A stretch of DNA of 64,000 nt from Hydrolagus affinis (Eukaryota): the NCBI GenBank assembly GCA_012026655.1, contig JAAILG010000769.1, forward strand, positions 1 to 64,000, read 5' to 3'. A model generated the notes under the pieces. It was given only the letters and a program-made list of their open reading frames with translations, was not told the origin of the DNA and made no database searches. The position numbers and the translations under genes were made by a program. Of this stretch, positions 1 to 64,000 are shown one piece after another. Every line of letters starts with the position of its first letter. The stretch's first letter is position 1.

Positions 1-16
1 TTGTTGTTGTTGTGTG

Positions 17-52
<36 letters not shown>

Positions 53-54
53 TA
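1..54. repeat. Compound (TTG)(TG)(TA)(CA) microsatellite
   Basis: Directly visible; the transposon sits in the TA at its end. Confidence 0.9.
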
Positions 55-750
55 CAGGTATCCCGCCGCAACCGCAGCCTCGCCAACCACGAAACTCATG
101 CATCCACGGTTTGCTAAATGCAACAACCCTCGCAAACTGCGTTTTGCGCATCCGCGATTTAAATCCACAGGCTTAAATTTTCAAGTTTAGCGTAGCGTAT
201 AGTACTAGGACCCAGTTGCTATGTCGCAATCAACCAGTGAGATGTCGCTTCTCTCTTAGGATTAAGGTAAATCTCCATTGATTTCTCTCTCTTTCTCTTT
301 CTCTGTGTCTCTCTGTGTCTGCAGACCCTGGCAGCCAATGCTCCCAAACTTACTCCCCCTATCAACACGTCACCCACCACACCACCTACTGCACACCCCC
401 CAACCACCCTCCGTGTCACCCACCCCCCCTCACCCTCCGTATCACCCGCCCCCCGCATCCTCCATGTCACCCACCCCCCAATCCTCCGTGTCACCCACCA
501 TGATTTCTCTCTCTCTCTCTAGATCAGTTGATCAGTCAGACAGCCTCGCGGATTGCTGCAGATGCGCCCAAACTTGCTCTCCCTATCCCCATGTAAGTTA
601 TAACTGTATGGGTTTTTTTTGTGTTTAGTTCTACGAAACGTGAACTTACTCCGCATGTTTCCCATAGGGCCCTGCATTTTCCAACCGCGATTTTACCAAC
701 CACGGAGGTTTAGAGGAACGTATCCCACCGCGGTTGGGGAGGGATACCTG
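55..750. mobile_element. Non-autonomous Tc1/mariner-superfamily (Tigger/pogo-like) DNA transposon, MITE-like
   Basis: 23-bp imperfect TIRs: CAGGTATCCCGCCGCAACCGCAG at 55 and reverse-complement CAGGTATCCCTCCCCAACCGCGG ending at 750. TA on both sides (53-54, 751-752). Subterminal AACCGCG/AACCACG-type repeats; no transposase ORF. Confidence 0.8.
360..500 (+). repeat. C-rich minisatellite inside the transposon (unit about CCTCCGTGTCACCCACCCCCC..)
   Basis: About five degenerate ~26-bp copies; explains the Pro/His-rich spurious ORFs at 219-628. Confidence 0.75.
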
Positions 751-1559
751 TAGTGTTAACTTCAGTTCACCACATTGGTTTGTGTTCCAGACGGGATATA
801 ACAATTATTGACAGAGAATGGTCAGTTAGCATTAAATGTTGGTTACAAAAACTGTCCCACTCAATTCTTATCAGGGCTCGCCAAAACAAATCAACTTGTG
901 CATGGTTTAACTTTTTTTTAAAATCTTATACATTACTTCATACAGCAAAGAAAGTGACTTAAGAACACTATAGTGTTGAATATGCTTGTCAATGTTGTCG
1001 TAACATTTACTTTATCAATCTCCCACTTCAAGCTTGACTCCAGTACACTTCAGTCTGCATTTTAGAAACTTAGCTGAAATTAACCGGATACTGATTGAGT
1101 AACGGACACTTGTCTTCTTGATAACTGAATGATTTTTCAATGTGAGTTATTCCCTTAATTGGAATAAGCACAAAGTGATGAGATGGATAGTGCTGATATA
1201 GTATCTCTACTTGTGGTGAAGCAAAACAAAAGCTGGTCTCACCCATTAATTGCAATAAATTGTGGTTAAACGGTTAATTTCTCACTGACAAGATTCAACA
1301 ATGCGAGTATGTGACAAGAGTGAGTTCTCTTAACCCTTTCAGCTCTGCTGGTGTACATTTTACAATATCCCCTTTTGTTGTTGATCAGTACAGCCCCGGT
1401 TATATTTCAGATACCAGTGTCAAACTGTCCATTTGCTTGTGGTCAGCACAGGTGAGCACGGCTTGCACTATAATCCGTGTTAAGTGAACTTTTAACTTGA
1501 AAAGATAGAAGGGCAAGTTAACAAAGCTGTTTCATTTTTATTAAATGTTAATGAAATTT

Positions 1560-2060
1560 TGGGGGTTATAAATAGTCACATAGAATATTAAATTATAGAG
1601 GTAGTGCTACAATTACCACATTTGGTTTTGGACATCTCACCATTGGAAGGATATCAAGGCCATAGAGAGGGTGCAGAGGAGATTGCCCAAATCCCAAGAC
1701 GTTACCAGGGTTGAGGTGTTTTACTTACGAAAGACTAGGGCTATTTTCCTTCAAACAGAAAAAACCCAATGAAGGCTTTTTTTAATTATTGGGGAAGGGG
1801 TTGATGACTTAAGGGGGTAGAAATTATTTCATTGCCTGGTGATATGGTAACTAGAAGGCAAAGGTTTAAAATCGAATGCGAGGAGAGAATGTTTACGCTA
1901 ATCATGGTTACACTGTTGATGCAATACTTGGTGGTGGAGAGAATCCATCAGTTTATTGAAAAGAATTTGCAAATTACCTGAAAAATAGAAAGGATATGGG
2001 TAAAAGACAGAAGAATTGGACTGAATGACGAGCTCAGTCAAAAGACCAGCAGAGACATTG
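1560..2060 (+). mobile_element. Degraded CR1 LINE 3' fragment
   Basis: Typical CR1 ORF2-end motifs (ggaaggatatc..ccatagagagggtgcagaggaga, gaaagactagggctattttcctt) followed by 3'UTR-like sequence; many indels. Confidence 0.7.
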
Positions 2061-3502
2061 CAATAGACATCAAACATTTATTTTTAAATTATCTTCAAGT
2101 ATCTGAGGGCCCCTTTGCTGTGTGAGATGAGGGTTCTGTTGCTCTGTGTGGTGGGGCGAAGGCTGTTTTGTTCTTTGTGGTAGATTAGAAACTACATCTG
2201 TAAGTTTTTTTTTGTAATGCAAACTCTTGAATCCCTGAAAAATGAATGTTAGTATTTTGACTGTAATAAAGGTACTGTATTTAGGTAGAAAAAGTTCAAG
2301 AACAAGTTGATTTAATCTGCCTTGTTATGATGTCCTCAGAAAACCTTATTTAAAATGAAATTTCTGCTTATGATGGTAATGTTACCAATGGAATGAAATC
2401 AAGTGTCTCAAGGTCTCTTCGTGCTTAACTGCTTCTTCTGCACAATCCAATTGACTGCTTTTTTTCTGAATAAACTCTGAATGTAAAGTAGGCAGAATGT
2501 AAATGTGTGTGATTCAGGATGTGAGCACAATGAATTCTCTGATCCAAGCAAGACATTTTTCATTAGAAATTGCAGCAGTTACTACCCAGCTACACAATTT
2601 CTTCACAATGACAATGGGATACCCTGACACACTCGAGTGGTGCAAGCCGGGGTAATTTCATATCTATTTTAATGATAATATTTGATTTTTAAAAATCTGG
2701 TTTCTTTGGAAAAATGCTTTTATAGAAATAATTTTGTCTATCCATGCTGGCTCTGGTAGGAATTGGATCTGATACCTAGAACTTTATCAAATCATCTACT
2801 TCCCCATTGATTTTTGTTCGAAAAAGCTATAAATCAAAATGTGGTCTCATTCAAGTAGATTCTGCTTGAATTTCCCATTGAGAAACTACATTAAGACAGA
2901 CCATGACACAGAATAATAGTCTTGTCACCACTTATTATTATTTTTTTACGAGCATAATCCATTTAAGGAAAGACATCTGATTGTAGGACTGATAAGATTG
3001 CCAATCTCTCCGAGCTCAGGCATGGACCAAGTGAAGTTGGATTGCTGCAGCCTCATTATTCTGACCTTTTCACTTACTGTCATAATGCATTAAAATGAGC
3101 CATGTTTGTGTGGTTAATATTTCACATTCAGATATTTTTTGAAAATATATTTCTCTCGCCTAAAACTACCCTTCAATTCAATGGAGCATGCTAAATAGTA
3201 CTGATTGGATGTTGCAAGCGAACATTTCAACAATGGATGTCTCATTAGAGCCAAGCACCTGGTAACTATTTAGCTGATGCAGCGCTCTGCTTCGAAGACT
3301 ATCGATTTCAATGCTTATTAAAATAGATTTTTTTTTAGAAGAGTGAAATCTGTGAAATTCTTGCAGCAAATTCAGATTAAATTGGCATGTACCAGTGGCT
3401 CTGGTGTTGCCAGCCTTTATAGAATAAAATTGGTAACTGCATTTTTACGATTTTTAATTCTAAAACTAATACCTTGAAGCTCCAGTGTATTTGAGGGAGA
3501 CT

Positions 3503-3630
3503 GCTGTGTGCAATTGCTTTCATGTTTTGCCCACAAATACCCAGTCAATTCATTTAACAGTGTATCCTCTGAAGTGCTTTGAGATGTCTCGAGGACCTGA
3601 TAAGGCGCTATATCAAATGCAAGGATTATT
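3503..3630 (+). mobile_element. 5'-truncated SINE (L2-type tail)
   Basis: gaagtgctttgagatgtc..gataaggcgctatatcaaatgcaaggattatt, shared with more than 10 other copies in the window. Confidence 0.8.
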
Positions 3631-5164
3631 AAATAAATGAATTAAAATTATAATGCAATTTACAGCCTTTCTTCATAGTGGATCTCAGAAGTATTTGCAT
3701 GCAAAATGTATGGCTTGAAAAAAAACTTGGTATTAATGGAGTGAGGGAAAGCTGTGAGGTTTCATTTCTGACTGCTTTTCAAACATAGTGGCTTGAGTTG
3801 CTATTGATGTCAGAAAACGTCGGCCTCAACAAATATGACCTCTCAATGTACGCATTATGTTTTACATTGCACAAACAGGTAATTGTATTAAACATTGAAT
3901 GATAAAGGGTGAATTTAACAGGGTGATTGGTGTTTGTGGAAGTGTATGGTAGCAAGGGAATGTGGGGGTGGAGAGGAAAGAGGAACAAACAAACCTTGTT
4001 TTTCTTTCAGTCACTATTCAGTTAGATTTGAAGCCACGGCAGTAAATAAATTTTTAGTCATGCTCATTGTTCCATGCAATCCCAAATTTACACATATTGC
4101 CTGACTGTAACTCAAGTCTAATGGGTCAGAATTTGATCCCCTGAATGTGCTATTATAAAGTTTGACACCTAAAGATTTTAGCCTCTGTTCCAAAATATCA
4201 GCAAGGCACATTTTCATTATCAGCAATGCCTATTTGAAAGGTTACAGCCATTCCCCACAAACACTTCATTATCGTGTTCGGATAAGAGCTGCAGTGCCAT
4301 CTGGCACTTGCTGAAAGTGAGGAAGACTGGAGAAATATTAAGGTAATCTATAATGTCATTTTCTGTAGCCTCTTCATTGTATTATTCAGCAGATCTCTTA
4401 GGAACCCTCCACCACAGCCTCTTAGAGATGATGATTACCTACTTTGATGCTCAGGACTGAAGGAGTTTTAAAAATATGAGAGGTCGAACTCTGAAAATAG
4501 TCAGATATGATAGCTGTAAGCCAAGCTCGTAAAAATCTAGTAAAATAATACAAATCAGAAAGCTTTGCAACCTGACCCAAATAGGATCTTTGGGTGCTTA
4601 AGTTGGTTCATTTGAATGTTTCCTTTATGCTTCAGGTATTGTTGCAGAAACACCTGGTACCTTTTTGGTGTGTTCGCCCTTCTTTGGGAGTGATGTGGTG
4701 TTTTAGTGGGGATTTAAAAAAATTTCCCCCATAATATATTTTGAGAATGGGTGTTAAAATGATGGAAGTAAGACTATGCATAACAGTATTTACAAATTAT
4801 AGGTGTGTTATTACTGTCATTCTACATTCAATGCGTCTGCACTTCACTGCTGGGGGGAAATGTAAGAGTTTTATTGAGTGGATTGTAGTATAGAGAAAGC
4901 CACTTTACAAACAGTTATTTTTAAAAATATATATATTTTATTGAGTTTTCTGCATTAAAACTTCAGTACAGAGCAGTGGAGAATAAGTCATCACATTTCG
5001 AACCCAGCCTCTTTCATAGTAATGTACAGACTTCTTAATAAATGCTTTCCCTCATGTTTCATGCAGAATTATAACACTGATCTCGCTGCACAGACTTCCC
5101 TGGATTGCACATGATAGTTCTGGAATTCTCCAACTTTGGAATTGATGAAGCAGTTGCTAAAATC

Positions 5165-5248
5165 TGGGCCACAGTTGCATTCATTCTTCAGCGAGCTTTA
5201 CCTCATAGTTAAACCCACCGACAGCAATGAATGTTGATTGTGACCTTT
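5165..5248 (-). ncRNA. MIR181B: pre-miR-181b hairpin; mature 5p AACAUUCAUUGCUGUCGGUGGGU at 5213-5235, 3p arm about 5175-5195
   Basis: The reverse complement of 5213-5235 is identical to vertebrate miR-181b-5p. Conserved lower stem GGUCACAAUC...CAACUGUGGCC; the arms base-pair. Confidence 0.97.
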
Positions 5249-5354
5249 GCTGGGACTTGCTTCATTTTTGGATTCCCTTAAATTACCTGTAATGATTGTG
5301 TGAGCATCTGCCACAACAGATAGGCTCGGGCAAGCTCGCCCAGAAGCAGGTGAA

Positions 5355-5443
5355 GGCTGGCTACAAGGTACAATCAACGGTCGATGGTTTCTCCAATAGC
5401 ATCAAACTCACCGACAGCGTTGAATGTTCCCTGAAACCACCAG
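5355..5443 (-). ncRNA. MIR181A: pre-miR-181a hairpin; 5p AACAUUCAACGCUGUCGGUGAGU at 5406-5428, 3p ACCAUCGACCGUUGAUUGUACC at 5367-5388
   Basis: Both arms are identical to miR-181a-5p and miR-181a-3p (miR-213). Basal UG at -14/-13 and CNNC motifs 15-21 nt past the 3p end. Lies 193 nt upstream of miR-181b, the canonical a-then-b order. Confidence 0.98.
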
Positions 5444-6407
5444 TAGATAGCTGACACCTTAAAGGTTAAAAAAAACTGAGAATGATTGAAGGTTTCTCAT
5501 TTACATCTGGTCTGAGTTGTCTTAATTCCTTTCCAGTTTTCTGAGAGAATTGTCTATTGCTAAAAGAGCCGCAAATACATTGAGAATTCTGAGTTAAGAG
5601 TGATGTAGAGAAACTCAGCTGACTTCATCACCAGTATTTATGTCTTCGGCAGCCGTGGATTTTTTTAAAAAAATTGGTACAGAAATATCTCCTTTTCTCA
5701 GTCTTTAAAATATTTGTGTTCTGCTTGCAGTCTTAAAGTGATTGATTGCATTTTATAAAGGCATGTTTTCACAAAAAAACTAGTTCAAGTGGAAAGTTTG
5801 TTGGAAAAGGCAATTAAATGTACATTGGTGATGGGAGGAGGAAAAATAAAATCTCTTTGAAATGACATGTTTTGTTTGGGGGTTTTTAAATGACACTGAC
5901 TGTGGATGAAAGTCTTGAATCAGAATATAGGAAAAGAGGATTAATCATAGACTGTATAAAATACTATATATATAACAAAAGCCAATTCCACATTTAATAT
6001 TTCAAACCCAGCAGTTTTTTGTGAATTATTTTTGTCTCTGCATCTTGACTGAGTTCATGCTCACCGCAGCATATGTAAAATATGCTGTTTTGCATGATTT
6101 TGGAGTGTTTATGATGAAGCCAGTTTGCATGACAGATTGAGTGTCTGGATTCTACGTTATAGAACGGCATCTGTTTTAAGTAGCTGTAAATACTGTCCGT
6201 AGAGAGAATAACAAATGCTCATTTTGCATTTCAAAGCTAAATACAGAAGAATCTCAAGTTCAGTTGCAAGAATAAAAGATTGTTTTATGATGTATGGAAC
6301 GGGATTGGAATAGTTTCATACATCTATGCATCAGTGTGAATTTTTAAAAATATTACTTCGTGGAAAGTAGTCGAGAGAAGATGTAATAAAGCAAATAATT
6401 TTTTTTA

Positions 6408-6615
6408 AATAATTTGAAATAGCACCTTTTACATCAGGGGAATTTATCAAAGTGCTTCATAGGATTTACTGTAAAGAGCAATAATTATTTTGTAGGTGAA
6501 CGCAGCAGTGAATTCACACAACAGTGTCCCACAAACAGCTATAAAGTGAATAATTGATTTCTGTTTGGGAGATTGTTGACCAGGACACCAGGAGAGACTC
6601 CCTTTTTGAAAAGGA
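6408..6615 (-). mobile_element. Deu-domain SINE 3' fragment
   Basis: Reverse-oriented tail (atttgaaatagcacctt..aaagtgcttcatagg), body (cacaacagtgtcccacaaacagc) and Deu-like caggacaccaggagagactc. Confidence 0.7.
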
Positions 6616-6899
6616 CTGCACATCCAATGCAGCTGCACTCTCTCCTCTGCCACACGTGTACCTCCCAACCGATATAGAGATTGGTGAATGCATGGCAGAA
6701 AATGAAAGAAACAAGGAACACATTGGTTCAGTAGAGTGACTGAAGTATTATTAATGGGGAAATTAACTTTCATTATTTCTCTTACTGATCCATTTCAATA
6801 CTGTGCAGGGTATTGTGTAAAATGTACAGTATATGAAAAATGCCCAGTGGAACACAAAACAATAGTGTTCTTGCACCATTTTGGAGAGGATGGTGTACT

Positions 6900-7050
6900 T
6901 TAACTAGATAGCTATTGGGGGAGGACAGGTTTGCAGGACTATGGGTGGAGAGCTGGGGAGTGGGATTAGTTTGGATAGCTCTTTTCAAAGAACTGGCAAA
7001 GACACAATGGGCCAAATGGCCTCCTTCTGCACTGTATATTTCTATGATTT
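6900..7050 (+). mobile_element. CR1 LINE 3' terminus
   Basis: ggatagctcttttcaaagaactggcaaagacacaatgggccaaatggcctccttctgcactgta..ttctatgatt: CR1 3' stem-loop plus ATTCTRTG-type terminus. Confidence 0.8.
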
Positions 7051-7844
7051 TTCAGCTTTCACGTTAATATGGCGCACACAGGGATGACTCACGTTTGTTT
7101 TAAAGGGAGCATTCCCCAAAAAACGTGAAGAAATGTACCATAAACAACGGAATTTTTGTTGTATGAGAAGAAAGGAAAAATGGAGAAGAAGATATTGTAC
7201 TTTGTATTTGCTTGTGGATTTCTGCTGTGCAAAATATTTTTATAAATAGACATATTTTCAAAAGAAAAGTGTAATTTGCAAAAATTGTATAGTTATACTG
7301 TATATAATTATACCAGATTGTTGGGCTGTAGCTTGCATAACGTGGATTTTTGGGTTAGGGTGACCCAGACAGACTGATTGTTATAATCTCAATACACAAA
7401 TGTTATAGAGGTTATTTCAAGGCCAAATCACCATCATAGTGAGCCAGAGTTCGTCAAAGAACGAATTGGATTTTGATCACTTTTGGGCTTGTGTTTTCTC
7501 AGAGCTGCTCAGAAGTTTTAACTTTAAAGAAGTTAAGCAGGTAGTTTGCAAAACCAGCCATCCTACCCCAATGTCATTCCTAAAGTGTGTGGGTGTGCAG
7601 CAGATAATGAAAATGTCTGCTCACCATTGTGATCATCACACCAAAGTTTGCACTGTCCATTTCCTGTCAGGCAACATTTCAAATCCACTCAAAACGGATA
7701 AACAAAAGACATCATGTCTTAACCATTGGTTTCCCACACAAGCCTCAAGCAGTTATCTGCAAATATGGTTCTCCATATGGGAGCAAAATTCAGAATTGCT
7801 GAAAAGATATTCTGCCTGGCACATGTGTTCCAAAGGTTCATACA

Positions 7845-7989
7845 TAAACAAAACACAAAATACTACAGATGTTGGGAATCTGAAACCTGTTCTGACGAAG
7901 GGTTGTAGACCCGAAACATTGACTCTTTTTCCTTTCTCCATGGATGCTGCTTGACCTGCTGAGTTTCCCCAGCAACTTTTGTGTTTGTT
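7845..7989 (+). mobile_element. Short hammerhead-core retroelement, copy 1 (single arm)
   Basis: Homologous to 35761-35980 and 61102-61327. Flanking direct repeat ccaaa(g/a)gttcata (7830-7842 / 7990-8002). CTGACGA-A-GGGTT-gta-GACCC-GAAAC at 7892-7917. Confidence 0.75.
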
Positions 7990-8793
7990 CCAAAAGTTCA
8001 TATTTGGCAGTAGCTATGCTGCCAAGGTAACGATTTATCGATGCCATTTCCCCTTATTTGTATAGGCACAGGTACAGTGTGTCAAAAACCTACTTTTTGA
8101 TCCATTTGAACACTTCAAATGATCTCTCAGACCACAAATGGAGTTTAAAAGAACAGTTTCTGATATGCTCACTGAAGATAAAAAGCAGTAAAGGAAAGTA
8201 TCCTCTGACTTAAGGCTTTCACCCACAGGGAGAATTAATTTTTTTATATATATATACTTGGGAAACAGTCTTTTCTAATTATCTTGTGCTGAAATTGGTT
8301 GTCTTCCTCACCATGGGCAAATGGTGAAACTGAAATTAAAAAATGTATATTTTCATGAACTCAAGAACTGATTCATCCTGTTCTGACATAGCAAATCCTA
8401 CGAGCTGCTCTCATGTTGGAATTAGAGGGTGGTGAGATTGGAGGGATGCCTGAATGTAAGTGCCAGTGGCAAAATGCCTAAGTAGACCGGAGCTCCAGGG
8501 CGGCCAAGGTCTCCTCAAGCTACGAGGAATTTAAAAAGTGTCTGCTACAGCTTGAGTAAAATTAGACCTTTTAAACAAGGATCTGGATATTGTTGCTTTT
8601 ATTGGGTACAATTGCTGTACTTCGAAAACTCGCAGCTGATCGCACATTGTGTTATTCTCAAGTGCAGTGACTTTCGTTACATAGGGAAACACAACAGCGA
8701 ACACGTTCCACAACCAATTAGTCTGTTTTGGTGAATTTGGATGAGTTAAACACATGCACGTGTGCAAAGACTGAGGCTAAAAGAAACACTTAC

Positions 8794-8865
8794 CGTATGG
8801 ACTGTGAGAATGAATATAGCCACTCCATTCAATCTCACTTTGCAGGAAAATGTTCAGCAGTGGAC
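8794..8865 (-). ncRNA. Candidate 72-nt internal exon of the miR-181 host transcript
   Basis: Minus-strand acceptor ttctctgtctttttag|G and donor ACG|gtaagt, both near consensus; 3.4 kb upstream of the hairpins on the same strand. No transcript evidence. Confidence 0.45.
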
Positions 8866-11800
8866 CTAAAAAGACAGAGAATTGAATCATGAAATAATTG
8901 TTAAATTAATCAGCTTAAGTAGGTTTCAAAACACTGTATGCAGATTCAAGTATGAACAATGGGTCAGATGATGAAGGGTGCAATAGATGTGATTTAGTTT
9001 TGCTTTCATGATCATATCTACCAAATATGATTGACTACCAATTGTGATTATCAAAATTGAAAACCATCAAATGTTTGAAGTCAACATAGTGAGGGACTTG
9101 TTACTGCTAACTTTTCAGGCAAGTTGCAGAATTCTATTCTACAGGATACCGCACTCTGAATGATAGTAGGCATCAAAAAAAACTTTGCTAAATGTATGAT
9201 GAAGCCTTTCTTTTTGATCTTTTTGTCTCAGTTGGACTAAAAGCATTGAACGACAACTAATTCATTTTGGATCAGCAAATAAGTTGCATTGAAACTGATG
9301 ATTCATTCTGTGAGTCAAGAGGTCGTTTTATTCTTTGTTTCAGTCAGCTCCAACTGACTTTCACAAATGTTTCATTCAGTTTGAGTCTTGGTGATTGCAA
9401 AACAAAATTGTCACATCCGAGGCACATAAAACCTGCATCATCATGCTAGTTTTCTAGTTGCTAATAATTCTGAGATTACTAAGAGGTATGAAATGAATCT
9501 GAACTCGAGTGGAAGGTATTCTTTTGAGTGAGTGCAGCAAGTGTATATGCTTTTACAGTGCAAATCTAGTTTGCTGGATGAGCAGAAATCTAATGTCCTG
9601 GAAAAATGCCAAAGAACAGCTATTATTGACTATGCAAAATCCACATATGGGTGTTAAACTATAGCAAAAGATTTGAGCTTTGAGAATGTTTCAAAGCACT
9701 TCACAGAGCATACTGTATATTTTGTGGGTGTTATAAAGAGAGAACTTTCTATAAATACTGTATTGTGATTATTTCCTTGTAATTCAGCCTAATGAAAATA
9801 AAATGTGTATATGTGTATGCATGTCAGATTTATACTACATTGCCATTTATCATTTAAATCTACATATTCTCTGTTGTCTTAGATTTCCAGTATTCAAAGT
9901 TTGTGATGGAAATTAATCTGTAAGGAAAGCAAAATGCAAGTAAATTTTCATTGTGTACACTTCAGACTCGTGTCCCAAAGATTGGCGGTACTACAAAATA
10001 TAGTGTCAGCTAGTGTGTTATCCAAAAAATATTTTATAAGCAACCATCAAGACATAGCCCAGAAATTTGACATCAAACTATAAGTGACAGAAGTAGTCCT
10101 GGAAATAGTTTCTGTTCCTCGCTGATGTCCTCAAGGAACTTAGATGCTGAGCTGCAAGAGGCATTCATCATGGGAACAGACAGTATCTCTTGGCTGAAGA
10201 CAAATCCTAAATTTAAGTAACTGTCTTCACCAACCCATCTGGAGGGCAAGTGTGTGAAATAGAGCATGTCTTCTTGGATCACCTATTATTGCCTGTCCTA
10301 TGCAATCTGACCTCAATTTACTGCACAGCTTTAGCTGCGAGGGAGATGAGATTTTGTTCCAAGAAGGAATATACCCTGATTTCTATCCCAACTGTCTATT
10401 TACTTACACAAATCAAATTGATCTCTGCTCTTTAATTATTAAGAGAATATTATGCACAAAACTCAGGCGTTTTATTTCAGGTAATCTTTTCAAGTGACAA
10501 ACAGCAGTGGTAAATGCAACAAGATTAGTGCTCTTCTAAACCATCAGCTCAATATAATGGTGCTCAACAGTGTCAGCAGAAAATTGCAGGGAAGTTTGAC
10601 TCTGTGAGAAAGGTCCATTTCTGCCAGCATTATCCTCCTCCTTCCCTGACTGATGTGGTCAGGCTGAGAGCTGGTTGAAACCTACTCAATGAGGCATGTA
10701 AGGTTCAAATATTGGCTAAGTCTAGCCATTTGAAGTTACAAATTCTATTTGGGAGTCACACTCTACAGTAGAGTTGGGTCACCCCAACAGCAAATGTTTT
10801 TAATTTTAAAAGTGCCCACATTATATATAAAACTGTTTTTTTTAAAGTGCTGCATTCAATTTCATGTTCTTTTAGGAACATTTTGATTGATGAATTTCCA
10901 TGAAAAACACCCAGATGAAACGAGCTAGAGCTATATTAACAATACAGATTCCACCCACGCTCAGTGAGTGTGGTTTGTACTTAATGTGGTTATGCTATTT
11001 CAGGAGATCCAATCCAGCAATGAGGAGGGTCATTGTTGAGTTGATACGCTCCATACTGTGTGGTGATTATTTTTGAATGTTCTGTCCAGATTGAAGTGAC
11101 TTTGCAATGCTGTGGTATTGCAGATGCCAGATCATGAGTAGCAGCATTAACTCACTAGGAAAAACTCAAAGTTCCCACGCCAGCACATACCTATTGTAAC
11201 TCAAACCGTCTGCAAACGAAAAGACCTTTGCTCATCTTTCAGGAGATACAGATGCAACCACAAGTAACCTTTCCACCCAAATGAATGATAATTGCTCTTC
11301 TGTTTGTCCAATCTGAGTTTTTTCAGAAAAGAGCGATTCTGATCTATTCTGCGTTCCACATGCAGTCGCTTCCAACATGTGTCATGCTGACTGAAATACA
11401 GTTCTGACAAAAGCTAATCTTTACCAAATTGAAACTGATTTCCACTAAAAGTATAGTTGCATACAGTTTCTTATTCTATAAGATTTTTAGATGTCTTGCA
11501 CAATATTACACCACAATCAGCTGCAATGACGGCTTTCTTGTGATTGTTAGTATTGTATATTGAATACTATGAAGCATTTTAACAACAAAATAATTAAATT
11601 GTCATTCGTCCATATCTTGATGTGCCTTAAATTTATGCAGTGAGTGGGAGTCTCCTAGTTACATTTTCTTTCACTCATCTACATGATCTGAGAATAAATT
11701 GAAAGATATACAATTGCAATGTAAACTATTAGCTCGGAGTTTAAGTACCAAACAGTTTCTAACGCATTTTCTGAATTTCAGACACAAGATATATTTATGT

Positions 11801-11944
11801 TCTATATGGAATTTTCAAACCAGCATGCGAGCAACAAGATTAACTTCACATGAAACTGATGGTGGAATTTCCCCCTCAATTTTCTATTAATAAAAGAGAA
11901 TTTACTTTTCCCCCTCCCCACTTTATTCATTTCATGGCAGTTGT

Positions 11945-12370
11945 GGGTTCCTGTTGCTCAGTGGTTAGAGCACTTGTCTCACAAGCAAGAGACCTGGATT
12001 TGATTCGCAGCAGGGCAAAACCTTTGGCAAGTTTTATTACTCCACATGCCTGATAATAATCCTTCAAGAAAAAAAATAATAAATTGGTCATGTTTCAATC
12101 CCCGATTGTTTGTGGGACACTGCTGAGCACAATTGCCTGCCGCGTTTTGCCAACAAATATGCAGTCAATTCACTTTACAGTGTGTTCTGCAAAGCGCTTT
12201 GGGATGTCTAGAAGATATTTAAAGTGCTATATCAAGTGCAAGGATTATTATTATTATTAAACACAGTCACTATGCAGTTAAACACTGAAGTATTTTGAGG
12301 CATCTTCCTGAGGTAAAAGATGCTATAACAAATGCAAGTATTTAAAAATTATTATTATTTTAATTATTAA
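11945..12370 (+). mobile_element. tRNA-derived SINE with tandemly duplicated 3' tail
   Basis: tRNA-like head (tgctcagtggttagagcac A box; gatttgattc degenerate B box), body tgtgggacactgctg, tail aagcgctttgggatgtc..gcaaggattattattatt, and a second tail at 12260-12370. Confidence 0.85.
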
Positions 12371-13261
12371 TAAAAACCTACCTGACCTGGTAGTTCAAAT
12401 ACCTTTGGTAATTAACTCCATCTGCTCACAATTCTGTAACATAAAGAATAACTGATCCATCCATTTTCTTGAAAATGAAATTTCAAAGTTCCCAAATTGA
12501 AGATTTTGTTAAATATTTATTTGATTCCTTGCAGTTACTACAGAATGAAAAACAAGACCACACATTCTTTCCCCCACCATTCACAGTTTATAAATCTTCC
12601 ATTATGAATTACCAAGGAACTGTTTGTTTGTTTGTTTGTTTGTTTGAGCCAGTTCTGCCAAATTAAATACCTGATGAGTTCAGATTTCAGAAAGAATGAT
12701 TAATATTTTATGGCGGAGTATTAAATGGCTCCCCCCGCTTACATTGAACTATTAATTTCAAGCAATGCAAAGGTGCACAGGGTCCATCATACAGTACAAT
12801 CAATACATTTCAATGAAAGCTGAACAAACCTCCATTATGTGCACTGATGGTGATCCTGTTGTGTTGGCTGGAGATGGCGTTAAATCTTGTAGAGTTGTAG
12901 ATGTGTGGTTGTACTGTGAAACGAGCACATTGGGGACTTAGAATTGGCTCAAATACACTCGAATTGGGCAGTAATGTAGAAATAATCTGCAGCAAGCCTT
13001 TTTATACAGTTGTGTAGGTGAATCATAATGAACCAGTTTTAAGATGAGTTTGTTTCCGTGTGGGGAGAGGGGAGGGATTTAATGGCTTCACCCCCACCAC
13101 CCCCCAAAAAATAGGCTACAAAAGTAGCATTGCTTTGCCTTCATCAAAAGAAACTTGAGTATTCTGTATTTCTTTGTCTTTTTTCTGTAAGGATGGAACA
13201 TGTCTGACAGCATTAAATATTTCTTAGTAGCTCAGAAAATGTTAGTGCGCTAGTGAAATAT

Positions 13262-13325
13262 AATAATATAATAATAATAATCCTTACATTTATATAGCGC
13301 TTTCCACATCTTATCGACGTCTCAA
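13262..13325 (-). mobile_element. SINE tail fragment
   Basis: (aat)n-ccttacatttatatagcgc.. is the reverse complement of the SINE tail. Confidence 0.7.
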
Positions 13326-15529
13326 GGATTTTAATACCTACCTGACCTGCTAGTTCAGTATAATATAGTGCTTGACTGCTCTTACTGTTTGTTTGCTGTA
13401 GTTGTGATGCACTCGTTAGATCTGAAAATAAAAAATTTAAAACAGCATTTGGAACATCAAAATTATCAAAAATTTATTTCAGTTCTGAGCTTTTGTAATG
13501 ATGAATTCCCTAAAGAATTCTGACCATTCACCCTTCATGGTTTTCGAATAGAGACATGAATTGGTTATTTTACTGTGCCCTGTTCTATTCATTTAATCAA
13601 TCAGTTCAGTTATAGAAATAAAAAAACGAACCTTTTTTTTTACAGAAATATCAAACAGAAAGCAATGTCTTGCAGTAATCTAATTTTCCAGTAATGTGGG
13701 TCCTTGGCACACCCAAGCTTTGGCTTCGTGCTTAATCATATGCTGGGTTCATGTCACAGAGTAGGAATTAAGCAAATAAGGTAATAGGCTCATAGTCGTA
13801 AAATAACTCAATTTGCTTCATTTCTGGTTTTGTTTTCCTCCCATAATTTTATGCGTTTGTTTATTCAGCCTTGAAATCAGACTTGTTTCCTCCTCCCTGC
13901 CATGGGTGCACACAGAGTAAATGATTAAAGGCACGAGAAACATATTGCAAACCAATACAATGTGTTCCATTACCCAACAAAAGAAATAAGAAAACTGCAC
14001 ACACCATTGACAAATTTTTGGTTTAATAACCATCAAGGATTGGCAATATATAAATCTTATAGTACAGAATTTTTCCAAAACACTTTATTATAAATCTATC
14101 TTAATCCACTTTTAAAAAAATATTTGCTTAATCCTGAAAATCAATGTGAAGGGTAAGTTTTATATAATGATTTTTAAAAAAGCCATCCGTGTTCTTTAAC
14201 AGTATAACTTTAATGAAAGGGTGGAGGAATGGTACTGAACTCTTTAATGGAATAAAAATGAAGGGTTCAGACCTATTTTGCTGTGGTGGAACTCAACTTC
14301 AAAGTACAAAGAAATGGTTTCAGACGGAAGAGTAATTTCTGAAGTGGATTTACTGCCCATCATTAACTGCACCCTGGGCTTTCTCTCTCCAGCAGTCTGC
14401 TTCCTTTGATCTGAGAGATTAGACTAATTGCTACTGTAAGATGTGGCAGAGCACACTTTACGCCTGAACATGGAAATCTGTGTTGAAATTAAACCTGTCA
14501 AGCAGCACGATGCAACTGGAGTAGGCTCCAACTGAGGAGTGCTGCACTGGTTGGACCCTCTAATTGAGTATCATTTAAATGGTGGATGATATAAGTAGCT
14601 GACATTGTCTGAATCTCACGGATTTCCTTGGAATACAATTGCTAATTCCCGAAGGGATCATAAGAGAGCCATCAGGCAATCCAAATGTAAAATCTCAATA
14701 CTGCTGGTTCATCCTGTTTATGATGATTGCTTAGCACTTTCCTGCTGGTTTTCCGGAGGTGCTTTCATGTTTTTAAACTGGATTTGTTTTAACTGACAGG
14801 GAGTTTCAACACACTGAGGAAACTGTGATCATCCCTCTGTGTAACAATAGAAAATGAAGATTTTTTTAAATCAAATTCTGTTGGTTTCTCTCCCTTCTCC
14901 CAACACTGCAAAGGATGTTAGTGCTACTTAGAACATCCGTGTACATCTATATATTTCTGGTTTGATCCCAAATAGTAAATGAGCCGGGAAATTTAATTTG
15001 GATCGGGGAGGCTAAAGGATCAAAGACCAAATTCTTAATGGGAGATTAAATGGCCATTGACTACGTCACCTCCTGTCTGCCCATGTCTTTGTTATCCTCA
15101 AAGCAACACAGAAATATTTGGAAATTGAACTAAAAATGATTGTATTTGATATGTCTTCAACAGTAGCAGCAAAATATGCTGATTGTTTCCTGATACAACA
15201 AAAGAATTACATTTGTTTAGCGCCTTTTACGTCGGAAGGACATCCCAACACAATGAAAACAATGAGCACTGGTCACCTCTTAGTATTAACTAATGGGTTA
15301 TCCAACTTTATGCTCATTTTGCTGGTCTGTTTTGTTCACACAGCACAAAATATTGGGCCTTTATGTATACTGTACATCACAATTAATAAGTTAATGATGA
15401 TCACTTTGATTTCTTTCTTTTCGTAAGATATTACAGTATTCACCACTGTCGTAACAAGTATTGATTCGATTACTGCTGTCAGCCTGATTCAATTGGTAAC
15501 ATTCTTGCCTGGGACAGAAGGTATTGAAT

Positions 15530-15885
15530 TGATGCCTCACATCAGGACTTTGAGCTCCTAGTCCAGGACCCCTCTCTGCCATGTCAGGGGAAGCTTCCCA
15601 CTGACAGATGACAATGTCATCCTGCATTGACATCCCAAGGCCATGTTTGTCAGATGGCCATTAAAGATCCCATGACACTATCTGAAAGGTTAAAGGAGTT
15701 TCTCCCTGCATCCTGGCCAACTGCTCTCCAGTGTGAAAAAAATAATAATTCACTACATGACTGTTTGTGGGAGACATTACGAAATACAAACTGGATGCCT
15801 GATTCAAATAGTCATTCACTCAATAGAAATGTATTGAAGTGCTTTGAATGTTACGGACACTATATCAAATGTAAAGATCATTATG
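15530..15885 (+). mobile_element. Deu-domain SINE (SacSINE/AmnSINE-like)
   Basis: taaagatcccatgacactat..ggagtttctccctgcatcctggccaa Deu-like core followed by the same L2-type tail. Confidence 0.7.
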
Positions 15886-17519
15886 ATCATAGTACAGAGA
15901 GCTTTTACTTCCTTGATCTTGGCATTGTCTAAATCCCTATCTAGGAGAAACCCCACATACTACACAATTTTGCACTTTCGCTGCTGTCTTATCCCTTGTA
16001 GCGAGTCTGTAGAGCTATTACTAACTGCTGAATCCAAGGGTGGTTTTCAATGATAGACCTGTAACCACTTGGCAACTGGATTGAAACTGTCCCAACCCAT
16101 TTCAACCAAAGTAGACATTTCCATGCCATCTGCTTGTCTGGCTGTAAATTCAGGGAAAAAAGAACCACTAAAAAGACCTATTCCCACTATTGTGTAAAAT
16201 GTTCTGAACATTTTTTACAAGCACATTTACATCAAGATTGAATTCCTTGCAATGAAAGTAAAGGGGTGCTGAATTCTTCTCAATTGTTCAAGTTGAGTGA
16301 AAATAAATGGAATTGATTTGGAGCAGATGAACCCAATCTGCATGTTTTTTTCCTTGAGTCATAAGGCAGTTGTCAATTTCCACAACACATACCTGAAGTA
16401 GGTAATCAAAATTGGTCTATTCCACAGGATAGTTTCATCTACAGCAGGGAATGAATGCAGAGTTTGGAGAGAAAATGGCAATAGGATAGAAATCCAATTG
16501 AAGTAAATAGGTAATAAATGTTAAATCAAAGGGAGCATTAACTGGAGGAATTAAACTAGATTTATAATCGGGAGGAGGCGGGGGTGGGGGGGGGGGGGAA
16601 TAATTCAAATAATGCCATGCCACCCAGATATTGGACTTGAAATGTTTCAACAATTTGAAATTGTGAATTTCTAAAAACAAAAATATCAGGAGTCGAGTGG
16701 CAATGGTATTGTGACAACCCATTCACATTTATATTCCTGATAATCTTCCCTCGAAGATTGTAACTGAAACTCTGGTGACTAAGATTGCAATGCTGCAGCA
16801 TTAAACTTAGGTTCCAGTCAGAACATTAATGACTGAACAGGTCTAAAAGAAAAATTTTGGCACCCGTCAGCAGGCCTGTGTTTGATCCTTTTCATATTTG
16901 GGCTTTCTATCGGAGGTGAGTATTAAATCTATTCCTGGTTTCCTCTGTTTAAGGGTGGAAAGATCCAGCCTATGACAATTTGATCAATGTTTGTTTGTGG
17001 TTAACCTACCAAAGTTACATTCGATACAATAATAGATTCCTCCCCCATTATTTTCCTCTTCCAGAATGACCAAAATGTCAACTTTGCTGTTACGATGTGA
17101 AAGCCAAAGAGGTCAATTTAATTCACGTCATTTTATACCGGATGCACATTACAGATGCTATTTTGCACTTGTAGTCCCTTTTCACTGTGCCTCATTTGAA
17201 CTTGCGGTACTTGAATGGAATTGTTCCTCGGTTTCTAAAAGGATTTTCATAAAAGTGTACTCCACATCCACCCCGAGTCAGAAACCTGACAATGTGGTGG
17301 AGCTATGACATGAAAGTGTGGCAGACATACATTAATGTGGTTGCATCAATATTTATTGGGCTGTAGGAAAGTGTCAATTCAATTTACTCTTCAATATGCG
17401 TCTTGTGTGGAAGACTATGTGCAATGTCAGATCTACATTTTGTTTCATTCAATGTTTCTCCCTGCATCTCCTGAAAATGTTGGCTAACATTTCACAAGCA
17501 CAAAACCTCCTGTTTAGCA

Positions 17520-17830
17520 AAGTGCTGAGCTATGGCAAGGCCACCCTCGGTCACCTCACCTAAGTAGCCAAGTTATGAATGTTGGTGTGTTATTTAGCAA
17601 TGGAAGGGGAAGGGATATCTGCTGAGCAGATGAGCCCAATTGCAACATCCACAAATGCACTTTCCAGGAGGGAATGCTAAAAACTAGAAACCTGACTGAT
17701 TTCTTCCCCAGAAGCCAATAATGGTGTGTACAATTGTTACCCCAGTTGAGATTGACTAATACATCACACACTAGGTTCTATGGCTTAGTTTCACTCTCAA
17801 AAGTAGCTGTATCCACTCAGCCATCAGATG
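17520..17830 (-). mobile_element. LF-SINE-like relic
   Basis: acatccacaaatgcactttccagg..gaaacctgactgatttcttcccc resembles the reverse LF-SINE body; highly diverged. Confidence 0.5.
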
Positions 17831-20800
17831 TTTTGGGAGAATGTATGAAATGAGTAAGATGGCAATTTATCTTTGAATACAGCATTGGCTCCAAATGAAC
17901 TATCTTATTGTAATTCTATTAAAAGTAAGTTATTTAATTTCTAGTTTGGATTGAATCTTTGTTTAGCGTGTGACTGTCAGTGAGGTTTTGTCTAAATAAC
18001 TCTAAATTACCCACTGACTCACTGTTTCTCTTGTAGGAAGCTTGTTGTAGGCTCATGCAGACCGATTAATATTTCCATTGTTTGCTGGGGGATTTGTTGT
18101 CTGTCTGCCAAAGTCTTTTCTTTCAAACGTTGAATTTGAGGCATTCGAACAAAAGTTCAGCATCTATGGATACAAACGATGAATATAAATACAGGTGTTA
18201 AATGTCTGCAATAGAGGTGCATCTTGTGGAATTGTTAACAGGAACATGTAATTTAACATGAAGTAAAAGTATTCATCTCTTCCACAACAATGCAGATCTT
18301 TGAATTCAGTATCAAGGATGAGTGTTTGCCCTTCTACTCTGGATGGACTTAATGTTAAATAAATCAAATTCCAGGCCTGCATAAGTTAAAAGAGATGATA
18401 AAAATACAAAATTTCCTTTCAAATAACCTTAGTTTAAAATATCCCTTACCTTCTGAATGATAAATAGCTTTGCATAGGTGTTTCTTTTGAAGTTCAGTAC
18501 TAAGTTCCCTTTAGCACATTTTAATTTCTTGAGACGTTAGACTTGATCTTTCATATGTGCAGCAGTACTAACAGTGATTGAGATTTGTAATCCATTTCAC
18601 TAAAATTATTTATTTTCATCAGCGGTGATGTAAAATTGATACCACTGGAATGAATATTAAAATCTTAATTGGAATATACTTACCCTGCATTTCTGCCCCT
18701 GCACCAACAGTTATTGTGCTCGGGAGAAATGCTCAGACATAGTGTACGATTTGTTGGGTTATTTCCCAGGTCAAAGCCACATTTTGAAGGTTATGGGGGG
18801 TGAGAGAGAAATGAGAGAAAAACTGCTGCAAATTCATGTCAGTCAACACCTAAACTGCCAAGGAAATTTGCTTCAATTTTTTTTTATATATCCTAAAACC
18901 AATAGAGGGATAGTCATTGCAATACTGAAGTACATCAGTACAATGTCATGCCCCCAGTGTTTTGTGGATTGGCATCACTTTTACTTGTGAACAAATTAAC
19001 TATTGTCACTTACAGTTAGATCAATGTTACAAATGAGATCAATCTTTCAAAGCTTATCACTTTGACCACTTGCCAAAAGGGGGAAAGGTTGACAGTGACC
19101 ACAATGTATTTTAAGATGTTTACTCTTTAAAACAAAAATTCCAGTCTTAAATGGAATTTACCAGAAATTACTTTCTGTTATGTATCTAAGTTTAATCATG
19201 AACTTTAAGATACAGGACCAAATAGTTTAAAATTAAATTGGTGCCCTCAAGTCTCAATTTATATTGCTATTTAGGTGTTGATTAAATGCTGAACAGCAGA
19301 ATTGACTTTAGCCATGTAGGATAAATAGGGTATTAGTAACAGGTTGAATTGCAGATGAAGTTCGCAAATAGGCTATTTTTAAAGAATGATCTGATGAGGT
19401 TCAATAAATTGTCAGACCATCCATTTTGTGAGCCACGTTTTACCAACAGTGCTTTTGTATATTCTGTTGAGAAACATCCATTCGTAACACAAAAATTACT
19501 CCATTTATGCTTGGCCTCCTCAGGGTTAGAGTCATATTTTCTAAACCAAAACAATAATTTTTTTCAGGAAATACAACATTCTTGGAGTAAGCTAAGAGTG
19601 TTGTAATTCTGCCTCTTTCTTTAGGTTTTGCAAAATAACATTCATTACTGAAAGTGTACCAGACCTGCTTAATGCAACATGTTGTGATTTGAAAGCTATA
19701 GAATTTTCAGATCCTGAAGGTACAATTCACAATAAGACTGCTATGTGAAGAAATGCCTGCACTTGTTATGGCATCATGTAATGCATGTTCACGCAGGGAT
19801 TTATCAGTCTAAGCTGCAGTGCTTATAAAATCCTGATGCTGATGTTTATCTCCCAGCTATACCATCCTTGTTCATGTCTCACTTCCGCTGAGGAAAGAAG
19901 ACAACAAATCTGGAAGGGATATTTCTATAGATGTCATAATTCAGATTATACTAAAGTTGATTCTTTCCCTCTTGTTCCCTCCAATCTCAAGTGAGAGAGT
20001 CAATATTTCTCCATCTCTCTCCCTTGTTGCTTCCACAAGTGAGTTTAAGACTTTTCATCTCGGTGGGTTCAATTTCTGGCGCTGGATTAAATTCACAGCG
20101 AACATCTTATATAAAATTGAATTATCCACAATGGATACAATTGGTTTCCTTCCCTTAATGTATTAGATGAATGGAAATGTGAAGTCTTAATACGGTGGTA
20201 CTGTACTTGACAGGCTTGGCAATAGGGGAAAGTTGGGGAGAAATTCCCCCTGGGTATAAATTTACTCTGTTCAAGTAGCACTTTGGAGCATGAATAATCT
20301 AGCAAATTGTTGAATTCAGCCCTAATTCTGAAGTAAGTTCATTTAAAACACACAGAAAACTGTCTTAAAACCAAAGCCGAAATTTAAGAATTTGCCATAT
20401 TTTAATTGCTCTGAAATGCTACATAAACATAGTAAATGACTTCTCCACAGCAGTCTTATCAAGGCTGCACTTTACTTACTTTGTGAAAGCTAGTTAATAT
20501 TGGAAAAGCAGGCAATTAAAAATTTACCCTTTTCCATTTTGTTCAGTCGCATACGTTCTATTTAAGCTGTTCCATTGTTCAAGTCTGTTCCACATTCCGA
20601 TTATCTTTTCCGCCAACCTCTGTGAAAAAAAATTACTGCAGAAGTTAATATTTCACAGATCAATATCTTTCTGTACTAAGTCATATGTGCAGACATTTTT
20701 TTAGTGAAGCATGACCATCACGAGATAACATAAATTGAGGATTATTGTCAGAAAAATGTTTTTATATATACAGTAGATTAGAAGATGCTTGATACTTGCA

Positions 20801-20879
20801 CACAGATACACACACATTGTGGGTTGTCAGCATATAACATTCTGTCACAAATGACTGTTCCTAAACTCAGTTCATCATG

Positions 20880-21012
20880 CATTTGAAAGGGATTTAGTAA
20901 ATACTTGAACAGTGAATGATAGATGGTAGATATTGGAGAGCTTCGATAGCACTAGTATAGACACAAAATATTGAATGAGCTCATTCTGTGCTGTAAACTT
21001 TCTGATTCTATG
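20880..21012 (+). mobile_element. CR1 3' terminus, degraded
   Basis: gaatgagctcattctgtgctgtaaactttctgattctatga, similar to 6990-7050. Confidence 0.6.
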
Positions 21013-21669
21013 AGCAAATAGTGTTACCGCCATTTAAACATCACATTGGAAAGTCTGTTAGCCACTGACTACTGACTTATCCATAAATCAGTATTTACAA
21101 CAATACATCAGCACTGTATTTCCAATGAGTGGTCACGTTGATTGCTTTTGAAGGTATTTGTGCCTTGCATGATAGCCACATGATAACCCTTCAGGATAAA
21201 AACAACAAAACAGCCATTGTAATCTCTCCAACCAAGAAGAGCCACCTGCAGTACTTGGTCATGTGGCATAAGAGAAGGAAGTTCCCTGTGAGTCATGAAG
21301 TGCTTTAAGACACCGATGTGAAAGGTGCTAAATCTAATTCAAGGATTATTATTTTTTTCAATTCACGTTTTTAAACATCTTGAAGAGAGTGTCACTTTTA
21401 CCTCATGGCATTGCTTCAAAATTCCACCAGTAATTGCCATTAATAACCGTTTAACCCGAGGGCAGGGTATATTACGTTACAATGAACGCACCAGTAACTT
21501 TGGGGAGTTAATTGAGGTCAGTTTTTTTTATGGTTTGCTTTGCAGGCCACTTGTTTGAAATTTATTGTTTCAGATGAAAAGGTCTTGTCAAAAATATTAA
21601 AAAGTAAGGAACACCCAAGCTAAATCTTTCATTTTGCTCAGTCACATTGCGTGGCTACCCATAAGGGAA

Positions 21670-21892
21670 AAGGCTGAGTTCAAGTGCAGTGTTGGGGGGG
21701 AAGAGTTGTATTGCTGGAGGTGCAATCCTTTGGATGGGATGCTAAACTGTGGACCCAAAGACCTGTTCAGGTGGACATAAAAGATCCCCATAGCACGAAA
21801 AGCAAAGTCCTGATGTCCTGGTCAGCAATCCCCTGAATAAAATTGGTCATTCATTTCATAGCTCACTGTGGGACATTGCTGTGTGCAGGTTA
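21670..21892 (+). mobile_element. Deu-domain SINE core
   Basis: tgctggaggtgc..ctttggatgggatgctaaac..cctgttcaggtggacataaaagatccc..gtcctggtcagcaat matches the DeuSINE central domain. Confidence 0.7.
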
Positions 21893-23423
21893 GCTCAAAG
21901 GCCTTTCTGGGGTTGAATTAACCAAACCATAAAATGTTGCCATTCTCCTGTTTTGATCTATGTAGTAATTGTGTTGAGCAAACCACAATAGTTGACACCC
22001 GACATGGTTTGACAGTAGGAAGCTACCAATTTATTGCTACAGTATATTGAGATCCACACCTCAATGTTGCATTTCTTCTGCAAGTGGGTAGCGAATTACT
22101 GTGATTTCAACAGGCATTGGTAAACGGGGTATAAATGGAGCTGAGGTGGTGCGGATCTGTCTGAAGCTAGGCTCCTGAAATCACCTGGAGGTATTGGTTT
22201 CAGGTGCAGTGTGCATCCCACCAGCTGCAGTATAACTTGGTAGATGGGCATTGCAGGGGGTTAAAATTCTCCAGTCTGTTAAAATGTTTCAGGTAGTCGA
22301 TCAACTGCCCACAAACTTTCTTTTCATCCTGACATTAATGCTATCAAAGAACCAGTGATGCAACCAGAACTTCAATAACATTACTGCCCAACTTGATATT
22401 CTACAATTACAGTTAGAGTATACGAGACAATAAATTGAGCTTCTCATTCACATTGCTGTGCACACAGAAGCACAATATTGGTCAATTCTGAATGCTCAAA
22501 AATATTTTCACATCAGTGGTAAATAATGCACATAACACATCAAACAAACTTCAGAATGCTCTTGGTGGAACTTTACTGAAAATCGGTAAATGGTATGATA
22601 AGGAATTACTGAATGTCTGAATGTACAATACATCTGAAAAAGCTGATTCGATTTTACTTTGCAACTAAGCAAGGGTCCAGACTCCTCAGCCTATTGTGCT
22701 TAAACTTGCTGTACTTCACGGTGTGCAATGATATATAATGGTGACTCATTTAGAAAAGACCGAGGCAGCAGAAGGTACAGCAGATGTGCTCTCTATAGGC
22801 ACACCGTGTATGTATGTGATTCTGTTCCCAGAGACCTTTCTGCTCCTTTGGAACTGTGAGAACACTCAGGTGATGAGACTGACAGCCAAGTCAAACTGCA
22901 TGCCCTCGGGGAAGTGCTGGCTCCACATGCGCAGCCCTCCAGAGGCATTGCAAGCAAATCCGAGACACTGAGTCTGCTGCACAAATAGCAACAAGGGGCT
23001 CAGCTGCAGCCAATACCATCAAACAGTGACTGTCTGCAGCCTGGAGTCATTTACTAGGTGTGGGATTGCAGCAGACTGAAAATGGAGACTCACGGAAGTT
23101 TCAAGTATCTGTGGATTGCTGCTTTTGATCATTTTAGACCCCCTTGGTTGATCCATTCTTAGCTAATGACATTAAACTTTTTATGGTTTCAATTTCCAAC
23201 TGTGTCTTATCCCACTTCCTGCACTACATCAGACAGCTACTGGTTTCAGATAACCCCAAACTCATCGCATTGATGAACAGATTTTTTTAAAAGCACAGTA
23301 GAATTAACCTATAGTATTCCATAAAATACAGTTTACGTGGATTTTATTCTTGCTACGGCTGTGTTTCAAAGTATATGATGGTCCCAGATATCCAGAAGTG
23401 TAATAGACTTCTGGTAATAATAA

Positions 23424-23610
23424 TACAGTAGTAATAATAATAATAATCCTTGCATTTGATATAGCGCCTTATCACATCTCCTAGACGTCCTAAAGCAATT
23501 CACAGAATATACTGGCAAATTAATTGACTGTATATTTTGTGACTGACAGAAACAGTGTGACATCACTGATATAATAATAATCCTTGCATTTGACACAGCA
23601 CCTTCTCATT
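23424..23610 (-). mobile_element. Two tandem SINE tail fragments
   Basis: ataataataatccttgcatttga occurs twice (about 23440 and 23571). Confidence 0.8.
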
Positions 23611-24687
23611 TAATGTTAATTATTTGATATTAATTATTAGCACTGCAATCTTCCCTGTATTAGTCGTCATCTTTGATTATGTTGAGGCTTTTCAGACTGC
23701 AGGATCATCTGCATGAATACAAAGAATTGAAGTCAAAGTACTCAGTGGGAGCACGGAATGGCTGCGCAGCAATAAATATTCGATGACACATGTAGTTCCA
23801 TCATTAGATCCTTATGTAGATCGTCAGTAACAACAGATTTACTTCTACTTCAAGAAAAATGCGTAAGTCTTTCTCTACTCAAAATAGATTTCAGCAACAT
23901 TAAAACCAATACCTGATGAGAAAATGGTGTATTTCTTTGCTTGGTGTTATTACTTAACTTGGCTAAATGTTATAATGTTGTGGCTGAAAGCAATGAATCC
24001 CCTTTGGAAGCAATGGCATTGTTTGCAAACTCTCCCCCTGGAGATGCATATTGCAAAGGGCTTCACTCAGTGAATCTGACTGTACTTGAAAGCGGCTTCT
24101 CCGTGCATAAAATTTACTGCCTGCCTGAACTGCTTCTCATTTGCTTTTAGATTACTCCATTGCTGTTGTAAGCAAGTTTCTTTCTAGCAATAGAATACAA
24201 CAAGACCTAGGTAATCTATTAGTATTTTGTCCTGTAAATCAAGTGGGAGACTCAGCTAAGGGAGACTCTTATTACAAAAGTATTGTCATGAGGTAAGGTA
24301 TCTTTCCAGAAACGTTGTTGTGTTTGTAAACGGAGATCTGGATGATGAATCAATCATGCTCTCAACTGTCATCATATTGTCAATTGTGTCCACGGCTATA
24401 CATTTGTGAACGAGATGCATGTTGCAAAGGTTTGCCCTGCAGGTGCTCTGGAGTCCACCTTCTGACTGGATCAAGAACTATACTCCATCTCTATAACAGC
24501 ATGATCTTGTTCAAACATCTTAGACGAGGAATTAATCATACTTTCAGATGCTCAAACGCACTTTCTTTCCACGCAAAGAAAGATGAACAATTGGGTATTG
24601 CAAACATCATGAAGAAACATTCATTGACCTGCTGCAGTTTTTAAAAAAAACAATACACAAGCTCCCATTTGTCGTTCATAGGATATT

Positions 24688-24882
24688 ATGATCATCCAGA
24701 ACTCTACAGCCCATATCCTCTCCCGCACCAGGCTCCATGACTATCACTTTCATTCTTGCCCGACTCCAGTAGCTTCTCATCACACAGAGAATACAATTCA
24801 AGATCCTGATCCACACTCTCAAAACCCTCCATAGCATCTGGACATGAAAGGTGCTGTACAATTGTAATTTTGTTGTTGTTGT
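24688..24882 (+). mobile_element. L2 LINE 3' fragment with internal deletion
   Basis: atccagaactct..gcccatatcctctcccgcacc..aattcaagatcct joined directly to the tail tgaaaggtgctgtacaattgtaattttgttgttgttg; homologous to 37225-37635. Confidence 0.75.
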
Positions 24883-25249
24883 ATTAAGATTTTGTAAGGA
24901 TCAAGTAGTTGTTTGAAATTATTGTACACTTGTATCAAACATTAAGCCAGTGTGAGTCAGAAATGACGCAGAATGGTTTGCCCTTATGAACCGACTGTCA
25001 TTATCAGCTTTTCCACGTTGGTGTTCAGTAAGGTCAGTGGGCCATCATGTTTAATGGTTTGGAGTAAAGCTGCAATTTCACAATCTTTAACCAGACTACA
25101 CTGGACCTTTTTTATTTAAAAATCAATCACTCAGTTAAAATTTGAAAAAAACAGAAAAGGGATTTCAAGAAAAAATGGTTCAGGGATACAACATTCATTA
25201 ATTGTAGTTTCCTACAAAGAGGATGGATGTGAGCTAGTATATAATATAA

Positions 25250-25385
25250 TTAGCTGCACAAATTGGCTGCCATATTCACTGACAAAATACAGTCATGCAT
25301 TTTGTAGTATATTCTGTGAAGTGATTTTAGATGTCTCTATAATGTGATAAGGTGTTGGATCAAATACAAGGATTATTATTATTAA
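25250..25385 (+). mobile_element. Truncated SINE
   Basis: gcacaaattggctgcc..ttctgtgaagtg..gataaggtg..caaggattattattatt. Confidence 0.75.
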
Positions 25386-28004
25386 ATGATGATTGAGTGG
25401 TTTGAATTCTCTGAATTGTGATAAGAATACAAATCATGTACAGACAAGAGTATAATTTTTAGCTATGAAACAGGGTACTGTGTATATTCTGTTGTGAGGC
25501 TGATCTCAACCCACTAATGCATTTTAACTTGTATTTCCTGCCTGATAATATTTCTTTACCAACAACATATAATATAAAAGGACAGCCAATAGAAACCTGC
25601 GCACCAATATAGTACTCAGGACCTCCTACCTTTGACAGTTTCTAAGAAAATCCATGCTGGCTTCCCAAATTCCAACCAGTTCTGCTCCAGGCATATTAAG
25701 TGGGAAGCACATGTCAGCCCATAGAATGAGGAAGCCGCCTTGTGACAGTTTTTTTCAGGCTGTCCAAAACACAACGGCTAAGACTGAGAAACTAGCAACA
25801 CTTAATACACGGATAGCCTTGCATTAGTGCCACAGACATGAATCAAACTCCTAACCTCTATATCTCGAAGCATTTTAAAGCGGGCTTATTTTTGCACTGG
25901 GTAATTTGGGGTTTCACTATATGTGCTTAAATTATCTCATAATTTTCTCCAGAGAGGAGCTGTTGCTGCAATAGACTCTTTCAAAAGTTAGAACTATTGT
26001 TTAATGAGTGTATGGTATTGAGATACCAACATTTAAAATTATGTACACTTTTAGGGTTAACAGGACAGTATTTATTCTTTCCTGAGCAGGAGTCAGCTTG
26101 TCAGCCCTATTCACTGGAAATATAAGCACAAAATCATTGGTCATTCCCATCGCACATCACGGTTTTCAATTTTTATGTGGAAATTAGAAAAAGAAAATGA
26201 GTCAACGAATTGATCATAAATCTAAATGCTGCCAGTGGTCTGGCTCCAAATGGAATCGGTCCCAAGGTGGTGCGTCTGTCTACGGATTTGCTAATTTACC
26301 TCTTCAAGCTTGGGTGACACAGATAGACAGTTCTGAGTTTGCATGTGGCTGGCGGTATAGCAGCAGAGAAGAGCAATGCACACCAATTGCCTTCTGAACC
26401 ACAAAGGAATTTCCAATTTGTAAATCTTACAAAATATGTCTGAACTTTCAAGTTCATGTGAGTGCACTCATTCCTGTGAGAGAGCACTTCAGTCACGCTA
26501 CAGGTCTAATCTTAGCCTGCAAAAAAACATTTTGCCTTCAAATTTAAGATCACTTAGAAATTTGGGACCTTATAAATTCAATCTCAATTTGGAAGCTGGT
26601 TCCTTTCAATAGCTACACAAAAAATGGCAGCAAATTAAAACTGAATTTAAGGATATTATATTTAAAAACAAAGGGTCTTGGCTGAGGTAGAATTTCAGGC
26701 CACAGTTTCAGATTACACATTGACCCTTACATGCTTTTATAAAATTGGTTTGATCTACCAGGAAATGATAAATTTATGTCAGTGTTAAATATAGATTTTG
26801 ATGATTTTTACCTAAGCATCCATTTATGGTGCAGTCCAAATGACTTTACAATAGACATTCAATGAAGCAGGTTGCTATTTTTTGTAGTTTTTGACTCACC
26901 TGTAATTATTACAAAAATATATGTAAGTACTGTGATAAATATTAATGGTAGGAAAGGCTGAATAATAAATCTTAACAATGGTTGGTTACGTACATTTTAC
27001 ACAACAGGATTTGAATATCTTTGTGTTTGCCTAGAAGAGTATTTTGCATATTAAATATGTAGAGCGAGTTGTTCGCTTAATCTTAGTCCTCTATTAATGC
27101 TATTTGAGTAGTACAGTAAGAAGTGCATCAAGTCGACCTGGGATTGAGCCTCCTTCTGCTTTCCCCTTTCCACTTTCCGAGCTCATTGGGAGGTTTCAGC
27201 CTGTGCTTCACTACAATAACATGGCTGAGATCAGCAGTTGAACACTGCTGAGGAATTCATCTTGCAGTCCTGCTGTCAGGATGCAGTTTGTTGGATTACT
27301 CATCAGCACCATTGCCCCAGCTTTGCATGGCGGTTTGTAAATCCTGTAAGGATTAACAGATTACAGTTTCCAAATAACAAACATGTTTTCCATTGCATCC
27401 TCCAGAGTTCAACTTGTTTCTCAGTAATTACGCAGTTGATTACATTATGAGCAAACTCCAGTGTAAAGATACAGAATGTGGGCTGCGAATGTCATTTCAA
27501 GAACAAGCAAAGCGGAGTCTTATAATTGTCCTCCAGGACATTGCACAGTACCATTCTGTACCATGTGCAAGCGAAAAAGATGAATATTTAGTACTCAAAG
27601 GTGGAATTAAATGATTTGGCTGCGATAGATTTGAAGTATAAAATGCTTGTTTTAGAGCTTAAAAGATTATGTATCTTAATTGAGTTAATGCTTTGCAAAC
27701 TACAATTTTTGTTTAAAACATTTTTTTGCAATTCCTTTTAAATTGGATAAAATACACATGTATTTTGCAAGCATTTTTAAAATTACTTTTTACACTTCTG
27801 TCTCGCATGCTAACTCTGAGAAAGCCAGCATTGTCCAATATATGATGTTCACACAGTGTGATGAATAGATTATAGCAAGTTATTTTTTTCCTCTCTTCTG
27901 AAACAGTGTCTCACTACAGCAAAGCACTCCTTCTGATAGCCTGGCTGAACACGGAAGGAGTTAACCACACAATTACCTGTAGGTTTCAGTAGATTGGGTA
28001 TCAA

Positions 28005-28250
28005 TTCTGCCTGTTCGAGTGGATGATGAAGATTCCATGGCACGACTCAAAAAGAGAAGGGCCAACAATCCCCCAAATAAAATTAATCATTTACTTCATG
28101 GCTTTTTGTAGGACATTGCTGTACACAAATTGGCTGACATATTTGCCTACAAATACACAGTGACTACACTTTACAATAAAATCCTGTGAAGCACTTTGAG
28201 ACGGCTAAATGCTGTAATAAGGTGCTATATCAAATGCAACGATTATTATA
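28005..28250 (+). mobile_element. Deu-domain SINE 3' half
   Basis: ctgcctgttcgagtggatgatgaagattccatggcac plus body and tail aaggtgctatatcaaatgcaacgattatt. Confidence 0.75.
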
Positions 28251-31200
28251 TTCAAAGCCATAGTCTAGATACAGACAGTGTGTGCATGTGTTTTGAATAA
28301 GACAACTTGGTTGGTACTCAAAGGTTAATGCAAGGTTTGCTTTTTGAGAAACAAAATATCATTGGACATGCCAATCTTTGTCGAGAGAGAAAGCTATTTA
28401 TCACCTGTCAGGATTTGTAACGGAACTGACATTTTATATTTAATTACATGCTTAGCTGACATTGAATTTAATTTAAAAGGATTGTTTGCATTCTTTCCCC
28501 AACATTTGATGTGTATTTCAATGTTTCCATGGCTCCGGTAGGCAAAGTATCACTAAAATGCAATGTTCAAGAAGTTATTTTCAGGATGCACAAATCAATT
28601 CGCTCAGCGGGGGTTGAGATCGCTATAAAATAAATATTTCTCCCATTTCTTCTTATTTTAAATTGCTTTAGAAGGGAACATAGTGTTTACATAGAGTGCT
28701 GGATTGCATTTTATGGGGATAGGGAGAACTCTTCCTGCCCTCCATCCACCCCCCCACCCACACCCCCCCACTCCTTCCCCACACTCATTAAGACACTGGT
28801 ACTGGATTGCAGAGATTTATGAACCTAATCTGCCTCTTTCTCCCATAATTTATGGTACAAACCAGGCCTACTACTCTTCTTGCTCATGATAAAGGAAGTA
28901 TATTGTATTGACTGTTGTACTATAGCGTAGAATTATTGGTGTACAGTAAGTTAGCTGGTGCTTTGCATTCAAGCAACTAAACATAAATGCCAACTTTTAT
29001 GTGACCATTTTCCCCAAAGGAAGTAACTCATAATGATAAAAAGATGTTAGCTTTTACATAGAGATTGATAAAAGCACACCCATTTCAAATGGTTTAGCAA
29101 TTTTTTTTATTGGCTGAGAGGAAGGGACTGAAGTTTTTTTTTAATTGGAATCCCCCCACACCACCATCACTACCACGCTGGTCAGGAAATTGTGGCAGTA
29201 GAGAAATGGTAAGATGATTTGACACTCACAAGGGTTCAGTGGAAATCTACCCGTATAATCAGGTATAGACCAAAATGCGTTTCATAATAATAATTAAGCC
29301 TTGCGTTTGATATTCTGCCTTATGGTGTCAAAGAGTTCTAAATGTATTTGTAGGTGAATGCAGCAGCTAATTTACACACAATTTTCATGAAGTGAATGAC
29401 CATTTTTTCCCTCACCGTCATGACAAAGGTATTAAAAAGACCAATTTGGGAGAAACCACTGAGTGATCTTTAAACAACATCCCTTCTAGTTTCCTTTTAA
29501 TTTGCTCATCCTTTCCTTTGATTTTCTCATGCTTCCAATATATGGAACCATTTTCCATTCAATGTGGTAGTTGGGAGGTTTGATGAATAGGTTTGCCTGT
29601 TTGCGAGATCCTGCAAGATTTATAAAGATTCACACACTATTGTTTCATTCACACGCAGTTGTTTACATTTTCCCCTTCTTCAAATTATGGGACACAATGA
29701 GATAATATGACCTTTACTTGGAGTTTTACTGCAAGATGAGGGGTGGGGCAAACTAAACGAACCAGGTGTAAGATTTAAAATCTTTTTTTAATAATCCGAA
29801 AGAGACTGTTTTCAAACATGACTCATGCGCTGGGCAGTTTCAAATCCTGGGCCATTCAAAACAAAGTCATGATTAATGTTGTGGTGAGTTTTAAAGGAAT
29901 GTTAATCACACATTACATCCACTGATACTGGTAATAACAACATAGCAAAATCGTAAAATGTACCTCCAGAAAAATGCTTTGAATCAAACTAATGCTGTCA
30001 TTATCACAGACCCTGGGCATGTTCCACATGAATAGAACAGGGCAGACATGTTTGGACATTTATCAGCGAGGAATGGAATGATTCAGATGCAGTCATTGTA
30101 TAAAATGGAGCATGATGACTAAATACAATGAGCTCTGACAGCAAGGAAGGCACTGACTGCTGCAAAATAGCTTTTTGGCTGATGGTGGTGTTTGATAACT
30201 GGTTCCAATTGCGCGAGAGAAATTTTACTTATTTTGAATTCTCTCCATAGTGCAGAACTGGCCTCACAGACAGTTTCAGCAAAAAAAACAAGTTCTTTAT
30301 TTATAATTCATGCAGTTCAGAAGATACCCAGCTTTCTGCAACCGACCTAACTTGTTTTACTACCAGTCTCGAAAACCCAATGATATTTCAAGCCAGTCAA
30401 TCTCTCCCCACCCACCCCACCAGCCCACCAACTTGCCACTTTGAACTGTGATCCATGCAGTAACCTTTCCAGCATAAGGGTGTTGCCCAATTAGACAGAG
30501 GGTTATCAATAACTTGCACATCTGTGATGGTTTCAATCGTATTTTTAGCCGGACAATTTCTGTGAGCCTGTCAGTCAGCCAAACAAAATTGCTTGACTGA
30601 ACTTTTCGTTTTTTTTTTGCAAAACCCGAGCAGACAAAACTGTCAAACTTTGACAAATGCTGTTCTCTCAGGTTGAGGTTTTTTTTAAAAAGCTCTTGAG
30701 TTTCTTACAGGAATCTGTTTTCTTCTGGTAACTGATTAATTCACATAAATCTTCAGAGAGTGCTCCCGGCAAAAAAAACAACTAGTTGACGTACAAGACT
30801 TAACGTAATGATAACCAGCACAAATTATTATAGCTTAGCATTTAGTAATCCAATTCAGTATCAACCGGTACTCTGACCTTATTGACCTGTGTTGTAGAGG
30901 CTTTTGGAGGTGCCGAAGCAGTAACCTTAGAGCCGTATTATAATATTGCAGGAAGCAGAAAGCTGGTAATAGATATTAAAGCACAAATTTCATTCTGAGC
31001 CTGCCAGGAAACCTCGTCTTCCTGTCACTTTGTGCGAGTAATTTTTTTTCATTATAGGATGTCTTTTCAATCTTACGCTGTGGCTTTCATCAAACTTATA
31101 TTTGAAGGATGCGATTAACTGGACAGCATATGTTGTGTTAATCTGAATGAACCAAATCAGAACAACCCAAAGCAGACAATCCAAAGTCCCTTTTACTGCT

Positions 31201-32249
31201 TTGTTCCACTTCCCCTCTCCCCCCACCCCACACACTTTTTTTTTTAGCATATCGGTATTATGTTGAAAACGATATTTGATCAATTTCTTTTCTGACTTAA
31301 GGTTTTTTTTAAAAAAAATCAATTAGAACTATGTGACAACGGTTGAAAGAAACCGATTTTTATGAAGTTCGATTGCAAAAGGATTCTGAGTTACTGATGT
31401 CACATCCAGTTAATGCCAGCTCTTAAATTTCCCTGCTCCTGTGGTAAGGAAGTGGATTAAAAATTGATGAAGGCTACTCCTATAAAGATTGAAATGAAAC
31501 ACGACCCTCGCAATGATTTTAGAGTGCACAGTGCGAGATGTTACCAGGACATTATTATTGAATGCAACCTACATCCCTGGCTGCTCGAGACTCGTAGTCT
31601 GACCTAACGTCTTCCAAACCAAACCTAGTCAAGTCTCACCAATATCTGATTAATGTACTATCAAACCAACAGGCATTTGGAATACGGCGTAGGGTAGAAT
31701 AATACTTCCAATCTCACAAGTTCCTCTATTGTATTTCATTTTATATTTATTAAACCTCTTCTGAGAGAATGGGGGCTGAAATTGATATGAGATCATTGAC
31801 CACAAAAGTGGCCCAAGGGGAGATGTAGAAAGTCGTCGAGAGAGATGGAAGATTTCACCGTGGAAGGAAACAGAGGAGTAAGTAAAGGAGATTAGGGGGT
31901 TGGTACTGTGCAGACGGACTGTAATGAGAGACTGGGGAATACAGCAAGGCGGTATTGTGACGGGGGTGAAAAAAACCCATCAACAAGTCTGCCATTTAAA
32001 GACCATTATTAGAGCAGGCCATAGACTAGCAGTAATGTGACAGAGTTTGAAATTTCCACTTAAATTAAATTGGTGGCTTTTCGTTTTGTCGGTTGATGAA
32101 TGGGTTATTTGTTGATGATGTATCTACTGTTCAGACAGTGAAACATTATGTCCGTCACATAATGAAGAGTTAGATTCAGTCGTGTTTACTCAAGCTTTCC
32201 TTTAATTCTGTTCAGTCAATTGGTGTGCTTGTGCCACCTTGCTGTTTGG

Positions 32250-34450
32250 TTTAGAAGACCCGACCGACTAAGTTACGTTGTGTAAGGTATACAGTAAGGA
32301 AGGTTTGGCTTCGATTTGTTTTGCGGCTCAAATTATGCTAACTGTGATTTTATTTTCTTCCCCCTCCCCCCACCTCCCCCCACCTCCCCAAATCTTCTAG
32401 AAATGCGACTGAAAATGAACTCTGTTTCTCGGATCATTATCAAGGATCGGGCATGAATTAAAAATAATGATTTATTAGAACTTAGAAGTGGTTCCCCGTT
32501 CATTCGGGCGACAGAAACGTCCTCTGTCATCTCTCCCTCTCTGTGTCGGTGTAGTTAAAGGGCATGATCTTGTGCCCGGTGTGTCTGTCTGCGTCCGGTC
32601 CATTGCAATGGACGCCCAGCGAGGGTCCTTCAGTGAGCTCCGCTTCAAACTGGTGGATATGAGACCAAGCGCGTGTCTCCGCTCACACTTCCCATTCAGA
32701 AACTCTGATTGAACGACATGCTGGAGTTGGGAGTCGGAGTTGCAGACGGTCTCAGAATCACCGGCTGAATCAGCCAGCCAATGGCACACTGGGAAAGGAG
32801 GCGGGATGAAAGCGCGATCAATTGCCCCCGTTACAATTTTCATCCCCACCACTCCTTCTTTATCAACCTTTCACAACCGATTTGAATGCAATCGGTCAGG
32901 GGACCGAGGAAAATCCCCCCCGTTTGCCGTGTGTCCAGTCACCTGGCGGTAAATGCAACTGAGATTGATAGCGCGGCTTCCCGCTGCTAAAATCTTCTTG
33001 CCGGGAACCCTGTGATTAATAAGCGGAGTCCGAAAGCTCACTCCAAGCCAACAATCCTATTTTAAAGCTTTCGACGATGCGTCAGAAAGCTTTTGTTGTT
33101 GAAGGAGTGAGGGGGGAGGGGGTGAAAGAGCTCAGGTACAGTGTGTGGACTTATTTAGTTATTGCCATATTGAATCTTTAGCTGCATTTCCATCGTGTGA
33201 TTCTTGTTCACAAGGTGCAGGCGCTCCCCGCGGGTATATAACCCCAGGTTTTGAGTTTATTCTTCGCGATTAAGTCATCATCGCGACGCGAAGATTGATA
33301 ACAATTTTAACCTTTGAAATCCGAGCCTTCTCAAAAAGCTGCACCTACAGAGACAGACAGGAGGGTTTGAAAGGAACAGGGTCTCAATGGCGTGTACATT
33401 TTCTCTAAGCAAACAATTTGATCATCTTGTTAGAATGTATCAATGGTGTCAGGTCCTGGAGTGCGTCCATGGCATTAGATCATTTCAAACCTCAGTCCGG
33501 TGCTGATGCTATCATATCACGTTTATAAGAGGTAATGCCAGTAAACACAGGCAAACTGAACACAGGGAGCAGCTTCCTGGCAGCTTTACAAAACAGTCTT
33601 GTAATTTAATATTATATCTGCAAGCCAGTGATGAATGCCAATTAGCTGCCCAGTGCCCACTAAGCACTTGATGAAACTGTATTCTCAAGTCATTTATCTG
33701 CCATTATGCATGTTTAGTAGCCTCGTTCCATCTGAATGGCTTTTCAATTTTCAGCGAAAAGTTGCAGCACCTCCTTTAAGCATCGCTCGGTCTCGACCAG
33801 TTACTGTAAACGGTCAATTACCGAGGCTCTCCTGAAACTGAAACATCAAATGTGCCGTTCACAGTTGCTACGAGTTTGTTTGGTCGGGTACCAAGGCATT
33901 GGCAAAAACTCAGCTTGAACTAACTGCCCGTGACAGGCAACGAATGTAGGTATAGTCGCAGTTCTACTGTGTCGAGCGAGTTCCCTATTAGTTAATAACC
34001 GCAGTATCTTGTGAATTAACAAGCGGGATTTGACTAGTAGGTCGCAACTGGCATGTTAAGAGATTATTTCCTTATTTCCCTGTAAAATACTCAGGCCGTG
34101 CATGAGCTGTGATACTAAACACTCGTCATTTGCCTCGACAGCCTTTGCATCTGTTCCGTTCGAGGATTAGCGTTCCAGACACCCAGCCTCTCATCGCTTG
34201 TCAGGTAATCATTGATACAAATCCCAGCTGAGATGTCGATGGCCGATTCCGTGTGTTTGAGCGCCGCCTTCCTCTACATCCCGCGAGCGGGTGAAAGCTT
34301 TGAGATGCCGCATGTCTTGCGTGAAATGACTTTGCATCGCGCCTGCTTATCTGCATGTTCAAAAGACAGGTATGTCCCTAATTACATTGATTTACACTAA
34401 CCAGTGACTTGATGTTATCCCCCCCTGTGCAGCACTGGTGTAAGAACCAC
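32250..34450. promoter_or_regulatory. CpG-enriched, repeat-free promoter/enhancer-like region
   Basis: Visibly raised CpG density. AGCCAATGG (about 32776), GGAGGCGGG GC box (about 32797), TATATAA (about 33235), TGATTTAT (32468-32475). Direction undetermined. Confidence 0.5.
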
Positions 34451-34683
34451 GTTCATAAATCACAGTGACAACTGGGCAGTTCAGAGCCGCAAATGGGTTC
34501 CATGTCTCTCTGTGACTGGTTGGATTCTGTATTCGCACTTAATCTGGCCATCTTGTTTTGTTACTCCCAGGCCCTTGCCACTAACCTATGCTGCACCGAA
34601 ACAAGGAGAATAATGAGAACGTTCCCACTGCTTTTCCTGCTAGGATCACCCTACACGTGGCTTTCAGGGTTCACAGCTGAGTG

Positions 34684-34783
34684 NNNNNNNNNNNNNNNNN
34701 NNNNNNNNNNNNNNNNNNNNNNNNNNNNNNNNNNNNNNNNNNNNNNNNNNNNNNNNNNNNNNNNNNNNNNNNNNNNNNNNNNN
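34684..34783. other. Assembly gap (100 N)
   Basis: Run of N abutting a poly-C tract. Confidence 1.
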
Positions 34784-35469
34784 TACCCCCCCCCCCCCCC
34801 CCACCCTTTCCTCCCAAGGAAAGTGGGATATTAATATTAATAACATTAAACATGCATTTTCAGAATTAAGTGCTGTACACACTACCTCTTTGAAAAGATT
34901 TTTGTCTGAAATAGTCCGAACCATATAGAATGTCAAAGATACCACATTGGTTCAATTGAGTGTAAAAGTATTTGAGACAAGTAAAGTCACTGTATTTGAA
35001 AGGAAATTGCTCATGGACTAAAATAATGACTGTGCTGTTGTGTGTGTGTGTATGTATATAAACACTATTATATCTACTGTCAGCGAATTCTTGCTTGTTC
35101 GTTTCATCTTGTTCAATCTGTTATCTGATCCAATCTTGGAAAATTTTGATGCATGAAACAGACCACCAGCAGTGACCTGTGCAAACCTTATGGCTCCATT
35201 TTGAGGTTTCAGTTTGTCGTTTGCTGAGTTTGAATCCAGTGTTTTCCATCTGTCTCCATTTTCCTTCTGCAACTCACTGACCTCAATATGAATTATATTT
35301 TCATAACAAAGTATCTATTCCCATTGGAAAAATATGCTTTGAGGCTTCTATTGGACGTCACAAAAAGGTGATCTAACTTCTGCTGGGAATGTATGCAGCT
35401 ACATTTATCTAATAATAATGCATTTGATATAGCGCCTTGTCACGTTGTCACCATGGCAAATCACTTAAC

Positions 35470-35730
35470 AGGATTTGAGGTCCTCACCGTAGCCTCAAAA
35501 TCTGTTCACACCCTGGGAACTCCTTATCTCTCTGACCTTCTCTTATCTTAGTCCTCTGCTTGGCTGATTCAGGCTTGTACTCTAGGCTCTCCACACCAAC
35601 AACAGTGGCTGAGTCATCAGTTCCTATGACCCTAATCCTCTGGAACTCCCTCATTCTAGCCACCATTAAATATCTCTGCTCTGGCTCCCATCTCAAATCG
35701 TACCTCTTTAATCATACCTTTGACTATCCA
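35470..35730 (+). mobile_element. Old L2 ORF2-end fragment
   Basis: ccttatctctctgaccttctc..ctctggaactccctc..ctcaaatcgtacctctttaatcatacctttg aligns by eye with 37280-37515. Confidence 0.65.
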
Positions 35731-35760
35731 AATGGGCGAGCTCAAAGTAAAGACATATGT

Positions 35761-35980
35761 AACCAAAAAACCCCAAATACTGCAGATGCTGGAAATCTGA
35801 AACAAAAACAGAAATCGCTGGCAACACTCAGCAGGTCAGGCAGCACGTATGGAGAAAGGAAAAGTGAGTCAACATTTCGGGTCTGATGAAGGGTCGTGGA
35901 CCCGAAACATTGACTCACTTTCCTTTCTCCATACGTGCTGCCTAACCTGCTGTATGTTCCCAGCAATTTCTGTTTTTGTT
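35761..35980 (+). mobile_element. Fold-back hammerhead-core retroelement, copy 2
   Basis: About 83-bp inverted arms (35801-35883 / 35899-35980). Perfect direct repeat taaagacatatgt (35748-35760 / 35980-35992). CTGATGA-A-GGGTC-gtg-GACCC-GAAAC at 35883-35908. Confidence 0.8.
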
Positions 35981-37017
35981 AAAGACATATGTGTTTGCTT
36001 GAAGTTAAACAGATTCTCATTTCCCCCCTCCCCTGTCTCCCCCACTTTTTACTTGCATTTGATCACATGGGCTGAGTAAAAAAGGTATGTGTGAAAATAG
36101 TGGTTATACCGGATTTCTACTGATTCATCGCCTTCATACTGTCCACTTTAGCAATTTCTCGCAATGTTGCAATAGGCCCTAAATTGTTGTTTGGGAGAGT
36201 TTTTGTATGGTTTGTGGGGGTGGGGGGGGGAGGGAGAGAGAGAGAGACAGGCAGGTATCTGTGGTGTCAATACATTTACCTACATTAAGAATGCTTATTC
36301 ATAATAGGGTTTGTTAAGGCTTGAAGTCCTTATTTGTACCTTAACATACCAGTGTAGCATATCCCCATTAGTGTAGATAATTAAAAATAAGCTTGCTCCA
36401 TTTCATTTGTTTATAAAGGAGGCACTGATGTTGAAACAATTTATGCTTTAACTCAGAAGTTGGCTGTAAAATAACTGGTCTGATAGTTCCTTTTACAAAG
36501 GTTCACAGGCACAGTCAGTTACTGGGGGTGGGTGGAGGGGGCAAAAAAAATTCTACATTGTATATTTTGCTTCTATGAGTGCTCTGCTGTATACTGCACC
36601 ATTCATATTTGACGCTGTGAAAGGCCCGGACCCATAAACACCACAGGAGAAGTAAGTTCAGAAAGACTTTCTCAAGAATGAAAGAATAATGAGAATGCAC
36701 TGTGCCCCAGTGCATTACAGTATCCACTTATTCTCTGACTACTGATTGGGTTCCATTGAGAAAGGGGGCCAGTAGAGCTCTGTGTTGCATGAACAATTTA
36801 GTGGCAATTCCCACATAGAATTAGTGATGTTTTCAAGTTCTGTGAGCTCTCACATTGGGGCCCTGTGACACTGCCAAGAATGGCCATGGAATAACTGCTT
36901 TCTCTCCATTGTATCTCTTGCCTCAGTTATGCTACACTACAAGGATTCAGTATCAGGGATACTTTCATGAGTAGAACGACTGAACTACCTAAGTCATGCT
37001 GCCTGCCAGTCTCATGT

Positions 37018-37078
37018 TACAACAACAACAACTTGTATAGCGCCTTTCACGTCAGGAAGACGTCCCAAGGCGCTGGGG
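37018..37078 (-). mobile_element. L2 tail fragment
   Basis: (aac)n..tatagcgcctttcacgtcaggaagacgtcccaaggcgctg is the reverse complement of the tail at 37566-37632. Confidence 0.8.
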
Positions 37079-37224
37079 CAACGTGCGCACAGCACACAAC
37101 TTTCTTCTTGGTCACTAATTTTCAGTGAAATGCTATTTGAAACCTAAAGGGGGTTCACTCTGTCTGGCATCTTAAACTCCTGCCCTTTCAAATCTCTAGT
37201 CATTTTTGAGGTGGGGATACTTTA

Positions 37225-37634
37225 AGATCAAGATCGAATTCAAGATCCTCGTCCTCACTTTCAAGGCCATTCACGGCCGTGCCCCCGCCTATCTCTCTGA
37301 CCTATTGTCTCCCTATCAGCCTGCCCACACCCTCCGTTCAGCAGACATAGGTCTGCTCCGCGTCCACCGCCCTAATCGCCCAACCATCGGCGGCTGGGCT
37401 TTCAGCGTCTCTGCTCCCACACTGTGGAACTCCATCCTGCAGCCCCTCCGCCTTGCTTCCTCCCTTTCCTCCTTCAAGACCAGTCTCAAGACCTTCCTCC
37501 TTGACCATGCCTTTGGCTCCCCCATCCCCCCCCCCACCCCCTGCTCGGGTCCTGACCTGATTGTTCAGCGCTTTGGGTCGTCCTCCCGACGTGAAAGGCG
37601 CTATATAAGTGCAATTTTGTTGTTCTTGTTGTTC
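37225..37634 (+). mobile_element. Young 5'-truncated L2-clade LINE (ORF2 C-terminus, 3'UTR, (TTG)n tail)
   Basis: Open frame IEFKILVLTFKAIHGRAPAYLSDLL..TLRS..AFSVSAPTLWNS..SSFKTSLKTFL is the characteristic L2 ORF2 C-terminus; CpGs largely retained. Confidence 0.9.
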
Positions 37635-38439
37635 CGCTGGCTGTAAACTGTCAATGCTCAGAAACTGGCTGTTTCAGCTGCATATTTGACATCAATATGA
37701 TGCAAAAGATTGCACTGCACTAGAGTCGATGTGCTGTGCAACTAGGGCAATGTGTGGCCAACATGGTTTAGGTCACAGAACCTTAAACGAGAACAATAGT
37801 GTCCAGATAGCCACTACTGCATCATTCTATAGCTTTGCCTGTTGTTGGCTCAGAGATGTTGGTTTCCTGTCACTGCAGTAATTGGATTTTATACCCTACC
37901 AACCCTGTAATTTAGGGGTATAAAGGATGTGTGCGCTTATCAGCCTTAGGCTTCCTTTTGTTCAAACATTGTCAGCAGCTGTGAAGCTACCAGAAAGGGA
38001 TTAAAAGAGGAAAGTCTGTGCTTGTTGCACAAATTTCTCTGAAACTCTTAATTCACAGCTGAATTAAGTAATGTACAGAATCAAATGCAAGAGAGAAATA
38101 TACCTCCAATGAAACAAAATTTCTCAAAATGAAACAATCTCAAATTTAGCAATGACATAATCAGTTACTGAGATGTCTTATTGATAACAGGGAATGGTAC
38201 ATTGACCAAATTGATCTTTATATCTTATTGTTAATTCCCATTGGTATCACAATCAAATCAGGTCATACCAGAAATGATACAAAGAAAATGCAATTTATTT
38301 CATTTAGAGTTTCGGTCAAAGTGATAGAAGCACTTTGGACAAAATTTGTGCTAGGAGCTAATAGAAACAAATAATATACTGTAGTTGGGTGTGGGGGTGG
38401 GGACACACACACACAAAAAAAATGGCAACATAAAACACT

Positions 38440-39512
38440 CCAAGCTACAATTAAAGCATGTGGAATTGGAGACAATCTTGTTGCATGGACAGGAAATTAA
38501 TTAGGAAGCAGGAGGAAAACATTAGAGCTAGGGAGTATGAGACATTTCCTGATTGGGGGTGGGGGGGCTGACATATGGTATCCCCAAAGATCAGTGTTAG
38601 AGCCATAGATTTTCATACTTTTTAAAAAAAATTCGATTGGATTATAGGAATAGAGGGAAATGTATCCAAGTTTGCTGAAAACACTAAGTCAAGAGATGTA
38701 ATCAATTGTGAAGAGAACGGAAATTTTCACAAGGACAAAGATTGATCAAGTGAATATGTGGAACTGTGCTAGATGGAGTTCAGAATAGGGAGGTGTGAAA
38801 TAGTACATATTGGACATATGTATGATATTTGGGAATGTAACCTCTGTGGGAAAGCACCGGGGTGCTGTTGATGAAGATGGAGTTCAGAGGTCCAAGCTCA
38901 TAAGTCATTCTCATCCTGTTTGTTGATGCAAAAGACAGTCAAAAAGCTTATAGGCTGGCATAATTTTTTTTAATGAATAGAAAAGCAAGGAAATATTGAT
39001 GCTGTTGTACAGCACCCTGGTCAGACCTCATTTAAAGTGTTCAAGTTTGATCCCTCAACCTCAAGAAGGATATACTAACCTTGGAGGACACTAAGCATTG
39101 ATTTCACCAATTTCATAACTGGAATGGAGGAGTTTATCTTTAATCAGAGACAGGGCAAACTGGTGTTGTATTTAGAGCTAAGGAGGTTAAGGGGTGATCT
39201 GATTGAGGTGTTTCAAATAATTGTCCAAATAGTCCAAAACAAGGGGAAATCATTTGAAAATTTAAACTGAGATGCTTAGAGGCAAAATCAGAAGAATTTC
39301 TTCACATGATGGCTTACCAGAATGTGAAATGGAATAAGTCTGAAGGTCATTGATGCAGAATCCATATTTAAAAGGGAGTAGGTAGTTTGGGAAGTAAGTA
39401 AGGGCATTAAGAGAAATGGAAAAAAGGCATCTTAAAGATTGAAAGATCTGCCACTATTTTTGTTCAGAAAGTAGAGTTGGCTCGACAGATTGAAAAGTTC
39501 CTATCTTCCTAT
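38440..39512 (+). mobile_element. Degraded CR1 LINE, RT region to 3' end
   Basis: Decayed RT motifs ggtatccccaaagatcagtgttagagcc (GVPQGSVLGP-like) and tccaagtttgctgaaaacactaag (SKFADDTK-like), plus ccctggtcagacctcat and aggttaaggggtgatctgattgaggtgtt. Confidence 0.8.
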
Positions 39513-40342
39513 TGGGCAGTAAGGCTGGCAGAAGTAAGCAAACAAGTTACCGTTGTATTAGTGGAAGCCTATAATACATGCCAAACTCCTTTGATTTGTT
39601 AAAATCTGCTGCAGTGCTGCCAAGGTACATAGAGACTTGTACACAGTTTTGTTGAATTATTGATGGCGAGTTGTTTCTCATAGATTACCAGTGATTATCG
39701 TAGCCAAGTGAAGGCCCTTAATCACATCAAAATAATCTCTGAACTCGAGATCCATTCTGCATTACATCCTAAATGCACACTTCTAACCGTAAAACCTAGT
39801 GTATTTTTTTTACAATCCAAATGTTGTAAAGGTCAGGTAACTTCCTCCATTTACCCTACATCAAGGTGCAGTCCCTATTGCAAGCGGTTATTGTTGGTTT
39901 TGACACCACTTAAAGCGAATCAGATTCCGATGTTATTTCTAACTGTGTCATCGCCAGTTACATTCGGTGGTGTGTACGCAGGCATACATGAGCCGCAGGC
40001 TGGAACTGAACGACCGGCAAAACAAACAATACCCTACAAAACAAAATCTTGGTTGTGCTCCATAACTTGGTGGTGAATATTTGGAGCCTTCAAATCAAAT
40101 CTCTACATCACAGGCTCCAGAGTGCTGGCAGCAACTTACCAACCGAATGTCTTGTCAATGTTTTATTGCCCACAGGCAGAAGGCACCGTGATATGTATGT
40201 GTGTGTGTTTGGGTGGAGATGGGAGTGGGGGAGGGAGGGGGGAAATGAACTGGATTCTTAATTGCCCCATTGCCGCACAATGACTGGCTGGTGTAAATCG
40301 AGTTAATGCCGTGGCTGTGTGTGACTTTAGATTTCCACTTAC

Positions 40343-40470
40343 CTGTATTCTGAGCCCACACATCACAAGGTTGGGAATTAAACAATCGACAGGAAGAACA
40401 AATAAAAGGTAAACAACAAGCTTTGGCTTCCGTTTGACAGGAATCCATAGCAACTGGAACAACATGATAC
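40343..40470 (-). ncRNA. Candidate 128-nt exon of the miR-181 host transcript
   Basis: Perfect donor CAG|gtaagt; moderate acceptor ctctcatctccacaaagcag|G. Confidence 0.4.
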
Positions 40471-42392
40471 CTGCTTTGTGGAGATGAGAGCTTCACATGG
40501 ACAGTAATGGGTTGCAACGGGGGAAGTTGGAGAGGTGTGTCAAAATACAACCACAAGCCGCCTTGGTTCAGATGTTATGTTTAATCGCTTGTGAACTACC
40601 CAGACCCAACCAAATGTGCAGTACAAAACAGGCTCACTTTATTCCAAGTCAATCGAATAAGATTTTTTTTATTCCCACCGCCCCCCATTTGCACTCATCG
40701 CCAGTCTTAAGGGCTGGGGAAGACATTTGTCAAAGTTTCTACAGCAGATCCGTTATAAACTTGTTACAAGTCTTCTATAAAATATTTGACTGTATCTTAT
40801 TTTCATTCAACACCCAAGGGCGAGAGTTGTTATCTTAATTGATGCATTCCCTCAGACAATCTGGTATCCATTTGAATAAATCTGTTCTGACACGTGAAAG
40901 AAACAAGTTCATTTTCATCTGATCACTTTTGAGTAGCTGGAGGGTGACTGGAATCTATCTGAATGGCTCTCCAGCAAGCCTTAGTTGAATAACCACCCCC
41001 CAACTCGTCCAATCTAGTTGCCTCTATAGCAGAGGAGAGCACATTTTTATGCCGAGAACGGGGAGAAGACTGGGTTCAGGGAAGGTTAAAAACCTATTTG
41101 ATATGAAATCTTGACGCAGCGAAGAGGCCTCTCCTGATTAAATAGAAGTAGCTGGGTCTCCAGATAGGATGATTGATCTGAGCAATGTGTTCCTGCTGAA
41201 ACTGCTCTTATGAGGCAAGTTGTTTGAACATGTTCTGGAGTCCTGGACCAAAGGGGGCTCACAATTGTAAAATGGATGTCTGCACATCCTCTTCCTTTCA
41301 TGTTTAAAGCATCCTCTTTTGTTTGCTGAGGATGGGAAACTCCCAACACGGAACAGTGGTCAAAGCATGAGAATTACTGTTAACTCAGTAGGATAAAAAA
41401 AAAGCTGAAGGAATAGATCGAATGGAATCTCCTTGTGAACAAGGGAGGGGAACAGGATGTAAAGCAGCTGGAGGGTGTGAAGCTTGTAAAAGAGTCCCCC
41501 GAACCCTTATTGCATCTTAAAATCAGACACAGAGGATTTGCTGGCTGGGTTCAGTAATATTCTGTTCTCAGAGAGTGGGCTAAATGGTGGCATCTTCAAT
41601 TTACTCGTCTTTGGCAGCTGGTTTAGCTGCTGCAACCAGAGAAAAGCTATCATTAGGATTATGGCTTTGAAACTGCCCGAGTTTCTTATCCTCTGCACCT
41701 ATAATCCTCAAGTATCAGTCTGTCTGACCACTTGACAGGATAATTTATATATACTGTATATATATATATCAAAATGACAGCTTAAAATATGCAGCGCATT
41801 TCCTACAGAAGAGATGGAAATAAAAGCAAATCTGCCAAATGCTCACCAAGACAAAGGGGGGTAATCATTGATAATGGGGAAGGGAGGGGAGGTGGGGGAA
41901 GACACACACACACACACGAATAATAACAAAGATTTGCAGTCAAGGCATTGTTGTTCTGCGGTCTATAAATAGAAGTGAATCATTATACTCGGGCTCCAAT
42001 CTGCTCCCAAATCCTTTCATGTCAGGCAGAATGTGTTTTGGGAGAGAATTTGGGGGTGGGGGGGGGATCGAAAAAATTAAAGACCGCTTTCTAATGAAAT
42101 GTATATATCCTTGTACATGACACCGATAGTGACCCCAGAGTCCTGGTAAGTGTGTGTGTGGTGTGTGTGTTTCTCTCGCAACATTGAACACCTCTGATGG
42201 CTTTATTTTTGGTGGAGGTGGTGGTGGGGTGGGTAACTAGGCTGTACAGTTCAGCACCTGGTTTGTGGTAGACACGTTAAAGCAACCGTAAATAGCAATT
42301 AAGAGCAGCCGTACAGTTACAGTGCAGCGTGCAGCGAAATCGGACGTTCCAGTTGAAGGAGGGTTTCGATTTGGGTCAGGAAAATGGCTTAC

Positions 42393-42579
42393 CTCCCATC
42401 GTTTCCTACTTTCCCAGCCCGGCCACACTAATCTGCGTGTCTCTGCCTCGGGGTGAACACGTTGCATAATGTGCCTCATCTACCCCGATGCCGGAGAGAG
42501 CCGACAATGATGTCTTCAGTCACGTTGCCGTCACGCTCGGTTGGATCGCTGACCCCCAAACCGCAGAGACACGAGTGGG
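42393..42579 (-). ncRNA. Candidate 187-nt CpG-rich exon of the miR-181 host transcript
   Basis: Acceptor ttgtttttcctacag|C and donor GAG|gtaagc, inside a CpG-rich region, same strand as the miRNAs. Confidence 0.5.
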
Positions 42580-42756
42580 CTGTAGGAAAAACAACCGAAA
42601 GCGATGTGTCAGAACACATTCCTGTAATTTCCTGCCGCATTAAATTAATTAATAAAGCGCTGTCCCCTTGAATGTGCATCCATCACCCTGCGACTTCACC
42701 TGTGAAGCTCACATCTTGACTGCTGTGATGTAGTCACTACACTCCCAAGATGTTAC

Positions 42757-42826
42757 CATATAGTATATACTGTACTATATATAATATATATATATACACA
42801 CGGTATATATATATATATATATATAA
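42757..42826. repeat. Imperfect (TA)n microsatellite
   Basis: Directly visible. Confidence 0.9.
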
Positions 42827-42989
42827 ATCCAAGTTGACGTTGTTTGTTACCTCGATATATAGAGGCTTACAATTTGAGAGATACTGTACTCATAAGCGCT
42901 AAACACAGTTCTGGTTCGTTGGTTTGGCCCTTTCAGTTACCAAATAAAAACTATTTAATGTGATAGGGGCTTCCTTCAAGTGTTTTAAT

Positions 42990-43089
42990 NNNNNNNNNNN
43001 NNNNNNNNNNNNNNNNNNNNNNNNNNNNNNNNNNNNNNNNNNNNNNNNNNNNNNNNNNNNNNNNNNNNNNNNNNNNNNNNNNNNNNNNN
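42990..43089. other. Assembly gap (100 N)
   Basis: Run of N. Confidence 1.
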
Positions 43090-46000
43090 GTTTGAACTAT
43101 TTGCTTTTGTCTCTTTATTCCCTCTGAGTCATGTCTTGCCAAGTGTTCTGTGTTGCTAAGACGGTAGGGGAGGGAAGGAGGGAGGGAGAGACAGACAGAC
43201 AGACAGGGAGGGAGAGAGTCGTTTTTTCAGCTTCTCCCAAACCCTGATATTTCTGTCAACTCAGGAAGATTCAAAAGGGGCTAAGGAAAGGGGGGATATA
43301 CGCGTACATTGCCACTTATGAATCATAACTCCCAGACTCTCCGAGCGCTGTTTAGATTATAAGAGGACTTAAATGGTTTACTGGTCCAGGGAAGTTATCT
43401 TTTGTGTAATCAATTAGGGCAGTGGATGTGTGTAAAAAAAATATCTGGAAAGTTCTCTTGAGAAACCTGTAAGAAAGAACCAGCAACACAACTGCAGAAC
43501 AGTCATAAAGCAACAAAGAAATTAAGTTTTAAATCCAGCGCCTTGAGTGTGAAACGAATACAGCTCCTGCCCTATACAGTACAATGTAAATCGTCTGATC
43601 GTTTGGCCTCAAATCTGTGCTCGAGGCTTGCTCTTTAAATCGCTGATTTTTTTTTTTTTTTGGGGGGGGGTGTTCTTTGTCTACTACTTTCTTCCTGCTC
43701 CTCTCTCTTCGTGTTCCAACGCCAGCAATATCTTGGCAGAAGCCAATCCCCCTGAGTTGCTGCCGCGGCTTCACCGCCTCCTTTGGGCGGCATCTCCATT
43801 CGTTGAGTTACCAACAAACCGTTAATTAATCAATGTGACGGATGCGGGGAGCGAAGGGTTCTTTTGATAGCTCGCCACTGAAACTGGGCAACCCAAGAAG
43901 ATCACAATACAGTCAGTGGGAAAAGGAACGGCTTATTGCAATAATTAGTAACCGATGCGACTGACAAGTCCAACCACCCAAACTTCCAAATGACAGTACA
44001 TACATTCTCTGAATGCTGATACTCTCAGATGTACGAACTCTCCCCACTTTCTCCCCCCCCCCCCCCTCTCTCTCTCACACACACACACTCTCCCTCACAC
44101 ACACTCCCTCCACCCATTAACTCTCCAATCCCCGGCTGCCATTGACTCGAACCCTCCTCTCATTCGAAAGTGGGAATAAATGAGGCTGGGCTCACATCAC
44201 TGTCTCAAATGAGAAATGTGAATGGTTGAGAAACCTGATTTGAGTAGACACGAGAAGTCTGCGAGAAAGCAGACGTGAGAGTAAAGCTCTTTGCTGCTCT
44301 GCAGTGTCTGCACTAACGTACACCATAACCTCGCAGAATTATAAAGGATTCATCCATTAGGTTCAGAATCTTTCAGTTTGCACTGAGATGGCGCTTTCCC
44401 GTGGCAGGAATATCGTGATGCTGTGAATTAATTCCATGAAACACACTATCTGAATAGACCAATGAACTCAGTTGCAAGTGCTCTTTAATCTTGTGATAAG
44501 AAGGGAGCGGGAGATTATTTTATATGGAGGGGTGGGGGTGATGGACGACTTGCCCTTTGAAGACCATATGATTTTTGCACAAAATATTCTGGAATTTCAT
44601 GCATGTGAATTCTCTCTGCAACATTCAAGTGATGAGCAGGAAACCAGTTTTTCAGATGTTGTTTGATGTTGTTGGAGATTCTGCTTGTATCATAGCTATA
44701 TATATATATATAAAAAAGAGCCAGGCAAGATCGAATTACACCGTAATGCTCTTGTTTGCGAAAGCCACATTTCAAAATATTGGATATGAAATTCTATGAT
44801 TAAAAGATTGCATTTGCATCATTTTTTGGGGGGGGGGAATGAACCATTGATATTATGCACTTATGAAATCCTGATGTTTCTAAGGAAACATATTCTCCCT
44901 CGGGTGCAATGACTGTGCTACTCGAATCATGTTTTTCCAAGATCCTGTTCCCTCCCCCTCCTCCCTCCCTCCCTTCCTCCTCATGGTTGCAGATGGGTGG
45001 CTAATTTTCATAATTAGCGTAGGTTTTCTATACAGATGAATTATGTCGGTGTTTAAATCAAACTATTTCATGAATCCTAAGTGTTCGTGACTGTTCCTGT
45101 CCAGACTAGTTAAGTCAACCCCCCCTCTCCTCAGCTACATTTGACTAAACCGAGTGTTACTCGTGCTGTCAGATTCTCTGGCATGGAGGCACGCACTTCA
45201 ATATTTGGATGTCTTAACTATCTGGTTAATCTATTTAACCAGACGGTGGGTGACTTTGAATGGCATTAAACCCTGGCTACCTGGGCCGATAGAGATCAGC
45301 ACCGTCTACAATCCATGGCGATAGTCTCGTAGTGTAGCCAGCTCTCCGGTGAAGGATTCTAAGGCTGTCCCTACATGTCTCTGGATGAGTTTTTTTTCCA
45401 TTCATTCCACCGAATGCTTTGGTCTGAAACATTCACGCTGAATGAGATTTGCTCCCTTAAGCCGCCCACCGCTTGCAGAATAAGAGAGGAAACTGCAGGG
45501 TATTTATGGCACGAGTTAATCGTAATAAATGTGCCTTTTTGTACATTGTACCTGGTTCAAATCTCTGTGATGTTTGTAGGCACGGCTGTTGCCACCTGTT
45601 AGGGTGATTGTCAGATCCAACGATTGTACAGCCCTACTTCAGCAATTGTAGTAATATTTTTTACAAAAAAGAGATTAGATTAAGCGGTCACACACACGCG
45701 TTTGCATACTTGATAAGTCTTAGTTTTTAAAGCCAAATCATCTCTTTTAATATTTTTGAACCAAAGTAAAGTAATAAAAAAAAGGATGTCTTCAGTTAAG
45801 GGACCGATTGTCTGCAGTACATTAAGTTTGGAGATGACACAGCTCCACTTCATAGACTGATTGATCGTTTCATTGTATAAAATAATACACTGGAAATGTC
45901 TTCAGCTGCTCATTGCCTGGGCCAGAATGGACTACTGGACGATTCTCCCTTTGTGCCGTTTTGCTCAAGTACAAAAAGTCACATTTATTACAATTAACTT

Positions 46001-49000
46001 GTACCATAAATAGCCTGCAGTTCCAGCAAGTTGTGTTTTTTTTAGTAAAAATCATTGTTGCAGTAAAATCATTGACTGCCATACATTTGGAGAAATGGGT
46101 GACATTATATGACGTGTAACTTTGTGTGCTATCCATCATTCCTGAACATTAGAGATAGAGAGAGAGCGAGAGCTATGATGTTTGGGCAACACAATAAAAA
46201 GGGTCTGGATATTTCATGAAAACCCACAGGAAGGAAATTTCCCTCAGAAAGACTGCACTTGCACACGCAGGAATGTATGTTTTTCTACGCTGTACTTGCA
46301 TTTTGGGTGAACCAAACACACACACACAGAGCCTCACAAATTGCCCCGAGAGTTTCCTCCTTTGCCAAATCTAAATTGAAATTAAGCTTGGCAGTTCAGC
46401 AGCAAATTTGCCTACAGGTTTGCCTGCAAAATACACAAGACACTGCACTACAGAGTCTATCATTGTGAAGCGTGTTGAGTCATCCTGTTGGTATGAAAGC
46501 ACAAATAATACCAAATGTCGGGATGAAACTTTATACTTGACCCAAATGGGATCCTCCCGGCGTTTTCCAGCACTGGGCTTCCCTGACAAAACACAACAAA
46601 TCTTCTCGTGTATTCTTTGCCAAAGTGACACTAACCTTGATGATTAAGGGAAGAGACTGAAGGTCAAGTCCATCAATGTCTGGTCTTTATTTTGCTACTC
46701 GTGAACTTGGTGGCCATTGTCTCCATTCCAGTCACATCTAAAAAGACTTTAGGTTTCCATTTCTTCTCATTCCTGTGTTTGTTTGTTTTTGTAACTTGTT
46801 ACCAGTCCGAGAGAGAGAGAGATGGAGCGAGTTCTCTCCGTGCCGACTGCCACTGCATCATTGAGTCAAGTTGCAAAAGTGTATCCTCAAAAATAAGATT
46901 CATTCTGGCCAAGCCAACCTATCTATCTAAATGGGGTGGGGGGGGTGGGGGGTCATTCACTGTCCCATTCAGTCCAGGCGACACAAGTCATAACCTAACT
47001 TCAATGTAAATACCTCAGCACAATAAACCTTTTATATAGTAAAGTACAGAAGCTTTGATGAAGGGGGTAATCGCGTTGATCTGCAAATAGCAATGAGGGC
47101 CACCCTTAGTAATGCTACAGAAGAAAATGTACTTTGTTCCATTATGAGCCCTTAGCATGCCAAGAAATGCGACTTCGTGAACAGTAAATTCGAAACAAAC
47201 CTTATCGGCTATTCTTTCTGATTGATAGCACACGAAGCCTCTCGGGGGGAGGGGGTGGGATTTCAAGCCGAAGAACTGTGGACTGAATCACAGAAGTGAC
47301 CGAGGGGATGTTCCAATGCAGGGAAAAGAAAACATTGGTTGTGATGTATTGCACCTCTGAAGCTCAAGGGAAAATATTTTATTTCTTAGGACCACAGGCT
47401 GTAACTTGCAGTTCTCTGTGGCCTCACACTTACTCCATTGTTAACCGCCTGCAAGGGAGTCAGATGCATTGCTTTGTATCCATAATTATTTATTTTTTTG
47501 GTCGGGGAGGGGGGTGGGGGTGGTGGGGGGTGATATTTTTCAGCTGCACTTTGAAAGAGTTTCATTATGTGCGCCTTCCAGATACCCAAAGCCTTTGTTT
47601 AATTCCAGCAGCATTTTCTTGTGCATTTTTAATTCGTCCCATCTCGACCCTGACAAAGCGAGTGTATTTAGCAAAGCAGTAAGTATCACTTCAACCTGGG
47701 ATCAAATGACTTCAGTCGATTTAATTCATTAACTAATCTAAGGTTAGCAAAGAGGGAAAAATTGTATGTCCTCGAGAGTGCGTTTAGCTAGTGGTATTCA
47801 AGATTTTAGTCCAAAGACTTAATAGATTTATACTACAGAAAAGGATCAGATATTAGGTGTTTGCAACCCTAAATTTAATCCCTATGATGTCGGATTATTT
47901 GAGAAATGAAGTAACGTGGAAACCTGCCTCAAAACCATCCCAATAATGCCGGGGTTTTTTGCACTCTTTCATTTCAGCTATAGTGCAACAATACAACCTC
48001 ACCAGCAAGGTGAACCAACCCCCACTAAAGTAGTCAAACTTGCCCAGTCCCTTTGCTGATGTTATGAGCCAGTTTCCATTGTACCAGGCTTGGGCAAAAC
48101 ATAGCCAATTGTGAGTATTTCAAGCTTTGCTAGTTGGAAGGAAAAACTGCGAACGTGTACCTCAAGGGCAGCAATGTATAAAGATCATCACGTCATCACA
48201 TTTTGCATGGCTGACTCCACTGTGACCTCTCCAAATTTGAACTTAGTCAATTCTATGAAAACAGGAACAGGAGGAGGCTGTTTGGATTTGGTCTCACCTT
48301 GGATTTATTAGTATGTGTATGTATGTATGTGTGTATATATATATATATATACTTGCAGTACACTTGGTTAGTTATTAAAGATGTTACATTTTTATGTATC
48401 CACAATTTAAGAGGAAGAAAGTGCACTATAGGTTTTTAATTTCTCACATTTTCAGTTGGTCAGAGGTCAAACATTGAAACAATTTTTGCACTGCTCCATG
48501 TCGTTCTGCCTCATGAGAAAGCTGGCTGGGAAAGAAAGAAGGTATTATACTGTGGCGCAAAGTATATTTTTATTAACCTTTGGAAGCCTGCGGGAAAAAA
48601 AATGTCGTTACAATATTTAGTTTCTTCGTAGAACACCGTGATAGAAATGCATTCTGTGATTCCATGCATTCTTCTGCTTCACAATATTCCATATTCAAAG
48701 CGTATGGTTAGCATTGCAGATGTTGTGTGATAGAAAACATGTGGCTACTCTGAAAGCTGCAAAGCACATTCTGTCTTCGCTGGATTAAAAGTGTAGATAT
48801 ATTTTCAAATAACCACAAATGTTGTGTTAAATGAAGCATAAGTGCATATATGACAGTTCTTACTGAACTTGAGAAAATGCACGCTTTTCACCAAAATAAA
48901 ATTGATATGAGAAATTATGTTTCCATTCAGGCATTATTGGCTATCTATTTTATTCTTTATCTGTTAAAAAAAATTGTTCCAAACAGGAACAGAAACAGTT

Positions 49001-50979
49001 GAAAGACATACACAAGTGGTTTCAGTTTAGGCCAGGTTCTGAGAGCAATTTTTTTAAAAAAACCTCACATAATTGGCTTGTTGCAAAATGATTATACATT
49101 CTCTTTCAGCTTAAACAACAGTATTTGCATAAGTAAAACGGTACAGCATTATCAATGAAATACATAAAGCTGGGCAACCAATTTTGCTCCTTTCTGCAAG
49201 ATTACAAACTAAATCCCCAAATAAGTACTTTCTGGCTTTGCAGACTGAATTTTATCTTTTAAAAGTCTAGATAATAGCTTTGAACCTTTCATTTGAGATG
49301 AATCAACCTGACCTTGCCTTTTCTCACTCAATAAATGGAACAAGCCTTGATCGACAAAAATCAATACTAATGCAGTGGTGTGAGTGCAGCAGTTTTTTTT
49401 CTCACACTGCTTATATTGTACATAATCTTTCTTTCGAATCATTTTGCATTTATAATATCTGCTGCTGCCAGCTCCAGCACAATGCTAAGAAAGGCTAGGG
49501 AGTTTGACTTACAATTTGTAATGTTAAAGAGTTGGATTTATAAGTTAATCAACATTTAATGAGAAATGCATCAGAAGAAAGGAGTTCATATATGCCTTGT
49601 ATCTGTTAAATAGTTGTAAAGGATTGATTCTCTGATAGAGCCTGACTTGGTTATTACATCACATCCATTTGTGTGTTCCTGTTGAAAGCAATAGGAGCAT
49701 AAGATAGCAGTAGGTTTCTGCACTGCCCTATGCTTATGGCTTTCAATAGGGGAAACAAAATTGCTGACAGAATACCATGTCTAGGCATTTCATTTAACAA
49801 AGCAATTGGCTGCTTTTAAACATAATTCACAAAAGCAGAGTGTGGAAAGCACTGTATTTTTTTTAAATCCATGATTCAATTACCAAACAACTGCATGCCG
49901 GTAGTATTAGATCACTTAACAGTAAAGCCGTTATCCACTTTGGTCTCAAAATGCCATTTCAAGAGCATAACCCCTTTTTCCTACATTTTGTTTGTTTTTA
50001 AAACAACAGTTAAGAATCCAATGTATAGTATTGACCAATTATTCTCTTCGTACAAACACCAATTAACTTCTCTTCAGTCCACATTTGGCAAGATAATTTT
50101 GCTAACGTTGACCCTCAAAATTGATTTGGAGGCATTTTGACTTTCCTCAAAATATTTCTTTGGCAAAATTGAAATTACTTTTTTAGGTATTTTTGCAATG
50201 AAAAGCTCGTACAGATGAACTCAATCTCAGTATTGTTGGTATTGCTCACATTTTTCCCACAGAATTTAAAATGGACTCACATGTTGGACAGTTAATTCTA
50301 TGATCCTTGCTGGATAAGCTTAGCTTCTTTTTGCTACACAAAATGCATTAACAGAAAATAAGCGACCACATATTTCTTTTGTAGGCCCATGTGCAGTAAA
50401 GAGGGTTGAGTTTAATTAAAACGCCTAATGCTCTTTAATTTTTACCGTACATTTCTTCATCAGAAGAAAACACTTCAGAAAGTAGAGTTAGCTTGTGGTT
50501 CTATTTAAGTAATTTTCCCGCTTCCAGCAACCCATTTCCTGTTGTTTTTGGTAAACTGCGGTACAAAGAGGTCAGGCTGACTAATACACTTGGTCATGCT
50601 CGTGCACTTATCTGTCGATTTTTTTTCAAAACAAATACTAGTTTCAAATCGGGTGTGGAGTACAAGATCTATAAAAGTGCTGAGTTCCACCTCTTGGCTT
50701 GCCAGAGGATACAATAACATATCTCAGTGCTGCACATATTTTCTTTCACTGACTTCTTAATCTTAGCCGTATCTTTTTATCTACTTGGTAAGGTCATCTT
50801 GTATTTAACTTGTTTAAGACCAATTTCCCTTGATATTTGATTTCAAAGTTCTTATTGTTAATTCAGTACATTGCTTCAACAATGAACATACACTGATGGC
50901 AACAATTATTTTCCTAAGAAAATGTTACTGTTAAAATATTTAATGTTGTTGATCTACTGGTGGATTGGTAGATACATGC

Positions 50980-51590
50980 TTTACATGGTACAGTGCTAAT
51001 CCATATAAACCAGAAGATCTCAGATTCAATCTCTGATTTGTGTTGAGTGATAAGATTATTGATGAAGGTGTATAATTGGCCTCAGAGATTAGGATAAGGG
51101 ATCTGAAATATCGGTTAGGGCTCTTAATTCTGACTGCTGTCTGGTGACCCTCAGTCAGTGTATGTGGGTTTACATTATGTGAAGTCTCGATTGGGCTTCA
51201 ACATTAACAAATGGTCTTTTCTTTCAGTCAAGGCATCTTCCACATACCATGTGGAATCCACGCAATGCCTTTAATAGTAATAATAATCCATGCATTTGAT
51301 ATAGCACCTTATCACGTCTTCAAGACGTCTCAAAACACTTCACAGAATGTACTATAAAGTGAATGGACTGTATATTTTGTGGGAGAAATGTGACAGCGAA
51401 TGCTCTCACCCCATAAGCCACAGAACTCCACAATAGGACTATTCAACCTGTTCAACAAGGTTAGATACATCCATCTTTTGAACAAGTACCAGAAGGTTTC
51501 TAAGGACATAGTGCCCATCAGGCCTCTTTATTGTCATTGGTGAAATCATACCCAGCAAGAATATCAACATTCAGGAGAGAAGAAACAATG
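50980..51590 (+). mobile_element. LF-SINE-like relic interrupted by an antisense SINE tail (51272-51390)
   Basis: ccatataaaccagaagatctcagattcaatctctgatttgtgttgagt..taattggcctcag..ctggtgaccc and the 3' end catacccagcaagaatatcaacattcaggagagaag follow LF-SINE motif order. Confidence 0.6.
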
Positions 51591-54500
51591 GTTTGGAAAA
51601 AAAATATTGTTTTTGCAATCTTCTGTCAATAATCTACATACAATATACGGTGCACATGCTTGAAAATCCCACAGATTTGACTGCCCTAAATCTAACTTGG
51701 TACATTTGTTTGCTCCTATAAAAACACCACAAGTGTCCTGTTCTTCCTTTCCTGCCCTTAAACTAAATATTGCAGACTTTGCATCTGTTTGCACAGTCAG
51801 TCCTGGAAGTAAGAAGTCAAAATAAGCTTTGGAGAGTTAAAAAAAAAGGTTGATTCTTGTAATGTACAACCTCATAAAATATAAATCATGATCCACAAAT
51901 AGGAAATTGAATACCCTGGCAAAGTGCCTGGAGAAAAGGCTGCATGACCCAGAGTGGAACTAATGTACAACAAATGAAACTGGTCTAACTTTACAGGAAG
52001 CCCCTTGGTCACAAGTGAGGAAAAAATATAGGGAATTTTACAAAAGTACCTTGTATTTCCCATTAAATAAGACAATCAAAATACAATTCACGAATCATTG
52101 AAAATATGGTGCTCTGTTACCTTCCAAAAGGGCACCAGGGGTCAAAATAATTGTTGAACACAGTCTTTAAACTTTTTGATGTTTTAAAAATAGAAATGCA
52201 TTTTAAATGAGTGCTGGAAATTCTTATCCTATTGCATCTCAGCCACACTGAGCAGAAATCGTGAAGAATTAGGTTATCCAGATAGATCCTTTCCTCAGAA
52301 TCTAAAGAATGACAAATAATTGTGCTATTGATTAAGAAACATTCTGCCTCTGTATAAAGATCCTTTTATCCAAGTGGGCTATATGAGCATCTTATTTGTA
52401 ACTGTGCTATTTGTACATAGTTGGCTCTGCAGAGTTTGCTGCAGGCCCTTGAATTTACTCAAAAGGATTAATGTACGAAATGGTGGAATTCTATAATGTT
52501 GCGTTAAGATGGAGTTTTTCAGCAAAGCTTTCCTGACAAGTCCACATGTCTGTGGCAATCCAACCAGACAGTCAAGTTCACAGCATGTCTGGGCTTTTGA
52601 TTTTAAATGCATCTCTTCACAGAATTCAATTGCTGGCTGCTCAATTATTGATCGTCGTGAGGTTTTGCTTTGTCTTTCAGACACAGAGTGGTAAAATGAA
52701 TTACAGGGAACACATTTAGTATGAAGAAACGTATTGGAAGATTCACTGATAATCAAATCTGTGGTAAAATGCATTGACTGGAACAATGCACAGAATTGGA
52801 ATGAATCAAAATACTGTTGTGATTTTCTTTTTTTGGGTGGTAGTGGGGAGATGATAAAAACTAAGAAGGCCCTCCTAGTCCTGCCAATGAACTGTTTTGT
52901 GCAGAAGAATTATTCTATTCTGTATAAACTGAATAAATTTTCCATGATCAATTCCTTGAAACTATTTTTATATCAGTCTCGTTGTGGAAAAATAGCTATT
53001 GTCTGTTTTATATACAGTATTTGGCTTTTTTTTGTCTTTAACAAAAAAGTCTGTTTAATAGAACATTTGGGTGTTGTCCATAACATGGAACTTATTATAT
53101 TACCATACACTTACTTTAGCTCATGAACTGTAAAGCCACTCAAAGGCTGTGAGTTCTCAGAAAATTTTGCCAGAAAATTTTTGTTTACCGACCGAGCAGT
53201 GGGATCAGTCTGAGATGTCAGAGTGGTGGAGATGTAATTGCTCCACAATTTTCACAATGAAAGTTCTTCTGAGCTATCTTCAAACATGAGTCATCTCACA
53301 GAGAGCTTTTGTGTGAAGTTCTTCCATTTGCAGACATGCGTTTCCAACGCCATGTTTGATTGCACTGAATGGTCAAATTTGCTATGGCAACAGCTTAGAG
53401 CTGTTCTAAGCTGTTGCCAACATTGCACTGCCTCCTGTCTTCACTCCCTCAGGCAACTTTCTACTTTTAACTCTTCAAGGACTGTCTCGGTATTCATAAA
53501 TTACCTTTCCCCTCTCCAAACAAAACGCATTCTTCAGAACTTTTGATTAAAAACATTGACTATTTCTAAACAATTGCAGATCTGTTGGGAGAACAAAACA
53601 AGTACGCTTCTTAATTTTTCTTTCAAAATTGTATCATTGGTGCCAAAGACTCCTGGAGGTCCTCAAAGGTTTAAACTAATTGTAAAATGATATTGGAACA
53701 GTGGCTGATTATGGAGCAGCAGGATACTTAATAATGCAAATTTGGCTAGTGCATCAGGATGCATTCAGTGGATTCAATACAGTTGGCTGTGCAGAGATTG
53801 TACAGATGTAGACTCCTAATTTGGCCCACTCAGCAGTATTCAGTGCCTGGGATTGATGCATACCTTACATCACCACAATCCTGTTCAGTTCATGCAAAGG
53901 CAGCAGCAAGGGACTGCACCTGGAGCAGGGAGGAGCATATGAGGGCAAAGGCTGACCCCGGCTGGGGCACTAACTAAACAGACATTACACTGTATGAAAG
54001 GTCCAGACAACCCCTGCGGATTCATCATGCGACACTCGGCTTTCTTCTTTTCTAGACATGGTAATTCCAAAGAATATACTGGGATCACCAACGGTGCAAT
54101 TATCCACCAGCTTCTCATTTTCTCCTCACGTTTGGTTTGGAAGAATTCAGAAAATTAATAGATGGCGCTTTTTAGATTAGATTTCACAAGAACCCTTGTT
54201 ATGACTACTCGCTAATTCTATCAAACTAATCTAAATCCACATGATTAGGAGTTAGGAGTCAGCGAGTTGTGGCAGAGGATCTCTGGTGCTTTTGACAGTA
54301 GAACTAATACAGTGGATGGGAGGGAGTGGGGTGAAGCACATTTTTTCAGACTAGAGAATTTAACATGGTAATCACTTGTTTCAGCTGCCGGATAATATTA
54401 GCATTTAAGCCTGTTCCTTGTCACACAAGCAGCAGAATTTGTTGATTAGAGTTTTTAGAAATAATAATAATCAATAATAATATATTGTATTCCTCGGTTT

Positions 54501-56879
54501 AATTTTCACCCAGGGCAAGAGCAGCCACATGGCTTCCTCCGTTGTCTTCGGACACACCTGCCGTTCGAAGGTTATGTAAACTGTAGCTACCCCCCACCCC
54601 TTTGTCCCTCTTTAATCAAACACAGCCGTTACAGCAGGCAAATGACTGTCTGATTTGTATTTAAATCCAGGTAGGGAAATAAGGTGTAATAAAGGAAGGG
54701 TCTGGTTTGTATTGTAAAGTTTAATAGGGCCGTAAGTCAGGCGAGCACCCTCTCCTTTTCAAATCAATTGTGTGTGTGCACTTAGGCACAGCTGTATCCC
54801 GATTCAGTTGATCACCACAGAAGAAGTGAAATTCTTTCCTCTGTTCAAGTCATCTCCTTTCAAAGAGCCAGCCACCCTGGCAAGTAGGTATTTTGTCTGG
54901 AGCTGATGGTGCGGAATGTCTGCCACATTTGTGGCATGAAAGTAATGTATCGGCGATTCTGAAAACTTGTTATTGCAACAGTGTCTACCATGAAACCACT
55001 TCAATACTTTTTTTTAAAAAAAGCAAAATTGCAAGTGCCCGAGTTAAAATCTACTTCCATGCTATAGGGGCTGTAAGAAGGCATTGAGTTCATCCACTAA
55101 TCTAACGTTGACATTAATTTTCGAAAGCACCCAGCATTGACCCTCCAAATTGAATAAGTTATTTCCAAATTGGTCATAGAAAGATTACTTTTTTTTACAT
55201 ATAAAGCATGTGTGGACAGGCACGTGATGCATGGATACACTGCTGCAAAAATGAAAGAGGTTGAAAACAAATATCTGCATTCAATGAATTTCTCTCCCTC
55301 CGCAGTCAACATAAACGATTTGGCAGAAATAAAGCAGCCCTGAAATAAGGCATGTCCCCCATTGCAGAAATATTTCAATGTTTCTACATTTCTCCATATT
55401 CGCTGCGGTTAGCTAGACAAAGGCGAGATTGATGCAATGAGGGTCAGAATGCCTCCACTGATTGCTGCACTAGCCCTTCCCTCTGCATATGATCAATTAA
55501 GTATTGAAAATACTCAGCTGATTCCATTTGCTGCAGATTTTAAGTAGCGCCTTGTAAACCAGGAAGAATGATGTGAAAGGAAGAGTCTCATCTAAACAAT
55601 AAAAAGGGCACGTGGCTGTCTGTTCTGGTCAAACTCTGCACAAAGTTCTCTGGCTTTAGTTCTGTAAGGTAACGTTACCAGGAACGTTACCATTAATGTT
55701 TGATTCAGAACAAAGAAAGGCTCTCCTTACACAGCCTTTCTATCCACAGCCTATGCAGCACAATGTTTTACTGAACCCACCAAGCAGCAGAAACCTAGAA
55801 CCGACTTGTCATGCATTGCGTGCAGGCTCCTTGATTGTAGAAAAAGCTGGCTGCTGTCCAGACAGGCTAGAGCTCTGTTGATCATTATGTCTAGCCTTCA
55901 GGTGTCTCAACTCACAGTGGGTGGTGAAAGAGGGAAGGAAGGGGGGTTGGTGGGGGGGAGTGGTGGGGGGAGAGAGGAGGAGGTGTAGACGACATGAAGG
56001 AAGACAAAGAGAAAAAAAAACTGCTCACGAAAAATGCATGATGCGTACTCTTGCAACATGAATTTCTGTACATTTAGTCAAGGCAGGCTTTAAGAATGCA
56101 AAATCTGAAACTTGCCTGTGTAAAAGCAGTCCACATTGCTTCACTTTAGAAATCATTGCTCACCACTCAGCACTGAATGTAGAATGATGTCGGCAAGATT
56201 AATTAATGTAAGCCCCCCAAAAATCCCTCCTGCTCGCCCCTTTGTTTGAATTTCAGAGCTCAGCAGCTACGTCTCTTTACCAGCTCCTGCTCCCTCAGCA
56301 ACTCTTTGTGTGACCTGAACTCCTGAGTTGTCTGGACAGTGCAGTAGCCCTTGCGACAGGTCAGTCAAGTTTGTTCAGCTTAATGCTCACAGTGAACTGA
56401 TTGGACACGGCGGATGTTTTATCACAAAATGCATATTTCATCTGGTCCCGCTCTCTGAATAATGCAGCAAGCAAACAGATCTGTGCCTGTGCTCAAAGTC
56501 AGCCTGTACTGCAGTCGACAGACAGACAGACCCCTCAGGCTGCTGACTTCTTTATAAAAAAGAGTGATCTAAGCTTACTTTGTGGTATTTCAAACACATA
56601 CATCAAAGTTCCACGTTCTTTCCTATGCTCTTTGCAAAAGTCCCGAGCAGACAGTGGGTAATTCTTTTTCTGCACAATGCAGCTATTTAGGAGCGCAAAG
56701 TGGATTAAAACAGATACTTACAGTTCAGTTGCTGGAATACTTTTATCAGTCTTCTTCTATGCTGTACAGCGTCTTTTTCACTTTTAAGTACAAGATAAAT
56801 AAGGAAGCGATCACGAAGTTCCATTAACTATAGAAAGTCGCTTGAGTCGGACACTTTGGACAGACAGTTGTGTGCAGAC

Positions 56880-57060
56880 ATCCCATTGCTCGAGTATTGC
56901 TTCTGTCTGCAGCACTGAATTGAACTATATAATCCCCATGTGAAATACAGGGGAAAATGTAGTCACGTGAAGCACATAGAGGCCCACCATTGGCTCCTCT
57001 GACAATCTTTCAGCGAGACATTTTTTTTTCCTCTATTGGCTGCACTGGAAGATTGAAGGA
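56880..57060 (-). promoter_or_regulatory. Candidate minus-strand core promoter
   Basis: In minus-strand order: CCAAT (57035-57039), CCAAT (56988-56992), GTCACGTGA E-box (56962-56970), TATATA (about 56927-56932), then the donor ACT|gtaagt at 56722/56721. Confidence 0.35.
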
Positions 57061-57394
57061 GTGTGGTTCCTCCCAGCCCAGCTTTTAGTGGAAGAATGAT
57101 TGTGTGGGAGTGAGACTGGCAGGGGAAGTAACTGGGAATGAATGGTCTGAAGCCATTATTAGGCTGAGGTCAGGAGAAGAGGAATAAAAGCTTAACTTTA
57201 TATTTTATCGTTATTTTGTGATTATCATTCTGTACGTAGAACAGGAGAGCGGACAGGATAAGCTTAGCATAGTCATCTCCGGCAACTTTCAGACACCAGT
57301 CTTGAATGTAGTGCAGATGAGCACACTGAAGATCAATATTGTTTAATCTCGCTATTGTTTCCCCTATTCCCTTCTCTCCTATAGGCTATTTGCT

Positions 57395-57870
57395 CCTTTT
57401 CCCACACAGGCGCCAGTCTCATTTCAGTACCTTGCCTAAGCAGCCAATATTCATGAGGGAGCCTTGACTGAAAATGTTAGCAGGCTCATGGACAGTAGAT
57501 GGTATAGGTATTGAAGTTAATTCTGGATATCCATACATAAAAACAACCCATGCATTTGGTGTTGTGACGCCTCAAAGCACTTCACAGGATATATTGTATA
57601 GTGTATTTTGTGGGCGATAGCCAATTTCACACAGTAGTGTCCCACAATTAGACATACATTGAGTGATCAAGTTTGTTTTAAGCGATCGAATCCAGATCCT
57701 CTCATTTCCGAGGCAAGCGCACTAACCACAACTACGGGATTCCAGCAACGGGCACTGGTTGATTTTACAGTGCTCCTGCTGCCCTGGCTGAGATCTGCTA
57801 ACTCAGCGCACGACAGGTCTCCAAACGTGTGATTGTTTGCTTTTTATGGCTCAGTGTTGTACCAGGCTTT
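57395..57870 (-). mobile_element. LF-SINE-like relic split by a tRNA-SINE (57548-57743, minus)
   Basis: 3' part cagtaccttgcctaagcagccaatattcatga..gttagcaggct; 5' part ggctgagatctgctaactcagc..tatggctcagtgttgtacca. The insert has a tRNA head (reverse complement ggaatcccgtagttgtggttagtgcgcttgcctc..gattcgatc) and a SINE tail. Confidence 0.65.
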
Positions 57871-58319
57871 GATAAGATGAATGCTAATTGAATCAATCCG
57901 AACAATAAACTGCATCAATTAATTGCGGAATCCAGTGTTACTATGAAGGTAGCTATTTAAAAATAAATTCTGCTTAAATACAACCAGTTCCAGATCAGAG
58001 GTAATGTTTACTTTTGTCAAGTCATTTAAAATAAAAGTTCCTCCCTCATGTTTCTGTACCAGTATGACTCAGCTATGTTCTGGTTTAACCTTTCATTAAT
58101 ATAACATAACGTAACCACAATTAATATGCAAGTTTGATTTTTTAAAAATGTTTTGAGATCATGGAATATCCTCCGATTCTGTTCTCAGTATGGGGGATGG
58201 TGCAAGTGGCTTTGTGTTTGTGTTCATGTTTCCCTTTGTACTACATTTGGGAAATTTTTATCAGTGTTTGGATACCGAGACGATGGAACGACTCAAAGAG
58301 CAAATAAATTTGCAAGTTG

Positions 58320-58465
58320 AAGCAAGACTCTTCTCTTCGGTCATCCTCCTGCCTCCACCTTCCCTGCCCTCCTGATTCCAATCCCCCACCCAAGTGTATA
58401 ACCTTGACTATACAATGCCTTGGGACATCCTCCCAACATGAAATGTAATTTGTTGGTGGTGGTGA
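58320..58465 (+). mobile_element. Old L2 3' tail
   Basis: caatgccttgggacatcctcccaacatgaaatgtaatttgttggtggtgg resembles the L2 tail at 37566-37632. Confidence 0.55.
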
Positions 58466-58654
58466 TTTAACCGATCCTGCTACTGTTGAAAAAATGATTT
58501 ATTTTTCAGATAAAAATGTTACTTTTTAAAAAAAAAAGTTTGACAAAAATTGCTTTGCAATTGATTACATGGCAGCAAATATAGTATTTAAAAATAGGTA
58601 ATTTTAAAATTGATTATTGAAAACCGAGTTTTTTACAGCTCCTGGTGACTAAGA

Positions 58655-59515
58655 TTTTAGTATACAATTTTTTTCTCTTCCTCCCAGAAGATGACATAAA
58701 CTACAGTCCAGTAGCATGGTCGCTCATAGCTGCCTGGTGCCTTGCCTAAGGGGTTACTCTTAATTTCTAAGTCTAGATGGTGTATGTTGACTAGCTATTT
58801 GATTGGAGGGATTACAGTCAATGCTGACCCCGTCTTTGGGTAATTTCCAGGTGTTCTTTCCAGGACGAGTTACTGGATAACAATTCGGGAGCAAGAACTC
58901 CATTTATTGTTTCTATATCCTCAGCAAAATCCTGTGGAGTCCTGTAGCATATTGGTTAGAGCATCTCGCTTCGCATGAGATGGGTTAGATTTCAGGGCAG
59001 AGCAAAACCTTAGGCAAGTTTCCTTACCATCACATGGCTCTGTTTTCCTTGCAGCAAGTAGGAATCCAATTATTCGATTGGCAGATGGCTTTTCCGGGGA
59101 TAATAATCCTTTTGAATAATAATAATAATAATTTGATCACTCAATCCATGACTGCTTGTGGGACACTGCTGTGAGTAATTGGTTGCACTGTTTTGCTCGC
59201 AAAATATAGTCTCTATAACATTACATTATATCCTCTGAAGCGCTTTGAAATGTCTTAGTGGCATGATAACCTGCTGAATCAAATGTAAAGAATATTATTA
59301 CAAAGACCAGCTATCGAGCTTCTGACTTTTCCAGGTCTCCCTCACTCACGTGTTGCAATTTCCCTTTGAGCTTCATTGCCCTGATTTTTGTCATTTTTGT
59401 CTAGTTACCAATTTTTTTTAGTATACAATTTTTTTCTCTTCCTCCCAGAAGATGACATAAACTGCAGTCCAGTAGCATGGTCGCTCATAGCTGCCTGGTG
59501 CCTTGCCTTGGGGGT
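58655..59515 (+). repeat. 100-bp direct repeat pair (58655-58754 and 59416-59515)
   Basis: ttttagtatacaa(t7)ctcttcctcccagaagatgacataaact(a/g)cagtccagtagcatggtcgctcatagctgcctggtgccttgcct..ggggt; three mismatches, offset 761. Confidence 0.95.
58936..59300 (+). mobile_element. Near full-length tRNA-derived SINE inserted in a minus-strand LF-SINE-like relic (about 58735-59340)
   Basis: Head ggagtcctgtagcatattggttagagc..gcagagcaaaaccttaggcaagttt (compare 11945), body and L2-type tail. Flanks carry ctttccagg..gttactggataacaattcgggagcaagaac and gaccagctatcgagc..ttccaggtct. Confidence 0.8.
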
Positions 59516-61101
59516 AGAGAGAGTGCGAGAGAGAATCTATTCTCCCATGAAAAGCTCTTCATGGTAGTCCAATAATGAGGATCTGAAAGATTGGATTTAT
59601 TTTGTTTTGTAGTGCTGAATTTAACAAATAAGTCCCCCAATTCCTGAAATAATGCAGTTATTCTCCATGCATCATTATCCCATACTTATTCAAATTAATG
59701 GAACTCTACATCTTTATGTAAAAATCCAACTACAGTTGCAGAGTTTCTAGAAATATTCAGAAACTCCACTTTGTGTTCTAACCATAATCCACAATTTCGG
59801 ATCTGAAATGACAAGCTAAATTCCATTCCATCATAACACTTCAACTGGAGAATTCTTCTATTCTGTCTCTTCATTCTAAGTGAGCAATAATATCCTTGTT
59901 GGGTTCATCGGTGGAGAGATTTTCTCTGATTTCCTTAAGAATTCCTCTCCAAGTCAACCCAATGTGACTAATTGTGTGGATAGCTCCACTTCTTCCTCTC
60001 TTTGTTGGACTATTTAACCAGATTTTAGGAGCCGGTGTTGTTACGTTATTACAGTCCTTCCAGAGCAACTTGCACCCGTGCCATTGAAAATGGAGATGCT
60101 TAGATTTGTTGAAAATATTTTAAAACCAAATGGCCATTCACTGCATTGATGTTTGCGGGACATTGCTGTGCACAAATCAGTTATTTTACTAATCCTGTAT
60201 TGAATTTAAATAGCACTGGTTATCAAACAGAATACATTGAATGTACAGTACATCATGCATTCAAGGTAAAGTAATCTACATCATTCTCGCACACTATGCC
60301 GTGTTTCAATTCACATTCAGTGCATTTGCTTTGGGTCTGATTTGCATATAGCCAGATGAGGCATTGTATCTATACACATACCCAACCATCAATGTTCAAT
60401 GTTTTTTTATTCTCTGATCTTTTCATTTTTCATATTTTCATACATTTTTCATAAAATTGCTTTTAATTTAAGCGTCCAACCTTTAAATTCAAAAAGGGAA
60501 ATTTGGAACCTACTTTGGAACAGTCAAAATGCTAAATTGAAGAATCTCTACGCAAAAAGCCAAAGGTTTCGAATTTGTCTTAAAAAGAGTCAACTCTTGT
60601 GATAGACCTAGTCGTGCAATTAATACACACAGGTGCTTGCTGAAAACGGTTTGTAAGTAGCCAGCGCAGGAAGTTTTCTTCATGTTGAAGCACAGGAAGA
60701 CGCTGAATGATCCAGGTGACTGGTGACACCCGGTGCCGCTGTTCTATTGCGAAATACATTGGTCTTGTTCTGGTGGATCCGTGTTAATGTCAAATCCCAT
60801 TTGTTTCACAATGCTCTTTCCATCATATGACTACTAAAAAGATTCAAACTGCTCAAAGCATCATACTGCTTGGGTAACGTTAAAGCACACTGCAGCTCAG
60901 TTTTAGTTTCGCAGAAGGTGTTCTTTTAACAAATTGGTGCAGAAGGTTGTTTACGGAGAAAACAATAGATCTAATTGAAGGCTGTGTGACCACAGGAACT
61001 CCCTGGAATATGTTATATCCTCATGCCAACAGGAACAGAGCCCAAATTTGAAGAGAGCATCAAGAACAGGTACAGACTAGAACCAACATACTTATAGAAG
61101 G

Positions 61102-61327
61102 AACAAAAACAAAAGTTGCTGGGGAAACTCAGCAGGTCAGGCAGCATCCATGGAGAAAGGAAAAGGAGTCAACGTTTCGGATCTATAACCCTTTGTCAGA
61201 ATACACACTGACAACCCGAAATGTTGACTCCTTTTCCTTTCTCCATGGATGCTGCCTGACCTGCTGAGTTTCCCCAGCAACTTCTGTTTTTGTTTCAGAT
61301 TCCCAACATCTGTAGTATTTTGTGTTT
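61102..61327 (-). mobile_element. Fold-back hammerhead-core retroelement, copy 3
   Basis: About 80-bp inverted arms. Direct repeat catacttata(g/c)aagg (61087-61101 / 61328-61342). Minus-strand CTGACAA-A-GGGTT-ata-GATCC-GAAACGTT-GAC at about 61168-61199. Confidence 0.8.
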
Positions 61328-61704
61328 CATACTTATACAAGGACTGAGCGTTCTTGATTGAGTAAATATACTATTGAATTTGTTGTCTTAGAGTAAGTAT
61401 ATAAACAATGCATTGGCAGTATTTAATGCTGTAATATGACTGTATTGCATTTAATTCAGATTAACTATTGGTCCACATGTTAAACAAATAATATCTGCTG
61501 TAACATCTGATGCCTGGAACCTGCTTTCTTGCAGGTGTATTATGGTCTGCAAACTTTTTCACTGATGTGAATTAGAAATGTTACCGTAGATGGTTTAAAT
61601 TCACTCATCTTTTAAGCCAACACATAAACATTACATTGGCAATTATCTTTATAATCAATAACAGATTTGGAGGAAATTAGTACTAGCACCTTAAATCTTT
61701 GACT

Positions 61705-61920
61705 GTTTAAATGGATTTTAAAGATCCCATGGCACTTATTGAGAAGAACCAATGTTTCTCCCAGTGTCCTAGCCAAAAAGGCCATTTGGAGTTGGCCAAT
61801 TCACTTCATGGGTGTATGTGAGACATTGAGGTGCACAAATTGGCTGCCATGTTCTACAAATAAAGTCACTCCACTTTTACATTATATTCTGTGCAATTTG
61901 AGACATTATTTCTTATTATT
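61705..61920 (+). mobile_element. Deu-domain SINE 3' half
   Basis: tggattttaaaagatcccatggcacttatttgagaagaa..ttctcccagtgtcctagccaa plus body. Confidence 0.75.
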
Positions 61921-62364
61921 TAAGCAGAACCCAAAATATTTTTAGAAGCTTGCTACAATGGAAATTGCCTGTTTACAAAGTCTGCCATATGAAATTTATG
62001 CCTGTTAAAAGGACAGGTCTGCCATTTGGCAGTGAGTTTTTCCAAAACCATTTATCTTAATATTTTTATGTAAAGTGACCACCTCGACTTACAATATGAT
62101 TTTCACTTTTTAAAAAAAAATTCAATATCCATATTTTCAGCAACAACTATTTCCTTATTAAAATCAGCATTTGTTGTATTCAAATCTGAACATTTTAAAA
62201 ATACTTTTCCAATAATTTCTTCGTGAGTGTCATATTCACAGTAAACATTGTTTCTCAGCGCCAAACTCAAAAGAGACCTCTTGCTTGCACTCAGATGACA
62301 TTTTTTATTTTCTATTCAAACTCCCGGGTTGCTCCCCTCCCCTGTATGAAATTGTCAAATTACG

Positions 62365-62468
62365 AGAAAACAAATACACAATCACTACACTTCTTATAGT
62401 GAATTCTGTGAAGCATTTTGAGATGTCTCAATGCCGTGATAAGGGGCTATATTGAATGAAAGGATCAG
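62365..62468 (+). mobile_element. SINE tail fragment
   Basis: ttctgtgaagcattttgagatgtctc..gtgataaggggctatattgaatgaaaggat. Confidence 0.7.
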
Positions 62469-63117
62469 TATAAGCAGTTTGAATCTAAGATGCTGCTGCT
62501 TTTATTGCTGTTATTGCCCCAAGTGACCTTTAGAGAAAGAACAGCGCTACATCTTCTCAATACTGTTTGTGTATTTGGACAATTTTTCTACTCTGTGCAC
62601 TCAGCATCAGCATCAATTTTCTCCCAGGTAAGGGAGAACAGAACAGATAAAGCTTAAGATGAAGGTTTCTCAATTTTGCCACAACAAAGTTTTAACCTCA
62701 GTCTCAGAGGAGCAAGCCCTCCAAGTGTGACTTTCCATTTGTCCTATACTGTGCATCCTTTTGGGTTCTCTAAGTAATAGTACAGTGCAATTTCATAAAT
62801 AATTATGACTCTTCGCTGTGGACGTTTAGTGCACATTGATGAGACTTGGGACTTTTCCAAATGAAAGTAAAAAGATATTTCCTAATGCTTCCATAACCAG
62901 TCCAGATTGTACTAACCCACCGCTAAGAGATTTGACATTTTTATAGGATTGGGAGGGAAAAAAAGACTATTCACAACAGGAATTGTTAAGAGTGACTCTG
63001 TCAGTAATGGGGAATCCTGCCATTAACTGGCACACTTGTCTTGTGTGATTCTAGCCCCAAAACATTGGAAGTAGATTATGAGGTTCCTGCCTTACCTCTC
63101 ATTACCCACAACATTCC

Positions 63118-63341
63118 CACTGGGGATAATAATCCCTCCTCAAAGAATAATAATAATTTGGTCACTCAATCCACGACTATTTATGGGGCACTGCTATGAA
63201 CAATTGGCTGCAGCATTTCCCGCACAAAATACACAGTCACTACACTTTACAATACATTCTGCAAAGCACTTTGAGATGTCTCAACAACGTGATAAGGTGC
63301 TATATCAAATGGAAGGGTTATTATTATTATTATTATTATTA
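63118..63341 (+). mobile_element. 5'-truncated SINE with (TTA)n tail
   Basis: ggggataataatcc..tttggtcactcaatcc..gataaggtgctatatcaaatggaagggttattattatt, homologous to 59095-59300. Confidence 0.85.
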
Positions 63342-64000
63342 CTGCAAGTGAAGCCCTTTGTTAACTGCTGCTTTTTAACCCCACCGTATCCCCAAATGCC
63401 TGTGAAATGTCTGTTTTTACATTAGTTTCTTACTGAGCCATGTTCTACAAGACTGGAAATATGAAACCATAACATTTTTAAATTTAATACCAAACAGATG
63501 AAGATTGCAGAACTCAACATATGGAACTTGGCTTGTTTCCAAAATGAAGTAGAATACTGAAAGATCTGTCAGAATTTCAACATGATGCCAAATGCTTCAG
63601 AGAGTTAAATGTGGGAAGACTAACCCTATAGATTCATCTGGCCAAATTATATGTTTTCTATTCATGTGAAAAGCTCAATGACCCTTTTAATTATCTTCTG
63701 AGCATATTGTACTAAAAACTGGAAAATGTGTTTTTTTGAAGATTCAAATAGTATTGTAACTGCTTTTCATGGTTGATTGCAGACACTTTCCTCTGACAGT
63801 TTAAACATATGAAATCTAACATATACCCATTGCAACAAAATTATTCCTACCAATCCACAGATCTACAATGGATTGATCATTTAAAACTATATTGGTGTTC
63901 ACAAAGCAAGCCTAATGATAATATTACCGCTACAATAACTTAATATATATGTTTAAAATTCTGCAGGCGCATTGAACAATCAAATGAAATTCAGTACAAC

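Follow-up and report, generated by a model that had tools for sequence, protein, structure and literature searches.

The fold-back repeat at 35748..35992 of the window (by which we mean the whole 64,000-nucleotide stretch of DNA analyzed) derives from a Penelope-like element (PLE) that bears an endonuclease: it is the element's terminal repeat (pLTR), left by a one-off insertion of that repeat, and its parent is present in the same genome. A PLE origin of this copy is as good as certain, and the element is an ordinary member of a known PLE kind. It measures about 220 bp in all and the coding part is absent. Its features, and those of two further family copies in the window, are listed below.

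35748..35760, forward strand: left TSD of 13 bp, the same bases as 35980-35992
35761..35800, reverse strand: PLE "tail" on the inverted copy, matching the tail of the long copy L154
35801..35883, reverse strand: inverted 5′-truncated pLTR arm, ending within hammerhead stem II
35882..35980, forward strand: direct pLTR copy without tail, with 81% identity to the pLTR ends of the RT-EN-bearing copies L153 and L154
35883..35915, forward strand: minimal type I hammerhead motif (core 35883-35889, extra A 35890)
35891-35895/35899-35903, forward strand: hammerhead stem II (GAAA 35904-35907; would-be cut after 35911)
35980..35992, forward strand: right TSD, the same 13 bases as the left TSD
7848..7991 (about), forward strand: second family copy, an inverted tail only and then a direct pLTR without tail; GTA-loop subfamily
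61100..61327 (about), reverse strand: third family copy, an inverted arm with tail, a 13-nt filler and a direct pLTR

A previous sequence-only reading of this DNA had described inverted arms of about 83 bp, a perfect 13-bp TSD and an asymmetric 40-bp leader outside the palindrome, and all three are present: the palindrome arms at 35801-35883 (83 nt) and 35899-35980 (82 nt) are 91% alike, the two TSD copies are the same 13 bases (the first T being also the terminal base of the element), and the 40-nt leader at 35761-35800 lies outside the palindrome on one side only. The leader equals the 30-40 nt PLE tail already described. The arrangement by which PLEs are recognized, an inverted 5′-truncated copy with a tail of 30-40 nt at one end and a TSD, was found, and an inverted pLTR with one tail and a TSD is the published PLE layout (PMC3846280, PMC8557442). 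The direct pLTR starts 1 nt inside the front edge of the hammerhead and overlaps the inverted arm by 2 nt. The whole element folds into one hairpin (−133.8 kcal/mol; z = −18 against 200 shuffles), which matched an Rfam miRNA model at E = 6e-7, under the cut-off of that model. The copies at 7.9 kb (TSD of ∼13 bp with one mismatch) and 61 kb (15-bp TSD with one mismatch; G8 changed to A in the direct pLTR) differ from the window element in their fold-back, the former having an inverted tail alone and the latter the 13-nt filler.

Elsewhere in the window, a pair of mir-181 hairpins (5165-5246 and 5358-5439, reverse strand) and a tRNA-like sequence (11947-12017), which is probably a SINE head, scored above their Rfam cut-offs. 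The mir-181 pair marks the host as a vertebrate. Two MITE-like elements (37031-37610 and 45491-46022) carry terminal inverted repeats of 45-54 bp about 0.5 kb apart, and a 100-bp direct duplication (58655-58754 and 59416-59515) is 97% identical over a spacing of 761 bp. The window yielded no host gene, the 40 longest of its 111 stop-free frames having no Pfam match.

The high copy number expected from three copies in one window was borne out: an exact 28-base core pattern had at least 647 matches in the 1.11-Gb assembly and a looser degenerate pattern at least 3,457, both counts being lower bounds, and reversed-pattern controls for both searches returned 0 matches. By rough inference from this one window, three copies per 64 kb extrapolates to tens of thousands genome-wide. 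The family may already be catalogued in Repbase or Dfam; an account of it in cartilaginous fish was not found in the open-access main texts searched.

Coding parent and hammerhead motif

The sequence-only reading had proposed a Penelope-like origin and had suggested looking for a GIY-YIG and RT Penelope reading frame beside the same terminus, and such a parent was found. Some copies chosen by the core pattern extend upstream, one of them (L073) as far as a GIY-YIG frame, and a GIY-YIG fragment is followed downstream by the pLTR arm, on one and the same strand, in 28 of 30 loci, including that of the query itself. RT motifs were found in one of those 30 loci; among 20 loci hand-chosen from 41 RT matches and fetched, 12 had the order RT, EN, arm. 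Parent frames matched the Pfam GIY-YIG model at 25.3 bits, above its cut-off, and four of eight matched RVT_1 below the cut-off (E = 6e-4 to 8e-3). All parent coding copies seen are broken. The parent protein has 97 homologs of 773-1358 aa, mostly with RVT_1 and some also with GIY-YIG (best identity 44-46%), none of which carries the Penelope name, and a PDB sequence search with an RT fragment gave no match. A CX4CxxC linker stands upstream of GIY-YIG in the translated frames of L151, L154, L155, L157 and L158. Such a linker (CX2-5CxxC) before the endonuclease is a mark of Neptune and Nematis PLEs (PMC8557442), so that by this motif the parent would be of the Neptune/Nematis type.

In the parent, the tail lies 3′ of the arm and continues into the 5′ end of the main body, which it adjoins in 7 of 30 loci by BLAST and in about 10 more by eye. 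Since the arm follows EN and the tail runs into the main-body 5′ end, the hammerhead, arm and tail together make up the pLTR and the leader of the parent RNA. The repeat is present both after the ORF and before the main body, as tandem pLTRs would have it. Copy L152, a 3.3-kb insertion between TSDs, repeats the anatomy of the window copy: inverted tail, arm, UTR and EN are followed by direct RT, EN, UTR and an arm without tail.

The 30 best genome loci for Pfam GIY-YIG were considered as the parent and rejected, because they belong to another repeat family and none of the 30 carries this repeat; weaker matches in the same genome list overlap the true parent. That other family (L031-L060) is a separate, fairly young GIY-YIG family without this pLTR, 85-97% identical between copies and often sitting within tandem repeats. 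In L332, L334, L335 and others, a branch-point-like motif, a pyrimidine run and AG, and then ATG, occur about 25 nt into the main body. This AG could be the acceptor of an intron crossing the pLTR-body boundary, with RT starts inside it, as in Chlamys-3; no donor site for the putative intron was identified. Five short composite insertions (L334, L337, L353, L355 and L357) carry the tail, then 140-260 nt from the 5′ end of the main body, then a second promoter-hammerhead-arm unit, which suggests template jumps that build tandem pLTRs.

At the apex of the palindrome, the minimal hammerhead core that had been reported there was read at 35883-35914 as CUGAUGA-A-GGGUC-GUG-GACCC-GAAAC-AUU-GAC. Rfam returned no hammerhead match anywhere in the 64-kb window at E ≤ 10, and the hammerhead reading therefore depends on comparison by hand with the minimal motif as published. 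That motif has one additional nucleotide separating positions 9 and 10.1, a G10.1-C11.1 pair, a helix I of 4 bp, and a palindromic 15.2-16.2 without a helix III loop (PMC4209133). Family copies fit it, as the sequence-only reading had held in naming a minimal type I hammerhead whose stem III is palindromic: they have the CUGANGA/GAAA core, the extra base, G10.1-C11.1, a short helix I and the palindromic stem III. The motif is intact in 59 of 111 core-selected copies, and 97% of the cells in a stem alignment of 31 copies are paired. The window copy does not fit, as G16.2 is changed to A and the 5′ strand of helix I is lost; moreover, the pairing probability of stem II in the predicted fold of the fold-back is 0.0. 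With these two losses and stem II buried in the fold-back, the ribozyme of the window copy is predicted to be dead, in line with the suggestion that these copies may be inactive.

Stem II had also been described as varying while staying paired. The variants are real, but they are one-sided C-to-T changes, a product of CpG decay, with no pair changed on both sides. No two-sided change occurred at any stem pair in the 31 aligned copies, the same as in shuffles, and of 100 listed copies with a mutation at the second base of the stem, about 98, counted by eye, had kept the partner unchanged. The covariation test covers copies of one family in this genome, and since these decay neutrally it has little power. 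For an intact natural copy, neither the monomer nor the cofold prediction of ViennaRNA returned a hammerhead dimer, and the two are uninformative about it. Dimer cleavage of small hammerheads was reportedly described in 2017. The ribozyme is dispensable in vitro for a lizard PLE (PMC11167929), and on our analysis it would not be needed for the insertion route proposed below.

Arms, tails and junctions across the family

Copies were sampled by an intact core pattern from the larger contigs, and the first sample comprised 111 distinct insertions (120 loci minus 9 duplicates). The classifier mislabeled a few single-arm partial tails (L062, L068, L087), leaving two-arm counts unchanged. A TSD was found in 43 of the 111 insertions and in none of 111 shuffled-flank controls, and was undetected in 68. 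Tabulation of TSD lengths, as had been recommended, gave a mode of 13-14 bp and a range of 9-21 bp, with 70% AT against a background of 60%.

An inverted arm was present in 46 of the 111 core-selected insertions and none was detected in 65. Junctions of the 46 two-armed copies ranged from −407 to +113 relative to the first T of the core. The exact junction of the window copy had 13 matches in the genome, 3 in one subfamily and 10 in another; the inverted arm carries the tail in 9 of them and the direct arm in 3, and one copy is truncated. Since it occurs in two subfamilies, and with the tail now on one side and now on the other, this junction arose repeatedly.

These junctions bear on whether the fold-back is itself a non-autonomous mobile unit (MITE-, SINE- or retrozyme-like), transcribed and moved whole by PLE protein. 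Thousands of copies exist (at least 3,457 core-pattern matches), PLE proteins are able to mobilize other sequence in trans (PMC3846280), and the 30 best whole-element matches share their outer ends. However, those 30 were picked by likeness to the query, most core-selected insertions have no detected inverted arm, the junctions are widely spread, and copies sharing the window junction span both subfamilies with the tail on either side. Animal retrozymes, furthermore, are head-to-tail with canonical type I hammerheads (PMC7229834), whereas the copies here are head-to-head with the minimal motif. We consider a mobile unit of this sort very improbable, and the non-autonomous PLE/retrozyme-like family put forward in the sequence-only reading is not supported, since the fold-back is not copied as a unit: junctions differ, and that of the window copy recurs independently. 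A MITE was rejected on the tail outside the palindrome, the variable junctions, TSDs of 9-21 bp and a parent that is an RT element; an animal non-LTR retrozyme was rejected on the head-to-head or single copies, the minimal motif and the lack of an Rfam hammerhead match.

The tail follows a simple rule. Exactly one arm was tailed in 43 of 45 scorable two-armed copies overall, and both arms were tailed in none. In the first sample, the tail was on the inverted arm in 17 copies, on the direct arm in 13, on neither in 1 and on both in 0 (30/31 one-tailed; p = 3e-8 against independence); a second sample had one tail in 13 of 14 scorable copies. The tail-less arm stops ∼35 nt short of the tailed arm. 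Arms within one element are 92.6% alike, compared with 87.8% between elements (n = 18), and subfamily markers were discordant between arms in 1 of 13 scorable elements (L221); this similarity within elements could also stem from gene conversion.

Both the one-tail rule and the likeness of arms within an element would follow from snap-back self-priming, as proposed for PLEs (PMC3846280), in which a single cDNA would fold back at a palindrome to serve as its own template, after which the endonuclease resolves the hairpin and leaves the tail on one side. Many junctions do lie at local palindromes, stem II of the window copy included. A self-copy, however, holds only first-strand content, so that the arm with the tail would need to be made first and to extend further 5′. 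In many copies, that of the window included, it is instead the more truncated of the two, inverted tailed arms ending at +13 to +113 next to tail-less arms that are complete. Among two-armed copies the shorter arm may be either one, which simple snap-back cannot give, and we regard this explanation as decidedly unlikely.

The 5′ boundary and a route of insertion

Direct arms start at a boundary on the front edge of the hammerhead in 81 of the 111 core-selected insertions. Inverted arms that reach this boundary stop at −3 to +4 in 16 of 20 cases in the first sample and in all 11 in the second, and the boundary is seen in both subfamilies. It lies at CCAGTTC, ∼30 nt below CTTAAAA; by the promoter consensus these are initiator-like and TATA-like, respectively.

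Genome-wide, the base before AG was G in 294 copies and A or T in 340, a ∼2.6-fold excess of G (p = 3e-31) over an expectation of 1:3 for G versus A+T, which matches the 20-25% share of G at positions −5 to −8. G was found at this base in 0 of 28 aligned long copies, and among 40 G copies inspected a point change within a long copy, or a direct join of arms, could account for about 5, leaving ∼35 unexplained in that way. The excess is not visible by eye in the first 100 listed core matches (3 G versus ∼7 A or T). C, the templated base, is still commonest at −3 (38/81), so that the ends scatter from about −4 to 0 instead of being set at A. By eye, CTGAG stands in about 10 of the 40 G copies, and slippage and re-copying of the first bases could make these without a cap. 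The boundary copies L078, L082, L090 and L226 have CCA directly before the core, without G. In L1, an extra G marks a copied cap (PMC11702581).

RNA of a second, related species (one sample, three runs) contained the family at 80-95% identity on both strands, and 71-79% of the reads continued into other sequence; these reads are read-through of genomic copies. Piles of read starts at two places were considered as transcription starts, but were absent with another reference copy, and were rejected as artifacts because each follows a mismatch private to the copy used as reference. No transcription start was seen in this RNA.

PMC8557442 and PMC11167929 treat as unsettled the way in which PLEs come by inverted pLTRs and one-sided tails. 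In vitro, the protein of a lizard PLE nicks and extends both strands, and RT starts at two internal sites that bound the tail (PMC11167929), a result that comes from a Poseidon element, of a different clade from the family described here. We propose that both nicked target strands would prime reverse transcription on parent RNA, and that the two arm ends would correspond to two such internal start sites. Priming at both nicks, one per RT site, would yield a head-to-head palindrome that has one tail and keeps the TSD intact. Most arms would be short through run-off at the 5′ end of an RNA starting at the hammerhead front edge; this parent RNA would begin at or near the A of CCAGTTC, and the excess G before that A would be a copied cap. 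The two cDNA ends would then be joined head to head by microhomology or a short templated filler. Taken as a full mechanism, this twin-primed insertion from a capped parent RNA is probable, its weakest step being the capped start. That most short Penelope insertions in this lineage are strong-stop-like run-off copies, rather than truncated at random, of an RNA made from a TATA-plus-initiator promoter in the pLTR and capped at the first stem of the hammerhead, primed twice ∼35 nt apart, is a more tentative proposition, which we put just short of an even chance. None of the open-access main texts searched ties twin priming or a cap G to PLEs.

The sharp 5′ boundary might instead be a 3′ splice site, or a stall of RT at the ribozyme, with the rest of the proposed route left standing. 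A branch-point-like motif, a pyrimidine run and CAG do stand directly before the core, and an intron ends at helix I in Penelope of D. virilis (PMC4209133). Against splicing, the boundary copies have no upstream exon in common, the TSD ends ≤10 nt from the core in 12 single-arm copies, and no spliced joint appeared in the related species' RNA among the rows listed. Exon ends favor A or C at −3, whereas in these copies G outnumbers A there (294 versus roughly 190). A search for captured host exons upstream of the core gave no convincing distant TSDs. Overall, we rate a splice site or stall as rather unlikely.

It is also highly improbable that the template RNA owes its ends to cleavage by the ribozyme. 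The intact motif in 59 of 111 core-selected copies would suit cleavage, as would the second sample, where 4 inverted arms out of 21 have ends falling at +28 to +35, close to the cut site at +31. However, none of the 46 inverted arms in the first sample ends at +26 to +36, and the G by which the second sample had been chosen is one that microhomology joining in stem I at +32 yields; the in vitro dispensability of the ribozyme (PMC11167929) argues in the same direction. Direct arms, having been selected for an intact core, cannot test this alternative.

Comparison with known systems

For models of PLE insertion, the family provides a numeric record: one tail in 43 of 45 copies and never two, a sharp 5′ boundary and a ∼2.6-fold excess of G. 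If the run-off reading is true, thousands of copies would record PLE integration base by base, with a fossil cap G. In genome annotation, such hairpins are best masked as PLE ends rather than as MITEs, retrozymes or miRNA precursors.

In layout the family resembles Pen2/Pen2a of Adineta vaga, which have head-to-head inverted pLTRs, a tail of 30-40 nt at one end and a TSD (PMC3846280); these elements and the general PLE scheme also share TATA- and initiator-like pLTR motifs and, in the parent, RT followed by GIY-YIG (PMC8557442). They differ in that the window element is 220 bp without the coding part, the TSD mode is 13-14 bp here instead of 8-10 bp, and most arms share one boundary. With Neptune and Nematis PLEs (PMC8557442) the parent has in common a C-terminal GIY-YIG with two core cysteines, the CX4CxxC linker and a DKG motif. 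Poseidon PAc of Anolis carolinensis resembles the family in its hammerhead and tail at the pLTR-ORF junction, its two ends bounding the tail and its AT-rich targets (PMC11167929). It belongs to another clade, Poseidon being without the linker, and in the family here the first ATG is seen after the tail, not at stem II. In the portions of PMC11167929 consulted, the inverted arms are not derived from two starts and capped 5′ run-off is not discussed.

The hammerheads of metazoan PLEs (PMC4209133) share the extra nucleotide between 9 and 10.1, G10.1-C11.1, the 4-bp helix I and the palindromic 15.2-16.2, whereas helix II here is 5 bp with a 3-nt loop and the window copy has lost the palindrome and the 5′ strand of helix I. 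Twin priming in L1 (PMC11702581) likewise primes both target ends, keeps the TSD, joins by microhomology and leaves an extra G at complete 5′ ends; its cDNAs cover adjacent parts of the RNA, whereas here a near-full overlap makes the palindrome. Animal non-LTR retrozymes (PMC7229834) are similar in being short, non-coding repeats with a type I hammerhead and a TSD. They differ in being arrayed head to tail, as tandems of 170-400 nt that have circular RNAs and hammerheads of the canonical kind, whereas the repeat described here is the pLTR of a coding element.
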